Positions 1-32,000 of a stretch of 32,000 nt of DNA are shown here, in pieces. Origin of the DNA: Vibrio vulnificus CMCP6 (GTDB taxonomy: Bacteria > Pseudomonadota > Gammaproteobacteria > Enterobacterales > Vibrionaceae). The translations under genes and the position numbers were made by a program. Location of the stretch: assembly GCF_000039765.1 (NCBI RefSeq), contig NC_004460.2, positions 1,680,001 through 1,712,000 on the forward strand, in the 5' to 3' direction. How positions within the stretch are numbered: the first letter of the stretch is position 1; the number at the start of each line of letters is the position of its first letter. Below the pieces are notes generated by a model. The model worked only from the letters and a program-made list of their open reading frames with translations. It searched no databases and was not told the origin of the DNA.

Positions 1-851
1 TGAAACCAATCTGCCATTGCGTGCTGATAATTGGCCAAGGGCAACTCGCTTAAGCTTGAGGGGTGATCGTCTAGCGCAAGATGGCAGCCTGCGGATTTTA
101 GCGCCGTTAGGTAAAGCGGCTCGCGAATACCATATTGTGCCAATAATGGCGAAGCAAGCAGCTCGTCTGGCGTGGTATCAGCCATGATCTCACCGTCATC
201 CATCAGAATGATGCGGTCGACGTGACGATGCAGCACATCCTCGAGACGGTGCTCGATGATGACCACGGTTTTGCCTGTCTTGCGATGGAGCTCATCAATG
301 ATTTCAATGGTGCGTTTGCCGGTTTTTGGATCGAGCGCTGCCAAAGGTTCATCAAACAGCAGAATATCGACATCATCCACGAGAATACCTGCCAGTGAAA
401 CACGTTGTTTCTGTCCGCCCGAGAGATCGTGTGGCGAGCGTTGCAACATTTGCTCAAGGTCCACCATCTTCGCGGTGGCTTTGACCAGCGAGTACATCTC
501 AATGTTCGAGGTGAGCTGGTTTTCAAGTGCAAACGCGATGTCTTCACCGATGCTTAAACCGACAAATTGGCTGTCGGTGTCTTGCAGCACTGTCCCAACC
601 TGTTCGGTGAATTGGTGCATGGCGAACGTCGCCGTTTCTTGACCGTTGATGGTCAAAGAGCCGGACACTTCACCTTTGATTGCGTGGGGGATAAGCCCAT
701 TTAAACACTGGCCAAGGGTAGATTTACCACTACCACTTGGACCAATAATGACGATTTTCTCTCCTTTCTCTATCCTTAGATTGATATTTCTTAGCGTCGG
801 TTTGTCCAGCGACTCATATCTAAAAGAGAAGTTAGAAAATTCGATTGTCAT
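1..851 (-). CDS. ECF/ABC transporter ATP-binding protein, first ATPase module (3' end runs off the window)
   Basis: Absent from the ORF track because it has no in-window stop. Manual translation from the ATG at 851-849 gives MTIEFSNFSFRYESLDKPTLRNINLRIEKGEKIVIIGPSGSGKST (Walker A), LSGGQKQRVSLAG (ABC signature), ILLFDEPLAALD (Walker B) and IIEHRL (H-loop). The frame is still open at base 3, past the first ATPase core, as expected for a fused double-ATPase of ECF type. Track ORFs 203..547(-) and 256..642(+) are off-frame shadows of this gene. Confidence 0.85.
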   Translation of the reverse strand, partial: MTIEFSNFSFRYESLDKPTLRNINLRIEKGEKIVIIGPSGSGKSTLGQCLNGLIPHAIKGEVSGSLTINGQETATFAMHQFTEQVGTVLQDTDSQFVGLSIGEDIAFALENQLTSNIEMYSLVKATAKMVDLEQMLQRSPHDLSGGQKQRVSLAGILVDDVDILLFDEPLAALDPKTGKRTIEIIDELHRKTGKTVVIIEHRLEDVLHRHVDRIILMDDGEIMADTTPDELLASPLLAQYGIREPLYLTALKSAGCHLALDDHPSSLSELPLANYQHAMADWF

Positions 852-857
852 TCGACA

Positions 858-1406
858 TTAAGCCTCTGTTAGGTTGCGGCTTTGTTTATTGCGTTTCGCT
901 ACCGATTTCAAAATGAAGTAGCCAACGATAGCGATTAATACGGTGTTACCAGAAGCAATGATGGTGAGCTGCGTGAACACTTTAGTGAACGGTTCTGCAT
1001 ACAAAATGGTGTCGAGAAATGCGGAACAGCCGTAACCAAATACGTTGCCAAGCAGTGCGAGCACAACAAAGAGAGAGAAATCTTTGAGATTGAACTCGCC
1101 TTTCTCTAAGCGATTACGAGTAAGAGAAGGGAATAGACCAATGATAAGGCCGACAATGCCCGAACCAAGAACCCAGGTTAGCCAAACGCCCCAGCCGGCA
1201 AAAAGATCCGTGACCCAGTGGCCAATAAAGCCCACCAAGAAACCCACTAAAGGACCAAACAGAACCGAAAATAGGGCAAGAACCGCCATGGCTGGTTTGA
1301 GGGTGGTGTTTGCAAACACGGGGATACCAAACATGGGTAACCCACCAATACCATAAAGAGCAGCACCGATGGCAATCACCACAACGGTTTTAGCGGAAAG
1401 ATTCAT
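858..1406 (-). CDS. ECF-type transporter substrate-specific (S) component, UPF0397-like, substrate unknown
   Basis: 182-aa ORF with ATG at 1406 and GAGG 6-9 nt upstream. It is very hydrophobic and Gly-rich with about 6 TM segments ([25 protein letters not shown]). Its stop at 860-858 lies 6 nt before the ATPase ATG at 851, so the two are likely co-transcribed. Confidence 0.75.
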
Positions 1407-1538
1407 AGATAACCTCAGTTCAATTGTCTAAAGAACGTAACTTGCTGTTTTCGTTATTTCCTTCAAGGCTTTAACCAAGAAGTGGCACGATGTTGCGCCT
1501 TGGATTATTTTTTCAGCAAGTGGAAAAATAAGGCGCGC

Positions 1539-1567
1539 ATTATACAGAAGAAACCCTCAAGTGGGAA
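1539..1567 (-). promoter_or_regulatory. Candidate sigma70 promoter of the ECF operon
   Basis: On the minus strand: TTCCCA (1567-1562), a 17-nt spacer, then a perfect TATAAT (1544-1539). This would give a leader of about 130 nt before the S-component ATG. Confidence 0.4.
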
Positions 1568-1594
1568 TGCTATCTGTCTGGATGTCTAGAAAGC

Positions 1595-1623
1595 AATCAG
1601 GGGCTTAATGTCAGCCCCTGATT
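1595..1623 (-). terminator. Hairpin terminator downstream of the yiaV-like gene
   Basis: aatcaggggc / ttaatgtca / gcccctgatt forms a 10-bp stem, 17 nt after the stop at 1640. On the minus strand it is followed by gctttct, which is only a weak U-run. Confidence 0.55.
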
Positions 1624-1639
1624 ACAATAAAACGTAAAA

Positions 1640-2770
1640 TTAATGATCGAGATAGAGGTAGTTTTGCCAGCTCTTCATACGAATAAGCACTTTACGCATG
1701 ATGGAGACGTGGGTGAAACTGTCTGAGTACACCGCCACTTCCACCGCAGTGCCCATTGGCAGATGATACTCGCTCAAATCATCGGTGATTCGCAACGTCG
1801 CAAATACGCGACCACTGGTGCGCAGCGCTTCTGTGCCGAGTAGTGCGCCACGAGCTTGAAATTGGCTTTCACCAATGGCTGGAAGCACCTCAATCACTTC
1901 ACCTTTAAAGACTTTACCTGGTAAGGCTCGGAACATGAATTCGGCTTCAAAACCCGGTTGTAGGCGTTGAAGTGAGTTCTGACGAAATGCCGCCGTGTAG
2001 ATTTTCTCTTCACTGTGGACAAACGTCATCACAGGCGCCAGTGGCAATGGTACTGACATCACACCCGGGCGAAGTGCCAATTGGGTGACATAACCGTCGG
2101 TCGGAGCGCGCACAACAGTCTGCTCAAGGTCAAACTGTGCTTTGCGCAATTCCGCTAATAGCTGTGCGACCTGAGTGTTTTCACCTCCGACTTCGGAATC
2201 CAAAGCAATCTGCGCTTGCTCTTGCTTCGATTGTGCGACTTCAAGAGCGGCTTGCGCAGCTTTGAACGCTTGACGAGTGGTGTCCATTTGCTGCTCTGTG
2301 AATGCGCCTTTCTCGTAGCCACGCTTATAACGTTCGTATTCGCGTTTCGCTTTATCACGCTCGGCGATGGCTTTGATAACGGCCGCTTCCGCTTCCTTCA
2401 GTGTGGACTCCAATCCAAGTGCACCTTGGCTGGCTTCTTTGACTTTAGCTTCGAGCTTGGCCACTTCTGCTTCAAATGGGATAGGATCAATACGGAACAG
2501 CACATCTCCTTGCTTGAGCGGTTGGTTTGCTTGAACGGGCACTTCAATCACGCGACCACGAACGCCCGACACGATTGGAGTGGTTGAGTAAACTTGGTTG
2601 CCCAATTGAGTGAATGGGTGGTTATAGTTCATCAATAAAATCAGTGTACCGATGAGCACCACGCCACCCAAAACAGCGGTAGGTACCGTCCATTTATTCA
2701 ATGGGATCTTAAAAATCTTAAAAATCGCAATACACAATGCGGTGTAAGTGAGGATCAACAGTAAATCCAT
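1640..2770 (-). CDS. yiaV: HlyD-family membrane fusion protein, YiaV-like
   Basis: 376 aa with an N-terminal TM (MDLLLILTYTALCIAIFKIF), a long coiled-coil centre and a barrel-sandwich region. The C-terminal VAVYSDSFTHVSIMRKVLIRMKSWQNYLYLDH closely resembles E. coli YiaV as I recall it. The ATG overlaps the upstream stop (TAATG at 2772-2768). Confidence 0.85.
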   Translation of the reverse strand: MDLLLILTYTALCIAIFKIFKIPLNKWTVPTAVLGGVVLIGTLILLMNYNHPFTQLGNQVYSTTPIVSGVRGRVIEVPVQANQPLKQGDVLFRIDPIPFEAEVAKLEAKVKEASQGALGLESTLKEAEAAVIKAIAERDKAKREYERYKRGYEKGAFTEQQMDTTRQAFKAAQAALEVAQSKQEQAQIALDSEVGGENTQVAQLLAELRKAQFDLEQTVVRAPTDGYVTQLALRPGVMSVPLPLAPVMTFVHSEEKIYTAAFRQNSLQRLQPGFEAEFMFRALPGKVFKGEVIEVLPAIGESQFQARGALLGTEALRTSGRVFATLRITDDLSEYHLPMGTAVEVAVYSDSFTHVSIMRKVLIRMKSWQNYLYLDH

Positions 2771-3153
2771 TATTGCTTCTCCTCTTCACTGGTAACGACG
2801 GGCGTGGCAGGCGCACGTTGCGCATTTCTCAATTGATCCACTTCCTCACGAAGCTGTTTGACTTCATCAATTAATTGATCAACACGATGGTGCATGTCGT
2901 GCTGTTCTTCTTCGAGTTTTTGGAAGCCCCAACCGCGCTCTTTGCGCCATAAAGTTGCCCAGATCCAAAGGAAAGGCCAAATGGTGTGTAGAGTGAATAA
3001 ACTTACCCAGCCTGCGTAGTGAATAGCGTCTTGATGTGGGTGTTCACGTTCTTTAGCGATTTCGTAAGGGATATCGTGAATCACGATGATGCCGTAGAAA
3101 ATCACTAAAGCGACGAAAACAAGCAATCCCAATGCGAAATAATCGAGAAACAT
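2770..3153 (-). CDS. yiaW: DUF3302-family small inner-membrane protein, YiaW-like, with a C-terminal coiled-coil tail
   Basis: 127 aa with two TM helices (LGLLVFVALVIFYGIIVI; WVSLFTLHTIWPFLWIWA). ATG at 3153 is preceded by AAGGAAG. It is translationally coupled to the HlyD-like gene, the same pairing as E. coli yiaW-yiaV. Confidence 0.75.
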   Translation of the reverse strand: MFLDYFALGLLVFVALVIFYGIIVIHDIPYEIAKEREHPHQDAIHYAGWVSLFTLHTIWPFLWIWATLWRKERGWGFQKLEEEQHDMHHRVDQLIDEVKQLREEVDQLRNAQRAPATPVVTSEEEKQ

Positions 3154-3319
3154 CTTACTTCCTTGCTCTAATTGAATTGATGAAAATTGGTAAACAAAAG
3201 GTGAACCAAGTGGGATAAGTATTCGCGAAATCTCTCATTCACGCAAGGCAATAATGAAAACTATCAAGTGCTTATGGGATGGAGCGCAAGGAGTGCCTGA
3301 GTCGGGTATTGAGTGCAAC

Positions 3320-3343
3320 AAAAAAGGCGGCAGTGCCGCCTTT
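3320..3343 (-). terminator. Rho-independent terminator after the GGDEF gene
   Basis: Minus strand reads aaaggcggc-act-gccgcc followed by tttttt. The GC-rich 6-bp stem and U6 run lie 17 nt after the stop at 3360. Confidence 0.75.
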
Positions 3344-3359
3344 AATCGAAAGGAAAAGG

Positions 3360-4943
3360 TTACTCTTCAATACAAACTTGGTTACGGCCGTTGGCCTTGG
3401 CGCGATACAACGCTTTGTCGGCGCGATAGAAGGTGCGCTGGGTATTTTCGCCGTCACGATGCATGGTAATGCCAATCGACACCGTTAGGCCGCGCTCACC
3501 AAGAATTTCTCGCCAACCAAACTGGAAAATACGTTCACGATAGTTTTCGGCATGAAGCTCTGCTTTCGCCAAATCAGTATTTTCAAGAATGACCAGAAAT
3601 TCCTCTCCACCAAAGCGCACGCAAGAAGCGCCACGAAAGCGGAAATACGCCGCCAACTCCGATGACACATTGACAATCGCTTTGTCGCCCACCAAATGGC
3701 TAAGCTCATCGTTGATCGATTTAAAGTGGTCGATGTCAATCACCATCAAGGCAAATGTAGTGTCGTGCAACAACAGATCCTTCAGTTTGACATCCAACCA
3801 ACGACGGTTATGCAAGGCAGTAAGAGGATCGGTGAAAACGTCTTGTTGTAGTTGAGCAACGGTGTTCTTGTGTTGCTGAGTGGTCTCTTTGAGCTCTTTG
3901 TTTTCGATTTCAGAGAGGATTAATTTCAACTGTAATTCAAAACGAGAGATACGGCGTAATTGAGCTGCCCCCAACTCACTGATGGGAATATGTTTCATCA
4001 GATCGCTTTCGATACGGAAGCCTTTTTTCTCAAAGACTAACGCCTCTTTGAATAGTCCTTGAGCGGCAAGAACTTCGCTCATTGCCTGATAAAACTGTTT
4101 GGCAATGATAGGGGATGCTTTCATCTCGATGTTTTTGGATGAACTGGTGAGCAGCAGATTCGCCAACTCTTTTTTGCCAATAGCACAAAGCGAGTAGGTC
4201 ATCTCAATGCGGTTCATGACCGATAACCAAGTGGAGTTCAAGTTGCCTGAAATGTACTGCACTTTGGAAAGCGATAGTAGGGCCGACACGTAATCTTTCT
4301 CAAGACGATGGATTTTTGCTTGATAGAGAAGAATTTGCCCAGAAAGAATTTTGTCACTGACGAGGATACTCAGTTCTTCACACTCTTTGAGTAGATCCTT
4401 CGCTGCACTAATACGACCAAGGTTGATGTAACAAGCGAGCATGTAGAGCTTGTAACGCAGGCGTAATGAGCGGCTACTGATGGCGTGATCGATACCATCG
4501 ATTTTTTGGTAATAGCGCAGCGCGCGTTGATGATCGCCATACGCGTCGCACAAGTTACCCATCCCCAAGACTGAGGTCACATACTCATCAAGAAAGCCGT
4601 GTTCGACGGCAATGTTTGATGCCCCAACGTATTCATTGAGCGCACTGGCGTAATCCCCAATGTCGACCAATCGCTCGCTGAGATTGGCTTTGACCGTCAA
4701 AATGTCTTCCGCATTTTCCGGTAGAGTGAGCAGCGACAAGGCTTCTTTCAATTCATCAATACTGAGCTGTACTTGTTTCAACTTGAAACGATATTCTGCA
4801 CTGATGATGTAGCAGTGGGCTTTTTCAGTATTGGTCGAGGCGACGTGTTGCCTCACGTGGTTCCATAAGATGATCGCTTCTTCACCAGACACAGAGGTTG
4901 GATCAAAACCGGCATCAGTTACTTTACTCAGCAGCTTTTCCAT
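3360..4943 (-). CDS. Diguanylate cyclase with an N-terminal TPR-like helical-repeat domain, a coiled coil and a GGDEF domain
   Basis: 527 aa. The C-terminus reads DPLTALHNRRW ... VIDIDHFKSINDELSHLVGD ... RFGGEEFLVIL ... SIGI ... YRADKALYRAKANGRNQV, an intact GGEEF active site. No RxxD I-site lies 5 residues upstream (RFRGASCVRFGGEEF). The ATG at 4943 lies inside the 3' end of the upstream gene. Confidence 0.9.
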   Translation of the reverse strand: MEKLLSKVTDAGFDPTSVSGEEAIILWNHVRQHVASTNTEKAHCYIISAEYRFKLKQVQLSIDELKEALSLLTLPENAEDILTVKANLSERLVDIGDYASALNEYVGASNIAVEHGFLDEYVTSVLGMGNLCDAYGDHQRALRYYQKIDGIDHAISSRSLRLRYKLYMLACYINLGRISAAKDLLKECEELSILVSDKILSGQILLYQAKIHRLEKDYVSALLSLSKVQYISGNLNSTWLSVMNRIEMTYSLCAIGKKELANLLLTSSSKNIEMKASPIIAKQFYQAMSEVLAAQGLFKEALVFEKKGFRIESDLMKHIPISELGAAQLRRISRFELQLKLILSEIENKELKETTQQHKNTVAQLQQDVFTDPLTALHNRRWLDVKLKDLLLHDTTFALMVIDIDHFKSINDELSHLVGDKAIVNVSSELAAYFRFRGASCVRFGGEEFLVILENTDLAKAELHAENYRERIFQFGWREILGERGLTVSIGITMHRDGENTQRTFYRADKALYRAKANGRNQVCIEE

Positions 4944-6423
4944 GTTTTTTCTTTCCCTTGGTCTTGGTTCTGTGTGAATCCTCTAATTGTTCCAGTGTGA
5001 ATGGGAAGGTGAGGATATCTTGCAAAGAGAGTTGAGGTAGCGGGCCGTTCAGCCCTCGGCGCTGCCACGGGTAGATCGAAATCATGGTGGAGACGACATG
5101 AAAAAGGGCGTCTGCAGGTTCGTCTTTTTCACTGATTAACATGGCTACGCGATCGCTGCTCAAGCGAGAGATGAGATCTTTTGGTGTCGACAAGCTATGC
5201 GCTAACTCGGTACACACTTCCAGATACGCAGGATCAGCATGTTGGATCATGATGATGGAATGGTTGGCCTGCTTGAGTTCGGTTTTAAATAAGACCAGTT
5301 GTTCCCACCAATAGGTTTCAGACACCACATTCGAAAACTGACGCTCTGGATCGTATTCGTGCTGGGCTCGAATGCGGTTAATGAGTTTGCGTGCTCGCTG
5401 TTCAAGTTGACGTTTGGAGCTACGTGCTTTGTCCAGACTAACGCGGCTAGTTTGCTCTCGCAGCATTTGCAGCGAGTAGTGGCGATACTTGCGAAAGGCT
5501 TGATAAGCCACCTCAAAGTTGCCTTGCTCTTCCGCCACTTTAGATTGCTGGAAACAAATTTGGCTTAACAGCTCACCATTATCAAATTGCAACGCAGAGA
5601 TTTCAGCTTGATCGAGTAAGACCGAAGCATTAAGGGTATTTTTCCGTAGCAGCTCTAAACGCGCGCGGCTGATAAATGAATGGGCTTTCATCCACGTGAG
5701 GTTGTGCTCAACCGCAAGATCATGTGCTTTTTTGGTTGCCTCGTCGGCGGCATCCAAACGCTCCAAACCTAGTAAGGCTAGACCGCGAAAATCCCAGATT
5801 TCCGCTTGCCATGTGTTGTCGGGGTAGTCTTTGAGTACTTCGCTAGCCCCATCCAAGATGGTCAGCATTTCCACGTAGTTATTGAGCAGGTAGTAATCCC
5901 AAGCTAACAAAATACGCGCTTTGCCTTCCGCCCAGTTGATACGTGCATTGTTTGCAACTTTAACTGCGAGTTCGTGCGTCGACGCAGCCAGTTTGTAATC
6001 GTTGGTGATGCGCCAAACGTTGCCCAAGCCAATTAACGCTTCAATTTGTATCTCGGTTTCATCAATTAACGCAGATTGTTCCAGCGCGTTAATCCAGTAT
6101 TGCTGAGCAGAATAATATTTGGCTTGACCCCAGTATTGTAGGGCATGCAAGTGGAGAATTTGTGGTAGTCGATCGTCGTTGTCGAGGCGGTTTTGTTTGC
6201 TGTGGGCTTCTTTGATGAGTTTTAAGCCACGGCGGTAATCCATCAAACACCAACAGCAGTGGGACTGGATTAAAAGGGCTTCAATTTCCGCTTCTGGGTA
6301 GACAATTTGCTCGGCGCGGATGTAGCACTGCTCGGCAACTTTCAGTACCTCCGCAGGCTCACTATTTACGCGAGCTTTGATTTGTCTGAGTTCAGCGTCT
6401 AACTGAAGTTGGCTTTTATCCAA
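4924..6423 (-). CDS. TPR-like helical-repeat protein with a coiled coil and a degenerate, truncated GGDEF-like C-terminus
   Basis: 499 aa with the same architecture as the downstream cyclase. Where the partner has RFGGEEFLVIL this protein has RLSSDRVAMLI, and DIDHF is replaced by QHADPA (alignment by eye). The track start is a TTG at 6423 with a weak GGAT upstream. The next in-frame Met is residue 61, so the start is uncertain. It overlaps the next gene by 20 nt. Confidence 0.7.
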   Translation of the reverse strand: MDKSQLQLDAELRQIKARVNSEPAEVLKVAEQCYIRAEQIVYPEAEIEALLIQSHCCWCLMDYRRGLKLIKEAHSKQNRLDNDDRLPQILHLHALQYWGQAKYYSAQQYWINALEQSALIDETEIQIEALIGLGNVWRITNDYKLAASTHELAVKVANNARINWAEGKARILLAWDYYLLNNYVEMLTILDGASEVLKDYPDNTWQAEIWDFRGLALLGLERLDAADEATKKAHDLAVEHNLTWMKAHSFISRARLELLRKNTLNASVLLDQAEISALQFDNGELLSQICFQQSKVAEEQGNFEVAYQAFRKYRHYSLQMLREQTSRVSLDKARSSKRQLEQRARKLINRIRAQHEYDPERQFSNVVSETYWWEQLVLFKTELKQANHSIIMIQHADPAYLEVCTELAHSLSTPKDLISRLSSDRVAMLISEKDEPADALFHVVSTMISIYPWQRRGLNGPLPQLSLQDILTFPFTLEQLEDSHRTKTKGKKKHGKAAE

Positions 6424-6583
6424 AATTTACATCCATGCGATTCAGTTGGCGTACAACACGTTCATTATATTGACGTGTCAAAAATTCGCATCATTCATCC
6501 GCAATAATTTACTGAGTTAATACTAAATGAATGACAATATTGGGTGTCGTTTCACATAATCTTAACCCAGACAGACGATAGTG

Positions 6584-8107
6584 CTAGGACAGAAGCTGTT
6601 TAATGGTCAATGGGCTATCTGTAACACCTAGTCGTTGGGCTGGCGTTTGTCCATGTTTATCTTGATAGCACAAATTATGCCAAGCTCTGAAAATGTCGAG
6701 TAATGGTAAGACGCCACCCGGTCTAAGTTTTCGTCTTGGTTCGTTGACAAACCCTTCAAACAATAACTGAAAACGTGACTGATAGAACGAGATATTTCGC
6801 GTGGTTGCTTTGTTAAACCATTGTTCTGGCTGATTTTTGTTACCTGCAAGATAACAAATACCTTTGAGTTTGCTGCCTTGGTTGGCAATCGCCCAGCGAT
6901 CTCGCCACCAACTCATGTAGACAATGTCAAACTTTTCAAATGATTGGGTTAAATCCCAACTAGGATCTTCGTCGACATACAGTAGGTCAACATTTTGACT
7001 TTGAATTCGAGGGAGGCAAACACTCAGTGCCGCAGAGCGTAATAGCGGATCTTGTGGCATGTAAAGTGAGACGCGTCCAGCTTCGTTGCACATATCCAGC
7101 ACATGCAAATAATGCGCATAAGAGGTGTAAGGCGGACGAACTACGGCTCCTTTGGTCGGGTAGTTGAAGGTCGCCATATTTCCCATAGGATCTTCAACGT
7201 TGCCGCGGGCCAAAATGGTTTGGTATTTCTGGTCAATACGTTCACGCAGATAATCAGACGGTGTGTTTTCTGGCTCTTTTGCCTCTGCAGTGTACTGCGG
7301 AGAAACGAAGCGTGAAACCGCTTCATAGGGGTTGTGATCAACCGTACCTAATGGCTCTTCTTTGGCAGAGTAATTCACATGTTGGCAAAGAATATAGCCA
7401 GAATGCGCGTCACCTGTGGCCATCCAATACACACCATTGTCGCTATTGGGTTGCAAGCGTTGGTAATGAGAAGCGAGTTCGTAATTGAGCGCATGATTGA
7501 CCCATCGCGCATCAATCGTTGCCAATTTACGGCGGCAACGGCTGGCAATGTGTTCAACATGGTCATAAAACGTTTTTGGGTTGATGGCCAGTTTACGGCA
7601 AATCTCGCGCACCGAGTAACCGGTGAACAACAAACCCATCAAGTTTTCTTGAAACTGAAGCTTCTTGTTGGCGCCAGACCACTTATCGACAAACGTGGAT
7701 TGACAGGATTTGCAGCGATAGCGTTGGCGATCACCACTGTAGCCAAAGGCATGGTAGAGATGTTTGTGGGTGTGAACAGAAAGACCAAAATTTGCGCAGT
7801 CGTCGTTGCGACACGCTGGCAAACCATCACTGTGAAGTTGACGTAAGCGATGCAGCTCATTCAACACTTCACGGTTGTTAAGTAAGGGGGGGAAAGCTCC
7901 ACATTCACGACAGACCATCGCTGGACGCTTAGGGTTCGCATGTTGCAAAACGTATCGTTTTGCATCGCTCAGACCAAAGTTGTCACACGCCAATGTTTTA
8001 CAAAAGTTGAGTTGTAACCCATCTGCGTCTTTTGGCAGTTCGCCGTTAGACACGATCGCCCCCTCGGGATTATTCGGATGGCTGGGCGAACCCAGCCAAT
8101 TAAACAT
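6584..8107 (-). CDS. IS1-like single-ORF protein (two zinc ribbons, InsA-like HTH, InsB-like RNase-H-fold region); possible domesticated transposase
   Basis: 507 aa. QRYRCKSCQSTF and GYSVREICRKLAINPKTFYDHV resemble IS1 InsA (QRYLCSHCRKTW; HTH) from memory. VYWMATGDAHSGYILCQHV resembles the InsB WLFYAYDSLRKTVVAHV strand pair. The C-terminal TPAQRLGVTDSPLTIKQLLS tail is typical of IS1/IS1595-type transposases. ATG 8107-8105 overlaps the deoD stop. Confidence 0.65.
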   Translation of the reverse strand: MFNWLGSPSHPNNPEGAIVSNGELPKDADGLQLNFCKTLACDNFGLSDAKRYVLQHANPKRPAMVCRECGAFPPLLNNREVLNELHRLRQLHSDGLPACRNDDCANFGLSVHTHKHLYHAFGYSGDRQRYRCKSCQSTFVDKWSGANKKLQFQENLMGLLFTGYSVREICRKLAINPKTFYDHVEHIASRCRRKLATIDARWVNHALNYELASHYQRLQPNSDNGVYWMATGDAHSGYILCQHVNYSAKEEPLGTVDHNPYEAVSRFVSPQYTAEAKEPENTPSDYLRERIDQKYQTILARGNVEDPMGNMATFNYPTKGAVVRPPYTSYAHYLHVLDMCNEAGRVSLYMPQDPLLRSAALSVCLPRIQSQNVDLLYVDEDPSWDLTQSFEKFDIVYMSWWRDRWAIANQGSKLKGICYLAGNKNQPEQWFNKATTRNISFYQSRFQLLFEGFVNEPRRKLRPGGVLPLLDIFRAWHNLCYQDKHGQTPAQRLGVTDSPLTIKQLLS

Positions 8108-8817
8108 TAAAGATTGATGGCGGTTTCTAGAGCCACTTTCATCATGTCGTTGAACGACTTCTGACGATCTTCAGAGCTTAGTTTCTCGCCACGGATGATG
8201 TGGTCAGAAACAGTCAGAATAGTCAGTGCTTTTGCTTTTAGATCCGCAGCCACACCGTAGATGCCTGCTGCTTCCATATCCACACCTAGGATGCCTAGTT
8301 TTTCCATCTTCTCGAAGATGTCTGCTTCTGGTGTGTAGAAAAGATCCGCAGAGAATACGTTACCGACTTTTACTGGTACGTTTTGCGCACGTGCTTGTTT
8401 CACCGCTTCTTCCAACAGACCGTAATCCGCCAGTGCAGCGAAATCGTGATCGTTAAAGCGGATACGGTTTACTTTAGAATCCGTCGAAGCACCCATGCCA
8501 ATCACAACGTCCATCAGGTTAACGTCGTCGCGCACCGCACCACAGCTACCAACGCGGATAACATTTTTCACGCCGTATTCAGCGATCAGCTCGTGAACAT
8601 AGATACATGCAGATGGGATACCCATACCGTGGCCCATAACAGACACTTTTTTACCTTTGTAAGTGCCAGTGAAGCCGAACATGTTACGAACGTCACAAAC
8701 TTGTTTTACATCTTCCAAGAAGGTTTCTGCGATGTACTTAGCGCGTAGCGGATCGCCTGGCATCAGTACGGTTTCTGCGAAATCACCTGGTTGTGCGTTG
8801 ATGTGTGGGGTTGCCAT
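8107..8817 (-). CDS. deoD: Purine nucleoside phosphorylase DeoD-type (second, stand-alone copy)
   Basis: From the ATG at 8817 (GGAG 8 nt upstream): [36 protein letters not shown] ... GHGMGIPS ... RVGSCGA ... [12 protein letters not shown] ... TVSDH. This is nearly colinear with E. coli DeoD. The track start at 8931 adds 38 non-homologous residues and is rejected. Confidence 0.95.
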
Positions 8818-8935
8818 AGTATTCTCCAATATTTCTATTGAGGTAATTGTCATCAAAAACAGAGTCAAATTACCAATTCTGTTGAAACTGTTTTCGTTCG
8901 TTGAGGCAATACTAGCTAGATAATTCGCCATTCCA

Positions 8936-8951
8936 TGAGAGGTGTCTCACA
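8936..8951. promoter_or_regulatory. CRP-like site upstream of deoD
   Basis: TGAGAggtgtcTCACA matches TGTGA-N6-TCACA at 9 of 10 positions. A TAGTAT -10-like hexamer on the minus strand (8914-8909) lies about 32 bp from the site centre, which fits class II spacing. This is a single-site match only. Confidence 0.3.
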
Positions 8952-9150
8952 AAAGCTCCTGATTATACATTTATAATCCCAATTGATAACTAAAAATGTT
9001 GAAACTTAAAGGGCAATCGATTTGCCATGGTTGAAGCGCGTCACGGGGGCGCTGGGAGGGGATGGGAGCGTCGCAATTTATGGGGTAATTGTTACATGTT
9101 AATAACCTATGACATGGTTTAGTAACGTTAATTGTGGATTTTTTCTTTAT

Positions 9151-9221
9151 GTGTACAAAAAAAATATTTGTACAACTCAAGTTTGCTTGCTATAAATTGT
9201 ACAAGTAATTTTTTTGTACAA
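9151..9221 (+). promoter_or_regulatory. Promoter plus operator: four (T)TGTACA(A) palindromes in two N11-spaced pairs overlapping the -35, -10 and predicted start site
   Basis: TGTACA occurs at 9152-9157, 9169-9174, 9198-9203 and 9215-9220. Three of the four are full TTGTACAA octamers. Each pair has an 11-nt A/T spacer. The -35-like TTGTAC (9168-9173), a 17-nt spacer and TATAAA (9191-9196) sit between and within the pairs. Confidence 0.6.
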
Positions 9222-9232
9222 GGGTGGCGAGC

Positions 9233-10186
9233 ATGAATTCTTCTAAATTAAAGATCGGTATCAGTGCATGCGTGTTGGGCGATCAAGTCCGTTTTGATGG
9301 GGGACACAAACAGAGTCGTTTTGTGGTTCAGGAGCTGATGCCACACTTCTCCTTTGTACCCGTTTGCCCTGAGGTGGGGATGGGAATGCCTGTACCACGC
9401 CCGACGATTCGTCTTATTTCGAATGAAGAACGAATCGCGATGGTGGAAACCAAGAATCCAGACAAAGATTACACTGAGCAGATGCTCTCTTACTCTGAGC
9501 AGCAAGTTGATCGATTAATGGCGCACTCTTTAAGTGGTTACATTGTCTGCGCAAAATCACCCACCTGTGGCATGGAGAAGGTCAAGGTCTACAAAACTCA
9601 TGGCGCGGAAAAAGAGGGCGTTGGTTTGTACACTCAAACGCTGATGCGCAAAATGCCTTGGTTACCGGTGGAAGAAGATGGTCGCCTGAATGATCCTGTG
9701 CTGCGTGAAAATTTCATCACTCGTGTTTATTGCCTGCATGATTTTAATACCAACGTGCTAAATCAGTTGTCGCGCAAAAGCATCGTCGAGTTCCACTCTC
9801 GCTACAAACTGACCTTGATGGCGCATCATCCCGCGTCGTACCGCTCGTTAGGGCGTATGGTGGCATCCATTGCGGAGTACGATTTGCAAGAGTTTGCCTA
9901 TCAGTATCGTGAAGGACTAATGAAAGCCTTAACCCATCGTGCGAGCCGCAAAAACAACACCAATGTGTTAATGCATCTGCAAGGTTATTTTAAGACGGCA
10001 CTGAACAAAGAGCAGAAAAGTGAATTGGCTCAAGTTATTCATGATTACCGAACAGGTTTATTGCCACTGTTGGCACCGTTGACTTTGATTCGCCACTACT
10101 TAAATACCCATCCTGATGGCTATTTAGAAAGCCAGAAATTCCTTAAACCTTATCCTCAGGAGTTGAAACTGCGTTATGGATTGTAA
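9233..10186 (+). CDS. Fused DUF523 (TudS-like thiouracil desulfidase family) and DUF1722 (YbgA-like) protein
   Basis: The ATG at 9233 is preferred, with AAGGGTGG 6 nt upstream. The track GTG at 9224 sits inside that SD. N-terminal half: KIGISACVLGDQVRFDGGHK ... FVPVCPEVGMGMP ... AKSPTCGM, three Cys as in the DUF523 Fe-S site. C-terminal half: FHSRYKLTLMAHHP ... LMHLQGYFK, which is DUF1722/YbgA-like. E. coli ybgA likewise precedes phr. Confidence 0.85.
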   Translation: MNSSKLKIGISACVLGDQVRFDGGHKQSRFVVQELMPHFSFVPVCPEVGMGMPVPRPTIRLISNEERIAMVETKNPDKDYTEQMLSYSEQQVDRLMAHSLSGYIVCAKSPTCGMEKVKVYKTHGAEKEGVGLYTQTLMRKMPWLPVEEDGRLNDPVLRENFITRVYCLHDFNTNVLNQLSRKSIVEFHSRYKLTLMAHHPASYRSLGRMVASIAEYDLQEFAYQYREGLMKALTHRASRKNNTNVLMHLQGYFKTALNKEQKSELAQVIHDYRTGLLPLLAPLTLIRHYLNTHPDGYLESQKFLKPYPQELKLRYGL

Positions 10187-10979
10187 ACAACCAATGGACA
10201 AAAAACTGTATGCCATTCGCGAAGTGTCAGAGTTAACAGGGGTAAAACCTGTGACGCTACGAGCCTGGCAAAGACGTTACAATTTGGTCCAGCCAGAGCG
10301 TACTGAGAAAGGGCATCGACTCTACAGCGAAGACAATATTGAGATGATTCGCGAGATTCAAGGTTGGCTCGCCAAAGGCATTGCCATCGGCAAGGTGAAA
10401 GATCTGCTGGCAAATCCCGACGCCGAAGGCGCGTTAGCGGTGGAGAGTCGTGAGTTAGATGAAGTTGAACGAATGTTGTCGGCTCTGTCTGTACTGAACG
10501 CAGGTAAGGCTGAGTCGGTGTTAAATACGGTGCTGAAAGAGTATCCATTTACGGTGGTTTGCGATCAGTTCTTATATCCGGTCATGACGGCATTGGAGCG
10601 GGTTAAAAGTACCACTCGTAGCCTACAAAAAGGCTTACTTCGCTCTATGCTGCATACTCGTCTCACCTTTATTGTCGAAGCGGAGCGGAAAGCGGCCACG
10701 AAAGGCAAGTGCCTACTGCTTTCCTATGAAGGCGGAGACTTTATTGCGGGATGGATGGAGGCGGTGACGTTAAGCGAGCAAGGTTGGTATGTCACTTTGA
10801 TTGATGGAGTGGAAGATCTCTCTGGGCTCGATTTTGCCGATGTCGCCGAACACTATCAGCGTGTGCATATTTTCTCGCATCGAGCGTTGCAAGAGAAGCA
10901 ACTCAACATGGTTAAGTCCATGCTCGATAACAACAAAGTTACGTTGAGCGATGTTTTGGCTCGACTCCAATTTGGGTAG
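10176..10979 (+). CDS. MerR-family transcriptional regulator, LitR/CarH-like architecture
   Basis: N-terminal HTH: YAIREVSELTGVKPVTLRAWQRRYNLVQPERTEKGHRLYSEDNIEMIREIQ. The C-terminal 120 aa or so look like a Rossmann-type B12-binding-like fold (KCLLLSYEGGDFIAGW) but lack the DxHxxG His, judged by eye. The start could be 10176 (overlapping the upstream gene by 11 nt) or 10194. Confidence 0.85.
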   Translation: MDCKQPMDKKLYAIREVSELTGVKPVTLRAWQRRYNLVQPERTEKGHRLYSEDNIEMIREIQGWLAKGIAIGKVKDLLANPDAEGALAVESRELDEVERMLSALSVLNAGKAESVLNTVLKEYPFTVVCDQFLYPVMTALERVKSTTRSLQKGLLRSMLHTRLTFIVEAERKAATKGKCLLLSYEGGDFIAGWMEAVTLSEQGWYVTLIDGVEDLSGLDFADVAEHYQRVHIFSHRALQEKQLNMVKSMLDNNKVTLSDVLARLQFG

Positions 10980-10981
10980 GG

Positions 10982-12397
10982 ATGGCAATGAAGCTGGTTT
11001 GGTTACGCAGAGACTTGCGCAGTGTGGACAACACTGCGCTCAATCATGCCATTGCGACCTCACAAGAGGTGGTTGCCTGTTTTGTGGCCACCCCTTTGCA
11101 ATGGCGTGATCATCATATGGCGCCTATGCAGGCCGATCTCATTGCACGACGTTTGGCGGTGTTGGCGGAAGAACTCAACGCGCTCAACATCCCACTGTTG
11201 TACGACGAAGTGGATGACTACGCTCAAAGCGCAACACGCGTTGCTAACTGGGCTGAACAATTGGCGGTTAGTGAAGTGGTGCTTAACCGCGAATATGAAG
11301 TCAATGAGCGTGTTCGTGACGAACAGCTGGTCAATCAGCTCGCATCATCAGAGATTGGTGTTCTAGATGTTGAAGATAAGTGTGTGCAGGCACCTGGCTG
11401 CGTGTTGAATAAACAGGGGGACTATTTCAAAGTCTTTACACCGTTTAAAAAAGCGTGGCTGAAATCGTTTGTTCCACCACAGATCATTAAAACCTCAGCG
11501 GCGCAGCCGGTTGTATTGCCTGAAGCGCTGCAATCATCACTTTGGCATGAGCAGGCGCCGTTTAGCTACCCACGACAAAGCAGCGAGGAATGGTCTGTTG
11601 ATTCTCAACAGATTCGTGAGACGTTAAGACACTTCTGTCATGAGGAAGTGGATCGCTATCATGAGCAGCGAGATTTCCCTGCCACGGCAGGCACCAGCGT
11701 GCTGTCTCCTTATTTGGCGATTGGCGCCATTTCGGTCAGGCAATGCATTGCACGACTGTATTGGCAGCAAAGTTATCTGTCGAACGGACGTGAAGTGTGG
11801 TTGAGCGAGCTTATTTGGCGTGAGTTCTATCATCACCTGATTCATTTTGAACCCAAGTTGGTCAAAGGGCAGGGTTTTGTCGAGTGGGAAAAACATCTGT
11901 TGTGGCCTGCAAAACCGGACTGGTTTGATCGTTGGTGTCGAGGGGAAACGGGCTATCCCATTGTGGATGCCGCGATGCGGCAACTCAACCAAACGGGATG
12001 GATGCATAATCGCTTGCGTATGATCGTGGCCAGTTTTCTCACCAAAGATTTGCACGTCAACTGGCGGTTGGGAGAGCAATACTTTATGCAAAAACTGGTG
12101 GACGGTGACTTTGCGGCCAACAATGGTGGCTGGCAATGGTGTGCCTCGACAGGGTGTGACGGTCAACCTTATTTTCGGATCTTCAATCCAATTACGCAGG
12201 GAGAGAAGTTTGACCCGAATGGCGAATTTGTGAAGCACTGGCTACCAGAACTAGTAGAGGTGCCGAGTAAGTTCGTTCACCAGCCGTGGAATTGGCCAGG
12301 TCACATGCAGTTAGATTACCCAGCGCCAATGGTTGATCACAAACAGGAAAGAGAGATAACCTTGTCTTTGTATACCCAAGCCAAGGATTGTCTCTGA
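10982..12397 (+). CDS. phr: Deoxyribodipyrimidine photolyase (class I CPD photolyase)
   Basis: LVWLRRDLRSVDNTAL at the N-terminus. The FAD region TGYPIVDAAMRQLNQTGWMHNRLRMIVASFLTKDL ... DGDFAANNGGWQW ... PYFRIFNPITQGEKFDP is near-identical to E. coli Phr motifs. The second ATG at 10988 has better SD spacing (TAGGGA) than 10982. Confidence 0.95.
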   Translation: MAMKLVWLRRDLRSVDNTALNHAIATSQEVVACFVATPLQWRDHHMAPMQADLIARRLAVLAEELNALNIPLLYDEVDDYAQSATRVANWAEQLAVSEVVLNREYEVNERVRDEQLVNQLASSEIGVLDVEDKCVQAPGCVLNKQGDYFKVFTPFKKAWLKSFVPPQIIKTSAAQPVVLPEALQSSLWHEQAPFSYPRQSSEEWSVDSQQIRETLRHFCHEEVDRYHEQRDFPATAGTSVLSPYLAIGAISVRQCIARLYWQQSYLSNGREVWLSELIWREFYHHLIHFEPKLVKGQGFVEWEKHLLWPAKPDWFDRWCRGETGYPIVDAAMRQLNQTGWMHNRLRMIVASFLTKDLHVNWRLGEQYFMQKLVDGDFAANNGGWQWCASTGCDGQPYFRIFNPITQGEKFDPNGEFVKHWLPELVEVPSKFVHQPWNWPGHMQLDYPAPMVDHKQEREITLSLYTQAKDCL

Positions 12398-13315
12398 ATG
12401 AAAATGCCAAAACCCACATTGATTACGCTTTTCTGTGCGGCATTGATGAGTTGGAAGAGCGACGCTGCGACTTATGATCTTCCCGCGGAAGGCAGTCGGT
12501 TGATTGGACGCATCCAGCATCATGTTGTTGAAAAAGGCGAAACCATGGCGAACATCGCCAAGCAATATGATGTGGGCTTTCTGGCCTTGATGGCAGCCAA
12601 TAAAGGGGTCGACCCATTTCTGCCTCAGGAAGGTTATGTGCTTTCCATCCCTAGTGAAATGGTGCTTCCGCCCGTGGAGTACCAAGGCATAGTGATCAAT
12701 TTAGCGGAGTTAAGGCTTTATTATTTTGAGCCCGAGTTGGGTAAGGTGCACGTTTTTCCGGTCGGAATTGGCCGAGTCGGGCGTGATACGCCAGAAATGG
12801 TCACGTCGATTCGTGAAAAACGACCGAATCCAACCTGGACACCTCCCGCTTCCATTCGTAAAGAATATCGAGAAAAAGGCATCGAGCTACCTAAAATTGT
12901 CCCGGCTGGGCCAGATAACCCGCTGGGCGAGTACGCCCTTCGCTTAGCGTATGGCAGCGGTGATTATTTGATCCACGGAACGAACAAAGATTTCGGTATC
13001 GGTTTACGCGTCAGTGCTGGCTGCATTCGCATGGAGCCAAAGGACATTGAATGGCTGTTTTCTCAAGTGGACAAAGGACAGAGAGTGAAGATCATCAACC
13101 AGCCGGTGAAAGTGTCCCTTGAGCCGGGGCGAATTGTTTACCTTGAAGCGCACGAGCCGCTCACCAGAAGCAATGGGGTTCAGGATGAGTTAGTTGTGCC
13201 AATAGAGTTGGATTGGTGGTTGAGCGAGTTAAATCTGAATGATGCGAAAGCGAAAGCGGTGATTGCAGCACAAAATGGTGTACCAGTAGAGGTAGCTGCG
13301 CCAGGTTTTGAATAA
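12398..13315 (+). CDS. L,D-transpeptidase (LysM plus YkuD domains), ErfK/YbiS/YcfS-like
   Basis: Signal peptide MKMPKPTLITLFCAALMSWKSDA. LysM region HHVVEKGETMANIAKQYDVG. Catalytic motif HGTNKDFGIGLRVSAGCIRM. The ATG abuts the photolyase stop (TGAATG) and AAGGA lies 10 nt upstream. Confidence 0.9.
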   Translation: MKMPKPTLITLFCAALMSWKSDAATYDLPAEGSRLIGRIQHHVVEKGETMANIAKQYDVGFLALMAANKGVDPFLPQEGYVLSIPSEMVLPPVEYQGIVINLAELRLYYFEPELGKVHVFPVGIGRVGRDTPEMVTSIREKRPNPTWTPPASIRKEYREKGIELPKIVPAGPDNPLGEYALRLAYGSGDYLIHGTNKDFGIGLRVSAGCIRMEPKDIEWLFSQVDKGQRVKIINQPVKVSLEPGRIVYLEAHEPLTRSNGVQDELVVPIELDWWLSELNLNDAKAKAVIAAQNGVPVEVAAPGFE

Positions 13316-13325
13316 CCTGACGCAG
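13296..13325 (-). terminator. Hairpin in the 20-bp convergent gap, possible lpp terminator
   Basis: Minus-strand RNA reads CUGCGUCAGG-uuauucaaaa-CCUGGCGCAG, a 10-bp stem with one G-U pair, starting 10 nt after the lpp stop. The same stem on the plus strand has a C-A mismatch. No U-run follows, and the hairpin overlaps the last codons of the transpeptidase gene. Confidence 0.3.
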
Positions 13326-13335
13326 TTGACAGCAA

Positions 13336-13614
13336 TTACTTCGTGTACGACTGAGCGATGTTATCGATACGCTCGTTCGCACGTTCCGCTTCTTCTTGAG
13401 CTGCCATGGCTGCTGTTGCAGCTTCTTTGGCTTTCATCTCAGCGTCCGCTTGATTGCTCTTAAGTGCAGCCACTTCTTTTGTCAGTACATCGACTTGATT
13501 CTTAAGATCTTCTACCTGCGCCATTGCTGCTTTGGTTTGTTCATCTGGCCCCGATGCACAACCGGCAAGTAAAAGAACAGAAGAGGTGGCAGCTGCAATT
13601 AGGATCTTATTCAT
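13336..13614 (-). CDS. lpp: Major outer-membrane (Braun) lipoprotein Lpp
   Basis: 92 aa with lipobox LLAGC. The mature part is a heptad coiled coil. The C-terminal ANERIDNIAQSYTK resembles E. coli ANQRLDNMATKYRK and ends in the Lys used for peptidoglycan attachment. A perfect AAGGAG SD precedes the start. Confidence 0.85.
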   Translation of the reverse strand: MNKILIAAATSSVLLLAGCASGPDEQTKAAMAQVEDLKNQVDVLTKEVAALKSNQADAEMKAKEAATAAMAAQEEAERANERIDNIAQSYTK

Positions 13615-13970
13615 AAAAACTCCTTGTTCTATAATTGTCTGTCATTATTGACACTAATGTCATATGACTCTTTGATTGTAGCGACAATAAATGACAACAG
13701 CGAATTAAAAAGTGAGCAACGTCCACATATTGAAGGATTTTTACCGAGTTCTAACAGAGATGAGACGTTTTTCTGTGTTGTGTGTCGGATCTGGTTAGCC
13801 TATTGCTTGACATGAACTTGGGTAATCGAAGTTTTAGGCCGATGTTTCCTGTGAAATGTGGATAATTTTTCTGTGATCTCTATCCTTTATTGTGTGGTTT
13901 AAGGTATCATTGCACGTTTTTATTGATTCCCTCTCGGCGGCAAAATAAGCGGCCAAGATAGTGCAAAATA

Positions 13971-15314
13971 GTGGAGAAACCTTTGCAATTTAAAGATTTA
14001 GGCTTAGATAATCGCCTACTGAAGAACCTAAAGCACTTAGATTTTCAGAAAGCGACGAAAATTCAACAGCAAGCGATTCCAGTTGCGATTGCTGGTAAAG
14101 ATTTGCTGGCATCCTCAAAAACAGGTTCTGGCAAAACGCTGGCGTTTGTTTTGCCTATGCTTCATAAGTCTTTAAAAACAAAAGCATTGTCAGCGCGTGA
14201 CCCGCGTGGTGTGATCCTTGCGCCTACTCGTGAACTTGCAAAACAAGTGTATGGCGAGCTTCGTACCATGCTGGGCGGCCTTTCCTACGACGCAACCTTG
14301 ATCGTGGGTGGTGAGAACTTCAACGATCAGGTAAAAGCGCTGGCACGCTATCCTAAATTCATTGTCGCGACTCCAGGACGTCTTGCGGATCACTTAGAGC
14401 ACAAATCTGTGTTCTTAGAAGGTCTTGAGACTTTGGTACTAGACGAAGCGGACCGTATGCTCGATTTGGGCTTTGCACCAGAGTTACGTCGTATCCACAA
14501 CGCAGCGAAGCACCGTCGTCGTCAAACGTTAATGTTCTCTGCTACGTTGGATCACGCAGAAGTGAACGATATCGCATCAGAAATGCTGGATGCACCGAAG
14601 CGTATCGCTATCGGTGTGTCGAATGAAGAGCACAAAGACATCACTCAACGTTTCTACTTGTGTGATCACTTAGATCACAAAGAAGCGCTTCTAGAGCGCG
14701 TGTTGAGCGAAGCAGAATACCGTCAGGTGATCATTTTCACGGCGACACGTTCGGATACCGATCGTCTGACTGAAAAACTGAATGAGAAAAAGCTGAAAGC
14801 GATCGCGCTAAGCGGCAGTTTGAATCAAAACCAGCGCAATACCATCATGAGTCAGTTTGAACGTACCGTGTTCAAAATCTTGGTGACGACGGATGTGGCA
14901 TCGCGTGGTTTGGATATTTCAACCGTGACGCACGTAATCAACTTTGATATGCCAAAGCATACGGAAGAGTATGTACACCGTATTGGTCGTACTGGCCGTG
15001 CTGGTAACAAAGGTGATGCGATCTCCTTGGTCGGCCCCAAAGACTGGGATAGCTTTAAACGTGTAGAAGCTTACCTTCAGCAAGACATCGCTTTCTCTGA
15101 ATTTGATGATCTTAAGGGCAAGTTCAAAGGCATCAAACCGCGTAAACCCGATTTCCGTGCGAAGAAACAAGCTACAACGAAGAAAGCACGCCCACAGAAG
15201 AAGGCTGTGTCGAAAGCACCTGCGAAGCGCGATAAGAGCTTCTACCAAAATGTGGCAGTGGGTGATTCAGTGTTTATTCCTAAGAAAAAACCTGCCGCAC
15301 CAACGGAAGAGTAA
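13971..15314 (+). CDS. DEAD-box ATP-dependent RNA helicase with a Lys-rich C-terminal tail (SrmB/RhlE-like)
   Basis: Q motif FQKATKIQQQAIP, motif I SKTGSGKT, VLDEADRMLD, SAT, HRIGRTGRAG. The tail is KKQATTKKARPQKKAVSKAPAKRDK. The track start is a GTG at 13971, but the GGAG at 13973-13976 lies 6 nt before an in-frame TTG at 13983 (MQFKDLGL...), so the true start may be 13983. Confidence 0.9.
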   Translation: MEKPLQFKDLGLDNRLLKNLKHLDFQKATKIQQQAIPVAIAGKDLLASSKTGSGKTLAFVLPMLHKSLKTKALSARDPRGVILAPTRELAKQVYGELRTMLGGLSYDATLIVGGENFNDQVKALARYPKFIVATPGRLADHLEHKSVFLEGLETLVLDEADRMLDLGFAPELRRIHNAAKHRRRQTLMFSATLDHAEVNDIASEMLDAPKRIAIGVSNEEHKDITQRFYLCDHLDHKEALLERVLSEAEYRQVIIFTATRSDTDRLTEKLNEKKLKAIALSGSLNQNQRNTIMSQFERTVFKILVTTDVASRGLDISTVTHVINFDMPKHTEEYVHRIGRTGRAGNKGDAISLVGPKDWDSFKRVEAYLQQDIAFSEFDDLKGKFKGIKPRKPDFRAKKQATTKKARPQKKAVSKAPAKRDKSFYQNVAVGDSVFIPKKKPAAPTEE

Positions 15315-15341
15315 CCTTCCTAGCTTTATCGCCTAAATGAC

Positions 15342-15374
15342 AAACCGCCCCGATGTTTCGGGGCGGTTTTTTTT
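15342..15374 (+). terminator. Rho-independent terminator after the helicase gene
   Basis: aaa-ccgccccg-atgttt-cggggcgg-tttttttt: an 8-bp GC stem followed by T8. Confidence 0.85.
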
Positions 15375-15438
15375 ACCTCGGTTCGGGAGAATTGTATTTG
15401 AGTAATTACTTAAATTGATATCTATTCTCATTTGTGTT

Positions 15439-15454
15439 TGTGATCTCTATCACT
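15439..15454. promoter_or_regulatory. CRP-like site upstream of ptrB
   Basis: TGTGAtctctaTCACT matches TGTGA-N6-TCACA at 9 of 10 positions. Its centre lies about 97 nt upstream of the ptrB ATG. Confidence 0.35.
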
Positions 15455-15465
15455 ATTTTTAGGTA

Positions 15466-15484
15466 AATGATAATTGATGTTATT
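15466..15484. promoter_or_regulatory. Fur-box-like sequence upstream of ptrB-hutR
   Basis: AATGATAATTGATGTTATT. The first 9 nt equal the AATGATAAT half of the Fur consensus and the second half matches about 5 of 9. A weaker match, ttgatatctattctcattt, lies at 15414-15432. Iron regulation of ptrB-hutR in V. cholerae is something I recall from the literature. Confidence 0.5.
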
Positions 15485-15543
15485 TGCATTTGGGTGCAAA
15501 CTAGCATCCTTTCATTTGCTTTATAAATGTAACTTCCAAAACT

Positions 15544-17598
15544 ATGAAATTTATTCATCTTCTTTTGATGCTGGCATGGCTCCCGGCAGGGTTGAGTTTT
15601 GCTCAAAATTCCTCTGTGAAGGATAAGGATGCTAAAGACAAGTATGAATGGCTGCGAGATGATTCACGCAGTTCACCGCGAGTGCGTGCTTACTTAGAAG
15701 AGCAGAATCAGCTTGCAGCAAAAAGACTGCTTAAAAGTGAGAGTTTGGCACAAATGCTGGAAAAGCAGTGGCAAGCGATGCAGCCTGAGAAAGGTGAAGA
15801 ACCATGGGGTTATCGTGAAGGAGAGGAATGGAAGCTAATCAACCAAGGCGGCAGTTTGCAATTGATGCGCCGCGACCCAATCACTCAACAAGCAGAGGTG
15901 GTGTTCTCGTTTGCCGAGCGACAAAATAACACGGCTTACTATCAAGTGGGTGAGTGGGCCATATCGGCAAAACGCACACACTTATTGTTTACCGAAGATC
16001 GTCAAGGTAGTGAGCGATATCAGGCGGTGTTGGTCGATTTAAAGCAAGGCCATATCGTTGAAATTGCACAAGACTTGGACACACCAGTACTGCTCTCTCG
16101 TGATGGTTTGACCGCTTATGTGATTGAGAAAGATCAGGCTCAGCGTCCATCGAACATCATGGGGATTGAGCTAGAAACGGGTCGTCAGTACAGCTTGTGG
16201 CAGGAAACGCGAGCAGATTGGTTGATGTCGTTTTATGCCGCCAGCGATGCAAATTACGCGCTATTGCAAAGCAACAATGAAAAAAGCAGCGAACAAAAAA
16301 TCCTAAACTTGCGCACTGGAGAAGTCTCCGCTGTTCTGCGTAAAGCTGAGCAAGGAATGGAATATTATGCAGATATCAGCCAGCAAACGCTTTTTGTTCA
16401 GAGCAATCATGCCGGTGATTTTCAGCTTTATCAGGCACCGTTGCAGGCACCGACCGATTGGCAACGCTTTAGCGATCACGTCACAACGCTGAATCAGTTT
16501 TATCTGTTTTCGGCAGGCGTTGTGGTGAGCGCGAGTCAGGGTCCAGATTCATTACTTTCGGTACTGAGCTACCGCGGTGAACTACGCAAGCAGATCCCTC
16601 TGAATCGTGCTGGTGAAGCGGCTTGGATTTCGAGAAATGGCGACTTTGCTAGCAACAAAGTGCGCATTCGTAGCATGTCGATGACCACGCCACCGACATG
16701 GCGAGAGCTCGACGTGAGCTCGCTGAGCATCAAAGAGATCGCCCAAGATCGCTACGCCAATTACCAAGCCAATTTGTACCATACTGAGCAGATTTTGGTT
16801 CAATCTTCTGGTGTCGAGGTTCCAGTCACGCTGGCGTACCGTCGTGACAAGCTCACGGCAACTTCCCCAGTGATTCTTTATGGTTACGGTGCTTACGGCT
16901 TTACCATGAAACCTTATTTTATGCCGCAGACCATCAGCTTACTTGATCAAGGCGCCATCTACGCAGTGGCGCACGTTCGAGGGGGCGGCTACTTTGGCGC
17001 GTCATGGCACGATGCCGGGAAGGGGATCAACAAAAGCAACTCCATCGCTGATTTTGTCGCCGCCGCGCAAACACTTCGCCATGTTCGCTTGAATGGGAAG
17101 GGATCTGAGCCGGTGCAGCGCGACATTTACCTAATGGGATCCAGTGCTGGCGGCACATTAGTGGCGGCAGCGATCAACCAAAAGCCGGAACTGTTTTCAG
17201 GGGCCGTGCTCAAAGTGCCGTTTGTCGATGTGCTCAACAGCATGTCGGACAGCCGATTACCGCTGACTGAGCAGCAATATGGAGAATGGGGTAATCCCGA
17301 GCAGCCTACTCAACGAAAAGCGATGCAAGAGTATGACCCCTATCTCAACCTTCAATCGGCCACTTATCCGCCCATGCTGGTGCAAATTGGTTGGCACGAT
17401 CAGCGTGTACCTTATTGGGAAGGGGCGAAGTATCTGACAAAACTGGCGGCGCTTAGCACGGGAACCGGGCCTTATTTGTTGCAAACGGATTTTGATTCAG
17501 GCCACGCCATGGACAGGCGTAAAGGATTGGCACAACAAGCCAAAGAGTATGCTTTTTTACTTTCACTGATCGAAACATCGAATAAATCGGAGCAATAA
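15544..17598 (+). CDS. ptrB: Oligopeptidase B / protease II (S9 family) with an N-terminal Sec signal peptide
   Basis: YEWLRDDSRSSPRVRAYLEEQN resembles E. coli PtrB [22 protein letters not shown]. Catalytic GSSAGG, and DSGHAM near the C-terminus. The N-terminal MKFIHLLLMLAWLPAGLSFA-Q looks like a cleavable signal. Confidence 0.9.
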   Translation: MKFIHLLLMLAWLPAGLSFAQNSSVKDKDAKDKYEWLRDDSRSSPRVRAYLEEQNQLAAKRLLKSESLAQMLEKQWQAMQPEKGEEPWGYREGEEWKLINQGGSLQLMRRDPITQQAEVVFSFAERQNNTAYYQVGEWAISAKRTHLLFTEDRQGSERYQAVLVDLKQGHIVEIAQDLDTPVLLSRDGLTAYVIEKDQAQRPSNIMGIELETGRQYSLWQETRADWLMSFYAASDANYALLQSNNEKSSEQKILNLRTGEVSAVLRKAEQGMEYYADISQQTLFVQSNHAGDFQLYQAPLQAPTDWQRFSDHVTTLNQFYLFSAGVVVSASQGPDSLLSVLSYRGELRKQIPLNRAGEAAWISRNGDFASNKVRIRSMSMTTPPTWRELDVSSLSIKEIAQDRYANYQANLYHTEQILVQSSGVEVPVTLAYRRDKLTATSPVILYGYGAYGFTMKPYFMPQTISLLDQGAIYAVAHVRGGGYFGASWHDAGKGINKSNSIADFVAAAQTLRHVRLNGKGSEPVQRDIYLMGSSAGGTLVAAAINQKPELFSGAVLKVPFVDVLNSMSDSRLPLTEQQYGEWGNPEQPTQRKAMQEYDPYLNLQSATYPPMLVQIGWHDQRVPYWEGAKYLTKLAALSTGTGPYLLQTDFDSGHAMDRRKGLAQQAKEYAFLLSLIETSNKSEQ

Positions 17599-19734
17599 AT
17601 GAAACTAACGCCTGTCTCAGCGGCGGTACTGTCGGTACTCGCTGCCAACTTCGTGCACGCCGAAAATGGCCACGCCGTGATGGAAGAGGTCGTCGTGACG
17701 GCTAATCAAATCGAGCAACCGCTCTCAGAAGTGGCGGGCTCTGTGTCGGTGATCAGTGGTAAAGAACTAGAGAAAAAAGGCCAAACAGAGCTGTACGATG
17801 CCCTGCGCAATGAGCCCGGCGTCAGTGTCACGGGAGGCGCGGGTCGGCCACAAAACATCGCCATTCGTGGTATGACGGGCAACCGAATTATGATCGTTCG
17901 CGATGGCGTGCAAAGCGCCGATGGTTTTGGTGCCAATGACATCAATGACAAAGTGGGGCGTAATTCCTTTGACTTGGTCAACGTCAAAAGTATTGAAGTA
18001 GTGAAAGGAGCCAGTTCATCCATTCACGGCTCAGGCGCACTGGGTGGCACCGTCGTGATTGAATCGATGCAGCCGGGTGACTACTTAAAAAACGACGATT
18101 TCTATGCTGATGTGGCCACCACGTACACAGGCATCAGTGATAAAACCCAACTGATGAGTAATTTGGCCTTTCGCTCAGGCAACACCGACTCGTTGCTGAC
18201 GGTCGCGTATTGGCAAGGAAAGGAAACGCGCAACTTCAATCAAGATAACTACCAACGTGAGTTAGAAGGGGCGAGCGCCAGCTACCAGCTCAACCATTTC
18301 GTTGGTGATGCGCTGATGTTAAGTGTTGCCGCAGATGCTTATCGTGAAGGGCAAATTCGTCGTGAAGGGAGCTCAGGTATACATGCGGATGGCAAATGGG
18401 ATCAAAACCAGTATTACGAAGACTCGCACGTCACGGATCTAGGTGTTTCGGCTGGGCTGGAATATCAGCCTATGGACGCATTTTGGTTCGATGAAGCCAA
18501 AGCTAAGTTGTATTGGCGAGACATGGCGGATGTTGAAGATATCAACCGTCTCTACGGCAGGCTGGATCAAAATGGCATTACGGAGCAAAAACGCAGTTTA
18601 GAAAACAACGAATTTCTCGACCAGCTTGTGGGCTTTCGTGCTGACATGACCAAAGCGTTTGCCACCGACCAAACCGAGCACCAGCTTGCTTATGGCTTGA
18701 AAGTAAACAGCAACCGCTATTCGAGAACGTCTGAGCGTCAATCCTTGGTTTCGGGTGGTTCAAGTGCGTTCAGCAAACAACCGTTCACACCAGCCAAAGC
18801 GCTCAGTGTGGGCATCTATGGCTTGGAAATGATGCAGTATGGCCGCTGGACAACCACGTTAGGATTGCGTTTTGATGCTCATCGCCTTGCTCCAGATGGC
18901 GATGGACACAGTAACGGCTTTGCGAAGAAGAATATTGACAGTCAAGAGTGGTCACCGAGCTTCTCTATCGCAAGAAAAGTGGCTGACTCTCACCAGCTCT
19001 ATTTTTCGTACAACCATGGTTACCGAGCGCCAACGTACGACAAAGCATACGGCTATGTGTCTCATGAAGACATTCCATTCACTCCGTTTATCATCATTCC
19101 TAATATGGATCTCAAAGCCGAAACCAGTGATTCGTTTGAGGTAGGGCATAAGTTTGATAACGGTACCTCACGCCTTTATGTGGCCCTGTTTTACCAACAA
19201 TTTGATGATTTCATTGATGTCAAAGAAGTGGGTATGGTTGGCCCTGTGACGCTGAAGCAATACCAAAACCTCAACGGCGTTGAAACCTATGGTGCAGAGT
19301 TATCTGCTGCCCATCAGATCAACGAGCAATGGCTACTGGCGACGAAAGCCGGTTATGTCGATGGCAAAAATGACCAAGGCGAATACATTCGAACCCTTAC
19401 ACCCGTAGAAGGCAACGTTGAGCTGAGTTACGCCAAGCAAAACTGGTCTGCATCTTTGTTGTGGAACTGGGCTGCAAGTATGGACCGTGTACCGGTGTGC
19501 GTGAATGACTTCAATCAAGAAGTGCCGTGCGCCAAAACGGAGTCGTGGCACAGCTTCGACCTGTTTGCTTCTTATCAATGGAATAAGGATCTGACGTTGA
19601 GTGCCTCCATCGTCAACCTATTCGACAATGAATACATTCGCTATCAAGACGTGGCGGGTATTTCACAAGCCCACACCACTTATTCCACAGAGCCGGGGCG
19701 CTACTTCACGGCCAACGTGAAATACCAATTCTAA
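17599..19734 (+). CDS. hutR: TonB-dependent outer-membrane heme receptor
   Basis: Signal peptide ending VHA-EN; TonB box/plug EEVVVTANQIEQP; C-terminal barrel ending ANVKYQF. FRAP-like GYRAPTY, a His in VSHED and NPNL-like IPNMDLK match the heme-receptor signature. ATG follows the ptrB TAA with 0 nt gap and GGAG lies 6 nt upstream. Confidence 0.8.
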   Translation: MKLTPVSAAVLSVLAANFVHAENGHAVMEEVVVTANQIEQPLSEVAGSVSVISGKELEKKGQTELYDALRNEPGVSVTGGAGRPQNIAIRGMTGNRIMIVRDGVQSADGFGANDINDKVGRNSFDLVNVKSIEVVKGASSSIHGSGALGGTVVIESMQPGDYLKNDDFYADVATTYTGISDKTQLMSNLAFRSGNTDSLLTVAYWQGKETRNFNQDNYQRELEGASASYQLNHFVGDALMLSVAADAYREGQIRREGSSGIHADGKWDQNQYYEDSHVTDLGVSAGLEYQPMDAFWFDEAKAKLYWRDMADVEDINRLYGRLDQNGITEQKRSLENNEFLDQLVGFRADMTKAFATDQTEHQLAYGLKVNSNRYSRTSERQSLVSGGSSAFSKQPFTPAKALSVGIYGLEMMQYGRWTTTLGLRFDAHRLAPDGDGHSNGFAKKNIDSQEWSPSFSIARKVADSHQLYFSYNHGYRAPTYDKAYGYVSHEDIPFTPFIIIPNMDLKAETSDSFEVGHKFDNGTSRLYVALFYQQFDDFIDVKEVGMVGPVTLKQYQNLNGVETYGAELSAAHQINEQWLLATKAGYVDGKNDQGEYIRTLTPVEGNVELSYAKQNWSASLLWNWAASMDRVPVCVNDFNQEVPCAKTESWHSFDLFASYQWNKDLTLSASIVNLFDNEYIRYQDVAGISQAHTTYSTEPGRYFTANVKYQF

Positions 19735-19750
19735 GCGCAAGGAGTCGAAA

Positions 19751-22042
19751 ATGAAGACCAAACTCACCTTACTTGCCCTGCTACTGGCGATGAATCCGCT
19801 GGCTAACGCAGCGCAGTGGGATTACCCCGAAGAGCGAGTGACCTTGAATAGCGCCGAGCAAGTGCAGCAGTTTGTTCAGCAGCATTATGCTGATCAGGGC
19901 GAATTTAAACTCAGGTATCAAACCACCTCACTGTTGGGCCATCACTATAACTTTGATGTTTGGCAACATGGGCAGTACCAACAGCAAAAGAGCCTTGTGG
20001 TGACAACGGATCAGCAGCACCGAGTGGCGCGCGTGTTTCGTAGTTTAGAAAACACGGTGTTGCTCAATGGCGAGCCAACCACGGCGGTGGAGTTGGAACA
20101 CCCTCGAAGATTAGAGGCGGATTTTCCCCCCGCCCTGGAACAAGGTGAACTCGAAACGGTTGAAATACAGGTATTCGACCCTGATCTTCGCACGCAACAA
20201 CAACTTCCGGCCCCAAGCAGTGGCTGGAACAGCATGGATGACTACCCTGGCGCGATGGAATATCAACGCCGAAACGTCAGCTTGCTAAAAACCGATCAGG
20301 GTTATTTTTTACGCAACCGAAATGTGGTCGAAGTGGATGCGAAAGCGCTGATTTCAGTAGAGGCGCAAGATGGTGTGCCAGTCAGAGACGAAAGTGGTTT
20401 CGCGGCGCCGTCGGGGATTAGCCATTTTGCAGCATTGGCGGATCTGCAAGCGCTGCAGAGCAATGATCCGCGTTTTTTGGCAGTGATGGCGTTTTACCAT
20501 CTTGATCATTCGCTCGAATACACCAAAACATTGGGCTATGCGCTGTTTAATGATCCACTCAAGTTTGATGGGCGTGGGCTGTCTGCCAACAACTCCACCT
20601 ATTATAAAGGCCCTCAGGCGGCGATGTTTGGCTTGGGCGGTGTTTCACCAGATGCGATGGATGCCGATGTTATCTTGCATGAGCTTGGCCACGGTATTCA
20701 CTATCAAATTGTGCCCGATTGGGCATATGGCCATAGCGGCGCGATCGGCGAAGGGTTCGGTGATTATTGGGCTGGCAGTCACAGTTATCGTCAGCAATAT
20801 CTCGATGCCGCAAGGCGTGGCCAAGAGTTTGAACTGGATACAGTATTCAATTGGGATGGCGTGTTTGGCAATCGTCTCTCAACTCGAAGCTTGTGGAACC
20901 AACGTGCGCGCTATTTTGAGCATGGCCACTATCGAGCACACGAAAGTGTTGGGGGCGAGTTGGGTGATGAATTGTGGTCAACGCCGCTGTTCCAAGCCCT
21001 GAAGGAGTCGGTCTCCTTGCTCGGTGAAGGGGATGAGCGTGTGTTTCGCGAGTTCGATACGATCGTTTTACAAGGCATGTATGGCGTCGGGCGCGGTGTA
21101 AAGATGCACGATTTGGCGGAAAGCACCGTGCTGGCTGCCGCCACTCTTTATCCTGAAAAACCGTATGCTGAGATTTTGCAGCGCCATTTTAAACGGCATG
21201 GCTTGTTAAAAGCGCCGTTTATCAGCCGTCTTGAAAGTAAATACATCACGGATGCGAAACCGCTCTCCATTGAGCTGGTGGCCAATGGTCGAGCTGCAGA
21301 CGTTGAAGCAAGACTTTCTCTTCAGCAACAGATCTTGGTGGAGAAGCAGAGCCAACTGACCGATTCATTTACCCTAAGCGCGGAGTTACCAGAAGGATTG
21401 GTATGTGGCCAGCCGTTTGTCGCGCAAGTGGAGGCCGATTATCGTCATCAGCCTTGGCTGGCAAAGCAGCAGTGGCAAGAGTCGATCACCTTGGTGCGAG
21501 GTGTACCTCAGTTGGTCAACCGTGCGCAGCAGATGGACGTGCGACTGAATGATGCCAGCACTGACGCGCAGGGCCGTTTTAACGTCGGGCAACAGATCTT
21601 CTCGCAGACATTTCTTGATCGCGACGTCACCATTGGCGAACAGTTCGCCATTTATCTCGATATTGACCACGCATCAATGGCGGATCTGTCCGTCACTTTG
21701 ACTTCACCAAAAGGTGACAAGCTGGTGCTTTGGAATCACCAAATCAGTCAGGGTAACGGCTTCAAAGGCTATTTCACGGTGGCTCACGACGCGCAATTAG
21801 CGCCCTTACTCGGTCAGCAAGCCTGGGGACGCTGGCGTCTAGAGATCATGGATTCCATCGAAGGCAATCAAGGTCGGTTAAACGCGTGGGGCATTAGCCA
21901 GTTTGAGCAATACCAATGCAATGAAACCCGTGCAGATAGCACATCGAAAAAATCGGGTGGGCAACTCAATCTCTTTGCTCTCTGGGCTCTCTTTTCCATT
22001 TTTGTGGCTCGAGCGTTTTGCTCTCGTCAAAATTTAAGCTAA
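19751..22042 (+). CDS. Secreted zinc metalloprotease (HEXXH) with a proprotein-convertase P-domain and a GlyGly-CTERM sorting signal
   Basis: Signal peptide MKTKLTLLALLLAMNPLANA-AQ. HELGH at 20678-20692. P-domain-like DHASMADLSVTLTSPKGDKLVLWNH ... WGRWRLEIMDSIEGNQGRLNAWGI. The C-terminal SGGQLNLFALWALFSIFVARAF (21953-22042) is a Gly-Gly, TM helix and basic tail. AAGGAG SD present. Confidence 0.85.
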   Translation: MKTKLTLLALLLAMNPLANAAQWDYPEERVTLNSAEQVQQFVQQHYADQGEFKLRYQTTSLLGHHYNFDVWQHGQYQQQKSLVVTTDQQHRVARVFRSLENTVLLNGEPTTAVELEHPRRLEADFPPALEQGELETVEIQVFDPDLRTQQQLPAPSSGWNSMDDYPGAMEYQRRNVSLLKTDQGYFLRNRNVVEVDAKALISVEAQDGVPVRDESGFAAPSGISHFAALADLQALQSNDPRFLAVMAFYHLDHSLEYTKTLGYALFNDPLKFDGRGLSANNSTYYKGPQAAMFGLGGVSPDAMDADVILHELGHGIHYQIVPDWAYGHSGAIGEGFGDYWAGSHSYRQQYLDAARRGQEFELDTVFNWDGVFGNRLSTRSLWNQRARYFEHGHYRAHESVGGELGDELWSTPLFQALKESVSLLGEGDERVFREFDTIVLQGMYGVGRGVKMHDLAESTVLAAATLYPEKPYAEILQRHFKRHGLLKAPFISRLESKYITDAKPLSIELVANGRAADVEARLSLQQQILVEKQSQLTDSFTLSAELPEGLVCGQPFVAQVEADYRHQPWLAKQQWQESITLVRGVPQLVNRAQQMDVRLNDASTDAQGRFNVGQQIFSQTFLDRDVTIGEQFAIYLDIDHASMADLSVTLTSPKGDKLVLWNHQISQGNGFKGYFTVAHDAQLAPLLGQQAWGRWRLEIMDSIEGNQGRLNAWGISQFEQYQCNETRADSTSKKSGGQLNLFALWALFSIFVARAFCSRQNLS

Positions 22043-22057
22043 GCAGAAGAAAACAAC

Positions 22058-23509
22058 ATGAAACGACACTATTCCCTTATTGCCTCCGCGCTGCTCTTGG
22101 CAGGCTGTGGTGGTTCATCATCTGGTGGCGGCGCCACCAACACGGCGCCCACTTATTCATTATCCGGTCAAGTTGCGCTGGCGGAAGCGAACAGCACGAA
22201 CACCAAAGTGTGTGTGGACTACAACCAGAACTCTCGCTGCGATCAAACGGAAAGCGCCATCGCGTTGGATGGCAATGGGCAGTTTCGTTTTCAGTCGACC
22301 AGCAAAACCTTCTATAGTCGTCCGGTATTAGCCGAAGTCGCGTTGGCGGACAATCGAACCCTCTTTCTTTCTACGCCGGGTCAGAGCAAAGAAAAAGGCA
22401 TGGTGATCAATGAAGTCACGTCATTGATTTCTGCCATGGTCAATGAAGGCAGTACATTGACGGTTGCCAAAGAGAAATTACAACAACAGTTAGCGGATGC
22501 GGGCGTTGCGGTGGGAGACGATCTTCTGGCGATAAGCCAACCGAATGGCCTTGAGGTGTTGAGCGAGAACGTGCGCCGAGTGCTGGGTAAAGTAAACAGC
22601 CACGAGCAATCGCGAATTTTGGCGCAAATTGCCCACCAGTTGCAGTTTGCTGGGCAACATTTCGCGACGGATGCTTTAAGCGAGCAAACCATTGAGCAGT
22701 GGCTCGAAGCGATCAGAAACCAGCCAGTACAACGCCAAGTGATTAACGATACCGGGGTTGTTAAGCATTTCTCTGGCAACAGTGTGAGCTTAGAAAACGC
22801 GCCAAGCGAGCATTATCCGGGCCAAGATGCTTCATTTGGTTTTGATCGACTTGATAGGCAGGAAAGCACACAAAATGGTTTCAAACTGGTCAAGCTCGAT
22901 GGCAATGGCAACCCATTAGCAGATGACGCTGAGCAGTGGTCTTGTGTTCAAGATCTGCGTACAGGCTTGATCTGGGAAAACAAGAGTGCCGATGCGCAGT
23001 CGCTTCAATATCGCGATCGTATTTTCACCCTCAAGTTACCTCGTTTCGAACCGTACGCGGAAGATCTTGCTGCGTCTGGGTGCCACGATGCGGGCGACAA
23101 CATTTGTACCACGCAAGATTACGCGGAGCAGCTGAGTCAGCAAACGTTGTGTGGACAAACCAACTGGCGTTTACCGACGGTGCAAGAGTTCTACAATCTT
23201 ATCGATTTCGGCGAGCAATCCCAAACGGAAACTGGCCAACAAAAAGGATTGAATCAGCGTTACTTCCCTGAGCAATCATTGGGGCATACCGATCTGGATC
23301 CGTATGGCTACGTATGGACATCGACGGTGAAATTCAATCAATACAACGCGTATGCGACCGAAGGCAGCATCCAATCGGCGGCGGTGCGACTGTTGGGTGA
23401 AGACCGCGGCCAAATCGAATACTTTGAAATTTATTCCGACATGGTGGCAGCCGATTCAGGCACCTCTTTCCAACTACCTGTCCGCATGGTTGCAGCAAAA
23501 GGGAACTAA
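22058..23509 (+). CDS. Lipoprotein with a C-terminal DUF1566 (Lcl C-terminal-like) domain
   Basis: Lipobox LLLAGC with Cys17, followed by a GGSSSGGG linker. The C-terminus reads GLIWENKSADAQ ... CGQTNWRLPTVQEFYNLIDF ... YVWTST, which is DUF1566-like. Confidence 0.8.
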   Translation: MKRHYSLIASALLLAGCGGSSSGGGATNTAPTYSLSGQVALAEANSTNTKVCVDYNQNSRCDQTESAIALDGNGQFRFQSTSKTFYSRPVLAEVALADNRTLFLSTPGQSKEKGMVINEVTSLISAMVNEGSTLTVAKEKLQQQLADAGVAVGDDLLAISQPNGLEVLSENVRRVLGKVNSHEQSRILAQIAHQLQFAGQHFATDALSEQTIEQWLEAIRNQPVQRQVINDTGVVKHFSGNSVSLENAPSEHYPGQDASFGFDRLDRQESTQNGFKLVKLDGNGNPLADDAEQWSCVQDLRTGLIWENKSADAQSLQYRDRIFTLKLPRFEPYAEDLAASGCHDAGDNICTTQDYAEQLSQQTLCGQTNWRLPTVQEFYNLIDFGEQSQTETGQQKGLNQRYFPEQSLGHTDLDPYGYVWTSTVKFNQYNAYATEGSIQSAAVRLLGEDRGQIEYFEIYSDMVAADSGTSFQLPVRMVAAKGN

Positions 23510-23510
23510 G

Positions 23511-24071
23511 ATGAAAAAAACACTCACAACATTGGCGCTGGTTCTTGCTTCAAGTTCGGTATGGGCAGAGCAGCAATGCTTAGACAGCTTGACCCCAACG
23601 GCATCGAATGCCCGTTTTAGTTACTCAGAGCTCGGCACCGTAACCGACAAGCAGACGGGTTTAACCTGGATGCGTTGTGCCGTTGGCCAGCAGTGGAATC
23701 AAGATCAAGATCGCTGTGAAGGCGAGGCCCAGTTAGAGAACTGGCAAAGTGCGTTGCAAACGGCGCAAGCGGTCGATGACGAAAACGCCAACCACGCCTT
23801 GTTCAATTTTGCTGGTAAGCGTGGCTGGCGAATGGCCAACATTAAAGAGTTAGTCTCTTTAACGGAGGCTGCGTGCCATTCCCCATCTTTGAATGCTCGC
23901 GCTTGGGGTTCAGCGTACGCAGTAGAGCTGGGTAACTTGGCGGCGTATATCTGGAGCAACACACCATCCACGCAGGGCGCGTCAGCACTGAGTTTTGACA
24001 GTGCCAATGGCGAAGTGTATCACCACGCACAAACTCAGGGCCTGAGTGTCTTGTTGGTGACTGAGCAATAA
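23511..24071 (+). CDS. Small secreted DUF1566-domain protein
   Basis: True start is the ATG at 23511 (MKKTLTTLALVLASSSVWA-EQ signal; AAGGGA 7 nt upstream; 1 nt after the preceding stop). GLTWMRCAVGQQW ... GWRMANIKELVSL ... YIWSNT is DUF1566-like. The track start at 23352 lies inside the upstream gene. Confidence 0.8.
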   Translation: MKKTLTTLALVLASSSVWAEQQCLDSLTPTASNARFSYSELGTVTDKQTGLTWMRCAVGQQWNQDQDRCEGEAQLENWQSALQTAQAVDDENANHALFNFAGKRGWRMANIKELVSLTEAACHSPSLNARAWGSAYAVELGNLAAYIWSNTPSTQGASALSFDSANGEVYHHAQTQGLSVLLVTEQ

Positions 24072-24100
24072 CTAACAGCTATCTAAGTTTACTTGCATTA

Positions 24101-24133
24101 AAAAGCGCATCGAAGTTCGATGCGCTTTTGTTT
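24101..24133. terminator. Bidirectional rho-independent terminator between convergent genes
   Basis: aaaa-gcgcatcga-agt-tcgatgcgc-ttttgttt: a 9-bp stem flanked by an A-run and a T-run. It serves the plus-strand cluster and the minus-strand MCP. Confidence 0.8.
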
Positions 24134-24175
24134 ATCGTCAAGCCAAGAGTGACGTTGTTATAAGTATATGTATGA

Positions 24176-26074
24176 TTAAAGCTTGAATTGTGAAACGAGC
24201 TGATGCAACTGTTTGGAATAGTTTGACAATTGTTTGGCCTGTTCGGTGGCGGTGACGGCAGCCTGTGCGAGTTCATTGGAGACGTCATTCACCGCTTGAG
24301 TATTGCGGGTGATTTCTTCGGTCACCAACGATTGTTCTTCCGCGGCGGTAGCAATTTGCGTCGACATATCATTAATGCATTGCACGCTCGTCATGATTTT
24401 TTCCAAGCTTTGATAAGCGGTTTCTGCATCAGACACCGATTGCTGCGCATTGGCATGGCTTGCCGTCATGGTATTAACGACTTTATGCGTGGCCGATTGC
24501 AATGTCTCAATGGTTTTTTGAATCTCGCTGGTGGACGTATGCGTACGCTGGCTGAGGATGCGGACTTCGTCTGCCACAACGGCAAATCCTCGTCCTTGCT
24601 CACCCGCACGAGCGGCTTCAATGGCGGCATTCAGTGCCAACAAGTTAGTTTGTTCAGCAATCTCTGAAATGACAGAGAGAATATTACTGATGCTATGCAC
24701 GTGGTGCTCTAGCTCTTGAAGCTCGGCGGCAGAGCGTTCCACATCGGAAGCTAATGCCAGGATCGACTGTTGACTGCGCTGTACTTCGCTGACCCCTTGG
24801 CGAGAGACATCGACTGTGGCTTCGCCTTCTTTTGAGGTGTTTTCAGCATTTAGGGCAATTTCGTGCGTGGCCGTTGACATCTCAGTCACGGCGGTCGCGA
24901 CCATATTAATTTCATCTTGTTGTGTCGCAATACGCTGGCTGCGGTGTTGTGCTTGTTGCGCCGCATCTTGCGCTTGGTGATTGAGCTGCTGAGAAAGCGT
25001 GACGATTTGGCTCACCATGTTGTGCATGTTTTTGACAAAGGTATTGAAGTTTTGAGCAAGCTGACCAACTTCATCTTTGGAGCTGATTTGGATCTCATGC
25101 GTCAAATCACCTTCACCTTGTGCTATTGCTTTCAACGCGTGCGAGACTTGGTAGAAATCTTTCAGTAGATAATTGATGAAGAGAGAGATAATGACGATCA
25201 ACACCAAGGTCATTACCACGCCTTCCAATAACAATTTTTGCAACAGCTCCGTATAGCTTTGTTCTTCGGTTTGACGATCCATTTCAATCGCTAAGATCCA
25301 ATCGGTGTGGTTGATTTTGTCAAAATAAATCAACTTTTCTGCGCCATTTCTGTTGAGGCGTTGGATCTCGTTGTTCTCCATGGCTTGGTGGATACCCGCT
25401 AGCGAGATCTCACGTGAATACGCAGAGAAGGGTTGCATCTCTAGTGAGGTCTGAGGATGAGCAACAATGGTGCCTTGTTCGTTGATCAGCATGGCATAGG
25501 CGTTGTCGCCCACCTTGTAGCCAGAAATATTGTCCTGAACGCTCTTAAGAGAAATATCCGCCCCCATAATGGCGATGATCTCTCCACGTACTTTGACTGG
25601 CGTGGCGAGTGTGATCATCGCTTGCTGCGTTTCAGTGCTGATATACGGGGCAGAAACGATACTGCGATTTTCTTGGAGTGCTTGCTGATACCACTCAGCA
25701 TTGCGAGCGTCGTAGTTGGGGTATTTTGCATCCTGACCAGAAAGATAAAGGCTTCCGTCACGAGTGGCGTAATAGACATCCAAATACTTCGCTGACTCTT
25801 TAGCATGGCGCATGGTCTCTTTGGCTTGCGTCAATTGCTCGATATGAGCGGCGGATTCGAGGATCTGAATATTATTCTCTAACCAGTATTGCAAAGCAGG
25901 AGCAGCGGCTTCAGAGACGCTGGTAGCACGGGCGTAGATGCCTGAGCGTGTCTGCTGCCACAAAATGCTGGAGGATTGCCAGATGAAGACACCCGTTATG
26001 GTGAGGACGCAGAGCAAAACAGACAAGATAATTTTGTTTTTCAAAGTGAGCATGGATAGTTTCATGATGGTCAA
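24176..26074 (-). CDS. Methyl-accepting chemotaxis protein with a periplasmic dCache-type sensor
   Basis: N-terminal TM, then a sensor of about 250 aa ([15 protein letters not shown] ... WYQQA ... [21 protein letters not shown] ... MGADISL), a second TM, HAMP, and the signalling hairpin [32 protein letters not shown]. The track start is a TTG at 26074. An ATG at 26065 (MKLSML) is an alternative and neither has a clear SD. Confidence 0.9.
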
Positions 26075-26330
26075 AGACTAGGTCAGTTGGTCGGTATTCT
26101 ATACTGTTAAATTGATTAATGGAATATCATTCTGTTATTTGTTCGTCACCTTTTTCCTTGTAGTGAAAAAGATTAAAGATGAACAGCTTAAGTGGAGAGT
26201 AGAAGAGTGGCCCTGCTTCGCCAATATCATTGGCGTAGACATTTTGTTATCTGACTGATTTTTAAGAAGATAGGCTTTGTATGCCTATGTAAGCGTTGCT
26301 TAAGTTGACTTACACAGTGAGTCGGCGATG

Positions 26331-26358
26331 AAAAAACGCCCTACCAAAAGGCAGGGCG
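26331..26358 (-). terminator. Rho-independent terminator after the second MCP gene
   Basis: Minus strand reads cgccctgcc-tttt-ggtagggcg followed by tttttt, 20 nt after the stop at 26378. Confidence 0.8.
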
Positions 26359-26377
26359 TGTGACTAGTGTGTTGACG

Positions 26378-28021
26378 TTAGACTTTAAAGTATCCTAACT
26401 GTTCTTTTTGATTCTCCGCGAGAGAGGAGAGTTCTTGGCTCGCTGCGGCCGCTTGAGTAATGCCCGTGACATTTTGGCTCACCAGCTCGTAAATGTTGCT
26501 CAAGTTTTGGTTAATATCTTTGGTCACTTGGTTTTGTTCTTCAGACGCGGTGGCCACTTGAGCGCTGATCAAGGTGAGCTCTTCAATTGAGTGGCTAATT
26601 TCACTTAGGCTTTGGCTCACTTCGCCCGCCAGTGTTTGATTGCTCGCCAGTGTTTCAAGGCTAGAGTTCATGCTCTCATTCGCGCGTCCAGATTGCGTTT
26701 GCAGCTCTTCAATAATGGCTTGGATCTCTTTGGTGGAATCCTGCGTTCTTGCGGCGAGCATACGAACTTCGTCAGCGACCACTGCAAAGCCTCGACCACT
26801 TTCTCCCGCGCGAGCCGCCTCAATGGCTGCGTTCAGTGCCAATAGGTTGGTCTGCTCTGAGATGCTTTGAATCACCTCAATCACTTTACCAATTTGCTCA
26901 GACTGAACTTTCAGCGAAGTCACGACACCTGCCGCCTGATTGAGCTGCTCAGCCATCTTATCGTTGGCGCGATTATTTTGTTCAAACATGCTGAGAGTGT
27001 GTTTTGCCAATTGGTTGGCTTGGCTAGAAGCCGTATCCGCTTTGACTGCATTGGCGGTGACATCTGCGGCCGTGGATTCTAACTGGCTAACGGCAGAGGC
27101 GACTTGCTCCACTTCATTTTTTTCTTGATCAGAATTGACGCTTGATTGTGTCATCACAGCGGCGAGCTCTGTTGAGGCCGACGCCACATCCACACTAATA
27201 CGAACCAATGCGTCCACGGTATTACGCAGTTGATGAATCGTGGTATTCACGTCTTGAGCCAACTGTGCGACTTCGTTTTTACCTTCCGCTTGAGCTTCTA
27301 CTAACAGATCGCCTTTAGCGACCGCTTGCATTGTGGTTTGTAGCGAGCGAATCGGTTTTACGATCATATGAGCCAACACCATGCTAATGATGGCTGCGAT
27401 GGCCAAAATACCAAGCATGGCAAAAACAGAGAAAGTCAGCGTAGCGTTGTGTTGATTGCCGTTATCTTTCACGTCTTCAATGGCAATTTGATTGAGTTTT
27501 TGCGAAAGCACATCAATTGCTTTGACCATCTCTTCACCGGCTTTGCGGTAGGCGGTCATCGCAACATCGTACTGTTGTTGAAAATCGGAAGAGAGGTAGC
27601 TTTCACCGTGCTTTACCTTGAGCAAAGGCAACATCACATCGCGTGAGTAATCGACATAGTGGTTAAGTGCTTTGCGCATCTGTTCCACTTCATTTTTCAG
27701 ACCCGGTACGGTTTCAATCGCGTTGAGCAGTGAACGGATCTCGTTTTGCTTGTCGGATAACACGGGGATCAGTGTGGTCAGATCGTCTGGGCGGAATAGG
27801 CTGTAAATCGCCTTGATACGCATGCCGTACATGTTATCGACAATTTCACCTAGCTCACCTTTGTGAACGATGAGTTGTTCGGTGGAAACGGTTACACGCT
27901 CAAAAGCATGTTTTAAGTTGCTTGCGCCAAGGGTGACTCCCCCGAGCAACAAAACGATAGTAAAAGCAACAGGAACCAACACCTGCGCTTTTATCGAAAG
28001 TGTGTTTAAAAAACGACGCAT
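26378..28021 (-). CDS. Methyl-accepting chemotaxis protein with a helical-bundle-type periplasmic sensor
   Basis: 547 aa with two TMs flanking a helical region of about 170 aa, HAMP ([13 protein letters not shown]), and the signalling hairpin [35 protein letters not shown] at 28021 with AGAGGG upstream. Confidence 0.9.
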
Positions 28022-28370
28022 TAAAAACGACCCTCTGTGAACAAATAATTAATGAGAATGAATATTATTGTTTTATTTTTATTAGTGGATGATTGTAACC
28101 ATTCGCCCGCTGTATTCAATGACTTATTTAGTTACAAATGTCACTAGTAGTTTGTGGTCACTCTCAAAATTGGCGGGTAAATAGCAATTATCAGAGAGTG
28201 CTCACAATGTGCGTAAAGCACGATTTTTCATAGAGTAAAATGTCTAGGCTAAAAAATGAGCTTTTCAATAAAACCGCTTTCATAACGGCTTTATTGATAG
28301 ATATGGTGGGGTTACTTCATACGATTTGTTACACATTGATGCTACTCGATTGGTGGATTTATTCGCACAA

Positions 28371-28432
28371 CTGTCAGCAATGTGTCACAGAGGGTTCAAT
28401 TAAGTGAAACACAACTGTCATATTCACATCCT
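28371..28432 (+). promoter_or_regulatory. Phased Pho boxes (PhoB sites) upstream of pstS
   Basis: CTGTCAGCAATGTGTCAC (28371-28388) matches CTGTCATAWAWCTGTCAY at 15 of 18. CTGTCATATTCACATCCT (28415-28432) has a perfect first half-site. A weak GGTTCAATTAAGTGAAAC lies at 28393. The starts are spaced 22 and 44 bp apart, which is 11-bp phasing. Confidence 0.6.
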
Positions 28433-28490
28433 AAAGTGAGCATCGTTCAAGTGAAACACAACGGCAATTTGGCCAATAAAGGATATTGTG

Positions 28491-29312
28491 ATGAAAAAGA
28501 CAGTAATCGGTGCAATCGCTCTTATGAGTGCTCTGACAGTGACAACCGCTTCGGCAAAAGAAACGATCTCTGCAGTGGGTTCAAGCAGCGTAACTCCACT
28601 GATGGAAGTTTTCTCTGAAACATACATGAAGAAAAACCCAGAAGTTTTTATTGAAGTTCAAGGACCAGGTTCATCGGCAGGTGTTAAAGCGGCAAAAAAT
28701 GGCTCTGCAGATCTCGGTATGTCTTCACGTGACCTAAAATCGTCTGAGAAAGAAACCGCTTTGGTTGAAGAAGTGATTGCTCGCGACGGTATCGCAGTGG
28801 TTGTTAACCCAAAGAACACGCTGAAAGGCCTCACTGCTGAGCAAGTTTCTGCCATCTATAAAGGCGAAGTGACGAACTGGAAACAAGTCGGTGGTGAAGA
28901 CAAACCTATCGTTGCAATTACTCGTGATACAGCATCAGGTACACGTGGCGCATTTGAAGACATTCTTAAACTGAAGAAGAAAATCTCGGGTAAAGAAGTG
29001 TCTGCAATCTCTCAACGTGCTCAAGTGGCAAACGGTAACGGTGCACTGAAAACGATGGTTGCTTCAAACCCTTACGCGATTGGTTACATCTCGCTAGGTA
29101 CTGTTGATGAGTCGGTTCACCCGCTAGCTATCGATGGCACGGATGCGTCTATTCCAAACGTGAAAAACGGTTCATACAAAGTCGCTCGTCCATTCCTTGT
29201 TCTTTACAAGCAGGGCAAACCATCTGCTGAAACGCAGAAGTTCCTTGATTGGATGCTGACCCCTGAAGCACAAGCCATTGTAGAGAAGAAAGGCTACATC
29301 TCAGTTAACTAA
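28491..29312 (+). CDS. pstS: Phosphate ABC transporter substrate-binding protein PstS family
   Basis: ATG at 28491; the track GTG at 28488 is one codon upstream. Signal peptide ends TASA-KE. AVGSSSVTPL ... VQGPGSSAGVKAAKNGSADLGMSSR ... TASGTRGAFE are PstS/PBP2 motifs. The gene heads a pstSCAB cluster. Confidence 0.9.
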   Translation: MKKTVIGAIALMSALTVTTASAKETISAVGSSSVTPLMEVFSETYMKKNPEVFIEVQGPGSSAGVKAAKNGSADLGMSSRDLKSSEKETALVEEVIARDGIAVVVNPKNTLKGLTAEQVSAIYKGEVTNWKQVGGEDKPIVAITRDTASGTRGAFEDILKLKKKISGKEVSAISQRAQVANGNGALKTMVASNPYAIGYISLGTVDESVHPLAIDGTDASIPNVKNGSYKVARPFLVLYKQGKPSAETQKFLDWMLTPEAQAIVEKKGYISVN

Positions 29313-29330
29313 GTAATGATTTAAAAGTTT

Positions 29331-29363
29331 GCTCAGCCCAATAAAAAGGGCTGAGCGTTTTCC
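29331..29363 (+). terminator. Intra-operon hairpin (attenuator or partial terminator) between pstS and pstC
   Basis: gctcagccc-aataaaaa-gggctgagc followed by gttttcc: a 9-bp stem and a short U-run. This is the usual position for uncoupling pstS from pstCAB expression levels. Confidence 0.55.
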
Positions 29364-29400
29364 ATTCACTTCGACTTGTTCGAAACGTGAGATTAGATTC

Positions 29401-30333
29401 ATGACCATCGCAACAAATAGTGAAAAGCTTATGAATAATGAAGCTAAAGCTATCGATAAACCTCGTTTACGTACGCAAAAGCGCATTGACTGGCGCGAAC
29501 GTATTTTCCATGGCTTGTTTTTGACCAGTGCGGTTATCGGTATTGTTTCTCTAGCCGTGATTGCCTACTTCATCATCCGAGAAAGTATTCCAGCTTTCCA
29601 AGAAGCGGGCGTCTCAGGCATTGTGTTAGGCCAAGATTGGTTACCACCGGCGCTTTATGGTGTCGCCACCATGATCGTTGCCTCGATGGTATCGACGTTT
29701 GGTGCGGTGCTTGTTGGTGTTCCTGTTGGGGTACTGACGGCGGTTTTCATCGCTGAAATTGCACCTAAACGTGTCGCAGATATCATTCGTCCTGCGGTTG
29801 AACTGCTGGCAGGTATTCCTTCGGTCGTTTACGGTTTCTTTGGCTTGGTGATTATTGTTCCATTGATTCAAAACGTATTTGATGTGCCTGCGGGTAACAC
29901 CATCTTAGCGGGTATCATTGTGCTTGGTGTGATGATCCTACCTACGGTAATCACCGTTTCTGAAACCTCGATTCGCGCGGTGCCGAGAGCTTATAAAGAA
30001 GGCTCACTGGCGTTGGGTGCATCGAAAATCTTTACTATTTTTAAACTGCTCGTTCCTGCGGCACGCAGCGGCATCATGACTGGCGTTATCCTCGGTATTG
30101 GCCGTGCGCTGGGTGAAACCATGGCGATCATCATGGTGATGGGAAATGCTCCTGCCATGCCTGAAGGCTTATTGGATTCAGCTCGTACGCTAACGGCGAA
30201 CATTGCGATTGAAATGTCATACGCCAGTGGTGTTCACGCCAATGCGCTTTACGCAACCGGTGTGGTGCTGTTGGTGTTCATCATGATGTTGAATGCAGCG
30301 CTGCTTTACCTCAACCGAGAAAAAGCGAAGTAA
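29401..30333 (+). CDS. pstC: Phosphate ABC transporter permease PstC
   Basis: The ATG at 29401 lies downstream of the hairpin. The track start at 29329 would read through the hairpin. Multiple TMs are present, and the EAA-type loop is ETSIRAVPRAYKEGSLALGASK. Confidence 0.9.
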   Translation: MTIATNSEKLMNNEAKAIDKPRLRTQKRIDWRERIFHGLFLTSAVIGIVSLAVIAYFIIRESIPAFQEAGVSGIVLGQDWLPPALYGVATMIVASMVSTFGAVLVGVPVGVLTAVFIAEIAPKRVADIIRPAVELLAGIPSVVYGFFGLVIIVPLIQNVFDVPAGNTILAGIIVLGVMILPTVITVSETSIRAVPRAYKEGSLALGASKIFTIFKLLVPAARSGIMTGVILGIGRALGETMAIIMVMGNAPAMPEGLLDSARTLTANIAIEMSYASGVHANALYATGVVLLVFIMMLNAALLYLNREKAK

Positions 30334-30354
30334 TCGCAAGTTAAGGTGATATTT

Positions 30355-31218
30355 ATGGAACGCGCAAAATTAAAACAATCTCGTCAAGTAAAAGACAACA
30401 TTCTGAATGCTCTGGTTTGGGCGGCAGCCGCTCTGACGGTGGGCTTCTTGTTCTGGATTATCTGGTACATCCTCTCTAACGGCTTGCAGCATGTGGATTG
30501 GAACTTCATCTCTGACAATTACACCCGTACAGGTGAAGAGCATGGCATCTTCCCGATGATCATTTCGACCATTTACATGGTTGTGGCATCGATTGCTGTC
30601 GCCGCACCGTTAGGGATCATGACGGCTATCTACTTAACAGAATACGCCAAAGTGGGCAGCCGATTGGTTAAGGTGATTCGCTTTTGTACCGAATCCTTGG
30701 CTGGTATTCCGTCGATTATCTTTGGTCTGTTTGGTATGACCTTCTTTGTCGCCATTCTTGGTCTGGGATTCTCGATTCTCTCGGGCGCCTTAACGCTGAG
30801 TATTCTTATCCTGCCAGTGATCATCAGGACGACGGAAGAGGCGTTGATGGCGGTTCCGCAAACCTACCGCGAAGGTTCATATGGCCTCGGTGCATCAAAA
30901 ATCTATACCATCTGGCGTTTGATTCTGCCGAGTGCAATGCCTGGTATTTTAACCTCGGTGATTTTGAGTATTGGCCGCGTGATTGGTGAATCAGCACCTG
31001 TATTCCTTACTGCTGGTATGGTGGCACGAATTCCAGACTCACTACTGGATTCTGGCCGAACACTGACGGTACACCTTTATAAGTTGACGACAGAGCTGTT
31101 TACCATTGAAGAGTGGAACCAAGCGTACGGCACAGCCACCGTACTGATTGTGGTGGTGCTGTTGATCAACATGGTAACCAAATTAATTGCAAAACGTTTT
31201 AACACAGCGACTTACTAA
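30355..31218 (+). CDS. pstA: Phosphate ABC transporter permease PstA
   Basis: ATG at 30355 with AAGGTGA 5 nt upstream; the track GTG at 30346 sits inside that SD. The loop reads [24 protein letters not shown], and there are six TMs. Confidence 0.9.
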
Positions 31219-31276
31219 CGACGAACAACAAAAGACGCTAAAAACGCTCATTGAAAAGAATTTAGAGATTAAGACT

Positions 31277-32000
31277 ATGAACAAATTTGATATCGAAAAC
31301 CTAGACTTGTATTACGGTGAAAACCAAGCGCTGAAAGCGATTAACTTACCGATCCCCGTTCGCCAAGTCACGGCGCTTATCGGCCCATCTGGCTGCGGTA
31401 AATCCACCTTATTGCGTTGTCTGAATCGCATGAATGACCTGATTGAAGGGGTAAAGATTACTGGCAAGTTGGCAATGGACGGCGAAGACATCTATGGCAA
31501 CGTTGATGTGGCGGATCTGCGTATTAAGGTCGGCATGGTGTTCCAAAAGCCAAACCCATTCCCGATGAGCATCTATGAGAACGTGGCGTATGGTTTGCGT
31601 GCACAAGGCATCAAAGACAAAAAACACATTGATGAAGTGGTCGAGCGTTCACTACGTGGCGCGGCGTTATGGGATGAGGTGAAAGATCGCTTGAAATCGC
31701 ATGCTTTTGGTCTTTCTGGTGGTCAACAACAGCGTTTATGTATTGCGCGCACCATTGCGATGGAGCCGGATGTCATCCTAATGGATGAACCGACGTCTGC
31801 GCTTGACCCAATTGCGACGCATAAAATTGAAGAGTTGATGGAAGAGTTGAAGAAGAACTACACCATTGTGATCGTTACGCACTCCATGCAACAGGCGCGT
31901 CGAATTTCCGATCGCACTGCCTTTTTCTTAATGGGTGAGCTGGTGGAGCACAACGATACTCAAGTGATCTTTAGCGAGCCAAGTGATGACCGCACTCGTG
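31277..32000 (+). CDS. pstB: Phosphate ABC transporter ATP-binding protein PstB (3' end beyond the window)
   Basis: Manual translation from the ATG at 31277: [44 protein letters not shown] ... [33 protein letters not shown] ... IVTHSMQQA. No stop occurs before base 32000, so the track does not list it. Confidence 0.95.

Follow-up and report, generated by a model that had tools for sequence, protein, structure and literature searches.

Transposases turned into transcription factors are a major theme in eukaryotes. FHY3/FAR1, CENP-B, ZBED and PGBD-type proteins, together with the bacterial TldR family (nuclease-dead TnpB repressors), have kept a DNA-targeting module while losing catalysis, and they are single-copy host regulators under purifying selection. 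Domestication of DDE transposases into transcription factors is, to our knowledge, almost undocumented in bacteria, and the literature on bacterial transposase-derived factors yielded no protein-guided DDE-type case tied to metabolism. Two further systems matter here: InsA of the insertion sequence IS1, a repressor that binds the ends of its own element, and DeoR, which loops between operators. We describe a gene of Vibrio vulnificus CMCP6, hereafter gene X, within a window of 32,000 nucleotides, this being the whole stretch of DNA that was analysed. It lies next to deoD2, which codes for a DeoD-type purine nucleoside phosphorylase. In our judgement it is rather probable that gene X is an exapted DDE-type transposase, now a regulator of nucleoside genes that would act through promoter boxes resembling the ends of a mobile element. 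Our literature search, which covered VCA0052/VCA0053, deoD2, ISMhu11 and transposase-derived factors of bacteria, brought up no study of protein X; by gene order, VCA0052 is probably the V. cholerae orthologue.

The order of the two genes is constant, deoD2 being upstream of gene X in 80/80 Vibrio loci (Table 1). A first-pass annotation, made from the sequence of the window, had described them as translationally coupled. The TAA of deoD2 and the following ATG do have one base in common (TAATG), and an uninterrupted frame of 507 codons runs from this ATG to position 6584. The ATG, however, is particular to the V. vulnificus CMCP6 genome and, on sequence comparison, is not the conserved start. 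That start is the GTG at 8053-8051 in all 80 Vibrio loci, with a GAGGGGG ribosome site ahead of it in 79 of them and in the window; most homologues are accordingly 489 residues long. In V. floridensis, a sister species whose protein is 98% identical, no possible start codon (ATG, GTG or TTG) precedes the conserved GTG, and in the AF2 model of the 507-residue form residues 1-19 stay under a pLDDT of 50. The TAATG overlap, and with it the supposed coupling, is fortuitous and peculiar to CMCP6. The 18-codon extension is probably an untranslated spacer, 53 nt separating deoD2 from gene X because the conserved start is the GTG and not the ATG.

This spacer also disposes of the claim that no inverted repeat has room between the genes, since a conserved RNA hairpin lies within it. 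GC-rich, with RNAfold energies of -14 to -22 kcal/mol in about 74 of the 80 loci, the hairpin comprises nine pairs according to RNAalifold, every pair showing compensatory double changes. It could be ruled out as a terminator (it has no U-tract and is not called by a terminator scan), as a DNA operator (its structure is kept, its sequence is not) and as a transposon end (it is a covarying RNA structure). Another inverted repeat, I2 (18 nt, 6599-6616 / 8094-8111), brackets the long frame; we take it as a chance occurrence because it is made of the window-specific TAATG region and of coding sequence, and is not conserved. Co-transcription of deoD2 and gene X seems likely in Vibrio, because the spacer, only about 20 nt long in some species, contains no promoter or terminator called by prediction. 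The operon proposed at first stands to that extent, but it is not universal, since the gap between deoD and gene X reaches 400 nt in Photobacterium and Enterovibrio has no deoD.

Table 1. Features of the deoD2-gene X region (positions in the 32-kb window; residues in the numbering of the 507-aa form).
Feature	Position	Strand	Basis and remarks
RNase H-like core with insertions, aa 206-507	6587..7492	minus	AF2 topology b1-b2-b3-a-b4-a-b5; catalytic positions correspond to H214, P351, S440
Gene X with conserved start	6584..8053	minus	GTG 8053-8051, 489 aa, stop 6586-6584; homologue lengths, dN/dS, hhalign
Helix-turn-helix region, aa 150-205	7493..7660	minus	Pfam HTH matches aa 157-193; AF2 helices 150-205; aligned with IS1 InsA HTH
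Two four-Cys zinc ribbons, C36/C41/C66/C69 and C99/C104/C132/C135	7703..8002	minus	Second is of IS1/IS1595 type
18-codon 5' extension of the gene X frame	8054..8107	minus	ATG 8107-8105; not conserved, pLDDT <50
Shine-Dalgarno GAGGGGG of gene X, within invariant block CCCGAGGGGGnGAT	8059..8065	minus	5-6 nt before GTG; 79/80 Vibrio loci and window
Intercistronic RNA hairpin UGGCUGGG-UUCG-CCCAGCCA	8079..8098	minus	Without U-tract; RNAfold, RNAalifold
deoD2, DeoD-type purine nucleoside phosphorylase, 236 aa	8107..8817	minus	TAA at 8109-8107; NCBIfam NF009914 E 9e-133, Pfam PNP_UDP_1
Box 2 TTCAACAGAATTGGTAAT, candidate operator of X	8869..8886	minus	Centred about +25
-10 hexamer TAGTAT of deoD2 promoter	8914-8909	minus	Predicted
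CRP-like site TGTGAGACACCTCTCA	8936..8951	minus	About -41.5 from predicted start; conserved block, 20-species alignment
Box 1 TTCAACATTTTTAGTTAT, candidate operator of X	8986..9003	minus	Centred about -92 from predicted transcription start
Conserved near-palindrome GGCAAATCGATTGCC	9012..9026	minus	LacI-family operator-like; AATCGATTGC nearly invariant in 20 species

Protein X has 157 homologues, all in Vibrionaceae, with 49-82% identity and one per genome. Synteny was followed in 80 loci, all from Vibrio, kept out of 279 relatives found. There gene X occupies a single locus per genome (one copy in the window), and the order deoD-X is kept in 80/80 cases, as well as in Salinivibrio and Photobacterium. 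A gene for a TPR protein comes after X in 78/80 Vibrio loci; it is absent from this place in Photobacterium and Salinivibrio. Values of dN/dS range from 0.003 to 0.064, and the sequences place gene X under strong purifying selection. No terminal inverted repeats of the transposon type flank the gene, in agreement with what inspection by eye had suggested, and the element-end pattern CWAGCCG-N-GTGTTG is absent from the 32-kb window. Across Vibrionaceae, copy counts and deoD synteny, on which the supposition of domestication could be checked, gave a single syntenic gene and no multiple flanked copies.

The resemblance of X to IS1 is confined to its N-terminal part. All eight cysteines of the zinc ribbons are invariant, both in the Vibrionaceae alignment and in the insertion-sequence family presented below. 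The NCBIfam model transpos_IS1 matches aa 123-192 (E 3e-8, model positions ~14-84 of 199) and IS1_IS1595_Zn matches with E 6e-5. Assignment to the IS1/IS1595 families, as originally made, therefore holds for the zinc ribbon and HTH and fails for the catalytic part: nothing of the NCBIfam IS1 model is matched past position 84, and Pfam DDE_Tnp_IS1 and IS1595 give no match at E <= 1. PHROGs matches are likewise limited to the N-terminal transposase module, a search of PDB sequences gave marginal NarL HTH matches only, and the PADLOC defence library gave nothing. Fold searches found no significant match (best E 0.02, TM about 0.3), the top Foldseek hits for the core – piggyBac, Tn5, Argonaute PIWI and EndoV – all being weak (E >= 0.02); for this reason the core is called RNase H-like from its topology and from where the conserved Asp lies. 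In many entries of NCBI and UniRef, X bears the name 'lactate dehydrogenase', which would make it a metabolic enzyme co-expressed with deoD. We give this reading practically no credence: X is made up entirely of zinc ribbon, HTH and transposase core, and neither Pfam nor NCBIfam nor the PDB sequences hold a dehydrogenase or other enzyme family that matches it.

The parentage of X became visible in profile comparisons. With hhalign, the Vibrionaceae X profile aligns over 489 columns with a family of 570-650-aa transposases (probability 100%, E 7e-74, 26% identity). The mobility of this family is witnessed by an identical 603-aa protein present on 15 contigs with differing flanks, coded by an element with 23-bp terminal inverted repeats and 9-bp target duplications; IS1, too, makes duplications of 9 bp. 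A metagenome scan with the closer set (A3) led to 40 further elements with paired ends; in contig L081 these were not found, the left end alone being recognisable. An hmmsearch returned 677 clusters. The family as a whole numbers more than 1300 protein clusters and has no description in current Pfam and NCBIfam models. Its elements (transposases P0130 and P0295, for example) measure ~1.9-2.0 kb, with inverted repeats CWAGCCG...GTGTTG. Their ends read TCAACAC-N5-6-(GTAAA/GTGAA/TGTAC)-CGGCTWG; among 78 distinct ends, AACAC is present in every one and CAACAC in 65.

Active transposases of this family display three catalytic aspartates, D236 in the middle of b1, D393 at the end of b4 and D521 at the start of a helix, the third residue being D in 74/88 sequences. 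In X, hhalign and MAFFT align these with H214 (variable), P351 (an invariant proline) and S440 (variable), and none of these positions carries a conserved acid in 26 Vibrionaceae sequences. The first Asp falls on L207 with MAFFT and on H214 with hhalign, neither of which is a conserved acid. Judged by its sequence, X is catalytically dead, its three catalytic Asp positions lost. The dead triad of the first-pass annotation is thereby vindicated, all three acidic positions being gone with respect to active relatives, even if its details were not: profile alignment to these relatives moves the second Asp away from DIVYMSWWRDRW, where it had been mapped, and the insertion of ~150 aa noticed there is ancestral, for active transposases have it too.

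Could X nevertheless be a transposase or recombinase of an IS1-like element, still active or active under some conditions? A number of database entries call it 'IS1 family transposase' or plainly 'transposase', it matches IS1 models in part, and it is homologous over its full length to a real transposase. Against this stand its occurrence only once in each genome, in a fixed place throughout 80 species, the lack of terminal repeats around it, the replacement of all three catalytic positions, one of them by an invariant Pro, a dN/dS of about 0.02-0.06 over family-level divergence, and an NCBIfam IS1 score of 33.8 bits for a cut-off of 100. Activity of this kind is thus highly improbable. The core of the original proposal, a domesticated dead transposase working as a DNA-binding factor tied to a nucleoside phosphorylase, is upheld by single copy, synteny, dN/dS and full-length homology to the transposase of a mobile element; its role as a regulator we infer.

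The promoter of deoD2 provides the candidate sites. Boxes of the form TCAACA-N6-GTWAT occur twice in the 32-kb window, for 0.06 expected, and 148 of 152 strict matches in 752 kb are at the position of box 1 or box 2. In 81/81 loci the two boxes bracket the promoter with fixed spacing. They are in direct orientation and 115-117 nt apart in 80/81 loci, while box 1 sits exactly 51 nt before the CRP site in all 81, where the CRP-like pattern TGTGA-N6-TCnCr is also always present. Their likeness is to the inner stretch of the insertion sequences' terminal repeats, loose though it is in the 3' half of the box. Neither a second CRP site nor a palindrome of the DeoR kind will account for box 1, which has no symmetry and no TGTGA/TCACA halves. 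The near-palindrome further upstream, flagged as terminator-like by a simple scan yet conserved at sequence level, looks like a LacI-family operator and belongs to the control region of deoD2, not to X. As for TGTGAGACACCTCTCA, we assign it to CRP by its likeness to the consensus. CRP-linked regulation of vca0053 has been reported (PMC8672173), in agreement with this CRP-like site.

More distant relatives of X without the triad recur beside genes of nucleoside metabolism. One adjoins nupC-deoCABD and a Bmp/ABC transporter, another deoB-deoD-nupG-like genes, another nupC-add-xapX, and yet another a divergent 5'-nucleotidase gene. In the intergenic DNA next to them the box motif has 19 relaxed matches, for ~2 expected under an assumption of uniform base composition. 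In an NJ tree rooted at its midpoint and drawn without support values, the triad-less proteins lie on the same side. Some members of the clade live away from nucleoside genes: P0125 is by ybgA-phr, and the E. coli relative by a sulfatase-like gene. A broader proposal, which we hold to be evenly balanced, is that a clade of transcription factors derived from DDE transposases controls genes for nucleoside uptake and catabolism in Vibrionaceae, Agarivorans and other marine Gammaproteobacteria. This clade would comprise at least three subfamilies, possibly with an E. coli branch; its operators would be offspring of the parent element's terminal repeats, and repression would come about as two such 'ends', one on either side of the promoter, are joined in a loop akin to synapsis.

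The boxes might instead be read by another nucleoside regulator, of the CytR, DeoR or LacI type. X would then still be a domesticated transposase, but one that, for instance, binds different targets, DNA or RNA, or works together with the phosphorylase or the downstream TPR protein. Other regulators clearly act at the deoD2 promoter, since its conserved features include a CRP site and a palindrome resembling LacI-type operators. A common unrelated regulator would equally explain why the boxes recur at functionally alike loci, and the TPR gene is a nearly constant neighbour in Vibrio. Yet the core of the boxes corresponds to what is kept best in the terminal repeats that X's active relatives bind, and conservation between X and the active transposases is highest in the DNA-binding region at the N-terminus. 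Asymmetric boxes are typical of sites where transposases bind element ends, unlike the operators of dimeric LacI or DeoR proteins. Boxes are also present where the sole nucleoside-related neighbour of an X relative is the divergent 5'-nucleotidase gene, and Photobacterium and Salinivibrio do without the TPR neighbour. We consider this alternative rather unlikely.

The following course of events may be envisaged. The ancestor of X was probably the transposase of a ~2-kb insertion sequence, whose N-terminus carried an IS1-like double zinc ribbon and an HTH, ahead of an RNase H-like core with a D-D-D triad. Element ends and the three catalytic Asp were probably lost in an ancestor of a clade of marine Gammaproteobacteria, X keeping the DNA-binding N-terminus and the folded core. 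If X is indeed the regulator that reads the boxes, it would bind asymmetric TCAACA-N6-GTWAT sites, descended from the inner terminal repeats to which the transposase binds, or mimicking them. In Vibrio, two direct boxes 117 bp apart bracket the CRP-dependent deoD2 promoter (about -92 and +25); X bound to both and bridged via its dead core, as a transposase synapses two ends, would form a loop and repress the promoter. X would also regulate itself, because it would be read from the same transcript as deoD2. A nucleoside-related ligand would relieve repression, and the intercistronic hairpin probably keeps the expression of deoD high relative to that of X.

With reference to its wider meaning, the exapted protein is available together with mobile relatives that are still alive, with the ends of their elements and with the candidate operators; how the end of an element may become an operator, and a synaptic complex a loop for repression, can therefore be tested directly. 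If the proposal is true, the second purine nucleoside phosphorylase of Vibrio pathogens (vca0053-type) would have a named regulator, and this would be the first described bacterial exaptation of a protein-guided DDE-type transposase into a metabolic regulator, alongside a still-active parent family. A widespread misannotation of X ('lactate dehydrogenase', 'IS1 family transposase') would be corrected, and a large unclassified family of insertion sequences is brought to light.

How, finally, does X compare with the systems from which we started? It shares with the parent family (P0130/P0295) two zinc ribbons, an HTH, an RNase H-like core, internal insertions and a C-terminal helix, and the inner terminal repeat of that family matches the box motif of the X locus. 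It differs in lacking the three catalytic Asp, terminal repeats, target duplications and extra copies, in being ~100 aa shorter with a reduced helical insertion after b5, and in its vertical inheritance at a fixed locus. In IS1 InsA, too, an HTH comes after a Cys4 zinc ribbon at the N-terminus, and binding of ends with repression is the activity that we propose for X. When the active family was compared with InsAB', hhalign aligned the Zn/HTH region alone (probability 83%, E 1e-5). Unlike IS1, X has no detectable similarity to the catalytic part of InsB, no frameshift, an additional N-terminal zinc ribbon and twice the length; the ends of the parent elements differ from those of IS1.

The likeness to DeoR and CytR at the E. 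coli deo operon is of another kind. Repression of nucleoside catabolism, a CRP-dependent promoter, two separated operators and possible looping would be common to both, and relatives of X adjoin or diverge from deo/nup genes. With Pfam and NCBIfam, nothing in the sequence or domains of X ties it to DeoR or LacI proteins (no HTH of either type with a sugar-binding effector domain), so that the likeness is functional only, and its boxes are asymmetric and direct where DeoR and CytR operators are palindromic. Among domesticated proteins, finally, FHY3/FAR1, CENP-B, ZBED and PGBD-type proteins are eukaryotic and TldR is RNA-guided, whereas X would be protein-guided, of DDE type, bacterial and linked to a metabolic pathway.

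The gene that follows deoD2 begins later than its longest frame would have it. On the minus strand a long open frame runs from deoD to 6584, and the first-pass annotation had opened it at an ATG sharing a base with the deoD stop codon (TAATG), making a protein of 507 residues. The overlap is indeed present in the window, yet the relatives found by protein search are nearly all 489 residues long. In each of the 80 Vibrio loci compared at this junction, a block CCCGAGGGGGnGAT is followed by a GTG at the equivalent of window 8053-8051, and the stretch from the deoD stop to that block varies in both length and frame. V. floridensis, whose protein is 98% identical, has no start codon there, and residues 1-19 of the 507-residue version are unstructured in the AlphaFold model. 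The real gene, X, is therefore 8053-6584 (we keep the 507-residue numbering), the overlap being a chance feature of this V. vulnificus genome. The 20 nt around its start (8051-8070, CCCGAGGGGGCGATCGTG) are far more conserved than a ribosome site requires; a CCC in this region could pair with the Shine-Dalgarno GGG (three invariant pairs, covariation absent), hinting at translational control.

The spacer thus left between the two genes is 53 nt long. In about 74 of the 80 Vibrio loci a GC-rich stem-loop lies 11-13 nt ahead of the ribosome site, with compensatory double substitutions at all nine of its pairs (RNAalifold); it is missing in five or six species, whose spacers are about 20 nt long. 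No U-tract follows it, the terminator scan did not call it, and no promoter-like site was seen between deoD and X. We take the hairpin as a likely intercistronic RNA element within a single transcript, whose probable effect is to stabilise the deoD portion or to limit read-through. Synonymous divergence, compared within the same species pairs, is 3-30 times lower in deoD (8107-8817) than in X (6584-8053). This suggests a strong codon-usage constraint on deoD and agrees with strong expression of the enzyme gene and weak expression of a regulator gene behind it; alternatively, it possibly comes from gene conversion with the other deoD copy.

X is conserved as a host gene. Protein search gave 157 close homologues, every one of them from the Vibrionaceae (Vibrio, Photobacterium, Salinivibrio, Grimontia, Enterovibrio), and a genome scan 279 relatives, out of which 80 loci were retained, each on a Vibrio contig of its own and each from a different genome. 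deoD lies upstream of X in all 80, and the gene of a TPR protein downstream in 78. Salinivibrio and Photobacterium keep the deoD-X order, with no TPR gene next to X; Enterovibrio has X and lacks deoD. Ten species pairs give dN/dS values of 0.003-0.064 for X, and the window holds a single copy, with no flanking inverted repeats of the insertion-sequence-end type. That X is domesticated we regard as very probable. In Enterovibrio, Photobacterium and Salinivibrio, and at a V. brasiliensis paralogue locus, a conserved gene for a 56-residue XapX/DUF1427-like membrane protein stands ahead of deoD or X; neither the window nor any of the 80 Vibrio loci has it. Judging from gene order, X would be VCA0052, given as hypothetical (PMC13376802), next to the transcriptionally controlled vca0053 (PMC8672173); these two papers give only expression data and do not address the X protein.

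The sole Pfam or NCBIfam matches of X are to an IS1/IS1595-type zinc ribbon and HTH at residues 121-192, the IS1 model being matched at positions 14-84 of 199 with 33.8 bits (cut-off 100). Eight cysteines, invariant in the alignment, make two zinc ribbons. In the AlphaFold model, which is a confident one (pLDDT 82.5, pTM 0.83), the core after the HTH runs b1-b2-b3-helix-b4-helix-b5, with insertions. Its best Foldseek matches in the PDB (piggyBac and Tn5 transposases, Argonaute PIWI, endonuclease V) are all RNase H-like and all weak (E at least 0.02, TM about 0.3), so that such a fold is suggestive, not proven.

A profile search among 1.8 billion representatives returned 677 clusters, most of them 550-720 residues long, with C-terminal two thirds lacking any family model. 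One 603-residue protein, P0295, is identical on 15 contigs; at ten loci the flanks differ exactly up to the outer edge of CAAGCCGGTACACAAAGGTGTTG (left) and of its inverted copy (right), with 9-bp direct duplications (GTAAGAAGC; also GCATCGATG, seen across two assemblies of one site). A metagenome scan added 80 loci, 40 of which have paired ends of the same design, and many members sit on contigs of 1.9-2.0 kb, the element size. This is a genuine and abundant insertion-sequence family, not placed in any described one. Its elements (L093-L102, L103-L182, L081) are about 1.9-2.0 kb long, encode one transposase of 570-650 residues with an IS1-type Zn/HTH N-terminus, and have terminal repeats of 23-25 bp (CWAGCCG...GTGTTG) and 9-bp target duplications. 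Its protein clusters, from metagenomes and from plasmids (e.g. P. aeruginosa CP136985.1), number more than 1300. The Vibrionaceae profile of X aligns with it over its full length (probability 100%, E 7e-74).

Three aspartates, D236, D393 and D521 in the family member P0130, are invariant or almost so in the active transposases. In the P0130 model they fall in the middle of b1, at the end of b4 and where a helix begins after b5, the canonical places of a DDE/DDD triad; at the third, 74 of 88 active sequences have D and 11 have N, which makes its catalytic role less certain. In the window protein hhalign puts H214, P351 and S440 there. The first position varies (H, N, S, T, R or V; a few Photobacterium sequences have D), as does the third, and the second is an invariant proline; MAFFT places the first aspartate at L207 instead, likewise variable. 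The dead triad that the first-pass annotation had proposed is borne out. Its choice of the second aspartate does not hold, nor does its view of an insertion specific to domestication, since the active transposases share the insertions.

About 25 clusters of 440-500 residues also lack the first aspartate; a midpoint-rooted NJ tree (no support values) puts them and X on the same side. The Agarivorans member is divergent from nupC-deoC-deoA-deoB-deoD and adjoins a Bmp/ABC nucleoside transporter; one from a metagenomic bacterium points away from deoB-deoD and a gene for a nucleoside:H+ symporter, and another is divergent from a 5'-nucleotidase gene. The V. brasiliensis paralogue lies downstream of nupC, add and the XapX-like gene and adjoins PNP-mtnA-mtnB; one relative adjoins ybgA-phr, with deoD absent. 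In E. coli, a 414-residue protein encoded beside a sulfatase-like gene is related over its full length to this transposase family (hhalign probability 98%) and likewise has no triad; it may have been domesticated independently or in a related event.

Features at the deoD2 locus and at loci of relatives of X
Feature	Position	Strand	Remark
deoD2, DeoD-type purine nucleoside phosphorylase	8817-8107	minus	NCBIfam NF009914, E 9e-133
TPR protein, 499 aa	4924-6423	minus	after X; TPR repeats, unassigned C-terminal half
LacI-type near-palindrome GGCAAATCGATTGCC	9026-9012		nearly invariant in 20 Vibrio species, often after CAAACGTTT
Box 1 TTTCAACAnnTTTnGTTATCAA	9003-8986		conserved block
CRP-like TGTGA-N6-TCTCA	8951-8936		conserved block
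-10 TAGTAT	8914-8909		conserved block
Box 2 TTCAACAGAATTGGTAAT	8886-8869		conserved block
ybgA (DUF523/DUF1722), MerR-family regulator, photolyase	9224-12397		divergent genes, just beyond the 9145-9220 repeats
XapX/DUF1427-like genes	L090 4745-4915; L092 3667-3837; L091 4080-4229; L086 5758-5937
E. coli relative, 'cytoplasmic protein'	L183 3989-5233 (CP099174.1)		between mokC and nhaA

Aligned over 20 Vibrio species, the deoD upstream region has five conserved blocks. The near-palindrome, flagged as terminator-like by a simple scan, stands upstream of the deoD2 promoter and resembles an operator of the LacI family (CytR/PurR-like). Boxes 1 and 2, candidate operators, share TCAACA-N6-GTWAT, which has only these two matches in the 32-kb window (0.06 expected); they make up 148 of the 152 strict matches in 752 kb of Vibrio loci, and a slightly relaxed pattern finds both in 81 of 81 loci. 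Box 1 stands exactly 51 nt ahead of the CRP site, and the distance from box to box is 115-117 nt in 80 of 81 loci. Numbered from the predicted start, which lies near 8902, the CRP site falls at -41.5, box 1 around -92 and box 2 around +25. Further off, repeated TGTACA / TTGTACAA inverted repeats at 9145-9220, conserved in other Vibrio, are probably the operator of a MerR-type light-response regulator.

From inside to tip, the insertion-sequence ends read (T)CAACAC-N5-6-(GTAAA/GTGAA/TGTAC)-CGGCTWG, and of the 78 distinct ends every one has AACAC and 65 have CAACAC. Compared with these terminal repeats, a box reads as the inner, putatively protein-binding part of an element end, its tip missing. 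The motif recurs in the regulatory DNA beside the distant relatives: two copies lie between nupC and the Agarivorans gene, the deoB and 5'-nucleotidase loci have one each, and it precedes the xapX-deoD or xapX-X units in Photobacterium, Salinivibrio and Enterovibrio. We lean towards a regulatory role of X through the boxes; the chief alternative is that they are read by a different regulator. On the favoured reading X would be an exapted transposase still recognising end-like sites and repressing the deoD2 operon, as its relatives would repress other nucleoside genes; it would probably bridge two sites as transposases synapse two ends, and a nucleoside-derived signal would release it.

Finally, the catalytic part of the active family has no Pfam or NCBIfam model. 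A few of its transposases (P0160, P0178) have a DEDD exonuclease domain (RNase T / DnaQ-like) added at the C-terminus, which is unusual in a transposase. With IS1 InsAB', alignment is limited to the zinc ribbon and HTH.
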